A stretch of DNA of 62,086 bases, counting the filler, from Diploschistes diacapsis (Eukaryota), in the NCBI GenBank assembly GCA_023645945.1. It is 6 parts of 6 records of this genome, joined end to end, with 100 filler letters (N's around TTAATTAATTAA, not from the genome) between each part and the next. Parts side by side here need not be neighbours in the genome. Positions count along the whole stretch, not along the records: positions 1 to 10,277 come from JALAIB010000942.1; 5 more parts are not named here. One strand, given 5' to 3'. A program made the position numbers and the translations under genes. This document shows, in pieces, positions 1-62,086 of the stretch. Below the pieces are notes generated by a model that saw only the letters and a list, made by a program, of their open reading frames with translations, searched no databases and had not been told where the DNA came from. Each line of letters begins with the position of its first letter. Position 1 is the first letter of the stretch.

Positions 1-78
1 TTACTACCATATGTGATTTGATTGCATAATATATTTAAATTGTTTAGCTACAGATTTACAAATAAAAAGTATTCCGCC

Positions 79-326
79 AAGTCTTTTCGGACTTAGGGCT
101 TAATTCCGTAGTGAAACCACAACGCAGTCACATGATCCTCACGTGACTCACAGAGGGCCATATTGTGGTTTCGCTATATATATCAGTTTAGTTCAATACT
201 GGCAGAATCCAGTATTGTTGGTCTTTTGGCTATGTGGCCTAGCGGTACTAAACTGGCGCTTTGTAATATCACAATATTGTGATAAAGCGCCAGTTTAGTC
301 GAAACCCTTTCTCGTAACGAGAGAAA
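79..326. repeat. Cluster of inverted repeats / palindromes (five or more hairpins in ~250 bp)
   Basis: Stems: 108-122 with 163-177 (GTAGTGAAACCACAA / TTGTGGTTTCGCTAT, two G.T wobbles), enclosing 126-135 with 139-148; 194-202 with 209-217 (perfect 9 bp); 247-262 with 284-299 (perfect 16 bp), enclosing the perfect palindrome ATCACAATATTGTGAT at 268-283; 310-315 with 317-322; 79-84 with 89-94. Confidence 0.85.
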
Positions 327-633
327 ATTTCATAGCAGCATCAAACAGAAAAGCCAGCATCCCAGCAGCTTCCACCAAACAAAGAGGCCTTGTCATGGTA
401 GGTAGAGATATCCTGCGCAATGGCATTGTTCAAGTACAACAAGTCAACTCAAATATGCGAAGTGTACGGGAAGGAATAACTCGCATTTTGGATATAAGGT
501 GGCATTCGATACCCTGCTACTTCTTATTTCTGACACCACGCCGACCTCAGTCTGCTATAGCACTCAGGCCATCCTCCAGGTCCTGGTTCCCTCTCCAAGC
601 TGAAATCTACTAGGTCGCGGTGCTTGCCCAGCG

Positions 634-1353
634 ATGCACTATCTGGAGCGTATCCGCAAAAGGAAGCATCTGCCGTTTGCTTACCCCCACTGCCTGTCAG
701 AGAGGACGTACGACGCGGCTTGCTTCGAATGCGGAACCTTCTTAGACCGTGAATGTATCCCGGAAATGCGTGCTGAAGACGAACCAGATATATTTGTGTA
801 TCTGGTTAAAGACGGCCTGGAACTGCGTTCCATAACCTTTCCAAGTGGGAAGGTTCTCGATATCATTCACCCGGTTTTCTGCTCCATGTGTTATTACCTC
901 CAGCGTTTGCCTCCTTATGATCCACATATCAATACGAAGACGGACTATTTTCCGTCCACCCGCCGGATCGAATCCTGGAAGATCAAAGGTAAAGCCCGAG
1001 TGATGACTTCTTGGGAGAAGTGGTACCTCGGGATTAAGCCAGAAGCGGGTCGTCGTCGCGCTTTACCTTCACCTGACGATGATGCCTTCATTCTTGAGAA
1101 GTTTGAGCCGGACCCAGCTTTCCTTATGTCCTTTTTGGGAGAACTCAATCCGCCTATAACACCTTATTCTCCTGCGAAGCCTTGTTCGCTTGTCGCGATC
1201 CAGCAATCTTTAGATTCCACGCGAGTACCCCGCTTGTTGGAAGCTCATTCAAATGACTACAACGGTGTCAATTCTAACTTCAAGGGCCAGTTGGTAGAGA
1301 GGATTGTCTCTGAGCTGGGTCGGGGTCCTATCGGAAGTGGAACTCTAACCTGA
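634..1353 (+). CDS. Uncharacterised putative zinc-binding protein, array member 1 (5' exon structure uncertain)
   Basis: 239-aa ORF with DAACFECGTFLD ... FCSMCYY ... WKIKGKARVMTSWEK, in the same motif order and spacing as downstream members. Confidence 0.65.
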   Translation: MHYLERIRKRKHLPFAYPHCLSERTYDAACFECGTFLDRECIPEMRAEDEPDIFVYLVKDGLELRSITFPSGKVLDIIHPVFCSMCYYLQRLPPYDPHINTKTDYFPSTRRIESWKIKGKARVMTSWEKWYLGIKPEAGRRRALPSPDDDAFILEKFEPDPAFLMSFLGELNPPITPYSPAKPCSLVAIQQSLDSTRVPRLLEAHSNDYNGVNSNFKGQLVERIVSELGRGPIGSGTLT

Positions 1354-1682
1354 GTAGCCGGGACGTTGACCAAAGCAAGCAATCTCTGTGCTCAGATCTG
1401 GTCAAACCCATCGTAGGTGTTTACCTCTCCATTTCATAGATGTTAGAAACAGACTTGTTGAAGCTTAGCGAGAGGTATTGTAGCTTGCAGTCAATCTATT
1501 CACTTGAATCCCACAAAACTCGACTCGTCATGTGCAATATATCAGGAAACTATGTCATGAATGACTTTACTCATCTTCATGAGCAACATTATTCCATGGT
1601 TTTGTCACCCTGATAAACTTATAAACGTGACTCACTGATAGCCTTCGAGGCTACAATTACTATCGAGCTGTCGCCAACAGCC

Positions 1683-2888
1683 ATGATACCCTATCGGGAG
1701 AAGAAATCGCCATATGATGCAGGCCCTGACAATCGCAATGAGCCTGACCAGTTGCGCCGTCATCATTTCCCGCGCCTCGATAGCTATGAGCGGTGCAGGT
1801 CAAACAGCGATATCAGCGACAGGCCGTTACCTCCCCCAAATCTAAACGGTCAAGAGCTTAACCGGTCTTCGAGCACGAGTCAGCGTCAGCGCAGCAATAC
1901 GTACGACTGGTCTCCCGCAGCAACTCATGGCGGCACAAACCATCAGCACGTTAGGTTTACAGCCTCTCCAATCATGAGCCCGTCGATGCCGAATGAAAGC
2001 TCTTCCAGGGATCGCTATATTCCTCGTCTTCCAGATAGCCGCTCTACTGCGGCAACGTACGGTGGCTCCACAGGCCCCCAGTCTCGTTATATGCCTCCGA
2101 ATGCAATTACAACCCACAATTCGCCTCCTCCCAAGACAAACGCCAGCTGCTTCAAAAAAGATGCTTACTGTCCGAGGTAGATAAGATTTCCTTGTTGTCG
2201 GCATTCTACGTTCCGAGATGGAACTAACAAGATCCCAAGGTGCCTTTTCTGGTTGGATCTGACTTGGGTCGAAGCCGAGTCGATTATCAGAAATGTTCGC
2301 CTGAAAGACACCCATCACTTCGGTCTTGATAAGCAGGGGTTGGATAAGGAAGGCCATCTTCGGGTATATGCTCATATTCAATCTTGCCGGGACCGTGTAC
2401 TGAGCTTTTGTCCAAGGTGAACAAAAAATGCTGTCCTATATGTGATCGCGAAAGAAATATTGTTCAGACCTCGCGGACCGCCCAAGACCAGGATATTCGC
2501 ATGAAGCAGTTGGAACGGATTCTTTACAAAGTAGGTTCATGGACCAACGGTAATGAGGGATTCAACACTAAAGGCAAGACAGTGGGCCTATGGAGGGCTC
2601 ATTCGTGGTATGAATAGGGAGACTAGGCGTGCCAAGGAGTCGATGATGCCACTTGGTAATGTCTTCGCTCTACCCATGGTCCAACATAGTCGCTAATAGC
2701 GCTATTAGAAGAACTTGATCCGTGCCTAGCAGAAGACTCCGGTCACGTCGTAGGTGAGCATTCTCCTAAACATCCATATGAGCATAGACGTCTATACTAA
2801 GCTCAAAGTAGAGCAGAAACGATCGCTCGCCAAGCAGGTTGCACATAAGACTCGAGATATGGGCCTGATGCCCAATACGTGGCAAGCA
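1683..2888 (+). CDS. Multi-exon uncharacterised putative zinc-binding protein, array member 2 (Ser/Pro-rich N-terminus; 3' end uncertain)
   Basis: Predicted GT-AG introns 2177-2239 (CTAAC branch), 2364-2416 and 2531-2582 splice in frame to give DAYCPRCLFWLDL ... KKCCPICDRE ... ILYKWAYGGLIRGMNRE. Further short GT-AG introns follow near 2656-2708 and 2754-2811. Confidence 0.6.
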
Positions 2889-3310
2889 GTAAGTGAACGT
2901 ATCTCAACCGTTGATCGCGGCCCTTTAAGCTGAGGCTATACAAGATTACCTTCGGCTTGCTAGTGACTTCGGAGCTCTTGTCGCACATATAACTGCCACC
3001 GACAGTCACATTCTCGACAGTTGCAGCTTCATTATCCGCGCTTAGGAGTTGGCTGTCACATCTAATAGTACAATGCGATTGAGAGGTCTCGGAAGAAGTC
3101 TTGCGAACCCTTTGTCCGGCACAATGAATGCTTGGAACCGCCTCTGTTTGGACAATGGGATGCAGGGTAGCAAAGACATTCACGTGCAGTAAATGTCATT
3201 ATTCTCCGGTCTATAATTAGTCTGCAGGTTCTCGTATTCTTAGATATCATCAAACTGCAATCTACTGACTGCATAGCTAACCACAGACCCAAGATCTCCA
3301 CACAATCAAG

Positions 3311-4045
3311 ATGTGCCACCTCGTCACCGGCGTTGGTCTCCCGAAAGGGGAAACACTGCCATTGCAAAAACCCGTCATACTCGAGTGCCATAACTCGCCC
3401 CATGGTCTGGGGGGCGCCGAAAGCTTCCGTATCATCCAAGACGTTCCTTGGGTGCTCAAGGTTGTTCTCCTAGAGGAGATCTGGAAGAGCCTTAAGGTGA
3501 AGGGGGAATCTGCGGCGTGGCATACTTCGTACTTGGAAACCCTCATCCAAGCGCACAAGAACCTCAAGGTAGAAGCTGATTACGTCGCGCAACATGGGAC
3601 TACCGACCCTCATTGGATGCTCCACGTTCAAAGATTGATCTCTCCAGATTGTGGGGCGGGAATCGAGCTACCTGAGGGCCTCCAGATGGTGATCAGCCCG
3701 TTACGTGCCATCCATACCGAGGAAAAGAGCAGCATCGACTTGATGTATTCCGAGTACAAGATGACTGGGGGTAAGAAAGGCCCACAAGGCCGCTATAATC
3801 AGTCGCTCGTATCAAGGACCATCTGGAAAGATTGTATCTATGCTCAAGGCCCCGAGAAATCGAGACTCACGACGACGTTGAAGATTAGAGGCGAGGATGG
3901 CGCCTTCCAAGTGCAAGTTGGTAAGTTTGCTTTCGGGCCTTCGTGGGGTACTTGCGGTAGGATTCGTCTCTTGACAGAAGCGCTTGATCCTGTGCTTCTG
4001 CAGCAGACACAGGTAAATGGATCAACTTCCGTACTGACAACATGA
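3311..4045 (+). CDS. Hypothetical protein (possibly the 3' exon of the gene starting at 1683)
   Basis: 244-aa ORF with globular-like composition, co-oriented with the array; no motif recognised. Confidence 0.4.
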   Translation: MCHLVTGVGLPKGETLPLQKPVILECHNSPHGLGGAESFRIIQDVPWVLKVVLLEEIWKSLKVKGESAAWHTSYLETLIQAHKNLKVEADYVAQHGTTDPHWMLHVQRLISPDCGAGIELPEGLQMVISPLRAIHTEEKSSIDLMYSEYKMTGGKKGPQGRYNQSLVSRTIWKDCIYAQGPEKSRLTTTLKIRGEDGAFQVQVGKFAFGPSWGTCGRIRLLTEALDPVLLQQTQVNGSTSVLTT

Positions 4046-4400
4046 AGGCCCAGGTAAGTAGTATAGTTTTCAGGGTTATGGTGTAATAGCGATCTGTTTT
4101 TGATAAAAGACTTGCAAGACCCTTGCCAGGACTATTCGATCGCGCTTTCCTCTCATGTTGCTTCAGAGCCTGATAAGGCCGAGAACTATGTACCTGCACT
4201 CTGCACTTCAAAACACTCGAAAAACCCTTCGTTGTTCTGTGTTCTATGGGCTCAAGTCCCAAAGATAATCTATTTGTTTTACTGTCCTGAATCCTTGCCA
4301 CAATCCTGTTATTCTCTCACGGTTATATCTGGTCACATTATTCGAGTCATTTCTATGTCATCTTAGGTTCTCAACTCATCACGCTTGCCACTCATTCTAG

Positions 4401-5081
4401 ATGATTCCACATCGCTCAGAGTCGCTTCGACAAACCGAAATGGGCTCACGCAATTCCAAAGAGTCGTCTACTGACTCTGGTGATACCTACAGTGAGAAGC
4501 TACTCGGACAACGATTGACGAGCCAGTCAACCAACGGTAGAGTGGAAAGGGGTCCAGAAGAGCTGCCCCTAGGTATAGCGGGTCAGGCCACGCGTCTTCA
4601 ACGCACTCGGCATCAACAGCAGGCGAGCACTTCGACTGCTGCTTCTTCTACAGCCTCCACCTCACCTACGTCCCCAGCTCAATCCAATTCTCTTGCTCCC
4701 CTGTCAACCGAAACAAACCGAATCCACTACTGCACCACCTGCCATCACAAGATCGCATCTTCCCTTTTCGAAGCTCGTCTGGACAAGGCTCGTCGCTCTC
4801 ATCGACGCTCTCACGACCCCTATTGGGCTTATTCCCATATTCCAGAAAACCTCAAAGGCACGAAATACCAAAGCTGGCTCAAGATAAACAACGAGGAGTG
4901 TCCCTTGTGTGAAGCGATCTTGAGGAAGATGTACGCCAACTCGAGCTATAAGGACGGACTATGGGCTAGAGATGAAGTGAAGAAGATGGAGAAGGATGGG
5001 CTGGTGGAGCTGATGACACCAGAAGAGAAAGCGGTGCTGGAAGACCCGAGGGGTAGCAAGTGGAACAACAAAGCTTGGTAA
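4401..5081 (+). CDS. Uncharacterised putative zinc-binding protein, array member 3
   Basis: Ser/Thr-rich N-terminus, then IHYCTTCHHKI ... EECPLCEAIL ... KDGLVELMTPEEK. Confidence 0.65.
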   Translation: MIPHRSESLRQTEMGSRNSKESSTDSGDTYSEKLLGQRLTSQSTNGRVERGPEELPLGIAGQATRLQRTRHQQQASTSTAASSTASTSPTSPAQSNSLAPLSTETNRIHYCTTCHHKIASSLFEARLDKARRSHRRSHDPYWAYSHIPENLKGTKYQSWLKINNEECPLCEAILRKMYANSSYKDGLWARDEVKKMEKDGLVELMTPEEKAVLEDPRGSKWNNKAW

Positions 5082-5775
5082 GGAGGAAATTGATGGGGGA
5101 TGAAATGAGTAGAAGATGTAGAGGATTCGCGCTGTGTGCTTGATCAAGATTAAGCGCTCCTTCAGGCTTCCGTTGCTGCTACGGATGATTTTGCATACAT
5201 GTACTACTAGCATGCACTAATAAACAACATGCTCATGCTCATGCTTTTTCTTTTTCTTTTTCCTTTTTCAAATCTTGTATTTGTCACCTGCTTGAGAACT
5301 TCTTTATAATAGTGATAAGTTATCATCGCGCAAATTTTATTCGCTTGTTTCGCGTCGCTCGACTGGGAAATACAGCATATCACATCCCCAAATGGAAATG
5401 ACTCGGCATAGCATTTCTTCTTCGAACGCCAGAAAGATGCTGATGAACAAGTTAAGACGATGCACGAATGCTATATCATCATGCCTGAAGAGATGCAACA
5501 CATTCTTTGTTCTTTTCCTTTCAAGGTCGAGAAAGAGATCATTCACATCCACATCCCCAGCGCCGAGTACCCTACAATGACTATACAACGAAGCGTCAGC
5601 ATCCTTTGTCTACCGAGTCATTATGAGCGAAGCTGATGCGCGACAACCAGCTCGGACAACTGTCTTATCCTTCTCCTCCCCCCCTATAATAAGTCTCCGC
5701 ATTCTCTCACACACATTTTACTCGGACTACCTGAAGCGGACTTTGCATCCACGAAAATCAGCTCTTGCAGACCAA

Positions 5776-6321
5776 ATGGCTCCCGACATCGTCCCTCCAA
5801 GCCAGGCCTCGAAGAACCCCACCTTTCTGCACGACTACATCAGCTGCCACGACCGCTGCCGCTTCTGGATCGACCTCTCCCAGCTCGAGAGCGCGCTCGT
5901 CATCGTCGGCCTCCCCGAGCAGCCCGCGGAACCGGAGGCGCACCACGGCCGCTGGAGCCGCCACAGGGTCCTGGTCCTGCCCGGCTGCCCCATCTGTAGG
6001 TACACGGCTATGCTCGACGCGGCCGAGGAAGGGGGTAACTTTTCCAGGGTTGGAGAGATCTTGGAGCTGCTGAGGTCGTTCGACGGGGAGGGGGTCAAGT
6101 TTGCGCGGATGATGACGGCGCAGGAGGAGAGGGTTGTTCTTGGCGAGGAGGGGGTCCAGGCGTATTGGGACTGGCTGGAGGAGCACGAGGAGCGGTACAG
6201 AGAGGATTATGAGAGGGTGAGGGAGGGGAGGGAGAGCATGGTTAGGAGGCTGGAGGAGGAGGAGGAGAGGGCGGTTAGGGGGGAGTCTAGGACGAGGAGT
6301 GTGGAGGGTGAGCCTTGTTAG
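5776..6321 (+). CDS. Uncharacterised putative zinc-binding protein, array member 4 (acidic/Arg-rich helical tail)
   Basis: SCHDRCRFWIDL ... GCPICRY ... GVKFARMMTAQEE. Strong G/C third-position bias. TATA-like TATAATAA near 5685 favours the ATG at 5776; the ORF track starts at 5623. Confidence 0.7.
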   Translation: MAPDIVPPSQASKNPTFLHDYISCHDRCRFWIDLSQLESALVIVGLPEQPAEPEAHHGRWSRHRVLVLPGCPICRYTAMLDAAEEGGNFSRVGEILELLRSFDGEGVKFARMMTAQEERVVLGEEGVQAYWDWLEEHEERYREDYERVREGRESMVRRLEEEEERAVRGESRTRSVEGEPC

Positions 6322-6804
6322 TGTGGGCTTCAGGCCGGGCTGGCGGAGAGTGGTGAGATGCATGCTTTTGGGAGGTATAATGCATGTATAGGAGAAAAGA
6401 GGATGGATTAAATTTCATACGTGCATCTTGAGGATGTATTGACTACATATGCTCAGTGGCGTGACGTGTGGCATGACAGCACTATCTGTATACAATAAGG
6501 GCAGTTGAGGGAAAGCGAGTTCCAGGTTGAGTCACTGATTTCTCTTAATTCACGCGCAAATGAGCCATGATTTTTTGCAAGAGATAGCCACGAGGGCTGT
6601 GACGAAGAAGCTGGTATTCTCTTTGTTTTTTGTGGTTATTTTCCTGCTTATAAGAAGACCACTTCCGCGATTGGCAGACTCCTATTCTCAAACACCTTGG
6701 TTTCATTTACCTTAATATGATCCTATTTGGGTACACGTTTCCGCTTGAGGACTGTTTTGTTCGTCCTTCAATAAAGCCCCTTTTGCGCAGACGCTCCTAT
6801 CGTT

Positions 6805-7320
6805 GTGTTCTATCGAAAAAGTTCAGTTCTGCTATGCCACCAAGAGAGCATCAACAACGAAGCTCGGACGAAGGACATTTACACTTCAATCCAAATAGCC
6901 TTTGAGCATTCGCACTGTTATTTCCACTGGCCCTGTAAGTGCTGGATCGACACTAGAAAACTCGCAATCGAACTCAAGGACAAAGACCTCGAAGTCACCA
7001 AAATAGGTAAATTCTCTTTTCTGCAATGGCACGAATGGCTTGAGGTTGAGCAAGACGAAAAAAGCTACTGTCCCTTGTGCCAGATACGCCAGTGGGTAAA
7101 AGATGCTGCTTGGGCAGACGAAACTTCATCTCGGGGGAGTGAAAATGGCACACGCGTTTTTCGAATAATATACGAATCCTACTGCAGAAACGGAATGGCC
7201 AGAAAGATGACGTGGGAAGAAGAACAACTGCAGATATCACAACACAGGCAGCCGGAGTTGGCACCTTTTGTGCAGGCTGGCGAGAAGGATCGCGACTTTA
7301 CTTCCCGAAAATGTCCCTAG
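6805..7320 (+). CDS. Uncharacterised putative zinc-binding protein, array member 5 (5' end uncertain, possibly frameshifted)
   Basis: FHWPCKCWIDT ... SYCPLCQIR ... RNGMARKMTWEEE. No in-frame ATG upstream of the motifs; the ATG at 6834 (MPPREH...) would join through a 1-nt frameshift near 6900. Confidence 0.6.
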   Translation: MFYRKSSVLLCHQESINNEARTKDIYTSIQIAFEHSHCYFHWPCKCWIDTRKLAIELKDKDLEVTKIGKFSFLQWHEWLEVEQDEKSYCPLCQIRQWVKDAAWADETSSRGSENGTRVFRIIYESYCRNGMARKMTWEEEQLQISQHRQPELAPFVQAGEKDRDFTSRKCP

Positions 7321-7623
7321 ATAGTCATCTATATCATGGAGACTCACAAATCGTCTTTTCATCTACCATACTTGACGTGCACATTATGACAAGAGCATGT
7401 GAAATTTCTAGTTCCTATGCCAGCTATAAGACGACTGCTTCTTCCTTGTAGCCTCTGGCCTTGGTAAGTAACTTCGTCCTAAGCCTATCACTCTACCAAG
7501 TCTTCACATGATGGCTAAGACATTTTCTAGAGATAAGATACGTTCCATTCAGACCTCTATTAACTCGACTCTCTCTGCTCTTCCAAAAAAGATCCACCAC
7601 ACGCTCCTTGAGCTCAATCTACG

Positions 7624-7990
7624 ATGCCACCGGCGGAAAACGACTCATACAAGGCATACCACTAAACTTGCAGGTTCTGAATCGCCACAAAGAACTTCGA
7701 TGGCATCAGGGCTGAGAGCGAGCCTACCCACTGGATGCGAGAATTTTCCAATCATACAAGCATTGATACCAGATCCTGTATATGGATGAGCTCGCATGTC
7801 TAACATGTAGAGTTACAAAGCTCACCACCAACGCAGAAGAATTCCTCACAGAAGTCAAAAGGTTTGGTGGAAAAGAGACGACCGAGCAGGCGGGTTGAAG
7901 GGACTGAGTCAATGGCCATAACATCTTGACATGACCTTCACCGAGGCTTCAATAATTGCAGCCATGCTTCTTGTTGAGTCAAAGGGGGAA
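7624..7990 (+). pseudogene. Degenerate array member 6
   Basis: From ATG 7624 it reads MPPAENDSYKAYH*TCRF*IA (TAA 7663, TGA 7678 at the conserved W position). After frameshifts: LACLTCRV (7791-7814) and LDMTFTE (MT at 7931). Confidence 0.55.
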
Positions 7991-8141
7991 GTATTTGATT
8001 GCGAGTACTGTGCTTGCCTATCATCTTTCCTGAAACAACCCCTTCCAACCTCACAATACCTCTGATGCCTGCCTCTCGTCTTCATACTCTGCACACGTAA
8101 CAGCCAATCTTCTCCAAGTCTGCGAACCAGTTCACTCATAT

Positions 8142-8750
8142 ATGCCGTCTGACACCACCGTTGAGAAAGAATGCATATGCAAAGAACCATCCCCTTTTGT
8201 GTCGCTGCTTCTACTACTATGAAGGCTCAGTAGTGTAACATTAATCGATACGAATATTGGGGTCGCGAAGCCCACACCGGTATTCTTACCCAAGAAAGAG
8301 CCTCCCCGACAAATTGCCAAGATTATGTGCCTTTACCCAAAGTGGGATAGATGCGAAGGCTAGCAGCCAGTGGAATTACAGAAGCTATCTAAAGTCAAAG
8401 AATGCCGCATTTGCCCGGTGCTGGACGAGCTGGACAGGATCCAGTCCGAGACCAAGAAAACTTCGCACGACCTGGAATGCCACGAGAGCTGCGAGGAGAC
8501 TAATAGATTGCCACGAGAGCAGCAGGAGACTAATAGATCAGTATACGACAAATTGACGTGGCTGCGGTGAGACTACAGCGCTAAACCGGTGGATCTGGAG
8601 ACCAAGGTTCTACTCAAAGGGGAGGGGAAATGGTTGAAGGAGCAGTTCAAGAAGATCCAGAAAGAGACCGGCGCTCGCCCGGGTCCCGATGGCTTTAAAT
8701 TCAATAGCCGTGAAAGACTGTGGAGATGCTGCAAAGTTTGTAGTGCCTGA
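8142..8750 (+). pseudogene. Cys-rich pseudogene, possible divergent array member 7
   Basis: Single frame from ATG 8142 to TGA 8748-8750 with three premature stops (8220, 8361, 8568); contains WDRCEG*, ECRICPVL and LWRCCKVC. Confidence 0.45.
8478..8538 (+). repeat. ~30-bp near-perfect tandem duplication
   Basis: TGCCACGAGAGCTGCGAGGAGACTAATAGAT followed by TGCCACGAGAGCAGCAGGAGACTAATAGAT. Confidence 0.85.
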
Positions 8751-9884
8751 CCCGAAGAACGAGAATACTATGTCACCTGACGAACCTCTCCCTCGTGTTT
8801 ACCGTGGCGAGGATAAGTGATCATGTTAGATCAGTCTTACTAACAAATTCTAGCTCGTTGATGCTTGACGAAGAGAGATATCGATGATTAGATACTTGAG
8901 AAAGACATATTACCGCGGGAAAGCCGGCAGAAACAAGAGCCCGAAGGTAGGACTGTGGTATCCTTCGATGAAAGCTGACTACCTTCCTCGAAGTGCACTC
9001 TGAATATCAAGCGAACACTCATTGCTATGTGTGGTTAGAGGGATAGCTTTGGCGATTGCGTCCTTGAATGCTTACTTGCTTACCTGCCTAGCTTTAAGTG
9101 CAATCAGAAACGATTACCACCTATTTCTCGCCTCGTTGTCTGAGACTTTGCTACCTCACTATGCTGGCCTCGCCGATGGCAACGTCTCCCACCGCTGCCC
9201 TGACTTTGAATCCGGCTATCCTCACAATACCAAAAACGCTTTCCTTCATCAACCAGCCACCGTCCCGAGTGCGCATATCATACCTATGGATCTTTAGAGC
9301 CCAGTGCTCCGATACTGGAAACTCTCCATAGATTTCACCATCACTACCCCCCAATATCTTCAGCACAACCAACAACACACACAATCGACCCCGCATCTAA
9401 GAAAACCGCCAATCATCAAACCTACATCCCCAAGTACGGGATTTCCAGTTTCCCCTAACTCCCAATTTCCCCCCTTCTCTACCTACCGCCCCACCGCAAA
9501 CCATACGAAAAAGGGGTAAATTCAAGTAATACCTTTTTCGGGACTAGATAGCATCTTAGCGCTCTTTCTTTCCGCACCTAGTTTTTCATTTCTTGGCACA
9601 TTTCCCAAAGGCCGCATGCATGATCGTAGTATATCCATCCACCCATCCACCCATCCATCCATCCACCTACCCAGCAAAAAAAAAGGCAGAAGGGCCTCCA
9701 GAAGCGGCCCCCGGTTCTCAATGCAGCTGTTTCCCCGTGTATCATTACCGGCGAGGTTCGAGGAGGGGGAAAAAAAAGCGGAATGTCCTCTGATGCGCTG
9801 CGTTACCGAAACTCGCAACTCGCCTGCCTTGTGACGGAGGCTTGGGAAGGATGTTTACCTGTTTTGCCTGCCCCGTGCAGGTTG

Positions 9885-9916
<32 letters not shown>

Positions 9917-10277
9917 GGGGGCGTGGGCCCGGCGGCCCATGGGCACGTGCTGCTAGGGGGTTAGCCTGGCATGTATCCATACATACATAGCCCCGAGGGG
10001 CTCTCGGTGGGACAATTTGGTCCCCAATCTATTATCTCCCCCTCCTTCTACCGTTTTTTCTATACACCGAGGAGGGTTGATCCCGAAACCATCATGCGGC
10101 GAGTTTTCTCTGGGTAGTAGCTTTTGTATGTTTTGATAACAACACAGCGTATGCCAGACCATAGTCGTCTTCGACAATGATCCCGGAAAATCGTTTTCCA
10201 CATCCCCACTCATACTATATACAAGAAAACCCCCCCTGATCCTTTAACAGAACCTCAGTCCTCCAAACTACTTCCCC

Positions 10278-10377
10278 NNNNNNNNNNNNNNNNNNNNNNN
10301 NNNNNNNNNNNNNNNNNNNNNTTAATTAATTAANNNNNNNNNNNNNNNNNNNNNNNNNNNNNNNNNNNNNNNNNNNN
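10278..10377. other. Artificial assembly linker / gap (N44-TTAATTAATTAA-N44)
   Basis: Exactly 100 bp with a central all-frame stop linker. Confidence 0.98.
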
Positions 10378-10710
10378 GTGTGGGTGTGGGTGAGACGGGA
10401 CCAGGAGTTTTGGGCTCGGTTTTGATTTTGATTTTGGTCCTGGTTCTGGTTCTGAAGGCCGGGATCTAGTTGGGTGTGGGAGGCGAGGCTAATGGGGAGG
10501 TGCCGAGGCAGAGGGTGGAGGAGGAAAGCGGCTTCGTTGGGCCTGGGGTTGTTGACGTTAGTGGAGTGCGGAGAAGGGAAAGGGGGGGCTTTGAAAAAGT
10601 CGAAGGGGGGAGGGAGAAGGGAAGGTTTAGTGAGTTTTGATAATTTGTGGAGATAACGGGTAGGTTATGAAGAAAATGCAAAAAAAGTAAACTCACAGCT
10701 CCAACACTTC

Positions 10711-11855
10711 TTACAACGTAGCACCATAGTTCCTCATTACCACCTGCTCGAGTTCATGCGGATCTCTAAACCACCTAGCCTCCTGCCCGTCGCGCTGGGC
10801 AGCCACAACACTCTTTTGTCTGTTGACCAGCATCTCCAAGACCGATGGACCGGTCAGCAGCGCCTCGCACACACTCTCGCCGGATATGTCGGCGTTGTGG
10901 TTATACAGGACGAAAATCTGCCGTGCGCGCAGAGCGGCGAGGCATGTTGCCAGCCCAGTGATTTCGTAGAGGGGTATCATGCAGAGCACAGGTGACAGGT
11001 CTAGCGGGTCGGCGGAGAGTAGGTCTAGCTGGTGGTGCGACCAGGAGTATTTTGTAGGATTTGCCGTTGCCGGCGGTGCGGGAGGAGAGGAGAGAAGGGC
11101 CGTCAAAATGGGTGATGAGGACTTCCGTGTCTCCTGTTTCTAGCTCTTTTCTGTAGTTGAAAGGGGTTTGGTAGCGTTGCGTTGTGCCTGCCTGACCGTG
11201 GTAGTCCCGTCGTACCGAGATGGGTAGCGTGCTGACCATTTCATCGCGCCGGTGTATCGACATCCATATGATATGGGCGTCGACCAAGCCAGTCTCCGGT
11301 TCGAACATGAAGACGGAGATATTTTCGCGAAGACAGATCGAAACGTTGGTGGCTACTGGGCGCAGAGGCGAGAGCAGGAGGGGCGTAATTACTAACCGTA
11401 TGAGCGCGGCGATGGTGATGAGATAGGAGAGGTCTGATACCCCGAATATCGCGGCGACTTGATGGAAGTTGATGGGCTGTAGCTTGTAAGCAGTGCGTCT
11501 GAAGCGGCAGGCGTGGGGGGAATAGGACCATCAATGCCATGATGCCTTGTTCGAGCAGCCTTCCTGCAGCACGTTCCACCATACGGTCCAGTGTACGACC
11601 ATTGAGAAACTCGTAGTCGTCGGGAGCGTGAGGAGACTTTGGGCTTGCTAGTATCGTTTCTTGTCCATCCGTCAACGCAAGACTTCGAATGAGACCATCG
11701 AACATGAATTTCGAACCATGGTTCGAAAGATTGCGATTTGTAACAAATGCCCTGGTGTCGCCGGTTGTCATATTCCTCACTGCCACATTGTTTGAGTCTT
11801 CTTTCCGTGGAGAAGGGTCGTCAGCGCCAGCCATGTCCGGGATTGCTGAGCTCAT
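10711..11855 (-). CDS. Hypothetical protein, intron-containing or frameshifted
   Basis: Three overlapping minus-strand ORFs (11241-11882, 10901-11308, 10711-11106) with protein-like segments in different frames; no family recognised. Confidence 0.3.
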
Positions 11856-12579
11856 GTTCGGCGATAGAGGCCAGAAGCCCAAAGGAAGGTGGCGAAGGTT
11901 CTGCTATCTGCAAGACATCAAGTACACATGAAGAAAAAGGTATGATAGGGGCTGATTGTGATGATGTCTTCTCAATCATTCAGAAAGGTGAACAAGATGC
12001 GGCTCCAAGGATGGGGAAAGGCGTCGAGGGAGGGGCGGCGATCAACGAGCTAGCTAATCCTGAACAATAGAAAGATACTTAGATAGGCTCTGCGCTTGTC
12101 TGCTGGAAACAAGCATACAACACACTCGGAGAACACGTTCGTACGGACAATTGTCGTGACAGCGAGAATTGCGTGCAGTAGCTTCTAGAAGATCCGCTTC
12201 TCTGAATGGGTCAAACAGGTTGAACGGACGATGAACCAACGGAGTCCGTCCAGGGGCATGACAATTCTTGTGCGTGATTCAGATATAGTAGGGGCATCGT
12301 AGTTCTCACAACAAACATGCAATAGAGCCGTTCCTTGCACAGCAACGACAGTGAGAGCTCTGAACGATGCCTGTGCTTAACGAAAGAACTAGATACTCGA
12401 TTGAATGCCTTTCTGATCATGTGTATATACTATTATTCGTTGCTTCTTTGACTCATTATCCTCCTAACTTCAACGCAAGAATGTCATGGTGCAAGGATTC
12501 GAAAACATTGTAGTAGATGAGACCAGTCCTTAATCGCCCCTAATGTAATGATTTACCACTAGCCGGTCACGGACCCTAC

Positions 12580-14197
12580 CTATGATATCTCCGAGTTGGG
12601 ACCGATGATGCCGATACCGGGGGAGGCACCGTTGACGGGGCTGCCGCTCGAGGCATCGCTGTCGAATTCTTGCCGGTGGGGGCACTGGGATTGACAAAGC
12701 TTGTCAGGTTGCAGTTGAACTACCTATCATTCACGAAAAATAGCGCCACGACTCCCTGGAAGAAGCCTTCGAATAGGTCTAGGTTATTGTACACGGTCGG
12801 CTGCAACTGGTTAGGTGCTGTATCGAAGATGTTCGAGAACGAAGCAGCCAATCTCAGCAGGAGTCTTGTCCGAAAGTCAACACCAAGAAGGGGCCAAATT
12901 GTCAAGGCCTTCGTTTCCGCTGAGCTGTCGGTGGGTGTTAAGGAACATATCGCCAGCTTCCCCGAAGGCGAAAGGAAGACTGAAGGTCGTTCCGCGACGG
13001 AATCAGTTCTCAGGGAGTGTTTCATTCAGGAAGAAAGGTGCGACGTTGGCATAATTCGCAGTGTTTTCGGTAGTGCCGTTGCAAGGCTAGCGTAGACGAA
13101 AACCCGTTCCGCATGGGATACTTATAGCTATGGTCAGATAGAGGACGGGAAATGCCAAGAATTTACTGACCCGCAAACTAGGATTCGTGGCGCGAGAGAT
13201 GTCGTAGCGGTAGCCCTGGCAGTGGATTCAGTAACTATTCGGGAATGTGAGGGTTCTGGGTTTACATTGTCATGCACCTGCGTCTCAAATTCGAACAATC
13301 CGCCATACTGGTTGCTAATGTTCACGTATTCGTTCCAGCGTTGCAGAAGGAACTGAGTCTTCTTCCAAGTCTTAAAGTCACAGTTTGGTCACTTACGTTG
13401 GCGTTGTTCCCGAAATAGGTGTCTTGGTGGGTAATACTGCCATCAATTTCGAAGACGCCATGCTTGTCGAGGCCCAAGGCAGGGCCGATGGTATTTGGAA
13501 CCCTGGCGTCGGCTCTTCTGATGAAAATACTTGCCCCTGATGAGGTCACCACCCGGCTAGCAGGCCGAGGGCGGACAAGAAGACCGATAATCCATATCTG
13601 AAGCCGTGTCCGGTTTGGATACCATTGGCAGCTTCTGCGAAACTTGTGATCTGTGGCGGCTAAAGTCGTATTGGGTCGGAACAGAAGGTTCACTAACGCC
13701 ATCGCTAGACAGATAGCCACTGAGATCAGCTTGATAGTGTAAGAGCGGAAGACTTGGACGCACTGATTAGCCAAAGTTTTCAAGGTGGGACAGATGCCCC
13801 TTTGATCCGTAGGCCCTGGCGCTTGAAATTGATGGTTAGGGTCCTCGCCCGGGATCAATTTCAGTCCTTGCGGCTGAGGAGTAGGAAGTTCGATACCGGC
13901 CGAAGCCCCCGTGAGCGGCCGGAGGCTGCCGTTCAAGAGACCACCACCAAAGGGGAGGGGGAATAACTGCCTTGAGTCGAGTCGCTTGGTCTGAGCCTCA
14001 TGCTTGGCTTCGGCCTCTCGGCGACGCTGGTCGTGGAATAGCTTCTCAGCTACTTATGGGTCTCTTTTAACAACATCGAACTTGGCAGCGCCGCCCTCGC
14101 TCAAGACTCCTGCACGCCGCAGGAGCGAGTGGAAGCAGGCAGCGCCATATGCCTGGCTTAAAAGAGCTGCGCTAGATACCAGTGTGAGGAGCTTCAT
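12580..14197 (-). pseudogene. Heme-thiolate peroxidase (chloroperoxidase / unspecific peroxygenase, Peroxidase_2 family) pseudogene
   Basis: Signal-peptide-like MKLLTLVSSAALLSQAYG; HQFQAPGPTDQRGICPTLKTLAN(H) resembles the proximal Cys (PCP) motif; GLDKHGVFEIDGSITHQDTYFG resembles the E-x-D-x-S motif. In-frame TAA at 14054-14056 and further frameshifts and stops. Confidence 0.8.
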
Positions 14198-16145
14198 TTT
14201 TAAACAACGAGACTTGAGTACCGATAACGCCTAACGAGATTGAATGTTTAGCATCTTTATGTAGAGGTAATATCAGCTACCCAGCTAGAAGCAGCTTGCC
14301 GGCCTTTCATCACGTCTTGCTGCAATCGAAGCACGCAATGTAGTCCGTGGGTAGTCGAACAGTGAAGCAATGCAGCCCATCGACCGATGCTGGATGGTTT
14401 GTCTATAATGCCAAGCCTGGGAAGCATCTATTAGTGAGAACAGCAACTATTATATACCTAGTAATAGTCATAACCCAAGCGAATCTGGACTTCCAGGATA
14501 CCCCACGCGTTATTTCAGCCCAAGTGAAAGATTGGAGAAGAACCATACGAGAGAAAGGAAATGTTTGGGAGTCGTTCCCTGTTAGTCCGATCTGCAAGAT
14601 AGGCTTTGAATGCCGTATCCAGTCCCAGCGCTAGGTGCAGGACTGAAAAGGAGCGAATGAGACAACGTGGTTGCTTGACTCTCCATAATAAGCATGGCTA
14701 AGTGCCTTTCGCAAAGCCATGCTGTGTGTGTGAATCTTCTTGGTTATAACGTGCCCATTTGAGATGCCAAACGGCTGGCATATTGAAACTTCCGGGACAG
14801 GACACGGGTGTTTTGCTTTGTTGCATAGAGACAGAATATGCAAAACATACGGTCATTGCTCTCAGATCACCCTTTGACACTGCTGAAGCTGATTTTCCTG
14901 CTTGCAGATGCAGTTTCAAGGGATGTTACCAAGCCGAGCCTCGATTCATGCGCCTCCTCATTGCCATTACGCAAGAGGCACGCAAGCCGGGGGTGTCAGA
15001 AGGCAAGGGCAGCTCCCTGTAACAAAGTCATTCGGCAACTTAATGGTGTGACAGGATTGAAGACCTTGTAAACGTTCATTCTCTCAGTGCATGGGGGGAG
15101 GAATCACAGCCTCTCAAAGCCTCAGAACCTTGACATATGTGGTAAGCTGGTAGTAAGCTGCAGACCAAAAGGCTGAAGAGCGAGCACCAAGTATGGATAG
15201 CACCCTGGCACGTCTGGAAAGTGGGATATATTGGACACAATGGTATTTCTGCATGGGATTTCTGTGATTTCAAGTTGAACTATATCATCAGCCTCGGCGC
15301 CAACTCCTGTTTGGCACTGCAGGTTTGGCGCATGGCGTGCTTTCAGGGGACTCCTCACCCCTTTCGGACCTCCACTTTCCAATTTAGGCGAGATCGCAGC
15401 TCAAAAGGGTGAACGATTGTCGTGGTTTGATTTCGGCGGCGTCTAAAGCGCAGCTATTGTAACGGTTCAGACATCCGCTTAGATTTGGTCGGTCATTCAT
15501 TAGCTCTCGGCTTTGGCTCAGGAACATTGTGAAAAGTAGTGGTCTCTGCAAATAACGGACGTCTCTGTTTTACTCTGCTCTGCTCTGTTCTGCCCTTAAC
15601 GAGAACAATGGCGTGCCCAAGCCTCCGCATGCCTTCATTCTCTATCACCCTATCACAGGAAATTTCATGCTTCAGAACCAAGAAAGCGCTTGTCGGAGGA
15701 CCTCGGCTGCTGAGCTTAATGCTAGGTTTCTCTAAAGGAAAAAAAATTCCTCAAAGATGATGGATAGAAGACTGATAGCGCATGTTTGACATTGCGCTCG
15801 GTTCAAACCCAAAACGTTGCGTTAAGAAGTTGGGGAAAGTCTTTCCTTCAACAGGATGCGATAATAGCATTCTGATTGGCTCGGTTGCAGAACAACGCAT
15901 CAGATCCGCAAGCCGGCAACAAAGTACTCAGGACCATCACCCCTCAAGCGTAAACTTCATTAATTGCGCCCTCAAGGGAATAATTGCGTGTCCACATTGT
16001 CCAACAACGACAGTTTCCCCAATGCTGGTATGGGTAATCGCACTTTAATACGACTCACTAATATGCTGCAGATGTGAACCCATCTGATATAATATCCATC
16101 AGAGACTCCATCGCCATGCTTAAGGCCCAGTGAACTTCGTGTATT

Positions 16146-18725
16146 TCATTGCTCATCAGAGTCATTCTTGTCCCACTCAGCACGATCGATAAAAGTACCG
16201 GGACTGGCAGGATCAAGTTTAGAAAGAAACTCTGCAGGAACTTGCGGTATATACTTTCTTTCGCGCTCCTTATTCATACCTCCATAACCCCCACCATAGG
16301 TCAGACGTAGGTCGACACTTGTAGGTAAGCTAAATTGTAGCATGTGGGTGGGATCCATCAAGAGCTGCTCTTGTTCCAGTTCGTCGTCATCCCTGACATC
16401 GATGCCATTTGGATTATGTACTGAGGTTGGGGAGGCAGCCGCGGCTTTGGTCGGGGTCTGTGGTGGTGTCTGTTCGGTAGATCTTCTGTTATCAATTTTC
16501 GGAGTTGCTTGTCGCTCTTTTCGAGCAGCCAGCCTCCGATTGTTGACCTCCATGTGCATTGATTGCAACTGTCTCCGGGCTTGCTTCGGAAGCCCCTTTT
16601 CGCCTACTTCGCATCGGTAGTTGTTACTCGAGCGTAGTAATTGTTCTGCCGTTAGCCTCGTCATTTGCTTTAAAGTATTATCGAATGCATCCATGTCTTC
16701 CCCCAGTGATGAAAAGCATTGGAGCCACTGAAGCAGCTGAATCACGGGAGCCAAATGCTTTCTGGCTGCATCCACGGTATTTTCGCCCGAAGTACTAAGC
16801 GAGCCATTCTCGTAGTGCTCTGGAGTACGGTTGTTGTTCCGTGCCCAATCCTCCAACACTGAGACGTTCATTCGGATTTGCATGGCTTTCGTGCGTGCAA
16901 GGTATTTCTTTTTGCTCAGGATTCTATTGAACAGCTCGGCTCCTAGCCAATAGAAAAGTTGAGCTAGAATCTGGGCCGTGATGACGGAATGGACGTCGTA
17001 CAGATCCAGCACAAAAAGAGTGGACGAGAGCAACGAAGTGGTGTTTCGTGGCGATGTTTGAGGTTTGGTGGCCATGTTAGGTTTAACTGGGATGCGCTCA
17101 GGCGCCTGCACTTTGCTCTTTGACTTGAAGATCTTCCAGTCGTTTGCAAAGTGAACATCCTCAAACCCAGGGATGGTTTCGTGCTCTAGCATTGCCATCT
17201 CGAGAGAACGATCCATGCGCCTCTCGGCGTCTCTGATGATGAGTATGAAGATCTCATGGATCAGCTCCGATAGCTGCGCCTGGAATTCGTTTGTGACCTG
17301 CATCAAGCCCGAATCCTTCTTCAGATAATGCAGAAGGAGAGTCGCATTGGACATCCAAAATGCAAGTACAGTCATGTCCCACTGACATCGTTCGACTTTA
17401 TCATTAATCTTGTCCATGGCTTGTACAAGAAGCGAAGCTAACAGATCATGAGTAGCATGATAGTGGGCATATCGCGCACCTAGAAAGATAACATTGGCTG
17501 GCACAGGCTTCTGTGAAGGACTCCGTTGCGGAGTCATATTCGTGATAATGGTATCTAGTATCTGCTCTAGGTAGTCTTCTCGAAACACAAACATTTGATC
17601 GTAAAGACACCGGTCCCACACGAACGGTTGCTGCTCATCTACCTCCTCGGGTGTCTTGAACCAATTAGCAGCCTCATCAACTTACAGAGATTACTAACCT
17701 CGGGTCGCTCGTCCATCCCCAAGCTTGCGAGATCGACTTCAAGATTGATTGAGCTTTCCATCATCATTCGCCTCTGCATTTCGTTCTCCTCCATCTCCTG
17801 CTCGAACTTGTCCTGAGAGAAGCCACCGTCGTAGAAGTCACCTCCGGAAACTCCAGCGTCGCCGATTTGGTAGCCATTCTCATGCAGGTAATCTGACATT
17901 TCTCCATTGGGTGGCGCAAAGTCGAGAGCAGTCCTACCCGAGGAAGACTTTACTTCTGGGGAAGCGCCATGGTCTAGAAGTATCTTGGCTATATCCTTGT
18001 GCCGGTTAGTCATAGCCCACATCAAAGAGGTCCATTGATTTCTATCCTGGCGATCGACAGTCGCGCCAGCGTCTAGAAGGGCTGAGACAACCTCGTGGTG
18101 GCCCTACAGAGGTTAGAGAAGGCAGCTTATGAATGGGAACACCCACTTACAAAGCAGCTAGCGTAGATTAAAGGGGCCGTGCCCTCTTCGTCTGCCGCGT
18201 CGAGGTCGAGGTAGTCCTTGGCCGTCCCTTCGACCAGTCGTCTGACTCGCTCTATTTCACCATTACTGGCAGCCATGTGCAGCGATTTCTGGAGTAGTTT
18301 CCTCTTCTCATCTCCTGACAGCTTCTTGTCCGATAGTACGGCTGCATCGTCTCCAGGGACAGACTCGTCCTCCCTGTGAGCAGCCTGCGCAGCAAGCATC
18401 TCCATTAACCGGGTGTCATTATCTGCCGCCTGCCGTGCGAAGTGATTGAAGTTGTCATCGTCACTGATGGAGAGATTGAAAGCTAGCGGAGAGACGGGTG
18501 TCGGGTTCGTGAGATAGTGTGATTGTGCTGAAAAAGGATGTGAGCCAAGGGTCCTATGCCTACAGCGTTTGAGAGTGACGTGAGCCTACCTTGCCAGCCA
18601 TCGTACATCTCTGTTTCACCGCCGTAGCTCTGCATCTGCCTCCGGTCGTTTAGGGATCGCGGCAGGTCAGATGGAAGCTGCCTAGCTTGAGGCCGTCCCT
18701 CGTCATCTTGTCCAAATGTATCCAT
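16146..18725 (-). CDS. Ankyrin-repeat and DIL (Dilute) domain protein, multi-exon
   Basis: Ankyrin repeats (LHMAASNG, GTAPLIYASCF, GRTALDFAP). DIL domain text AQILAQLFYWLGAELFNRIL...KAMQIRMNVSVLEDWAR. Exon ORFs at 18483-18725, 18127-18405, 17639-18025 and 16146-17621. Confidence 0.9.
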
Positions 18726-19380
18726 CTTAGCTAAAGTGGTGAGAGTTCATGATTGCTTAGGGCAAGGTTACCTCTTCGTAGAGGAAAAGCGAAGTGAGCT
18801 GCTGTAGCCTAGCGATCGAGTAGGATATTCCGGAAAATCGCGCCCATATTGCCACACAAACTCATCTCCTGTGATAGCTAGCGAGGCGTGCAGTGGGCGA
18901 TACGACTTGAAGTTCAATACAGATTGTCTTGCACAGCTTCAAGGCTCAAGTGGCAGACCGAAAGCTGCTGGAGTCGTTCTGAATGTATGAAGATCTCCTC
19001 GCCTATATAGATTACAGGGGAAAGTGCGTCACTAGAGCGACCCCTTTGTCAAACCGAGTCACTAGGGGTAGTATGTATTCACTCCCCACAACATGAGAGG
19101 GGATTCTATGCTTGTATCTGGATGACAGGACGAACAACTGTAGCTACGGTCTGATGCTAATATTTCCAGTGACATAGGAAGTTGTCCTAGTTGTATAATC
19201 TTTTAGAGGCTCCCCCAGCCCTTACAGCCCTCAGCTATGTCGAACATTTAGCACGTCCAACGGCTTTCTGTCTTGTTCTCCGCAAGCAAGCGCAGACGGG
19301 AAGCGGAGTGTGCTAAACATCGGACAAGGCTAGAGTTTAGATATGTACCGTTACGGAAGGGGCATCACTTTCAATACATA

Positions 19381-20649
19381 CAGTGGGGTCCCAAAAGTAG
19401 TTGGGTATGAAAACAACAAAACACGACCCACCAACTTTATCAAGCCATTGCGCGCTCAATAAAGCTTTAATGAATGCGCAAATTAGATCATTTTGAAGCT
19501 CTTAAATAGTAAATAATATTAATATTTAATTTGCCATCCTTGCGCGTCTATATAAGCCTATATACGCTTCGACATAGAATAAACTAATATAACAGGCAAT
19601 TCCTATTCCCTATCCCCCAAAAACGTCCTTAAAGCTTTTCGAATTACTGCTTGTAAAGTATTTTTTTCGTTTCCGGGCTTCCGCGCATTATTTTAAGCTC
19701 AGAATGAAGCTTAAAAGTTATCTTTTTAAAAATAAGCCATAGATGTTCGATAAGGTTTAAATCTAAATTATAAAAAAGATAATCGAGCGTTTAAAAATTT
19801 AATCCTTTTAAAAGAGCTTTAATTTTGGGTAACGCATGTATTGAAGTTTAGATATCTAGAGGTCTAACTAGAAGGAAGAGTCTACATGTAAGCTCTTATA
19901 CCAATAGGATCCACTAAGCCCTATAGACTTGCACTACTCCCGATTAGGATTAGCAGGAACCCCAGTAAGTTCAACTAAACTGAACCTGAACTTGAGGTTC
20001 AACTGAACTTCCCAGCTATGCATTCTACCTACCTGTTCAATACTCCTTTACGGGCGGAACCATCGGCATGTTCACCTGGTCCAGTTAGATGCCTTTTATA
20101 TTAGTCCAAATCCTTTAATGAACATGTCGTGCTTAACGTAGTTTAATGATTTCGTTAATCCGTCGGTAATTATTTTGTCTATAGGTATGTAGGTAACATT
20201 AATACGGTCTCGTTTAACTAGGTCCCGTATATAATAATAAATAATATCGATATGTTTTGATTTGTCGTTAATCCTCGCGTGTTTTATTAAATTTAAAAAA
20301 TCAATATTATTTCTTAATAATTTAATAATAAATAAAAATAGATTTATAAACTTTACATATCTAATATTTTTTAAAAACTATACGTATTATAAGGCCTACT
20401 TTACGGCATATAATAATTTAATATATTTAATTTTAATTATCGAGGTAGAAACTAAACTTTATTTCTTACTTATTTATAGTATTAGGCCACTATATAACTA
20501 AAAAATATATCTATACGTAAACTTTCGGTCTATTTTATCTTCCCCGTAATCTATATTAAAATATCTTCGTAACTTTAAAAGTTTAAATTCAGATTTAATT
20601 AAAAATTGAACCTTCGTATCTTTAATCTTTCGAATATAACGAAATAATC
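19381..20649. mobile_element. AT-rich degenerate (RIP-like) DNA transposon relic, truncated by contig end
   Basis: Abrupt shift to AT/TpA-rich sequence. Begins TA|CAGTGGGGTCCCAAAAGTA, resembling a Tc1/mariner (impala-type) terminal inverted repeat with a TA target site. No intact transposase and no second TIR visible. Confidence 0.6.
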
Positions 20650-20749
20650 NNNNNNNNNNNNNNNNNNNNNNNNNNNNNNNNNNNNNNNNNNNNTTAATTA
20701 ATTAANNNNNNNNNNNNNNNNNNNNNNNNNNNNNNNNNNNNNNNNNNNN
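20650..20749. other. Artificial assembly linker / gap
   Basis: N44-TTAATTAATTAA-N44. Confidence 0.98.
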
Positions 20750-21985
20750 GAAGAGGATTGGAAATGTGCGCGCGGGGGAGGTGGCCGGGCGCGAGGCGGG
20801 GAGAGATGGGTTGGAGAAAGAAACGGAGGGGAGGGGAAAAGAGAAGGAGGGGGCTCGTCTGGCCCCCCCTACGTGGTAGACAGACAGGGAATGGTCGAAA
20901 GGGGGAATGGGGAAGAGGGACGATGCGAGCTTCAAGGAAGAAGCGTTCGAGCTGCGAGAAGCAACCGTCGCACGCTGGGGAGTTTGGGGCAGATGTAGCG
21001 CATTCGCTGGCTCAGGAACAGGGGGAAAGGGGACGTGTGTTTTGAGCAGGTTTGCGGCCCTTGGCTCTGTATCTTTGTCCGTGAGGTTCGGTACATCATC
21101 AGTACGAGGGAATCCGCATGCCCAGTCTGGGTCCGCCTGCTTTGATTGAGCGAAGCATCTGGGTTCATGCGTGATTATCGTGTATAGGGGCATGAAGTTG
21201 GATCGATTGCCCTTTGAGCTCTTAAAAGCACATGATCATTTGGGAGCACGTAGAGGCTTTTGAAAAGCTGGTATTGTCATTCGACACTAACGGACTATCT
21301 GGTATCATTCACACTCTGCCGGATCAAATGCCGCAAGGTATAGGCTTCCTTGAAACCCCCCCCCCAAGAACCACAACCCACTGATGCAGAAAAGGGGGGT
21401 GGGGGGCACAAGAATTCCACACCCTAAGCTGCGCCAGGCCCAAACGCCCGTCAAATGCTAAACGAAGTTGTGCTGCCTGGTTGCAGCGAAGTATTTTGTG
21501 TGCTCGACTATCGGTAGGAAATCGCATGTGATATCGCTCTTGCTGGTATGTTTCGATGGTAAAAGTGATATCACGTCAAAATGTAAGTAGGTCGAGGTGG
21601 AATCTAGATCCTGAGGGAAGGCCTTCAATATAGACAGGTATCTGGGTATTGGATTGGTTGGAGAAAGCTGTGCCATAATATGATCGTGGTCGACAAAGAA
21701 GAGGAAGGAGCTTCAAGTCAGTCTCGCACTGGGAGGGCCCAGAGATGGCAAAAGACTAGTTACGCCGAACGGGTTGGCGACCACGCTGCAGTCTGTCCAT
21801 GGTTAAGCCAGTACCGCGCGCGGAGAGAAACGCCGATGAAGCAGATAAGGCCGCCCAGATGGGCTAGTCATAGTACGGTGCAGGAACTAGAAGAGAATCT
21901 ACAATTCCACTTCGAATTAGTATGCTGTTCTCCAACTGTGTTTCCGTTCATTATTACCTAGAAACGGAAGCAAGCCTGCGACGAC

Positions 21986-23557
21986 TCACCTCATACCTTG
22001 GACACGTCTTACCCAATGCGCGGCGATCTTCAACCGTTCACGCACGCTTCTTGTGGGAAGTAGGCGGTATTTCTCGGACTCCTTGATTGGCAGCACGCTC
22101 GCAAGCCAGAAAGAGAAGATCGCCGGATCGGTAGGCGGGTTCCCATACGCATGAAGGACGTTGGCTGACAGCCAAGGAGCAGATACCTCGCGCATCCGAT
22201 CCACAAAGTCACGACATATGTGCATCAGATCGGCAGTGCTTAGCGAAGCAAGAGGGGCTGCCGAACCATTGCGGGTGCCAGGGTCGGGAGGGTGCTGCAT
22301 GGAAACTTCGGCGGCTTCGAGAGCCTCCTCTTCCGCGAGCGGAATGTCATCGACACGCTCGACCGTCCCGACGCCGTAACCGTCGAGGACGTCATGATCG
22401 ACAATTTTGAATCGGCTCACTCCTCGAGTTTCGACCAGACTCCGACCATCCGGCAGCATCTGCATGTTCTCGATGTGCAGCAAAGTTCCATACTGTAAGA
22501 ATTGGCTCATCCCGAGCTCCCCTTGCTCTTCCCCGGACCCATTGTACGCAACCATGCCGAACTTTCGATCCGATTCAATCGCCCGCCGGATCATCAATCG
22601 ATATCGAGGCTCGAAAATGTGAAGGAAGGTTGGCATCTCCGGATACGAGAGGGTACATACGAAAAGCGGAACCTTGACGGCATCGGCGGGGACAGGTGGT
22701 TCGACATTGAGCGCCCTGATTCTGGCGGCGATCTCATCGGCACAGAGCGAGTGGACGAACTGGGCCAATCGCTTGTTCGAGGGCTCCTTCGTCACACCTG
22801 GAGTGATACTGAGCGAGCGCCGACATATCGGACATGTGGCCGAATGATCCAAGATTCGGGCAACGCATTGCCTGCAAAAAGAGTGGCCGCATGGGGTGGT
22901 CACTGGCTCCAGCATCAGGCCATAGCAGACCTCGCATTCCGCCTCGCCACGAACCACATCCTTAAGACGATCGAGGAGAGCGACGTCCAGTTGCTTGTAG
23001 GGATCGCCAGTCGGAGACAGGCTCCGATAAGTCACCTCGGAGTCGTAGATGAGCTCTCCAAGCTCTACCATGGCAAATGTCGACAGCAAACGACCACCAT
23101 GGAGGGTTTGCGAGTGAGGGGACTTCCGGGATGCAGCATCGTTCATCATATTGCGCCAATGTAAGTTTTCGTCCAGCACTGTGGGTGTGTTGCTGGCCTG
23201 CGCCTTGAACCTGCGTGTCTCCTGGCTGACCCGCTCGAGAATCTTCGTGAGCGTAACATCGTTGCTGCAGTCGCCCACTGCATGCTCTTGACGGCAGTCC
23301 TCGAAGGGACAGATGAATCCCACCTGCCTTTCTGGCAGCATTGGATATGTTATGTTCTCTCTCTTATGTGGTTCGGGCAGGCATGATCGACAGAGGCCGT
23401 TTCCGCAAGGCAGGATGACTGGCTGGCGAAGGGGAAATGAGCAGAATCGACACTGTGTGAGTCGCACTACAGCGCGGGCATCGACGTGGGCGTCGAGTCC
23501 CTTGGTAGTGGCGAGTTGGGCTTGGGGGCCATGGTCGCCACCGCCGCTCACGAACAT
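21986..23557 (-). CDS. LON peptidase N-terminal domain and RING finger protein (CrgA / LONRF-like)
   Basis: Two RING motifs (CRFC...PVILPCGNGLCRSC; CEVC...PVTTPCGHSFCRQC...CPIC), then a LON substrate-binding domain (VPLFVCTLSYPEMPTFLHIFEPRYRLMIRR). Likely ATG at 23557; a final small exon probably lies below 21986. Confidence 0.92.
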   Translation of the reverse strand: MFVSGGGDHGPQAQLATTKGLDAHVDARAVVRLTQCRFCSFPLRQPVILPCGNGLCRSCLPEPHKRENITYPMLPERQVGFICPFEDCRQEHAVGDCSNDVTLTKILERVSQETRRFKAQASNTPTVLDENLHWRNMMNDAASRKSPHSQTLHGGRLLSTFAMVELGELIYDSEVTYRSLSPTGDPYKQLDVALLDRLKDVVRGEAECEVCYGLMLEPVTTPCGHSFCRQCVARILDHSATCPICRRSLSITPGVTKEPSNKRLAQFVHSLCADEIAARIRALNVEPPVPADAVKVPLFVCTLSYPEMPTFLHIFEPRYRLMIRRAIESDRKFGMVAYNGSGEEQGELGMSQFLQYGTLLHIENMQMLPDGRSLVETRGVSRFKIVDHDVLDGYGVGTVERVDDIPLAEEEALEAAEVSMQHPPDPGTRNGSAAPLASLSTADLMHICRDFVDRMREVSAPWLSANVLHAYGNPPTDPAIFSFWLASVLPIKESEKYRLLPTRSVRERLKIAAHWVRRVQGMR

Positions 23558-26132
23558 TGGACTGGATGGAGGGTCCGAGCAGGGTGGGCGGTAGGAGATA
23601 TTGTATTTGAGAGCGACGACGACGACGTGCACTGCCTGTCGTACACGCTACTGGACCTGGCAAGAACGTGCTATTCCCGCCATAGAATGTGTTCGAGCTT
23701 TGCGCTTTGTTCCGGATTTTCGGCCAGAAGATGTTGGACAAGAGTTGATGGCTAGAGGTTGGTGGGGGGGAGGGAAGGGGGGGGATTTAGAATCCCAAGG
23801 GGATGTGATAAGGCGCTCAATATCAACGATCGAGTCTCGAGGTGGTCCTGTCAGATACTGAGGTCCTATTAAAGAATGCGATGAACAACTGGCAAGCGTA
23901 TGATTGAGAAGGTTCGGATAGTTTCCAACAGCGAGGATCACATCAACTTGTATAATGACTACTACTTACTTGCTTGCTTGCTTACTTACTTACTACTACG
24001 GCAGATCTTTACAGACCAAAACGACAGGATCTAAGACGACAAGACTGCATCAAACGAGGAACGACCCAATGGTAGCGGGACAAAGGCGTTTGCGTGCATT
24101 TTTGGAAGGGAAAGAAAAAAAATGGGTGTGATTCGCTCGCCGGTGTACGTACAACACTATTTATTACCCACAGACTCACAGTACAGAACCTCCGTCCTGT
24201 GCGCTACTGGTTCAATTACCAAGAAAAACATGTTGATTATTTGATATTTAAGCCTACTTCCATATATGGGCAAGTGAATAAAAAAAAGGCAGCTTCTTAT
24301 TGAGATTTGCAGTCAAAAACTTCGATCGCCGGGTGATTTAGTGAGCACACAGAAGATCCCTATAGAATCGGCTTGGCATGGGCTCAGCTTAGTCACCGAG
24401 AAATTCCCCAATAAGTTAGATTATCTGTTATGTCTTATTATATCTATTATATCCGTTATATCCGTTTACCTCCCACACATCATTATCATATCTATGACGC
24501 TCACTTTCGCTCGGTTGCAGAGTAAGTAATTACACTGCTGATGGCTGTCCTGTCTGGCTGTTAGCTTGCTTGAGTTTTGAGCCTGCAAACTACGGAACAA
24601 CAGCAATTACAAGCTAACCATTGGATACGGTTGGAGGCTACTCCATCCCATACGGGTCAAACCAACGATTCATCCCCCCAAAAAAGTATGCCCTGCATAC
24701 CCAGCGTACCTATTATTGCAGATGCACGAGGCAGACAGCTGATCAGCCTTACCAGTCCCAAATCATTGTTGGAAACAAAGTGATATCACTAAGGATTATT
24801 TTGCACACAAAACCCACCTTTTCCGCCACAATAGGCCCATACAAAGGAGAGAGATAAAGCAGTCGAACAAGGTGTCTGTCTGGTGCGCAAATTATTCCTT
24901 AATATCGCCTGATCAACGTTCGCCTCAGTCCAAGCCACTCCACTCCCCTTGAGACATTTTGGGCTCTGAGGCATAAAGAGGTACCAACCGGACGGCCATC
25001 TCGTGTTTGTGTCCTTCCCAAGCGTTTCTCTTTTGGCACCTCTATCCCGAGGGAAGTCGCACGCACACAGCGCACACCGCCTGCAAGGCAGCAGCACTTC
25101 TTGGCTTCGTATACAAGAAGTCGCTCTCTTATTACGAGCCCATAATAGCGACGGTCACTAGTTCCCAGTGCCTTTCATGCCGCCATCAACTCACGGACAT
25201 TGCGTTTTTTCCACACCTATGCACCGTAGTAGCAGAAAATAAATACATTCAGCCATATCTAACCCTCCCGAGCTCAAGCTTGTATCTGCTCAATCGTATG
25301 CTCCATTAATAATACTGCTGCCACAATAGAAAAGAAGGGGATAGAAAAACTACCAAGGTAGGGTTGCTTGAGCGGATGTGGTATGGAGGGGCAGGGAGTT
25401 AATGCAAGTGAACGCAAGCGAGCTTACGAGTCCATCACCAATCCAGACTGTTGAGTTAATGAGAAAGGGGACTAGTTCGTTATCTTTTGAGTTGATGTTA
25501 ATCCATTCTATTCACCGAATTTTCTTTTGAGTTATCCATCGATCCGTTGCCTTCTTGGTATCAACCCGTCCCTCTCCCAGCACCCTCGTACCGAATCGTC
25601 GACCATATCAATCCATCACAACCGCACCGAGTACAAGAATGCCTCCCCAACCAAGACCGGGTTCGCAAGGGCGCCCGTAAGCAGCCCCCAGAAAGTCAGA
25701 GGCTAGCTCCGCTCTTTGATAGCATCCACCATAGGCTCGCTGTGATGGCAGACTGGAACCTGAAGGATAAAAAAAAAAAAAGGGGAGATAAGGTAGAGGT
25801 TGGCTATAGGTTAGTGCTTCGACCCATACCTCCCCTGAAGGCTTTGGGATGTTGGATTCTGCCTGATTTCCCTTCAGCCTCGGCTTGAGATTAAAGAGGA
25901 AATCATACGACCAACAGAAGAAAGAGGCGCGAACTCGTATTAGACATTCTGCAAAAAAAAACGAAACACTGGAAAAAGTGGAAGAAGGCCGTAAGAGCTC
26001 AGGCCAAGACATAGTCCGGAACCAAAGCTCGGTCGTCGTTACGAGTTGTCGTGAGGTCCACCAAGGATGGCAGAGTGTCCAAGATCGACTTGAAACAAGA
26101 AAGTATTCAATACCCTTCGCCAGAAGCCCAGC

Positions 26133-27800
26133 TCAGAAGACCATGCTTCGGCGCTTCTCGGCACTGGTCAAGATTGCCAAATTAGATTTGCGCTTGTTCT
26201 CATCCTTGGCAGGCTCGGCCTTTACTTCCATTAGCTTGCCACCAACGGAGGATCCATCCTCGCTGCTAACGCTGGACGCGGTGTAGCTGTCAACAGATCC
26301 TCGCTCCCTGGAGCGTTCTTTCAGCGAAGCACGTTCGGAGCCGATAGCGGCAACAGGCGATGGGCGGAGACTGCCGAGGCTAGGCTTGCCGGAGAGACTT
26401 GCACTTCCGCTGCGGACACTCTCAGTGTCGGACGATACAGAGAAATTAATCTCATGTTCGCTGGTGGGAGTTCCAAAATCATCCATCGAACCAGTGCCAC
26501 GGGAAGCACCACGACGCTCGATGCCAGCGCGCACAAGATTATTGACTGCACGACGTCGCTGACGGGTAGCGAAATTCTTGCTGCCCTCGCACTTGGAGGT
26601 GGGTTTGGCGATAAGTTCCTCCAAGGCCGGAGGTCCACGCGGCTGTCGGATCGGATGCTCTCCCTCGCGCGCCTGGCCCGGACCAAATGTACCAGTCATG
26701 GGAGTCGCAGGGAAACCCGCGGATTTCAAACCACCCGTTTTTGGCCCGTCCGTTGTGGGTGTCAGGGCTGTGTTGGCCAGCGAAAGGTTACCCTTTCGAT
26801 GGCTTGGGCGAAAAGCATTTGCCGACGGCGGTGGTAGCGGGGTTGGCGCTTCTTGCGGTGGGGAGGTGCTTATCTTCGGAGGTGTTTGAGTGCGCCAGCT
26901 AGTCATGGGCGCGGGCGAAAGAGTTTCACGGGGCGGAGACACCTCTGCGCGGAACGTAGGCGTGGGCGGTGGAGGCGAATGGCTCAGCTCAAAGTTCTGT
27001 GCGTAGCTTTGTTCGTTGATTGGCTGCTGCTGACTGCCTTGGTCGAAGAAGTAGTTTTGCTGACGAGTCAGAGGGTTGTAGACAACAAAAAGTCCTGGCT
27101 GGCCGGCAACGGCTTCCACGATTGGCTGAACACCTTGCTGCAGCTGCTGATTGTACACACTCGTTAACGGAGACATGGCGTTTTGGCTGTACTGTAAGTG
27201 GTGTTGTCCAAGGCCGAGATTTTGGAATTGCTTGGCGGCAGCTGTAACGTTGATGAGCTGCTGTTGGAGACGAAGTTGTTGCTCGGCCAGGTATTGATTT
27301 GTTCGAACCAAATCCTCGTACATCTCGGGATCCATCGTGTACTCGTTCTCGTCCCCAATCTCGATTTTGGGCGGGGCAAGCACTTGGCTGGGAGTATACA
27401 TGTGCCCGCCACGACTTGCCTTGCCCTGATTCTGTGAGTTGCTCGTGAATGATCCGTTGGCTGTAGTTTTGGGAGGCTCCTGCAAGTATTGGCCGTTCGT
27501 GTTGCCAAAGCGAGAGCCGCCAAAGCCACCGGGTTGCTGCAGCTGAGTTGGGGGTGCAGATGCGGGCACGGCAGGCGACTTGGGCGCCGTCCTCAAGCCA
27601 GCGAGAAGGTGGGAGCGGCTGGTCCTAGGAGCAGGCTGAGTCTCGTCGATGGTTCCCATTTTGGGAGCTGTGGTCACGCTGAGACGCTTCACGTTAGCAG
27701 CCTTCCCACGAGAAGCGAAGCCAGCAGTAGGAAGGCCGAGACCACCGTTGAAAGAGTTGTTGTACGTCATTTGAGCTAGACCGCCAGCGTCAAGGCTCAT
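26133..27800 (-). CDS. Intrinsically disordered fungal protein with Gln-rich coiled coil, function unknown
   Basis: ~555-aa ORF with SRSHLLAGLRTAPK, a Q-rich segment and HPIRQPRGPP...KNFATRQRRRA, which resemble a conserved Pezizomycotina hypothetical protein. Confidence 0.85.
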   Translation of the reverse strand: MSLDAGGLAQMTYNNSFNGGLGLPTAGFASRGKAANVKRLSVTTAPKMGTIDETQPAPRTSRSHLLAGLRTAPKSPAVPASAPPTQLQQPGGFGGSRFGNTNGQYLQEPPKTTANGSFTSNSQNQGKASRGGHMYTPSQVLAPPKIEIGDENEYTMDPEMYEDLVRTNQYLAEQQLRLQQQLINVTAAAKQFQNLGLGQHHLQYSQNAMSPLTSVYNQQLQQGVQPIVEAVAGQPGLFVVYNPLTRQQNYFFDQGSQQQPINEQSYAQNFELSHSPPPPTPTFRAEVSPPRETLSPAPMTSWRTQTPPKISTSPPQEAPTPLPPPSANAFRPSHRKGNLSLANTALTPTTDGPKTGGLKSAGFPATPMTGTFGPGQAREGEHPIRQPRGPPALEELIAKPTSKCEGSKNFATRQRRRAVNNLVRAGIERRGASRGTGSMDDFGTPTSEHEINFSVSSDTESVRSGSASLSGKPSLGSLRPSPVAAIGSERASLKERSRERGSVDSYTASSVSSEDGSSVGGKLMEVKAEPAKDENKRKSNLAILTSAEKRRSMVF

Positions 27801-28640
27801 TTTGAAAGAGTGTACTGAGAGAAAGTATCCTTGGCTCACGGAGGCTGAATGAATAGAGGTTTGGTTTTCGAAACCAAATAGTTTTGTAACAAGAAGCTAG
27901 TAGAGGTTGCTCGGTCAAAGAAGTGAGTGTATAGATCGAAGGAGGGTCCAAGCTGGGGTTAATGCTGGGACCACTTTGAAGGTTGTCGGGTTGGGTGAGA
28001 ATAGCGAATTCGAAAGAATGACCAGGTGGGTAGTGCTGTCCACTGACAATCCGAGATTAGTCACGCTTCAAATTCGGGTAGGGTTAATGCCTAATAGCTG
28101 TATCCGAAAGACCAAACGAACCTTTTTGACAGATTCACTTCGACAGATCCTTTCCAGCCGTATGTTCGACGAGCAAATGAACCAAAATTAAAGCTTTTAG
28201 ACGTGCAGTATTAAAGAGCAGGAAATAAGATCCAAGCAGGCTGTTGTTGTGGTTGTTGTTGTTTCTGTTGTGAAGAAAGGTATTAGGTACGACGCGATGG
28301 CCTAACAAAGAAAGAACCGGAGGTTTGCGCTGCCAGCCACGGGCAACGTCCTGATTATGGCTTCGAAGAGCGGTTTTGTGTATCCAAAGTCGATGGTTTT
28401 ATGATAATGGTGCGGACAGATATCCTCTTCTTCAGCTTCGAGTAATGGAGTTTTCTGAGTTGCAAAGTCGTCTGATTCTACCTCGTGTAAAGAAGGGTGG
28501 TGGTAGAAAGGAAGGACAGGCTCCGGCAAGGGGAGAAGGAATGGTGGGTAGGAAGTTTGTCGACTCAAGAGAAGAAGAGAGGCTCGAACCTTGACCGAGG
28601 ATGAATTAAAGGAGCTGAGGGAAGGGGAGGAGGGGAGGAA

Positions 28641-28690
28641 GGATGAAGAAGATGAAGATGAGGATGAAGAAGATGAAGATGAAGATGAAG
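28641..28690. repeat. (GAAGAT)n-like microsatellite
   Basis: GATGAAGAAGATGAAGATGAGGATGAAGAAGATGAAGATGAAGATGAAG upstream of the 27800 gene. Confidence 0.8.
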
Positions 28691-31020
28691 ACAGGATGCT
28701 GGATGCTGGGAAGAATGGGAACAAGGTGAGACGGTGAGGTGAGGTGAGGTACGGCTACTTGGTGATTGGGGGTAGAAAGGGAAGAACCGCGAGTTGTAAG
28801 GAAGGATTCCGGGTGCTGGTGCTGGCACCAATCAAAGGCGGGGAGCAAGGCCAGGCACCGCCAATGATTCAAGCTTGTTTTTTATTTTTTATTTTTTATT
28901 TATTATTTATTTATTATGTATGGGCGACCTGGAGCTGGGAAGTGGTGGTGATACCAAAAAGGAAAAAAAACTCGACGATGCCTGTCAGGGCCCATCTCCT
29001 TTGCTTCATCAGCCCTGAGCCAGTTTTTTACTGCTCGGCAACACAAGACTTCTAACTCTAACTCTAGCTCTGCTTGGCATGGAGGCTTCTTGCTTGACCT
29101 TTTTTTTGCCTCCTGCGCTGTTTCCCCTCCCAAGCTCCAAGTGCCAAGTTCCCCCCCCCCCCCTGGCCCCATAATCGTCTCCATTTTTTCTCTGCAGGGG
29201 CACGGAACTAAAGAACTAAAGAACACCACCAACGCCAACGGGGGTAGAATTGAGAGATTCATGGAGGAGGACAGCCATCACAAGATGTGTATAGCCAATC
29301 GAGGCTTAGATCGCAACGCTGAACCTTTCTTGGTTCCATGCCAACCAACACTTCTAGTTTTGCTTCCAATGAAAGGCAGCGTACAGAGTATGCCTGTTGG
29401 ACTTCTGGCTCCTGAGTGGCCACAGAAGTGTAGCATTTCCCCCGCAGCTTTGCAGCCCAATGCATATATGGAGTATACACGTGCAATCTTGAAAGCAGCG
29501 GTGAAGAAAACCTTCACCTGCAGTCTTCCCTACCCCTACACCATTTAGGGCATTATACAAATAGATCATTGACGGATGGTCTGGAGATTCTTGGCAAGTA
29601 AGCACGCAAGCATAACGAATTTCATGCTGGTTAAGCGCCCGGAATTGCTGCACGCAAAAGCCAAAAAGCCCTCCGGTTCTTTCCCAAATCCCATCCGAAG
29701 TGCTCCCGAGGCTGTCATGACCTCTTCTTTCCTACCTTCACCCCTGATTGGTAATTAATATGTTTAATCGCCAGAAGCGCATGCTTTTGTTGCAGCACCT
29801 TCCAAAGCAGAACGGAAGAGCCTCAACCTACGGCTCCGTCTGCAGGTTGCAGCCAAAGAACCCTGCAGATTGCTAACTTAAACGTGCTGGACGAACCGAC
29901 ACGATTAACACCCGTTCTAGGCCTCCCGCTGCAACCACCAGCCGTTACAGCATTCAAGAACGAACTCTTGCATATTCAGAGTTACTTACGTTTCATCGGG
30001 CTCGATTTAGTTGAGACGTGTTCTATTTTTGGTCAAGCGAAATGGGAATGCAACTTGTGCTGCGTTGCTCAAACACCAAATATCCCCTTACGGCACACCA
30101 AAAGCTTGATCAAGGCACCGTTGCTGTGACAGTCTCACAGAATCATAATTATCGGCTTATCCACCCTCAACGACTCCTCAAACCCTATAACTCGGGCTTC
30201 CTGCTTCTCTCCCCAGGTCTTCCTTTTCTGCATCGGGCCTGTTCCTCTGGCAGTCTACAACACCGAAAGCACAGTGCCCCCTCTCTCCCGCTTCATACTT
30301 CCTGGACACGGAGTTCGAAACAACAGCAGACAGAGACAGCCGGAGTATCCTGAAACGGCTCTAGCGATGGTCAGACAGACGGGAGACGGCATGCGGCTGT
30401 GCCAAGCCCTCTCTATGAGAGATGGGCTGAGTTGGGCGCTGCACAGCCACTATCCTCTGGTCTCCCTGCTTCAACTCTCTTCCTATACCTAACATCGTAA
30501 AATCCTCCATGCTAGTGGGATGTTCCTATGTAATTGGGACACACCCTTCCTTATCTTTACCTCGGTCAAACTGAGTCGACTTCCGAGAGCTCTTCGGGCT
30601 CCGTCGGACCCCTAACGCTTGTGAAAAGGCATGGTCCACAGAGCTTGGCTGGATTCGCCTCGTGCTTGTCCTGGGTTGACGCACACCCTAGGTTTACGCA
30701 TCGAGGCTGTTCTATCAAGAGTAGGGGAAGATCCGGCGCTGGCTGCTCTTCGCTCCAGGCGGCGCGGGTTGTTTATACCGGCGCCTGTGCTGGGAGAGAA
30801 TGGTAAAAAACGTAGGTTGGAGTACCATGTACCCAACACTCTCATCTAGACCATCTTTGATGCTGCTACTTTCTGTCGCTACTCGCTCGAACCTACTTCC
30901 TCTCCTCTTCATTCACCACCAAGGTCTGCAATACAGAAGCAGAGACAAGGCTGGCACTGCTTGAGAAACGCCGACCTCCGCCCCACTGGCAGCTATAGAA
31001 GATGTCAGAAAGGGGGGGGG

Positions 31021-31120
31021 NNNNNNNNNNNNNNNNNNNNNNNNNNNNNNNNNNNNNNNNNNNNTTAATTAATTAANNNNNNNNNNNNNNNNNNNNNNNN
31101 NNNNNNNNNNNNNNNNNNNN
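31021..31120. other. Artificial assembly linker / gap
   Basis: N44-TTAATTAATTAA-N44. Confidence 0.98.
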
Positions 31121-31431
31121 CCCCCCAATTGATCCTTCACCATCCTCTCCACCTCCGTCCCGCCAAAACCCTCCCCTAACCTCCTCCGACACGGCACGCC
31201 CCTCGTCACCAGATACTGCTTCTCCTTGGGCAGATAGCTCACGGCCTTGGCGGGCGCACCCGCAGCAGACCATGACCACGAGGGGAATTTGTACACGAGG
31301 TAGTCGCCCGCTTGCAGAAATTCCTCGGGCGTGATCTGTCCCGTCTTGCGGAACGTGGAAGTGTGTGTGACGGGGGCGAAGCGGTCGCGCAGGGCGTCGA
31401 GGGCGGAGCGGAGTGGGGGCAGAGACTGCAT
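31121..31431 (-). CDS. ATG3: Autophagy E2-like conjugating enzyme Atg3, N-terminal part (truncated by contig end)
   Basis: [41 protein letters not shown]...[19 protein letters not shown] is the characteristic Atg3 N-terminus. Confidence 0.95.
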
Positions 31432-32628
31432 TCTTTTTTTCTTTCTCTTCTCTCGGTTGCTAATTAGGGGTGTTCGTTGAGGGAAAGGTGCTGCGGGATA
31501 TAGTAAGGTAGCTCGTGGACGGTGGCGCTTGGTTTCACAGTCTTGCGCAGGGTCTTGGATGGCGCTTGGTGCCCTTTGCAGGGTATTGAAAGCCTGCGCA
31601 AGGCGGTAGTCTTGGATGTTTGTGCGCTGGGCGCCGTCGAGGGTTTGTGCTGATATGGGGTAACTTTGCGGTTGTTTCGCTCGATGCACACAGTAGAGCT
31701 TAGGCAGGTTATGACAAGATATCCCGAGAGGCTGATAGGAAAATGTACCTTCACAGAAAAGTAATGGTAGAAAATATGTTTGAGTCAAAAGCGAAGGGTT
31801 ATTGTTACCTAGCAATATCGTTTGCGCGAATCCGTGCCAAGACCGCGTGCGGCCCTGGATCACGCACTCGATGTCAGCTTGTTTCCACCGCCTTCTATCT
31901 TTCCACGTGATAGGGGGGGAGCTAGCTTTGCATCTGCTACAGCTTGAGAGAAGCAAGATATTTGCAACTTTCGAATTATCATTCATTATGCATCTCCTAT
32001 CAAAACATAAATAACCCCTCAGTAGAGGCCGCTGCTGGTTGCTACTTGCTCGGCGCGCGGTCTTTTGCATGCTGCCACCCTCTTCCTATCTGGATTAATC
32101 CACCAGCTCACCACAACTCATCCGCTTTTTTCTCCTTGTTGCCACCGTTATTATAGGTCCAACAAAGAAAGCCCTCCTAAAAGGCCACGCCTCTTATGCT
32201 CTGTGACCGATTTCATCAGACTTGACCTGCCCACGCAAGCTATGCATCAAGATTATTTCACCCTGGCCTGCTCTAAATTAGGCCGAGAGGGCTTCGCTTG
32301 TGGGAGAAACGCCGGAAATATCAGGAAAAGTAAAGACGAAGTAATAGTACAAGTATGGCGGTTGATGGATCGCAGTCGCTGCTGAAGACTTTCGGTCAGG
32401 AGGGTTATCATTCGTATTTTGCAGGGCTCGAGAACAGAGTCCCAACATGGAGGCCATCAATCAAGTCCAAGAAGAATGGGTGAGTTATGGGTATCTAGTG
32501 GGATCGCGCGGTGGTGGTGGTGATGATGATGATTGCTGTACATTAGTCGTGAAATCGTTTACTGAAGGTTGTGGGAGATGAAAACGCAGAAAGCGGATGA
32601 AGTACAGCGGTAACCTCTAATTTAAGGC

Positions 32629-34212
32629 TTAATCCGGGTTACGCACCTATGAAGCAAATCAGCAAAATCTTTGGATAACGGTATAATATGCACCTACATG
32701 GAGAACTGGCCGCGAGTAGTCACGGTCGTCGCGGAAACTTGTTATGCTAGTGTGGCTGGCGTTGGCATTCTCAATGTTGAACAGAACGCGAGGATCGAGA
32801 CGTTGATCACGCACGAGTGGCATGCTTGCGCGCCGCGACATCGAAGCAGGTGTGTTCTCGCCGGTGTTCTTGTCGTTCGAGTCTCCACGCCGCATTCCTC
32901 CCAAGCCCGCAGTTGCGAGCGTTAGTTTGCTGCTCCTCTTCTCACCACCATACGGGACTTGTGTGACCGAAGTGTTGTCGCCGTCCGAAGTTGATCTTAT
33001 CGCCATGGACTCGTGCGACCTTGCCCGTCGAACTAGAAGAAAGAGGATAATGCCAATTAGTGCGGCGATGACCACCGCTACCGCCGTGAATGTCCCTGCA
33101 ACCTTTTCAGTGTCGTTCCAAAAGTTATCTGGCGCCGCGGCGTTGACGGTGGCCACTTGCGTCTGGGCAGGTGGAGGAACAGTTGGGGTAACGATCACGG
33201 TTTTGATACTGCCCAGAACAGTTGTGACGACGGCGGAGGGCGTCGGAGACCATGATGACGAGGGCGGAGCTTGTGCGGTGGATGGCGACGGGGAGGGTGA
33301 AGATGTTGTTCGGAGTGTAGTTGAAGGCGAAGGCGAACCTGAGCTTGAAGACGCTGTGATTTGCTGTTGCGGAATCTGCAAGACGGGTCAGAGATAGTCG
33401 AGACTGAGAATTTCGAAGAAGAAGAAGAAGACGAGAGTTGGGCTAATGATCTAAGATGGGTGGCATACGCTGGATAGAATTATGGAGACCGAGACAGAAG
33501 GGTTGGGGGGATTGGAGACCGTGGCCTGCACGGTAACAGTAGGAGCAGGAGGAGGAAGAGGAGGTGTAAATGATTCCTGCAGGGAATGGTTATTAAGAAA
33601 ATAAAAAAGAACAACATATGGATGCGAGACATTTGATGGATGGACTAGTGGTTCGTGCAGTGGAGGAGCGTGTTGATGGATAGAAGGATGTGAATACTTA
33701 CATGAGGTGGATCAGATGGCGCTGCTGATGGCACGGCGGATGGGGCCGCCGTTGGAGATGCTGAAGGCGCTGCCGAAGCTGCCGCGCCAGCAGTGCCCGA
33801 AGGCTGGATTTTGCTTAGAGCGTAGTATCCAAATAGACCCTCTCCTATATTGCCGCATTGCTCGGCGGGAAAGCCAGGACATTGCGTATTGCAGGAGCCA
33901 GTGTCAACCTGATCGGCAGGCGCGTAATCGGAGCACCAGCAATCGGTGGCTTGAAGAACTGCGTATGCATACTGATCCTGGCAGGAAGTCTGACAGGCGC
34001 CGTTTGATTGATATTGGTTGAAGACTGTGGCATGTTAGTCATTCACAACAGGTGTCGAAAGTTTTTTTCGTACCTGGACTCGAGTCACTGCCAGTATTCT
34101 GATGTGAGCAAAAGGCAATTGATAGTCCTTGAGTTGTGACAGCTAACAAAGCCAAATAGATGAGGATTAATGAGGTGATTTGCTTTGAGATCCCCAATGC
34201 TTGGAAGGCCAT
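32629..34212 (-). CDS. WSC-domain cell wall integrity sensor, multi-exon
   Basis: Signal peptide from ATG 34212; WSC domain YQSNGACQTSCQDQYAYAVLQATDCWCSDYAP...CNTQCPGFPAEQCG; Ser/Thr-rich stalk; TM segment VAGTFTAVAVVIAALIGIILFLLV; cytoplasmic DQRLDP and C-terminal DYSRPVLH|VRNPD*. Confidence 0.92.
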
Positions 34213-36445
34213 AGTTCAAGTGTCTTTGAAGTCTCTCCGGCCAGTGAGCAAGTCAAAGTCGCAAGCATGCGTTAGGACTGGGTTGAAGATTCGTTGAGGT
34301 ATGGAGCGCTCGGTCCGGTCGGTCGTGATGTTAGTGCGTTTAAGGTTCTTGCTCTTTCAGGTTTCGTGTTGCGAGCAAATGTACTCATTCGGCGGAGCAA
34401 CGAGGTTGACAACGGAAATGCCGGGTTCAGATTATCGTTCGACCCGTTTTGCAGAATGTTGACAATGGTCCTAGAGAACAACTGGGCCTCGATCGATAGA
34501 ATGGGCTCTGTGTTCTCCTGTCCTGCTCCTCGACTGCTAACCTTACTCCGCACTACCTGATACCCACCACCGTCAACAGCTGATGTTACCGTAAGAAATG
34601 CATCCGACAGCACCGAAGCAGCCAAGATTACGGCGCTAGACGGTACTGAAAGAAGAATGAGAAAGAGAGCGAAAAGGAAAAAGCTAGTAAAGAGCAAACA
34701 CCCGGAAGTGCCAAAGTAGAAGCTCCAGATCAGCACTGAAAGGAAAAGGAAAAGGAAGAGGAAGGAAAAGAGGGAAGGTGTGAGTGAAGTTGGTGCAGAG
34801 AGATGCGAGATAGAAAATAATTCTGTGCGACAAAAGGGCATTATTACATTACTCATTACTCGTACAGAGTAGGGGAAAAAGGCAGTGAGTTACTTAGTTT
34901 AGCTCCATCGAAGATTTGGCGCTGGCTCACAGTTAGTAGCGCAACAGCTTACAGCATCCAAGCTTTTTACTGATTTGTTTCCATAGGTCAGACTATAATT
35001 CCAGCATGCACCTGCGTCTTCGAATTTCCTGTCTTTAATATTACAATTCTTCAAATCCTGGACGCGGCGTTGGGCATTTCTCGTATTATTGAGGGGATCC
35101 GACGCAAGTCACCAAGGATGGAAGCCTCCAGTATCTAGGCTATCCTGTTTTCTGATAACTAACATAGACGAAAACATTCCAGCAATAATAATAATATGTA
35201 TGACCTCAACCTACCCCCAGTTCGTTCACACGAATTCCTTCTTTTACTTCACAAGCTCGCTTCAGTTATCAATTACTATGACACCGCGTACAATTCTTTT
35301 CCTTTTTCTTTTTCTATGATGCACCCCGTCATCGTTACGCTCGCCTCGGTAATGGCCACGGTGACAAGGTAATTCACATTAATGGTTGTTGAAAGAATGC
35401 TGATCTCACAACCACCATCTCGCTTGTTTGTTGTCTCTGGTTATCCAATTGTTTGCCCTCAAGATGCGGAGCTCGCGCGCAAGTCCCGGATCTTGGCTGC
35501 TCAACCGCCCACCACCAACAAAATTCACACACCCCCTCTCCGGCCCCCCACAGCAGAGGACCTGCATCAGCGGTGGGGGTACCGAGCTCGCCGGACCTAC
35601 TCGCAAGTAATGACTGTAGCGAAATACTCTGTTCAAAATCGATGCATCGTCTCGAATCCTTTGCAATTGCCTTCAAGATTGCTGAGGGTTCTTCAACACG
35701 CCCAGTTAGTACAGATCCCGTTTACGGACCCAGTTGATGCCTGAAAACATGTCATCAGCCCCAAAGCGGCAATGTACGACTACTAATCTCCCCAATCGGG
35801 ACGAAGGGCTCACACTACTACTCACTACTAAACTTGGGCGATTCTAATTTTCTAATTGCGGGAAAGGCAAGTGAGCCAGTGAGCCAATGAGCTAACGAGC
35901 CCCAGCCCCTGAGTGATCGGACGAGACCTCGCTCTTGGTCGGTCATCAACTCATCGATTAGTGGGCAACACTGTCGGCTTCTTTGTTTATCTTACAAGTG
36001 GAATCCGAGAGTCCGAAAATATCCGCTCCTTTATTCTGAAACGTGTTTGGAATGTCGCCAATATGCCGTCTCATGGTAACGGACGGCGCCTCGTGATGCG
36101 GGTAATACGGAGGTAATTGCGCGTGAGTAATAATAATGCTGAGCTTCAGTTTCCCTGATGACTATAACATGACTAAGCTTGCGAGAGCTCGTAAGGCTGA
36201 AAAGGGCCTTTATCAAGTCAATTCTTTGCAGTTCTACGATATTCAAGTATCCTTGTTTTAACACTTTTCATTGTATTAACTTAGGTTGGTCTATGCTCGC
36301 GAGTTGACAAGGGGACCAGTATAGAACATTCCCACAGCGGTAGTCTTGAAGTATAGTCACCGCACCGTATACGTGCATCAATTTACCTATTTATCATCGC
36401 TCTTGCCCACCCAAAAAACTCTCTCATACAAAGCTTCCCAAGAAC

Positions 36446-37411
36446 ATGGCCCCCGTGTCCTCCCTCACTACACTATCAAATCCCTTAGTTACCGTTGAGC
36501 AGCTCGAATCTACTGCCTCTCAGGAGGATGGAGTACAAGTCGACCTTGAAAGGACGCTACGCTATCATGGTGCTCTCTTAACTCAGTCGGCGGGGATACT
36601 CCTTAAGCTGCCCCAAGAAATCGTTGCACAGGCCATTATGACCTTTGAACGCTTCTATGTTGGGTCTGAGGGTGGAAGCTTTTTGGAGACTTCGCTCAAA
36701 GTATTTTGTTCATAGCGGAACACGTTGAAACAAGCTAAGCACTCTTTACAGGACGTGTCTGCAGCTTCGCTCTACTTGACGGCGAAGCTGTCGTTCCAGC
36801 CGCAGACAACGCGGGCTCTGCTGAATGTTTATGCTTGCCTGACATCCGAGATATTTTCTCTCGACATGAATCCGTTCAATGTACCCTCGTCGAAACCGCA
36901 AGATCTTTCATCCTACACTCTTAGCGAGGGTGAGTATCTGACAGCTCGCCAACAGCTTCTGCACTGCGAGTCCCTGATTCTTCGTACGCTCTCATACACT
37001 ACGCATGCGGTACTGCCGCATTCGCTTGCCCTTACCTATCTGCAAACACTTGGACTGCTGCCATCCAATCCAACAAAAGCCTCTCATGATCTGGCCGCGC
37101 GGACAATAGCCATTCTGAACTCGGCTCTGCTGTCGCCCCAATTACTGTATCTCACCCATCAGCCCAATGCGCTCGCAACAGCTGCTATCTATCTGGCTGC
37201 TCGGCAGTGCGGTGTCAAGCTTGCCGAGGGCCAGTGGTGGTGCGTGTGGGACATCGACCGGGAGGAGCTTGGCTTCTTGGTGATGAGCTTAGGAAGCTTG
37301 CAAGGCTTTGCGGCACAAGAGAATGAATATTGGAGAGACCGAAGAGTCCCTATGACTGCGGGAGAGGTGAAGACCGAGGTAGCCAAGCTGAACAACCAAG
37401 AACCGAAATGA
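36446..37411 (+). CDS. Cyclin L-like cyclin-box protein (2 exons; intron ~36701-36751)
   Basis: ERTLRYHGALLTQSAGILLKLPQEIVAQAIMTFERFY; VSAASLYLTAKL; ESLILRTLSY; HQPNALATAAIYLAAR. Confidence 0.88.
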
Positions 37412-39257
37412 ACCATATCTTTAACCTGATGTTGTTCTCTAGATGAGGGCAAGAAATTCTGATCGGTGCCTACCCTGAGCAACCCGAGTGGAGCCAAACA
37501 CTCTGGGGCGATTTGTCTTTATAGCAGGCCAAAGGGTGGGATGTGATTGGTGGACAGGCTCGATCTCTTCTCGGCGGATACAAAGAAAGGACACACGTGG
37601 GAGATTGTTTCCACCAGAAATTTGAGTCTTTCGGATTCCAATGTCTCTGAGAGAAGGCGGCCCATTTTCAATTTCTGGTCCAGGGTACGGTCAAGCCTAA
37701 ACAGCGGCTGCGCAATCTGCACTACACCCAAGCTCATTGGCTTGCCGTTTTTGGCTGACACTATTTCCTGAGCTGGCAGAGTGCTGGGTGCCAAAGTGGC
37801 CCCCATCGGTCGATACAAAGGATATACCAATTACCAAAGACGGAAATTATCTGGGCGGTCTTTGAGGCGCTTTGCCCTAGAATGAATAGAGCCACGAGCT
37901 CAACAGCCATCTAGGCCTCGAGTCCAATGGTTCGTCCAGCCACGGCAGAAAGCCATTCCCATCCACAAGAGTCTATTCGGGGCATCCGAGCCCGCAGTTT
38001 CGTCAGCCTGGCATTGGCCAACAAGAGCTACCTGCAACTGCTCACCACATGTTCGATAAACAACACACTCTCTTGTAACCGCAAATGTGGAGAGGGAGGT
38101 TTCTCCAGGCAGCCAGTTCAGATTCCTCTGCCAGACCCTCGGTCAGGTCAAAAGACTATAACGTGCGGAAATAGGCGGCGGCTGTACTGCGTACCTGACT
38201 TCTCGTCGAGCAAGGAGAATTGAGCGGGGAAAGAGCTTGTTCAAGAAGCAGCACGAGGTGGTATGCAATCGGTGTCCTGGGCCGACGTGTGAGAAATACA
38301 TCTTTCAGCGATATTGTGTTTTCTGTTAGGGCGCGCTCTCCCTAGCGAGGTTTAGAAGACTTTAAATGGTATCCGAGTTGCAAGGGAGAGACAGAAATAG
38401 ACTTGGAGGTAGACCTGAAAGGCCTGCGTGTACGTTGACGAAGGTGGACTTTGAAAGTTATGTATAACATGTATATACAAAGTGGCACTTGTTGTATGGG
38501 ATAAAGTATGGTATCGTGGTGGTGCCGTGGTATCACGTGTGGGAGCTTCAAAAATCCTTTACATCTGAGCATTGACCCTACTGCGGTTGCTCCCGGGGGT
38601 TCCCTGCCCTTCCCCATTGAGCTAAGGAAAAGATACTGGAATGCAAGTTGCGACCTTAAGTAGTGTCCAGCTATTAGCGTATTTCTTCCCCATACCCGAA
38701 ATCACAACCAATGCCAATAGAAAAGGCTAACTGTTTGGACGTATGTGGCTTCATGTCTTTATCCTGCCTTCCCCTTTTCCCCCCGAGACCGACGCAGATT
38801 AGCTCAGGCACAGGTCACGCTCAAATGCCGTCATTGGACATTGACTCTCGTGCTTGCTTAAAGTTAACAAAATTTTATGCCCGACGTTACGTTACCGGGT
38901 CCGTCGAACTGTCGCCAGGCAGACGAGCGAGCGAGACAACAATCATGAAAGCTACTAATATATCTACCATTCACCATTCTCTCAGCCTTTTTGCACACAA
39001 ACTACTCAACATACTGCTACGTCCCAATGATTCAGCATATTGTTCATCATATACTACGGAAAGCATTTTGTTAGGCTCAACTTATGCCTTGACTTTCTTG
39101 ACTCCTCCTGACGGAGAAAGCTATGATATTGGCATGATTATTTTGGGCACAACTGAAGCTCTAAGAGTTCGCATTAGGGTTTTATTAAACCGACATCGTT
39201 CGTCTTTTGCTGTGCTAACCCACTCTTAGTCTACTTAAACCTCTCGTCTCTGACACA

Positions 39258-40592
39258 ATGGCATTTCCAAGGTCACACGTTCCTTCGCAAAATCCACTTT
39301 CGATACAGCAAAGCTCCGAAAATGTACCACTTGGCTCCAGCCGCGCACCACGCAACTCGGCCCCAGCAGCACTGCAACCTATGGTGAGCTCTGCCAGTGC
39401 ACTTCCAGGACAACAGCGTCGCTCTTCAGCCTTTGCGAATTCTACAATGGAGCAGCTGTTTGAGCAGTACCGCACCTTCCGCCTCAGCCAACAGAGACTG
39501 CACGACGAAGAAAGAAAGATTTGGGAGAGGGAAAGAGGGGAGCTACAGAAGAGGATCCAGGAGCTAGAAGAAACGGTGGCGGCTCTCTTGTCCAGACACA
39601 GTAGCAGCGGTAACGTAACCTCGCCAACGGCTCCAGCGTGGGCGAGCAGCAGTTTCGGCTCATATCCTCCAATACCACCGCCACAGCCCGCACGGAGTAC
39701 AGGAAAGGAAGTTTGGCGGGGCCCTGCATCTCATCCTACCCGAACGTTTTCCGATGTAACAGAGACAACCACGAAGCCTCTGGGTGGTGTTCTGGCGAGC
39801 ATACCGGAGCATCTGGAGCGGAGGAAGAGCGTAGGGTTCACGGGGACGGAGAATGAGCCCAATCCACGAGGCAGCTCCATGCCAGCAGCCATACCGGGCG
39901 AATACATCAGTCCCGACTATGACGGAATATCATTGAAGCCGAAACTTCTACCTCCTGAAATCATAAAGATAATCGCGTCCCCCGAGTCTGCATCTCCCAT
40001 GCATGATTCTCCGTCTCCGCGTACGGTGTCGAGCCCGACAAAACCAGCCTCGGAGCCACGGCCAAAGATGATCGACATTGCAGGAACGAGGCTGGGGTCA
40101 GAAGCACTCTACACGCAGGATGCCGGCCATACTCCGTTGGTGCAAGTAACGGGCGCAGATTCGGCGAAATCGTCAATTCCTTCGCCCAGTGCTCAAGTAC
40201 AGGAGATCGAAGCCGAGAGACCTCCCCTCGAGCCGGCACCAACCAGGAGGCTGCCGAACGAGCGATCGGATAGTTACTTCCCGTCAGCGCAGGACGACCA
40301 AAGGGAGACTGTACCGGAAGCGCCAGCCGAAGATCCCGCCCTGACGGGTCCCCTGTCGCTGAGTTCCTCACACAACAAGCCAGAAGACGTGAGCTTTCTG
40401 GAAAAGGTTAATTCGCAGCTCGATCTGCAGGCGAAACAGGTCACCGCAGAAGGCCAGTCGGATGCAGGGCAACAGCAGGATCCACAACGGGAAAGCGCAA
40501 ACTCGGACCATGGGGACGACGAAGGGGGTCCGCGACTCAGGATCAAGAGGAGTATGAACTTTGGTGCGCCCTTTGGATCGACAGGAGCATGA
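39258..40592 (+). CDS. Hypothetical disordered protein with N-terminal coiled coil
   Basis: 444-aa ORF; coiled coil QRLHDEERKIWERERGELQKRIQELEE; C-terminal LRIKRSMNFGAPFG motif. Confidence 0.8.
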   Translation: MAFPRSHVPSQNPLSIQQSSENVPLGSSRAPRNSAPAALQPMVSSASALPGQQRRSSAFANSTMEQLFEQYRTFRLSQQRLHDEERKIWERERGELQKRIQELEETVAALLSRHSSSGNVTSPTAPAWASSSFGSYPPIPPPQPARSTGKEVWRGPASHPTRTFSDVTETTTKPLGGVLASIPEHLERRKSVGFTGTENEPNPRGSSMPAAIPGEYISPDYDGISLKPKLLPPEIIKIIASPESASPMHDSPSPRTVSSPTKPASEPRPKMIDIAGTRLGSEALYTQDAGHTPLVQVTGADSAKSSIPSPSAQVQEIEAERPPLEPAPTRRLPNERSDSYFPSAQDDQRETVPEAPAEDPALTGPLSLSSSHNKPEDVSFLEKVNSQLDLQAKQVTAEGQSDAGQQQDPQRESANSDHGDDEGGPRLRIKRSMNFGAPFGSTGA

Positions 40593-41385
40593 AATTTTGG
40601 TGTGCACATTGGCAAGGGAGCGGGAAAGATCTTGTGACGGATCTGGGTTTGAGCGAGCATTGCGAGGCGTGCTATTTTACTGATCAGCGTTATGATTTAT
40701 GTGAGCTCCGAAGGAGCGAGACTCCGCACAGGAAAGAGCAGAAAACTAAACATGCCCCCTTTTTATCGCTGAGTATTCATGAAGAGAATTTGTTTCTCGG
40801 CATCTACGAGCACTCTCTTCCATGGCCGTTTCGTCAGCTGCTGGGTGATGGTGCGGCAAGCAAGGGCGGACTTTGTCTGTTGCACAGCTCATCCCTAACA
40901 ACTCACCCTTGCCCTCCCCCCCTGCATGCCAGCCAGCCCTTGAGACCTTTCCTTAAAATGCTGACATCTATAGTCCATTCTTGATCTCTCAACCTTAGCC
41001 CCAGTCCTCCTTACTCTTCAAGTCCCATCACTCACTCACTCACTCACTCAACATCCAGCATTCCTTCCCTTCACCATTGATCCAGCAACCCCTCACCTCA
41101 GAAACGCAAATGGAAACTCAAAGGCCCTCCCCGTACGATGGGTCACGCACGACCCCTTGCCGGAATCCCCTACCCACCTACCTTGGTACCCTGAGCGCCA
41201 TCCAAACGAAACGGCATGTCCGAAATCCTTTTCCAAGGGCACCCCCAAGGGTTGCTCAAGGGTTCCCCCAACCCTTGCACAAAGCATGGCAAGGCAAGGG
41301 CTGGAAAGACAAAGACAAAGACAAAGACGAAGACGAAGACGCAGAGCGCGGCTGGTGTGATGGAAACTGCCAGTGGGAAATGATG

Positions 41386-41485
41386 NNNNNNNNNNNNNNN
41401 NNNNNNNNNNNNNNNNNNNNNNNNNNNNNTTAATTAATTAANNNNNNNNNNNNNNNNNNNNNNNNNNNNNNNNNNNNNNNNNNNN
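41386..41485. other. Artificial assembly linker / gap
   Basis: N44-TTAATTAATTAA-N44. Confidence 0.98.
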
Positions 41486-41835
41486 GGAGTGGAGTGGAGT
41501 GGAGTTGTTTAAAGAGAGCTTCACTTCCTGTCGTTGTGCAAGCGGCGGTGTATAATATAATTGGTATCGATGCTATACGACACTGCGGTTTTCGTTTGTG
41601 AGATTGATTGTCTCGTGGGTGGAGGGGCGACTGAGGCGCTTCGAGCAGACTATCTGTATTTTGTTTTGAAGACATGGCCTTGAAGCGAGGAGGATGTTTT
41701 ATGTTTTATTGTGTTGAGAATTCTAGGTATGGGACGAGAATATCCACCCTAAGCTTACTACTGTGATATTCTGTAGGTTGGATTATCGTGGGCGGAGGGC
41801 GGAGGGCGAAGGGCGAAGGGCGATAGGCACTGCGT

Positions 41836-41940
41836 GTTCATTGATGAGACCAAGGTTATCGTCATTGTCAGGCGTCGAGGCGCTTCACGTTCATTGATGA
41901 CACAAAGGTTATTGCTAGTGTAGGGTGACGAGGCGCTTCA
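41836..41940. repeat. Imperfect ~53-bp tandem duplication
   Basis: Two copies of GTTCATTGATGA...AAGGTTAT...CGAGGCGCTTCA (41836-41887 and 41889-41940). Confidence 0.7.
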
Positions 41941-42173
41941 AGTATGTAAGTTGTCAGAGACCTCAGGGTTTCAACAAGGGGTTTCATATTCAACATTGTC
42001 GTTTATAGACTCTACTGTATCCAAGCGAGCGTATGTACACGAAGTCGTGTCATCGTAAACATACAATCGTTACAAAAAACCGCAAAAAACCAAACAGAAA
42101 ACCACCACCCAAAAACAGACCAAAAAACCAACACAGAAACCAAAACCAAGACCAAAGCCACAAAACCAAGGGC

Positions 42174-44051
42174 TCAAAAGTACGCTCCCCCCAACACCGA
42201 CGCCAAATAGCGCTCTGCAGGCAGTCCATTTGCCTGGCGCCAGAACGCCCACTCCCGGTATCCCAAGCTGCTCATGAACACGGCCACCGCACAAACACCC
42301 AAAGTCACCGCCATCGCCAACATGCCCATGTCGCCCCACTCGTCATCCGTCCATCCATGGCGGCTCTCGTGAGCTGGTAGGGGTGCGGGGGTTGCTTCAT
42401 TGCCCTTATCATTGTCCTTTCCGTCGTCGGCTTCATCTTCGTCTTCGTCTTCGTCTTCTGCTTCTGGTACTTCCGCAACCCCAAGCATGTAATCTTCTAG
42501 CTCTGAGAGCTGCTCTGTCTTTTCCTGGAGCGCCTCGGTTACGCCGTCGTAGTGGAGGATCTGGCTCTTCAGCTCCTCGTTCTCCGTTTTCAATTCCTCG
42601 ACCCGCTCAGTCTTCTTCTGAAGCTGGCCGGTGAGGTCTTCGTTCTCCGCCTTCAATCCCTCGATTTGGAATCTGTTCTCCTGTGCCTCTGTCTCCAATC
42701 CTTCAACTACTTCAGTCAGCTCTTTCTTGAGCTCAGAGTCCAGGCTACGCCTTTCTGTAGGCGAGTCTGGGCTGTCGGGCAAAGTGAGACTTTCGAGTAT
42801 CATATCTCGAACTGGTGTGCCAAGGCCATTGATTTGGGTCTCTAGCTCAAAGATTCTTTGATCTTTCACGCGGTTGTCTCGCTCTAGGCTGTCGTTCTTC
42901 GACATGAGAGTGTAGCATTGGTGTTTCAAGCGTGGTGTGAGTTCGTTCTTCTGTGCTTGATCAGAGGTGTTGTTGCCGCTGCTGCGAGGGTAATCCTGCA
43001 TCGCGAGATGATCATCGAGGTCTCGGGTGAGTTCCTGCAGCTCGTTTCTGAACTCTGTGTAGTGGCCTACTAAGACGGTGTTTTGTTCGTGATAGCGTCT
43101 GTTCTCTTCCTGTAGCCTTGCAACTTTCTTCTGGGATAGGTCGAAGTTTCTCTTCAATCCGACGTTGAAGTCGACAAACTGACTGTTCTCAAGCTCGGCG
43201 TCGCGAAGGCGACCCTTCAAGTCGGCAATCTTGACCTCCTTGTTTCCGCGTAACTCTCTCATGTGAGTTTGCGTTAAACTGTCATTCTCACTTCTGCTTG
43301 CAGCCAACTGCCGCTGCAAGTCCTGTTCATTTGCTCGGCATTTCACCAATGCGTTGTTGAGCTCATCTTCCTTCTTATGCAAGCCATCCACCTGCTCTTC
43401 CATATATTTGACCCACGATTCGCGTCCTTCCTCCGCCTCCGTCTTCTTCGCGATGTCTACATTCAGGAGGTCTATCTTCTCGATATGTGTCTCCAACGCT
43501 TTCTGTAAGATTTTCACCTGGACGTCTTTTCTGTCCAATTTCTGTTCGAGTCCCTCGATCACGATTTCGCTCCCGCCATCTGAAATAGACTTTTCTGATG
43601 AAGCTACGGAAGGTTCTGGAGAGCGCTGCCAGGCCACGATAGTGACGCGAGCTAGCTCGGAGAATAGCTGGAGTCCTTCCACGAAAGCCTGCTCGATTTC
43701 TTTCTTCAGCATATCGATGAGTTCTTGACTCGGTACTGTGTCCGGGTAGTTGAATAAAAGCTCTAGCTGTGCGATATTTTCATTACGTTTATCGAGCCAG
43801 GGTGTGAGCATGCCGATGACTTCGCATCCTTTGGGAACATCCTTGATGTTGGGGGCAACGGCATTGACTTGCTCTCTTGCATGCTGGATGTACCCTTTGA
43901 ATTGGGCGAATACTTCCTGAGATGGCAGAAGACTGTCAGCGAGCTCGAGCTTCTTCTGCAGCTCCTCGATCTGCTGTGATCTTGATTGGTTGCCCGAAGA
44001 CGTGAATACTAGTGAGGAGTCCATGACTCCTGCTGGTTCGATGTGAACCAA
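42174..44051 (-). CDS. Long coiled-coil protein with C-terminal transmembrane anchor
   Basis: 625-aa intronless ORF rich in E/K/L/Q heptads; acidic stretch; hydrophobic GMLAMAVTLGVCAVAVFMSSLGY near the C-terminus. Confidence 0.8.
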   Translation of the reverse strand: MVHIEPAGVMDSSLVFTSSGNQSRSQQIEELQKKLELADSLLPSQEVFAQFKGYIQHAREQVNAVAPNIKDVPKGCEVIGMLTPWLDKRNENIAQLELLFNYPDTVPSQELIDMLKKEIEQAFVEGLQLFSELARVTIVAWQRSPEPSVASSEKSISDGGSEIVIEGLEQKLDRKDVQVKILQKALETHIEKIDLLNVDIAKKTEAEEGRESWVKYMEEQVDGLHKKEDELNNALVKCRANEQDLQRQLAASRSENDSLTQTHMRELRGNKEVKIADLKGRLRDAELENSQFVDFNVGLKRNFDLSQKKVARLQEENRRYHEQNTVLVGHYTEFRNELQELTRDLDDHLAMQDYPRSSGNNTSDQAQKNELTPRLKHQCYTLMSKNDSLERDNRVKDQRIFELETQINGLGTPVRDMILESLTLPDSPDSPTERRSLDSELKKELTEVVEGLETEAQENRFQIEGLKAENEDLTGQLQKKTERVEELKTENEELKSQILHYDGVTEALQEKTEQLSELEDYMLGVAEVPEAEDEDEDEDEADDGKDNDKGNEATPAPLPAHESRHGWTDDEWGDMGMLAMAVTLGVCAVAVFMSSLGYREWAFWRQANGLPAERYLASVLGGAYF

Positions 44052-44959
44052 ACGTTGAGACTACGTGTCAAGCGAGGAAAGAAGCAGTTTGCAAGTAGTA
44101 CTTGACGATGAAGCGAAACAAGCTATTCACAAAGCAGTTGCAACGCTGATAGTTGTGGAAGTTACACAGTGGAAAGTGATGATGGAAGTGGTGGAGGAAA
44201 GAAAGAGAAAAACAATGGGGAAGAAACTTCTGGTGGGTTATTGTACGTGTGCACGCGAGTCAAAGGGGTCGTTCCTTAAAGGGGTCGTTCCTTCTTAAAA
44301 AAGGATATACCACGACGGATCCGGTGCTGGAGCAACTCTTCGCCTCTTGACAATACACGGAGACTGCAACACCGAATGACCGACAACTTGAAGATAGCAT
44401 TGGTAGACTAGAAACACTGGATACAATATCTATGCAAATCCAAACCGTAGTCTTCGAATTGATACACGATCACACTATCTGAAGAGGTAAGGGAGAAGAG
44501 ATACTCTGACAAAGAGAGCAGTAGCAACAGAACTACCGTCAGTACTTAACTACTAACCGAGTATCTATGGAACTCATCTGCTGCTTTGACAACTTCCTCT
44601 GACTTCTTCTAGGCTCACCTGCGTCAATGCATTGGTCGCGGGTAAAAGCCAGTTACATACTTCCTAACTTAAAGATTGATGAAGTTGAATACCTTAGCGC
44701 TATATTGTAGAAAGATGTTACGGAGTTCAAGTTAATCCGCCTACCCAAAGCAGCCCTTGATCCTCTTCAGCCCTATACTCGCCGCCCGAGGGGGGATGTA
44801 GGTAGTGGGCTTATATGAGTTACAACAACACCAACAGCTTGAAAGCTAGGACCAGAAAGCCTGCCGCCCTGTCAATGGGTATGCAAGGGTGCGCAGGCTC
44901 ATTGACATCCTCATAGCTTCAACCGTCGCCCATTGCAGCTATACTGCCACCTTCCAGCT

Positions 44960-47900
44960 ATGTTCAACTTGAACAATCTGGTGCAGAAAGCTCAAAGCTT
45001 GATCGATCCAAGCTTGTCTCCGACCTCAGGTAGTGCAGATAGAAAACCATCGAAAGCAACTTTGTTCAGACACCAGTTCCGCTTGCCTGATACAGAAACT
45101 CCGCTTCATGAAATTACCGCCGAGCTCACCGTCCCTCTGCCTTACAAGTCGCAGACTCCTCGCACACCGGACTTCGAGACAGGAAGTAGTCGCGTACAGG
45201 GCAATGTGTATACCGGAAAGCTTCACCTGAGTGAAAACTATCTCTGTTTCTCAACACAGGCTACAAGTTTCCATTCGTCATCCAGCTTGCAGGCGTCCTC
45301 GGCCTTCACCGGCCAGACTCATGGAGCTGGACCAGCCGGTAATGGCTTCACTCTACCGTTATGTGCGATTCGAAAGGTTGAGAGGCTCCCTACACAGAAT
45401 GCGCTGTTCGCGCTGGCAATGACAGCGTGGAATGGAGTTACGGGCCAAAAAGACCAGGGCAACAACACGCAACGGTTTACCCTCCAGCTTGCGGGCAGTC
45501 GGCAAGCGTGTGACCGATTCTGCGATGGATTAAAAAAGGGCCTCCGGAACGGCGTCAAACAGGTCGAGAATCTTCGCACAGTCGTCAATGACTGCTATTC
45601 CGAGTATCTGCTATCGGGAGCTGGTCACAAATCAAAGGACGCCCAGTCGCCCTCGATTGCAAGGGACCCACCCGAGATCGGCCTTGGGATGCTCTTCAAG
45701 TTTCCTGGCGATCCTCGAAAGTTGCGCGACCGCAGCAAGATGAGGCTCTGGAACGAATACTTTCGAGGTTAATGTGCTGCTTCTCTGCCAAGCCCAAGCG
45801 CTAAACAGGTTGTAGATAACGGACGTAATGCTATGCTCATCAGACAACCAACCTTACACAAGCTTATCCGCGTCGGCCTTCCCAATCGGCTGCGCGGAGA
45901 ACTATGGGAGCTCTCATCAGGGTCGTTCTACCTGCGTCTCCAGAATCCGCAGCTCTACACCAAAACTCTATCGAAGTTTACAGGTCGCGAGTCCCTTGCC
46001 ATCGACGAGATAGAAAAGGACTTGAACAGGAGTCTCCCAGAGTATCCGGGATTCCAAAGTGAAGAGGGCATTGGGCGGCTGCGACGAGTCTTGACAGCTT
46101 ACAGTTGGATCAACGAAGAAGTTGGTTACTGCCAAGCGATGAACATTGTCGTTGCAGCACTCTTAATGTATTTCCCCTCTCGCTAAGGCCCAAGGCCTTA
46201 CTGATTACACCCTAGATACATGTCCGAGACGCAAGCATTCTTCCTCCTCTCAGTTCTTTGCGATCGGCTACTCCCAGGATACTACTCGACCACAATGTAC
46301 GGAACGCTCCTGGATCAACGAGTTTTTGAATCGCTTGTCGAAAAGACAATGCCCATCCTGTGGGAACATTTAACGAGATCGGATGTCCAATTGTCCGTCG
46401 TATCTCTCCCGTGGTTTTTGTCACTGTACATCAATTCCATGCCTCTAGTTTTCGCATTCCGCATCTTGGATGTTTTCTTTCTAGAGGGTCCCAAAGTTCT
46501 GTTTCAGATAGGATTAGCCATTCTTAGGATAAATGGGGAGGAGTTGCTTGACGTTAACGACGACGGGACTTTTATTTCGATCCTTAAAACATACTTTTCA
46601 CGACTCGACGAATCCGCACATCCAAAGTCGGAGAATGAGAAGCTCAGGGCTGTCACGAAATTCCAAGAATTGATGGTTGTTGCTTTCAAAGAATTTTCAG
46701 GGATCACTCAGAGCCTGATATCCGACCACAGAGCAAAGTTCAAAGATGATGTTTTAGAGAATATTGAAAACTTTGCGAAGCGAGCGTCGATTAGAAATCT
46801 GGGGCCAGAAAGTAAGAGGCTCAGCCCGGCAGATCTGGGCTTCCTCTATGATCGGTTCTACAGCGTACTGTACCAGCAAGAGCACGAACTACAAAAGCAC
46901 CGGCAAGAGGCGCAGAAACTTCAGAAGAAGACGGGAGGCGCTCGTGCCGCAGAGGTGGTGACTGGGACTGGTGGAAATGCTGAACTGGGCCGAGTAGGTA
47001 TCGGTCCCGGTCCAGAGTTCATGAATTATGATGGTTTTAGGCAGTTCATGGCGGGAACTGCAAAGTGGGCCGTGGCCGATGCGCCGCGCACCCCTTTCGG
47101 CGATGTGACTTTTGAGAAAGACGGTAGACTTGCTCCCACTCCTACTCCACGGCATCGCGAGTTTCTCAATTCTCCTAGTCTCACAAAGGGACAAGAGCCA
47201 GCCGACCACGATTTCTTGCAGCGACTATACGGATACTGGAATAAGGGAGATAAGGATGGATTGAGTCTACAAAGTGTTGTGGCAGGAATTGCCGATATCA
47301 AGGGATCCAGAGACCTCATGGGAAGCATTGCTCACTTCTTCAACCTTTATGATGACAACAAAGACGGCAAAGTGGATCGGGAAGGCATCTTGCGCATGTC
47401 CGAAGGTTTGCTCTTCTTGACCAGACGAGGCCTCGAAGGAAACTTTACCTTGATCGGACCGTCGTCAAACAGCATGGATGAGTCGATCAACGTGACTGAA
47501 GAGGTAGTGGTGAGCGGCTCAGCACTCAACGAGAAGTTCCTTAGCAGTGTCAGCGCCTTCATTCGGAGGTGCTTCGAGTATGCCGATCCCGATCACCCGC
47601 AAAACCAAGACCAAGCCGCAACAAGCGGTGGCTCCGATGATCCCAGTTTCGACTCTGGAATGGATAAGTTTAGCATAGGGGATGATGAAGATGATCTTAT
47701 TGACACGTTTTCCGAGACGCTGGGGAAGCCACCACCCCAAGTAGCCCAGACACAACCTCCACAAACCCCGCAACCTCCCGCAGCTCCACACATTCCGCAG
47801 TCCCCTCAGACACCCTCAAAGCAATCGGCGAACCTGGCTCTCGACCCTGCAAACCCGCTTCACATCACCCTCCCGACATTCCGCATGGTCGTTCTCGCTG

Positions 47901-48412
47901 ATGAGCTTCTTCAACAGTTCTTCGAGTTCTCTTTGGCGGAATCCTTCCACATAGCACCGGAGAATGTTGCAAGGGCGCCGACATTCTCCATTCAGACACC
48001 CACGCTCACGACGTTCAGCGGCATGAACGCCCGGCAGATGTTTACCCCTTCAGGTACCGGTGCCAACGAGGCACCATCGAAGGGTCTGCGTGGTCTACTC
48101 GATAACATAGTCACCGACGGCATGCGCGTTGCGATCGAGGTGCGGAAGAGAATGGAAGAGGCACAGAAAGAAATGGAGCGGAACGCCCTTTCCAAAGACG
48201 AGGACTATGACGACGAGGACGAAGCGCCAACGCCCGGCCTTTATGCAAGTGATCCGGAAAAGAGGAGCGTTATGGAACGAGACAGGGACTTGCTCGAGGG
48301 CGCCGAAGCGGAGAGCATAAGGGAGAGCGAGGGCATGTTGGCACAGGGTGGAAACGTGCCGTTGATCTCCACAGACGGTAGCGGAGATGTTGAGAAGATG
48401 TTTGAGAGCTGA
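44960..48412 (+). CDS. GYP2: Rab GTPase-activating protein (GRAM + TBC + EF-hand), Gyp2/Mdr1-like, 3 exons
   Basis: GRAM-like [17 protein letters not shown] motifs [10 protein letters not shown] and GYCQAMN; EF-hand [13 protein letters not shown]; introns near 45768-45815 and 46168-46215. Confidence 0.93.
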
Positions 48413-48776
48413 GTGCCTGGGGCCGCTTGGGTAGCAACATTTGGGTAGGCGCTTCCAGCCCGGAATGAGAGTTGGCTGTGAAAGCAAAGGGTTTGGAATG
48501 GGTCGATGGTTATCGACCTCTGTTCACATATACCCATGTGAATATCACTAGAAGTCTGAGCGTCTTAGCGTGGCTTTTTCTCTCGCTGCTGACTATGAAG
48601 GCAACGGTTAATAATCACAATGCAAAAGGATGCTTCTTCCATTCGGAGTAATACTTCAACCACCAAAATTGCCAATATGCTAATATGCTAATCCTACATT
48701 CCTGTGCATAACCGCCAAGAAAGAGATTTACTCGAGGTACTACTGTATAGTAGAGTATAACTAGAATACTATAAGC

Positions 48777-48832
48777 AGAGGCCTTGAATAAGAGGCTTTG
48801 AATAAGAGGCCTTGAATAAGAGGCCTTGAATA
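48777..48832. repeat. 14-bp minisatellite, 4 copies (AGAGGCCTTGAATA)
   Basis: Four consecutive copies, one with a C>T change. Confidence 0.9.
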
Positions 48833-50541
48833 AGCCGCCTCGTCGTATGTTGATTACGTCATGTCAAACGCGCATATTTGGGTATCTACCGCAACGCCCG
48901 GTTTCTTCGCCGAGAAGAGAAATCATGCACCGAGCACGATCAAGCTCCAGGACGTCTCACATATCCCATTCAACCCTCTTGGTGAAGTGCCACCGATATA
49001 GAGATTGAAGATCAAGCATGCTGTCGAAGTCAATGCATAATAAAAGCTTAAGGCTATTGCGTCCCGTTCCAATCAATCCCAGTGCAGCAGCATTCGGTGT
49101 CGATAGACGCGGCTGTTCTGCGTTTGGTTCTGGGTCTGTACCAGCAGAGCCATTTTTCCCCAGTCAAATCTGAGCTCGGACAACACCCTCCACCCCCAGA
49201 GCATGTAATATTGTCTCCTGTACCAACCAATATACCATGGAAAACTTCTTGGACCTGTGTGAAGAGCCCGCCCCAGGCACGTACACAAAGCTTGATACCC
49301 TCCTTCAGGACGGCCAATCCCCTGACGTTTGGTTGGATCGGCAGCTGATGAAGGAAGATCAATGTTTGTGTGACCAAGCTCACCACGGTAGAAGAAGGGG
49401 CGGCTTCCGGATGATGTCCAATCTTCTTCCGGGCACACTGCTCCGTCTGCCCATGGCAATTTGACACCTGCATTATCCACACATGGCAAACGAAAGTGGC
49501 GGTGAATATAGGTTCAGGTTGGGGTCTGTCAGGTAGGTACAGATACACTTATGAAGGCAATCTCACAGCACATACATCCAGTATTAGGTTCCTCCTGTAT
49601 TGCCCGAGTCTACGTCGTATCATTGAAAGAGTGACGGGACCAACGCCTGATACTAGTACGTTATACACTTACGATAACCTGGGTCGAGTTCAAAATTGGT
49701 GGATCAATACTTCGTCCATTATTATGGCCTCACCGCCACGATGCAGGGTTGACATTTCTTACGGGGTATCTACGATTATGGCTTTTGCAGATTACATTGC
49801 TCCCTGCCACACTTGCTGCTTACTGTACAGCGAATTTGGATTACTCTGTACGGAATGACGCCCACGTCCTTCACAGCTACTGAGTGCCAGGTCCCGAGGG
49901 TGGAAGCGAGCTTCGCTTGGAGGGATATAGCTGTACTACGGCTGCTTGAGCGTGACTTGATCTTGTCATCTCCAACCAGAATCGAGACGTCTGTCTCTCT
50001 GCCCTCTGGATTCATCGCGAACTTATGGGGAACGGCCAGTGTTGTCGCCTTATGGCTATGCAGATGCCTCCTCAGCATTATCATACGGTTCTTCCTTTCT
50101 TGCAATGATTGTTACTCGCAGTGGTGCCCCGATACTCCAGTTTTCTCCTGTTCGAGTGTCCTTGCCACGCCTTGCTTCAAGTCCGCCCAATACCTTCAGG
50201 ACCGTCCTGTGTTGGTTGCCGTTCGACCTCTAACCTAGCAATACAGGCAATCTATGTGCCCGCTTGAGTCGAGGTCCTGATCTTGACAGTATATAGATAC
50301 TCCATTCCCCTTTCATGTCTGTTTCCTGTGTGTGAAATCACTTCCTGACACTCCTTGAGACTACTACTGCCCTGGAAAAATAGAACGGGGACTTTTACTT
50401 GCATTCACTCAAATCGTTTTAACGCACTGGTGTTCCGTACCTGCCCCTTTCCATACGGGGATCTCGGTGCGGACATTGTTCCTCGCCTGACCATATTCAA
50501 GCATTCCCCTGCCACTACCATCACTTCTGCTCCACACGAAA

Positions 50542-50865
50542 ATGTCCGGCTGGTGGCAATGCTGCCGCTGTGAGAACTGGAACAACCCCGATCTTTCGCC
50601 AGAGCGATGTGTTTGTCAACACTTCAGGTGTACAACTTGTAAGCTGGGGAAACCTCCGAAGCCATTCAGCCGCAGCAGTCGATTCAGCTACAACTATGTG
50701 CCTGAGGATCATGCGTCAGCTATGCCTTCGACAAGCTACGGGTCCAGCTGGCCTAAGAACAAATATTGGCAGTGCTGTAATGGGCACATCAACAATCCCG
50801 CTATGGCGCTTGACTTTTGCGGCGAGTGTGGACACTATCGTTGCTACGCATGTCATATACTCTAG
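50542..50865 (+). CDS. Small tandem Cys/His zinc-ribbon protein (two WQCC...NNP...C..C.H.RC..C repeats)
   Basis: Repeat 1 WWQCCRCENWNNPDLSPERCVCQHFRCTTC; repeat 2 YWQCCNGHINNPAMALDFCGECGHYRCYAC. Confidence 0.8.
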   Translation: MSGWWQCCRCENWNNPDLSPERCVCQHFRCTTCKLGKPPKPFSRSSRFSYNYVPEDHASAMPSTSYGSSWPKNKYWQCCNGHINNPAMALDFCGECGHYRCYACHIL

Positions 50866-51749
50866 ACTGATGCCGACAGTGAACTCAGTGAGTAGAGCGA
50901 CCCTGAACCGCTGTTGTTTTTACTAAGCGCTCTCCAGTACTGTCGGAGACCGTTCGAGACCTTCCACAATTCTTTTGATCTTATTTGGGCCGAGATGATC
51001 CGACACACCTTCTTTAAGATTTTATTTCCCAATTTGGTTGCTCCCGCGCAGCGTTATTGCGTCTTATAGCCTTTCCTGATTCGATCAACGCTCGCTCTAT
51101 TGACCGCTTGTATCTGCACGCCAGGCACACTCGTTTGATTCCACCGGTTTTCTATGTTGCGGGAAATGCTTTGCTAATGTCTATGTCTGGCGTTTGATGT
51201 TTGTGCTCTTAGTGATTCGTGCTCGGAGAATGGCAGCCCAGGTAAACTGGATATTAGACAGAGGACAGAATAATGCATAGACAGTTAATCATTAGTTATG
51301 CGGGCATATAGAATATAGAGTTACGACCTTCATCCCACATCCGCCCTGCTTTTCTACTGTGATTCGTTGCTTGAGTCATTTGGTTACTAAGACAGCCAGC
51401 CTCCTTGTGGAAAGGATGAAGAAGCTGGAGCGCACTGGACGTTGTTGAGTTTTTGTGAAGTATGGAAAGAGTATACGGCAAAGTGCTTCTCTTGTGGGTT
51501 CGGTCCGATGTTCCCGTCTATGAATCTCTACGCCCTGTGCCAATGGAAAAGGGAAAGTACCAGAACAGCCAACCGGATTCATTTTCATCATCCAACACAT
51601 GGCACCACAAATCACACACCCCTAGAGCTTCGCCTCCTTCCCCTCCGTCCCCTCTCCACCCTGCCCAACCTCCTCAATCCTAAACCCAATGCGGGGAAAA
51701 TGCAACCGAATCGCCCTCCCGTCCACCACCTTCTCAATCACCCCCTCGT

Positions 51750-51849
51750 NNNNNNNNNNNNNNNNNNNNNNNNNNNNNNNNNNNNNNNNNNNNTTAATTA
51801 ATTAANNNNNNNNNNNNNNNNNNNNNNNNNNNNNNNNNNNNNNNNNNNN
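51750..51849. other. Artificial assembly linker / gap
   Basis: N44-TTAATTAATTAA-N44. Confidence 0.98.
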
Positions 51850-53617
51850 CCCTCCCCCAGCCCATTAACGTAACCACCACCGACATGGAATCCCTCTGCA
51901 TCATCGTCGTCGTCCTCCTCCTCGCTCATCAACCCCTCCAGCTCGAACTCCTCCACCTCCCTCGCCCTCTCCAGATCCACCTCCCTCTCCCTCTCCGCCC
52001 TCTTCCTCTTCGCATCGACCGGCGTGTCGGGCAACTTGATGCCGCCCTTGCCCCTCGCTTTACCCACGCCGCCTCCCATGCCGGCGTTGTAGTGCGAGCC
52101 CCCCTCGTGGTCCAGCGGCCAGGTGGCCTGCGCGTAGAGGTGCAGCAGGACGCAGACGAACAGGAACAGCAGGAAGGCGGCGGAGAAGATGAGCAGGACG
52201 TAGGAGACGTGCGTGACGCGCAGGCCGGCCAGGATCGCGATCTGCTCTTCTGTCGCGCCCATGAAGAGGAAGCCGGAGGATATGAGGAGCTGCGCCGGGG
52301 GAAACGGGGATCAGCTTGCTTTTTTCGGTCGCGATGGAGTTGAACTAAGCAGTTCTTTCTGAGGAAGATAGGAAGGAAGGAAGGAATGGAAGAAGTGAAA
52401 GGGTAAGGGGAGGCCGAGCGACTACTCACAAAGGGCGTCAGGTACTGGAAACTGTTGACCTCCTCCACCCACCGTCCGCTCACGGCCCTCTTGTCCCTCA
52501 GCAGGAAACTAATCTCCACGATCCTCGCCACGCCCGCCGCCATGAGCGCGTACCCGAAGAAGCTGTGCACCATCGTGCTCAGCTCCTCGTGCTGCGGGTG
52601 CGCGCCCATGGCCCAGCCCGTGATGAAAATCACCATGCCCGGGACGAGATTCCGCTTGGGCCGGCCGTTGCGCTTGCGCGACAGCCAGATGCCCAGCAGG
52701 CCCGCGCACCACCACACGATGCCCATGCTCGTGTGCTGCAGGTCGTTGCCGCGCCAGGCCTGGCCCCAGCGGTGCTCGGTGAAGGTGTTGACGCAGCCCC
52801 AGGCCGCGATCACGAGGCTGTCGAAGAACTCCTGGCTGCGTCCGGTGCGCCGCAGCCAGAGCTGGCCGACGAGCAGCAGGATGGTGAGCACGATGCCGTA
52901 CCCGATGAAGGCGGAGCCCATGATGTAGTGCGCGAGACATTGTCCCAGATGGTCCCCGCGGCAGTAGCCCATGGCGGTTATCCCGCCGAAGAGCATCTGC
53001 ACCCAGCTCACCACCGGCATGAGCTTTCCTATCACGCCGTGCGTCTTGACGATGTAGGGTCTGATTGCGGCGTTGAAGCCCTTGGACAGGTGCAGCTTCA
53101 GGTAGATACCGATGAGGATCTGCAGGGCGAGCATGAAGCCGAGGGAGTTGGCGAAGGTGGCGTGGATGTTGGGCGCGAATTGGCGGCCGCCGTGCTTGTG
53201 GCCGAGGAAGTAGGCAAGAAGGGCGAGGAGCGTGCCGGTGGTTTGGACGGGGACGTGCCATCTTGAGCGGATGATCTGTGCATGGCGTTCGCGTTAGAAC
53301 GGAGCCAATTTATCTTGTTTCTGGGGCACGTATTGATAGATGCGAAAGGAAGACTGCGAACTCACGCCGAGAACCATGCCGGTGGGAAAGATGATGCCCC
53401 AGGCGAAGATCTGGACTAGGATGTGCGCCCACAATATCGAATCCTAGAGTAGAGAGTCAGCTTCGAGCTCGCGCGCTGCGGCAGTTGAATAGTAAAGACG
53501 CACAATCGGATCGGGCGAGACGGCCTCGCCTTCTGGTATGCTGTCCGTATGGTGTTCATGAGCAAGCGACCCCCTAGCGAGCGCCACGAGGATCGCTGTC
53601 GCGATAGCACCTTTCAT
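51850..53617 (-). CDS. YTP1: YTP1-like polytopic membrane protein, multi-exon (3' end cut by contig end)
   Basis: Signal peptide followed by HEHHTDSIPEGEAVSPDPI|DSILWAHI; CRGDHLGQCLAHYIMGSAFIGYG; NTFTEHRWG; DLQHTSMGIVWW; MGATEEQ. Confidence 0.88.
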
Positions 53618-54168
53618 CCCGCTACTTCAAAACGCCCGTCCTTCAATGCGAATTATAAAGAGAGACGAGAAAGAACAAGGACAGAAAAGACGTTGGGAGT
53701 GGCGGATGGTTCGAGGGTTTACCTGGGACTCGTACGAACTATGGATAGGCGATGCATGCCAAGCATTTTGGTATTTTTATAGTCCTGAAATCGAGCACTT
53801 CGTGCGGTATATACAAGACAAAGGAGCTAGAAAGGGCGTATCAAGGTAGCCAGGCGAAGCGCCTTCACCTCAATCCACAGACTGACAGATCACATTTCTC
53901 AAGAGCAATTCAGTATCGATAGTCTGGTATTGGGTGATCTGGGACGCGGATACTTTCTGCTCATGCCGTAACTAAGAAGAGCATATGGTATTCAGCAGTA
54001 TAAAGTTTCACTATTGTAAGGTGATTGTAATTCAATTTCGTTTGGTGCAAAGCTGAATATGTACACTAATCTGCACCTGCTTATTTCCTTGAGCCAGATA
54101 CCACAAGGCCTCCGAAACTCCAAAGCGCCAGTGCACGGAAGCCGCAGGAAAATGGAGTCTCAGCTACG

Positions 54169-55759
54169 TCACGACTTGATAATATTCTCCATTGCGTTTA
54201 AAAAAATGTCGGCTATGAGGCAGTCAGTGATTTGTTTGTCAAACTTTTAAAGAGTCTCCCAACCTACCGTGATGCTTCTGGAATATGAGCATTGGCCTCA
54301 GCCTCACAGCCTTCTCTCCGCTTCCTCCAACGTTGATTCCCTCCGCCTTACCCTTCTTCAAGACCTCATCCCTCCTTGGGCTATCCCAGGCGATGAACGT
54401 ACCCTGGCCCTTGCCCCGGAGGTTCTGGATTTCGTGGGGATACTGTTGCGCCAGGCGTTCTAGACCCGAGTACAGATAATCGCCCGTAGTGGCAGTGTTG
54501 TGGACCAGGCCAAGTCTCTCGATCTCTTCCACAATAGCCCGGAAGAGGATCGCCTTCGTCGGGTCTCCCATCCATGTGTTAAACTGACGGTAAGGCTTGT
54601 TTGGTCGAAGGTCTTCGCGGCCATAGTAGTACCCAGCAGTCTGCGCCTTCTTGGAGAAAGTCACCATGTCCGGCGGTTCTGGCATATTCCAGTGCTCGTG
54701 GGCCCAGAACTTGCCCGTTGCGCCGACGCCGGTCTGAACCTCATCCACGATCATGAGAACATCGTTGCGCTTAGTAAGCTCGCGTAAGCCGATGAAGAAG
54801 CCCGGCGAGGCGTGGTTGTCGCCGCCCTCGGATTGGATGGGCTCAATGATGATAGCGGCGACTGGGTTGTGGAACTCCTTGATGATGCGTTCGGTCTCTT
54901 CAAGGCAGCGCTTCTCCTCGGCAGCGTTTTCGGATACATGCTCCGAAAGTGGGTATTTAAGACTTGGGAAGGGTGCCTGAGGCCAGTCGAACGCTGGGAT
55001 GTCGAGCTTGTGGATGGGCTTAGAGCGAGTAGTGGACAATGAGCCGAAAAGACGACCGTGGAAGCCACGGCGAAACGAGAGGATTGAGTACGGCGGCGAG
55101 CCTGGTTGCTGATTGTTCATAGCTGAATTCATCTCCTCTTCGGTGAACGCCACTTCAGGACCTCCACGCTCTTGCCGCCTCTTCCACATGAAGGCCGCTT
55201 TGTAGGCTATTTCATTGGCATCCGAGCCGGCCATTGCCGTAAAGACCTGGCCGAGCCCCTTCGGAGCAACCTTGAGAATGCCAGTCTTGAGGATATGCGC
55301 CCAGTCATGCTGTGGAAAATTGCCCAGTGCCGGTCGATTTACAAGCGAGCTCACCATCTCGGGACTGACAGCTGCCGACAGCAAGGTGGGGTTGCTGTAA
55401 CCGACGGGAATGGAAGCAATTTGAGCGTAAACGTCGAGCAGGTAGTTCCCGTCTGGGTCTGCTATATAGTTGCCAATGCTTTTGTGGTAGTCCGCCATCA
55501 TGTTTAAGCTCCGTGTATCGAAGAATCTATCCAACTCTTTGATGCCTTCTTTGGCCCTGGGACCGGGAATCGAGGTTCTGAGCGTTGGACCCTGAGGCTC
55601 GTTTGGGAAGTACGACATTTCTCCTGCTGGGGCTTCTTGCTGAACAGCCGCTGCTGCGGCTGTTGCGCCTGGCTTGGGCGTGGTTGTGATGCCTCTCCTG
55701 CCTGCCAGTCGGGCCAATGGCCGCATAGTAGCAGCTGGCCTCCGGAAAAAGGCCGACAT
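54169..55759 (-). CDS. gatA: 4-aminobutyrate aminotransferase (GABA transaminase, class III PLP enzyme) with mitochondrial-like presequence
   Basis: LLDVYAQIASIPVGYSNP; FHGRLFGSLSTTRSK; IIEPIQSEGGD; IVDEVQTGVGATG; FSKKAQ PLP lysine. A short final exon after an intron ends at TGA 54169-54171. Confidence 0.96.
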
Positions 55760-56765
55760 TGTGGGTAAGGCTCTTCTTTAGTCTCGAAACGGGGACTTCT
55801 GGTAAACTGACGAATAGATTTAAAGAAAGTTCCGCTACAATAAAGCTCTAGGAGACCTTGGCAGTTTGCAATAAACCTGAATGGATGTCTAGGGAAAGTG
55901 AAGAAGGATAGGTAGGCAGATTTGGACGCAAGCAAGCCGTGGGGTGGTTCTCTATGACTCCTGCCAACTGAGGGGGCCCGCAACAACACAACGGTTTTTT
56001 TCCCTGGGCTGGGAGTCACCCTGCGTCATACCCACGTTGTACACATGCAGATAGTAATAGTGCCGAATAAATACCCACTTAGTTATGCCATGGTGCGAGC
56101 TTGCTTAAGATGGAAGTTGCATGCGAAGGCATCATTGTTATTATGACTTTCTTTTTTACATTTCGACTCGTATCATCATCATCATCGAAGATGTAGGTCG
56201 TCTTGTTTTCCCTTTAGAAAGTCGCACAAGAGCTCCAATGGCCTATAGCGATCACGACTGCGAACTGCGTTGAAAAATAAACGGTTGACGTTAGCATAGC
56301 GTGGCATGGCAGCGAGTCAATGAGAAGTGGAATCAGTAGCAACAATTTCATTCGAATGCAGGTGCAACAACATGGCTATCTACAAGTACTCCGCGGAGGC
56401 ACTGCTCCCCTCGGGCTGGCGGTAGCATGTCGTAGAGTTCTCATCCCGCCATTGACTAAGCCCAGTTCCAGCGTATGCCCCTGTCCCTAAGAGGGAGCTG
56501 GCGTAGAGCTCTTGTCACGCCCCAATCCAAGTTCATTCCCAGCACATACGCCTCCCCCCAGCCGTCGCGTAGTACCCCATTGCCCTGTGCTGAGGCTCCT
56601 CTTCTGCCTTAAGATCAAATCCAGTTGCAGTAAATATTCCTCCTCTGACCGGTACGTAGCATGCTTGCTCAGCTGACGGATTTTTTGGAGAGCCCTTATT
56701 ACGCCATAGGCCAGATCCAGTCGCAACGGGCGTGAAACATCAAAACCATTCCCCAAGACCCTCGT

Positions 56766-57248
56766 GATAGTGATACAAAGTAACTGAAACTTGCAACGCC
56801 ACCTAACTTACGAGCCCGTATCCGCATGTATGCCTTTTTAATCCACTCCTTTTACTGTTAAAGGTTCAACGTCGTGGCCAATTGCGGTGGTTCCGCCATC
56901 GCGCGCATTTAGCATGGTCAATCTCCTGAAGAAAACTGTTCTCGCCTGAGCCGGGAGCGTTGTCCGAGGGTGAACCATTGTGATTGCCTCCACTTGTTGT
57001 AAAAGGGTAGTGATATCGAAGCAGCTGAAGCTTGCGACGCCACCTAACTCCCCTGCGCCTCCATGTAGCAGGGCCCATCCGCATGCATACCCTCCATTCC
57101 ACTCTTTTTGTCTGTCGAATGTTCGACATCATGACCAGATGCGGTGGCTTCGCCATCGCGCGCATCAGGCATGGTCAATCCATCGGCCAATCTGTTCTCG
57201 ACTGAGCCCAGAACGTTGTCCGAGGGTGAAAGTTTGTGATTGCCTCCA
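56766..57248. repeat. Diverged ~235-bp tandem duplication of the SET2 3' end
   Basis: 56766-56992 aligns with 57005-57248 (shared CGCCACCTAACT, CGCCATCGCGCGCAT, CATGGTCAATC, CGTTGTCCGAGGGTGAA, TGTGATTGCCTCCA). Confidence 0.85.
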
Positions 57249-60200
57249 TCCATTGCAGAAGGAGGAGTGGGGGGTGGTGGAGGAGCGTGGTTCGGTGGCT
57301 CAACGGAGCGAGAGCGTTTGGTGGGCGAGGCGTTGCCATTGGTGGTTTCATCCTCGTCGCCATCTCTCTTACGCTTCGCAGGACTACTTTCTTCCGGCGA
57401 ATGTTGATCGTGGACCCCGTTTGCCAAAGTGGGAACAGAAGTCGGGATATGAGCAGACGGGGAATTTGATCGAAGGCGTTTACTGGGGGACGCGTCCGGC
57501 GCGATTGAATCCTCTTCCCCAGCATCTCTCTTGCGCTTCACATTGCTAGGGCTGTGTCCCTCCGCTGAAGTTGACGACATCGAATCCCTCCTCCCTTCCG
57601 CTGGAGGTGGTGGAGGAGGAGGCGGAGGAGGCGTAGCAGATTCTCGCGGTTCGGTCGAACGAGCCCGTTTTGTCGGCGTTTCGCCCTCTTCAGTACCGTC
57701 AGATTTACGCTTGCGCTTCAAGTTGTCTCCGTTTTCAAGGGAAGTATCGGGAGTCAAAGCGTTGTCCTCTTGCTTCAAATCACCATCGCTTAGATCATTG
57801 TTGGGCTCGATGTCGCTTTCATCCTTTGAAGCAGCCGCCTCTGGCTTCATCACCTCGATCTCTTTCTCAGCCTTGACATCTTTCTGGGCCTCCTTGTCGG
57901 CCTTCTTCTTGTCGTGGTCTCGTTTCTTCTCAACGGCCTTCTCAAAGAAGGCTTGAGCGAATTTCTTGACCTGCCGCTCTTGTTTCTCATCAAGCTTTGT
58001 TGGATCATGGACACGGTTATTCTTGTAGTCCGACTCCACGAGCTTTTTGGTGATCTGCGTGAAGAATTTCTTCAGGTCGTCCTTCTCCAGCTTGCCTTTG
58101 AACTTATCCACAACTCGCTTGACCACGGGAAAAAGCTGTCACGGTCAGAACAAGTAGGATAGAAAGTGCCGGATAGATCGGGACTTACGGTGTTTTCATA
58201 CACTTTCCTTTGCTTCTCCAACGGCAGTTTGCGCCAATCTTTCCCTTTACCCTCGCCTCTGTTCGCGCGAGTGTCCTCCGGCGTGGCCTTCGAGCTCGTA
58301 GCTGCTGCTGCCGCGGCTTGCTGTGCCTTCTTCTCCTCCTCGGCCGTGATCGAACTGATGATGTCATTCAGACGTTTGGCAGGATCTTCAGGTTTAGGGG
58401 GTGGTGGAGGTTGAGCAGCGGGCTGCGTAGGCCTATCCCATGTTGTAGCGCCGGAATGATTGTAGAAATACGTCCTACCATCGTTGGTGTACGCGGTATA
58501 CCAGCCCGGAGGAAGTTGATTGAACCTTGGCCGCGGTCGAGGCGGGGGCCTTCCCGCGGCAAAATTTCGCTGTGGAACATTGCTTCTGGGTCCCGTTGGT
58601 GCTGAAGGTCCTCGTGGTGGGGACTTGGACTTTTCCCTCGCCGGAGAGCGAGATCTTGAGCGTCTGCCTCTGTCCTCTCTCCTGTCGTACTGGTTCTTTT
58701 CTGGAGCAGCATCAGGATTCCTACGAGGGATGCGATATCCAGTCTCGAGAGCACTCCACTCTTGGAGAAGTTCCTTTGCTCGAGGCTCGACCTTTGGGTC
58801 CCCGCATTTCTCGAAAGCCTGAACCGTAGCTTCGATCTTTGTCTTCTCGATTTTGTTTCTCGTGAGACGTGGGAAGCGGTAGAGGATGTCCAAGATCTGC
58901 TTGACAAGATTGAAGTCGTCTGCGAAATTCGTGAGAACTGCTTTGAGAGTGGCATACCCATGCATCTTGACGACGAAAGCAATGACCCGCTCGTCTTTGG
59001 CTCGTTCGATACGATTGAGCAGCTTGACCACAATCCATTTCTCCTTCGCCTGCTTGAGGGTCGCCATGACCTTGGCGACCCCTTCTTCGGCCAGCGGCTT
59101 GGGTTCGACATTGTTGACATATTCTTCGTCGTCCTCACCAGTCTTCTTCTTGCGTGGTTTCTTTCCAATCGCCGTGTCCCAGTCTTCTCCTTCGTCGAGT
59201 CCGAGCGCCTCAATCGTCGTGGATGACAGTTGGCTGGTTCCACCGGTTTGGGTTTTGCCGCCAATGAAGCCAACGCAGTTTGGCTCACCGCAATAACAAA
59301 CTTGAGCTTCTGCACCGTAGCGATCAACATTGTAGTTGAAGGTAAGCTCTTCGCCCGTTTTAATGGTTCGCTTGGCAAATATGCCCATTCGAACCTTGTC
59401 GCCAACATTCCATTTATCGACGTAGCAGTTGGGGTTGCAAGAGTGGTTGCAGAAACGGCCGAGGTTGCCCTTCTTGGTCGCGTCCAGATACTCGCCTTTG
59501 TTGAGCATCATGAAGTAGAAGTGCTTGATCCCTGCCTCATCGTACTGCAACATTCGTTTGCGGAATGAGTTCTCGGGCAAGACTTCACCAAGATACTCAA
59601 AGATGAAGCTATCGGGATCAAGGTCAGCATCGGCACGAAGCCCATAGCCTTTCTTGTCCGTCTGAATGACACAGACATCGGCATATTGGCGTTGTTGAAA
59701 GCGCTGGTTGCGGCATCCGGGGCCACATTTGCAGGTATCGGTACACTCTACTCGCATCATACGGTTGATGCAGTCTTCTTCACAAGCATTGTTGGTGCTG
59801 GTGATGGGGTCTAAAGTAGTTCTATTAGTTGGTCTGTCCACCGGTGCTTGAGAGTCGAGCGGTCTCTATGTGGGCAACTTACCCCAGTCTTCGTCACATT
59901 CGCACTCGAAGCCATCATCATCAATCCGACCAATGTACTTGTTCGCGTAGATGTTGCCAGATATGACCTCAAAGACTTGCGTGGCTTCGGAGGTCTTGTT
60001 AGGCAGGTGGTTGAACAGAGTAGCGGGTTGAGCGATGATCTTCTTGGATGAGCTGCGGGCTAGTTTCGGCGGTTTACCTTCCTCAGTCTTGACAGTTATC
60101 TCGCCTCCTACTACCTCCTCATGAAGCTCTGTGGGCTCCATCTTTGGGGGCTTGGGGGTTTGCAATTTTGGTGGAGTTTGTGATGGCCTGGGACCACGAG

Positions 60201-60426
60201 CCTTTGAGGCCCGCTTCTGCGGCATGCGCTTGCCAGGCATTTCTTCGTTGTCTGATAGAGGTGAACTGGGCTTAGCCGGGGCAGCAAGGTCTTTCGAATC
60301 AGCAAGAGTAATCGTATGTTGCTCCTCGTCGGAGCTTTCACTTTTAATCTTGAGATCTTCGATCGCGGCTTTTGCGTTGTCAACTTCCTCAGGTGAGGGA
60401 GAGCGCAGAGATGGTTGTGTAGACAT
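57044..60426 (-). CDS. SET2: Histone H3K36 methyltransferase Set2
   Basis: AWS (CEEDCINR...CRNQRFQ), SET (GNLGRFCNHSCNPN; GEELTFNY), post-SET (CYCGEPNCVG), WW (LPPGWYTAY...TTWDRP) and SRI-like helical region. Introns 59811-59882 and 58136-58188. Confidence 0.97.
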
Positions 60427-62086
60427 CTTGGCGGCTTTTGCGTGGCCTCGATGAGCTAACTTTCGCAGCGTGCGTGTATGTTGTGTTCAAGTCAAAGTTT
60501 TTTATACCCCACACAATACTATCAATCCTGGAAGCCAACGGTCCACAGCTTGTCGCCGCCACACCACTCTTTCTCGAACAACACCACCACCTCCTCCAGT
60601 CTTCTCCCTGCCGCTCCTGAGGTTCCAGCTACCACAACCTGCGAGTATACGGGCATGTGTACTTTGAGACCCTTTTCAGCACAGCGCGTCAACCTTCCGA
60701 TGCGGTACAAGGGGGGGGGGGGGGGATGTTGCAGGGCTCTTAGAATTGCAGGAAAGGAGATTATCGCGAGAGTGAAGGCTATGAGCTTTGCTTAGCGATG
60801 GCTGCTCAGCGCGGATCGGGAATGTAGCAACGCTAGGAAGGGCAATGGAGGATTGGAACGGGGAGAGCAAAGGGGCAGAACAGTCGAGAATTCCGGTGGT
60901 GGCGCACACATGAGATTGACTGGAGATATCAAACTTGACAGTGGGCAGCTCTAATGTCGAATAGGCACAAAGGCTACCACCACATCACTTCACGATGCGC
61001 AAAGTCAGAGAAGCACAGCAGCGGGAGCAGCAAGTTGGTTTCGGAAGAGCTGGAAGAATGACTTTTGTAGAGGCCAAAAGTTGCTAGGGTCCGGCCGGCT
61101 TTAGTGGCATAGAGCCGCCAATGGCCAAGCCGCCGCGACTGGAAATGAAAAACAATTTTCCCAAATATGCCAGCGCCGTGCTTCAAAATCATCTCCCACC
61201 GATGCGCATCTCCATCTTCGAGACTTCGTCAACATCATCTTGAATTTAAGCTCAGATTCAATTTCAAAGCTCTCCGTGCAGCGGACTCAGTGGGCAATTT
61301 AAGTAACCTACCGACTGGCTGTTCGGTTTATAGCGGTCCACCCCTCTTTTCTATCTTGACCGCTCAACCACCACATGCACTGCATAGAGTTAGAAAGATT
61401 CACAGGAACTGCATCCAGAGGACTTCACTCTTGCCTCAAAAACACCCCTTCCGATGGTACGTACTCAGGCCATCACGTAGCTCTGCCCAACCCCATTGTA
61501 GAAGAGCGCGAGAATGGTGGGCTGGTAAGGTCTCAATGCATTCAAGATAAGAGTGCGGTAGCCACGTCGCCATGCGCTAGAGCTAGAAACACAGAGTGTA
61601 CTCGACAGTAGGCAGTCTAAAAAAATAACCAAATGGTCATAGATCATAAAGGGAGCAAGTCCTCGATGTTCCCTTTCCCAGCTCGAGAATCATCACTCCT
61701 TAAAAGAGCTTTTTAACTTGCCAGAGCATCGCACACCCATTGCAAGTATCCCACTCAATATGGATTTGGCGGCTGCGGTCTGCCAGAACAACAGGAAGTA
61801 AGCTTGTTGACAATCAAGATTTCTCGAACCTGAAGATCCAATGGCTCGGCATGAAGAGGGTTTCGGGCCATCGCTTGTCCAACGTATGGAGGACGAGGAG
61901 ATGATTGTGAAGTCGTGAGTGGTCAAATGGAGAGGATGCAGACTGGCGAATGAAGGGCCAGGTTGTCCAGTCCGGGGAGTTGCTGTTGTTCAATCCCCGA
62001 CCGCAGCTGCTGGTCTGCGGGGGGTGGACTCGGGGCTCACTCACTGCACTAAAGAGAAACGGGGAAAATGCCCCCCTCCCTTCCCC

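Follow-up and report, generated by a model that had tools for sequence, protein, structure and literature searches.

A tandem array of extremely diverged paralogues with a putative zinc-binding core in the lichen-forming fungus Diploschistes diacapsis

Introduction

Lineage-specific, tandemly duplicated orphan gene families are a general phenomenon in filamentous ascomycetes. Small metal-binding domains of the treble-clef and zinc-knuckle type, a fold class of the Krishna–Majumdar–Grishin classification, place four Cys or His ligands in two pairs. The THAP domain (PF05485), essentially an animal domain, has the pattern C-x2-4-C-x35-53-C-x2-H and a C-terminal AVPTIF box. A C-P-x-C motif between a strand and a helix is the active-site context of the thioredoxin fold.

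The gene array described here resembles each of these in part. Like the orphan families of filamentous ascomycetes, it is co-oriented, clustered and highly diverged, carries disordered tails and is without homologues outside its lineage in searches that are blind at the divergence of its second gene; it differs from them in a defined four-ligand motif of fixed spacing that survives the divergence. Its core shares with treble-clef and zinc-knuckle fingers a small domain with two ligand pairs, the first at a predicted β-hairpin turn and the second in the opening turn of a predicted helix, whereas the 42–52 aa between its pairs are far above the typical distance and no sequence or fold match connects them. 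In spacing the core resembles THAP, which also has an unusually long stretch between pairs, a length of ~90–110 aa and a strand–helix–strand arrangement predicted around the site. The last THAP ligand is His, however, while that of the core is Cys in all five members; there is no AVPTIF-like box and no Pfam match at E ≤ 10, and a THAP zinc finger was rejected.

Results

Setting and extent of the array

The analysed stretch of DNA (hereafter the window; 62,086 nucleotides) joins six unrelated contigs of ~10.3 kb with N spacers between them, and its first piece (1–10277) bears the gene array. The host, Diploschistes diacapsis, is a lichen-forming ascomycete of the Lecanoromycetes, a poorly sampled fungal class; one named cluster member comes from a metagenome-assembled genome of this species. 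Five co-oriented plus-strand genes, g1 to g5, occupy positions 634–7320 and have three motif blocks in common. A preliminary description had counted six to seven co-oriented genes, with one or two pseudogenised copies at 7400–8750; the five genes stand, but the extra copies are unsupported. On the plus strand of 7400..8750 we found no supported copy: a six-frame scan with a hidden Markov model of the core came back empty, and the CxxC strings scattered there in different frames (7797, 8000, 8403 and 8730, with one MSPDE at 8770) do not have the spacing of the family. The best match in this region was a weak one, to an ORF at 8364–8567 (E 2.7, in one leave-one-out run).

The absence of housekeeping genes noted earlier holds for the piece 1–10277, where none of 54 six-frame ORFs has a Pfam domain (E ≤ 0.01; HET, NACHT, kinase and nuclease domains all absent), but not for the other five contigs, on which Set2, RabGAP, aminotransferase and similar genes were found. 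Because the window consists of joined unrelated contigs, the claim is limited to the first of them. We also looked for a RIP signature and saw none.

Conserved blocks in five diverged genes

All motif strings quoted in the preliminary description were recovered on the plus strand, in the same order and at similar spacing in five of five genes. Block A, a [C/H]xxC pair, lies at 721 (g1), 2169 (g2, resuming at 2240 after an intron), 4731 (g3), 5848 (g4) and 6925 (g5). It had been described as CxxC throughout, which is correct for g1, g2 and g3, whereas the pair is H-x2-C in g4 and g5. Block B, C[PS]xC, follows at 880, 2432, 4899, 5986 and 7069, respectively, and the methionine of block C, MTxxE, at 1003, 2610 (degenerate, MNRE), 5013, 6112 and 7207. 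From g1 to g5, the distance between blocks A and B is 49, 45, 52, 42 and 44 aa, and that from block B to the methionine is 37, 41, 34, 38 and 42 aa. Every member thus has four ligand positions in two x2-spaced pairs, C/H-x2-C and C-[PS]-x-C, 42–52 aa apart.

The motifs are largely confined to the array. In a six-frame translation of the whole 62 kb, all four matches to G.{1,4}[RKEL].MT..E fall inside g1, g3, g4 and g5; of the 17 listed C[PS].C matches in the same translation, five are CP[IL]C, four of them in g2–g5. The core shared by the genes spans ~110 aa, and overall identity is only ~20–30%, while the four ligand positions survive in all five.

The genes surrounding these cores differ considerably. 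The 239-aa ORF of g1 (634..1353, plus strand) has an ATG start and contains CFEC at 721, CSMC at 880 and GKARVMTSWE at 988–1017, followed by a C-terminal tail of 111 aa unrelated to the others; an identical protein is present in NCBI nr. The second gene, g2 (1683..2696, plus strand), is spliced and encodes ~284 aa from exons at 1683–2176, 2240–2363, 2417–2530 and 2574–2696. Its first intron (2177–2239, 63 nt) splits block A and has canonical fungal splice signals (GTAGAT...CTAAC...AG), its second (2364–2416, 53 nt) is canonical-looking, and its third (2531–2573, 43 nt) is doubtful. CPIC lies at 2432, and the degenerate block C (GLIRGMNRE) is reached only through the third intron. The 160-aa N-terminus of g2 is rich in Ser, Pro and Thr.

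Between g2 and g3 lies a co-oriented, motif-free ORF of 244 aa (3311..4045, plus strand), which does not belong to the family. It is joined to g3 via a 388-nt intron (4013–4400) in the public gene model P0008 (460 aa). This ORF gave z 2.9 against the g2 N-terminus, the highest value among 21 flank pairs tested, and no likeness to any other flank; the flanks are unrelated, as had been stated.

The 226-aa ORF of g3 (4401..5081, plus strand) has an ATG start, and its first residues, MIPHR, resemble the MIPYR of g2. Its N-terminus is disordered and rich in Ser, Thr and Gln; CTTC at 4731, CPLC at 4899 and GLVELMTPEE at 4998–5027 follow, and the protein ends 17 aa past the block C motif. The fourth gene, g4 (5623..6321, plus strand; 232-aa ORF, ATG start), carries CHDRC (H-x2-C) at 5845–5859, CPIC at 5986 and the block C sequence GVKFARMMTAQE at 6091–6126, followed by a helical tail that is acidic and charged. 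At 0.76, its GC3 exceeds the 0.50–0.55 of the other members, and NCBI nr holds an identical protein.

The last gene, g5 (6775..7320, plus strand), is an ORF running from stop to stop, given as 171 aa when counted from a GTG at 6805, with HWPC at 6925, CPLC at 7069 and GMARKMTWEE at 7192–7221. Its first in-frame ATG, at 7195, is past blocks A and B, and the nearest upstream ATGs (6717 and 6834) are out of frame. The missing ATG reflects either a lost start, a frameshift or an assembly indel; a lost start would fit gene death. The protein is absent from the NCBI annotation, and its sole source is a Logan-assembly gene call.

Kinship of the members

Smith–Waterman comparisons against 500 shuffles connect g2 with g4 (z 7.7, 0/500), g3 with g5 (z 5.65, 0/500), g2 with g3 (z 4.1, 1/500), g4 with g5 (z 3.8, 2/500) and g2 with g5 (z 3.3, 3/500). 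When each member was left out of the profile in turn, its score was reached by none of 2,000 shuffles for g2 (13.8 bits) and g4 (10.6 bits), by 15 for g3, 36 for g5 and 384 for g1. In an initial leave-one-out run against 1,324 window ORFs, only g4 was recovered as top non-training match (E 0.11), and g1, g3 and g5 were outside the first nine. At the level of sequence comparison, the kinship of g2–g5 is beyond chance.

This does not extend to g1, which fails both alignment (z 1.56 in its best pair) and profile. Its ordered pattern C..C / C..C / MT..E arose in 2 of 200,000 shuffles, and 11 of 22 block C residues are shared with g5. g1 belongs to the family by these ordered motifs only, as its most diverged member. 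Taken together, the sequence comparisons support g1–g5 as a genuine family of paralogues that lie in one orientation, have diverged extremely, conserve four ligand positions and are unrelated in their flanks.

We considered it unlikely that the array is decaying or non-functional, or that its ORFs were never expressed, with the shared motifs as leftovers of common descent. The missing start and annotation of g5 would agree with decay, as would the degenerate g2 block C behind its 43-nt intron, the lack of any homologue found, and the low values of both language-model recognition and AlphaFold confidence; the protein language model barely recognises g5 (1362, where 2300 is reached by 91 of 100 known-family proteins). 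Against this, g1, g3, g4 and g5 are still open, intronless ORFs of 171–239 codons, and the first intron of g2 has kept its splice signals. Moreover, ligands and capping-box motif are retained at fixed spacing in all five copies at 20–30% identity and would otherwise have been lost, which argues for purifying selection.

Searches for relatives

From 1.84 billion proteins, a profile search recovered nothing beyond the window's own genes, and divergence at the level of g2 (13.8 bits) is beyond the reach of that search. Pfam, PDB, atlas and metagenome searches gave no significant match. At E ≤ 10, the five cores touched seven Pfam families, each by one of the five members (best E 0.035), and PDB sequences gave no match. 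Searches by fold, with query models of low confidence, were also without a match (Foldseek best E 1.6; VIA best Z 4.3).

Two observations bear on how these results are to be read. An unrelated 628-aa ORF from another piece of the window also returned only itself, and because of this the organism appears to be without a close sequenced relative. Furthermore, a left-out true member obtains just 5–14 bits from a profile of its own paralogues, so the lack of a homologue among billions of proteins says little about novelty. The suggestion of a candidate undescribed family is accordingly upheld in part: no Pfam or PDB match contradicts it, but the searches are blind to members as diverged as g2.

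The same blindness leaves some room for a very diverged branch of a described zinc-finger family with widely spaced pairs (THAP-like C2-C2/CH, another treble-clef or a zinc ribbon), which we judge improbable to about the same degree as decay. The pair spacing lies within the THAP range of 35–53, and single members weakly touch zinc-finger models, none significantly (zf_Tbcl_2, Zn_ribbon_NrdR, Rad50_zn_hook and Zf_2nd_IFT121; E 0.057–0.21). That no two members touch the same Pfam family even at E ≤ 10, that the PDB is silent and that no fold match stands out all count against such a branch.

Predicted structure of the core

Two AlphaFold models were obtained, both of low confidence (mean pLDDT 51 and, for g5, 59, with some 10-residue blocks of the g5 model at 71–79). 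In both, block A forms a strand or hairpin, CPxC leads directly into a helix, and block C comprises a short strand and a helix; the g5 model sets its H and C ligands on either side of the hairpin turn. On these models, the first pair, [C/H]-x2-C, would sit at a β-hairpin turn and the second, C-[P/S]-x-C, at the start of a helix. We infer that both pairs may together bind a single structural zinc ion, much as in a treble clef. Besides this site, there would be two helices, one short strand and a further helix that begins with an S/T-x-x-E capping box (MTxxE), and the complete domain could act as a small module for binding protein or nucleic acid on freely changing disordered or charged tails.

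CPxC, which follows a hydrophobic strand and precedes a helix, could instead be a redox-active dithiol of glutaredoxin- or thioredoxin-fold-like thiol-disulfide oxidoreductases with no metal site, a reading to which we give little credence. It draws on the local context shared with these enzymes, strand–C-P-x-C–helix, which in g4 (…VLVLPG-CPIC-helix) and g5 (…KSY-CPLC-helix) resembles a thioredoxin-fold active site. The cis-Pro expected ~35–40 aa downstream is, however, absent in four of five members, only g3 having a Pro after the conserved Thr (MTP); neither AlphaFold model predicts a strand between two helices after CPxC; and a thioredoxin fold has no use for the additional conserved [C/H]xxC pair upstream. 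With no Glutaredoxin or Thioredoxin Pfam match at E ≤ 10, this fold was rejected.

Discussion

On balance, we lean towards a tandem family that is restricted to its lineage and diverges fast, made up of five small proteins that are not secreted and have one structural zinc site each. The earlier proposal of expansion by tandem duplication is retained: local duplication followed by divergence is supported as the simplest origin of the co-oriented, diverged paralogues g1–g5. The array would have arisen by local duplication and then diverged rapidly, and g5 may by now be on its way to gene death.

An intracellular role is more likely than secretion. A crude Kyte–Doolittle scan, our only secretion check, gave no signal-peptide-like N-terminus in any of the five proteins (over the first 35 aa, the hydrophobicity of 10-residue segments peaks at 1.42 in g4 and at no more than 0.83 in the others), and none has a membrane-spanning hydrophobic stretch. 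By that scan, secreted effectors were rejected, as was an HET/NLR-type locus by the 0/54 contig ORFs with any Pfam domain. The array had been called typical of loci for non-self recognition, effectors or meiotic drive under birth-and-death evolution, a reading that is highly improbable. In its favour is the overall picture of co-oriented tandem paralogues that have diverged extremely, whose tails vary and one of which may be dead. It is unsupported because there are no signal-peptide-like N-termini and no HET or NACHT domains, nor are there membrane-spanning segments in the five proteins, kinase or nuclease domains on the contig, or RIP.

A more ambitious version of the preferred reading, that of a lineage-restricted zinc-site family, is a long shot. 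Here the core, [C/H]xxC – 42–52 aa – CPxC – ~35–40 aa – G..AR.MTxxE, would be a truly new zinc-binding domain, born and expanded in the lichen-forming lineage, in which selection keeps the ligands while the rest diversifies; this would be the mark of a family engaged in recognition or conflict, with a possible link to symbiosis.

For searches of this kind, the array carries a caution: an empty search of a billion proteins is a weak argument for novelty when a profile of paralogues gives 5–14 bits. As it stands, the array is an ordinary orphan gene cluster, and it makes a testable prediction of one zinc ion per core. Should the family prove real and be expressed, it would contribute a small metal-binding domain without described relatives, and would provide a compact case of tandem duplicates in the Lecanoromycetes diverging down to a bare ligand skeleton.

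A compact array of co-oriented genes

The array comprises five plus-strand genes, g1 to g5, all lying within piece 1 of the window (1–10277). Four are intronless: g1 (634–1353, 239 aa), g3 (4401–5081, 226 aa), g4 (5623–6321, 232 aa) and g5 (listed as 6805–7320, 171 aa). By contrast, g2, starting at 1683, is spliced. Its first intron (2177–2239, 63 nt) carries GTAGAT…CTAAC…AG signals and interrupts block A between YCPR and CLFWLD, and removal of the second (2364–2416, 53 nt) brings the frame back into CCPIC. Block C of g2 (GLIRGMNRE) is in frame only if 2531–2573 is also spliced out; otherwise the frame stops at 2617 and block C is missed. This putative intron of 43 nt is short by fungal standards.

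The six pieces of the window measure 10,277, 10,272, 10,271, 10,265, 10,264 and 10,237 bases and are divided by spacers of N44, TTAATTAATTAA and N44 (10278–10377, 20650–20749, 31021–31120, 41386–41485 and 51750–51849; ten N runs in the window). They are accordingly distinct contigs of a single assembly, ordered from longest to shortest, and two of the lengths (10,277 and 10,264) agree with those that the protein database gives for the contigs of window proteins. The window is no single chromosome stretch, and genes from one piece do not adjoin those from another. D. diacapsis is an ascomycete that forms lichens, and Pfam matches typical of a fungal nuclear genome were obtained for 10 of 15 long ORFs scanned, a set in which 3281–4045 and 13322–14053 have no bearing on the question of housekeeping genes. 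Matches on the other pieces include Set2 SET/AWS/SRI domains, a DIL domain, a LON-RING protein, an Atg3/10-like domain, RabGAP-TBC, a class-III aminotransferase and Ytp1. On piece 1, none of the 54 six-frame ORFs of at least 70 aa gave a Pfam match at E ≤ 0.01. The preliminary description had stated that the contig carries no housekeeping gene, which is true of the 10.3-kb piece 1 only and not of the window.

Shared motifs and homology

Every motif string quoted in that description is present, and both ligands and spacing are conserved. In g1 to g5, respectively, block B follows the second ligand of block A at a distance of 49, 45, 52, 42 and 44 aa, and the Met of block C follows block B at 37, 41, 34, 38 and 42 aa. 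Block A had been described as CxxC throughout; in g4 and g5, however, a His stands three residues before the second Cys (CHDRC and HWPC), making the pattern [C/H]-x2-C. At positions +3 to +5 after this Cys, four of the five genes carry an aromatic residue, [LI] and D (FLD, WLD, WID and WID). When all six frames of the window were translated (649 ORFs of at least 50 aa, 59,720 aa), every one of the four matches to G.{1,4}[RKEL].MT..E fell in g1, g3, g4 or g5; of five CP[IL]C matches, four belong to g2–g5 and one to a RING protein on another piece.

Alignment statistics are weaker than the motifs, in keeping with the low overall identity anticipated earlier: BLASTP among the members gave best E values of only 0.01–0.09. 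We compared the five cores (~110 aa each, spanning all three blocks) pairwise by Smith–Waterman alignment against 500 shuffles. The score was reached by no shuffle for g2–g4 (z = 7.7) and g3–g5 (z = 5.65), by one for g2–g3 (z = 4.1), two for g4–g5 (z = 3.8), three for g2–g5 (z = 3.3) and 12 for g3–g4 (z = 2.2), while g1 against any other member gave z ≤ 1.56, with at least 46 shuffles reaching the score. Leave-one-out profiles, each built without the member tested and scored against 2,000 shuffles of the omitted protein, gave 13.8 bits for g2 and 10.6 bits for g4 (0/2,000 each), 5.0 bits for g3 (15/2,000), 5.1 bits for g5 (36/2,000) and −1.0 bits for g1 (384/2,000). Among 1,324 window ORFs, only g4 was regained as the top non-training match (E = 0.11); g2 exons, themselves untrained, ranked first among non-training matches in the leave-one-out runs without g1 (E = 0.019) and without g5 (E = 0.035). 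Judged on these comparisons, g2–g5 can be regarded as homologous beyond reasonable doubt.

The relaxed ordered pattern of g1 (C..C, 40–55 residues, C..C, 28–45 residues, MT..E) arose in 2 of 200,000 composition-preserving shuffles, a somewhat optimistic figure because the spacing windows were chosen knowing the g1 values. In block C, 11 of 22 residues are identical between g1 and g5. We therefore take g1 to be, very probably, a more diverged family member, for which the motifs alone argue.

Outside the cores the proteins are unrelated, as had been proposed: the best of 21 flank pairs, the g2 N-terminus against the motif-less ORF at 3311–4045, reached z = 2.9. At the DNA level, no repeats between copies were found beyond short chance-like matches. 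The best pairs, g2 with g4 and g3 with g5, might recall duplication of a two-gene unit; we make no such claim because their local alignments cover different blocks. A codon-frame test of the ORFs did not discriminate, since antisense ORFs pass it too. Dinucleotide indices are similar across all six pieces, and we rejected RIP as the cause of divergence: the piece 1 values (TpA/ApT, 0.77; (CpA+TpG)/(ApC+GpT), 1.25), set against RIP thresholds, resemble those of the five other pieces.

Copy number and gene integrity

Six to seven genes had been proposed, including pseudogenized copies. We scanned a six-frame translation, with stops masked, using a profile from the four intronless cores. Apart from the four genes used for training, it matched g2 exon 3 (−1.7 bits) and one chance sequence on another piece; 2700–4400 and 7400–9000 gave no match, although remnants of a single block could escape a scan with the whole core. 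At 7797, 8000, 8403 and 8730 there are CxxC strings, and at 8770 an MSPDE; these lie in differing frames with spacing unlike that of the family. The tandem array is thus upheld at five genes rather than six or seven, and the additional pseudogene copies fall away. Short ORFs at 8257–8570 contain a ~31-nt tandem duplication (8475–8538); further along piece 1 are an ATCC/ACCC microsatellite with an 8-nt period (9633–9676) and, at 9866–9933, a perfect T14/A14 palindrome with GC-rich, partly complementary 31-nt arms (71%).

The ORF at 3311–4045 (244 aa, same orientation, no family motifs) sits between g2 and g3. A public gene model, P0008 (460 aa; 'MAG: hypothetical protein LQ340_005900 [Diploschistes diacapsis]'), whose 90% cluster contains two window ORFs, joins it to g3 through a 388-nt intron (4013–4400). 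We doubt this fusion, which looks like an ab initio artefact, because g3 has its own ATG, at which it shares with g2 the opening MIP[YH]R.

The g5 ORF begins with GTG, and its earliest in-frame ATG, at 7195, lies downstream of blocks A and B. Two upstream ATGs (6717 and 6834) belong to a different frame, and no usable GT…AG was found between them and the domain. Moreover, g5 is absent from the NCBI annotation, its sole record being a prokaryote-style gene call in a Logan assembly. For these reasons, g5 is either a dead or dying copy or carries an assembly indel.

The missing start of g5 and the degenerate block C of g2 are what one would expect if the copies were decaying or non-functional. 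Such decay is unlikely to describe the family: without selection, a sequence turnover of 70–80% would have cost the ligands, and four long ORFs are still open.

Two further features of piece 1 were observed. The GC3 of g4 is 0.76, against 0.50–0.55 in the other four members, and a 201-aa antisense ORF over g4 (5758–6363, minus strand) probably arises from the GAG/GAA-rich sequence that encodes the acidic tail of g4. TGACTCA, which we take to be a Gcn4/AP-1-type bZIP site, has five of its eight window sites on piece 1 (144, 1628, 6528(−), 7905(−) and 7975(−)), the window count being not above chance (9.2 expected). An extended match, ACGTGACTCAC, lies ~490 nt upstream of g1 (141–159) and again ~55 nt upstream of g2 (1625–1643); either a promoter element common to both genes or chance could account for it.

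Searches for relatives

In word-indexed searches of 5.8 billion proteins, g4 (870 candidates scored) and g5 (10 candidates) each found only itself. The four-core profile, run against 1.84 billion representatives, returned g1, g5, g4 and P0004, a 672-aa protein that we rejected as a relative: it is a translated tandem DNA repeat whose E value of 3e-8 came from summing 12 weak stretches, showing that repeat proteins can fake profile matches. The absence of g3 is explained by its 90% cluster being represented by the motif-less ORF 3311–4045. Among JGI metagenome contigs, 596 pattern matches to the g4 and g5 alignment and 594 to g4 alone yielded no confirmed case, and the ESM Atlas gave no usable match for the g4 core or g5. 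A limited literature search on Diploschistes gene families returned nothing relevant, from which we draw nothing about what is in print.

The profile search requires ~35 bits for a match (50 bits gave E = 3e-8), and a true omitted member scores 5–14 bits, so only near-identical sequences could be found and the lack of a homologue has little power. A 628-aa ORF on another piece (42174–44060, minus strand), which has no Pfam domain, likewise found only itself in the word-indexed search; fast-evolving genes of D. diacapsis thus appear to lack detectable database relatives. Given low sensitivity and poor sampling, the label 'orphan' reflects sampling and divergence as much as novelty.

As had been supposed, no described family emerged: at E ≤ 10, every Pfam family touched was matched by at most one of the five members, and PDB sequences gave no match to the profile. 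The same low sensitivity leaves room for the family being a diverged branch of a known zinc finger, to which we give a small probability.

Predicted structure and interpretation

AlphaFold2 models, built on shallow alignments, are of low confidence (pLDDT 50.9 for the g4 core; 59.3 for the g5 core, with 33 of 126 residues at 70–90). In both, block A is modelled as a strand or hairpin, and C-P-x-C opens a helix that is followed by another; in block C, the 'AR' lies in a three-residue strand, and MTxxE starts a further helix. The models differ over the segment preceding CPxC, which is a strand for g4 but helical for g5. Strands 10–13 and 18–21 of the g5 model flank H13…C16, an arrangement that would put the first pair of ligands at the turn of a hairpin, resembling a zinc knuckle. 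In treble-clef fingers, the ligands come from a knuckle and the first turn of a helix, and T-x-x-E preceded by a hydrophobic residue is a usual form of helix capping box. Foldseek with the g4 model gave nothing above noise (best E = 1.6, TM ≤ 0.37), and VIA wide with the g5 model gave no match at Z ≥ 5; its best, a bromodomain helical bundle (Z = 4.3), we treated as meaningless.

The strand–CPxC–helix context also agrees with a redox site of the glutaredoxin type. We consider this quite improbable, as a Pfam match is absent, the cis-Pro is not conserved and the second ligand pair would be left without explanation. The proposal of a recognition, effector or drive locus, which draws on nothing past the general look of the array, is very unlikely.

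Neither a signal-peptide-like N-terminus nor a membrane-spanning segment is present in any of the five proteins. The tails are disordered in g2 and g3, charged and helical in g4, and of another, unrelated kind in g1. Metal, fold and role are inferred: in our best reading, the core would be a small intracellular domain with one putative structural zinc, acting as a binding module beneath variable tails. The array is a genuine and tidy, if ordinary, orphan tandem family from a poorly sampled fungal lineage, and it yields one clear prediction that can be tested, namely that each core binds a single zinc ion.
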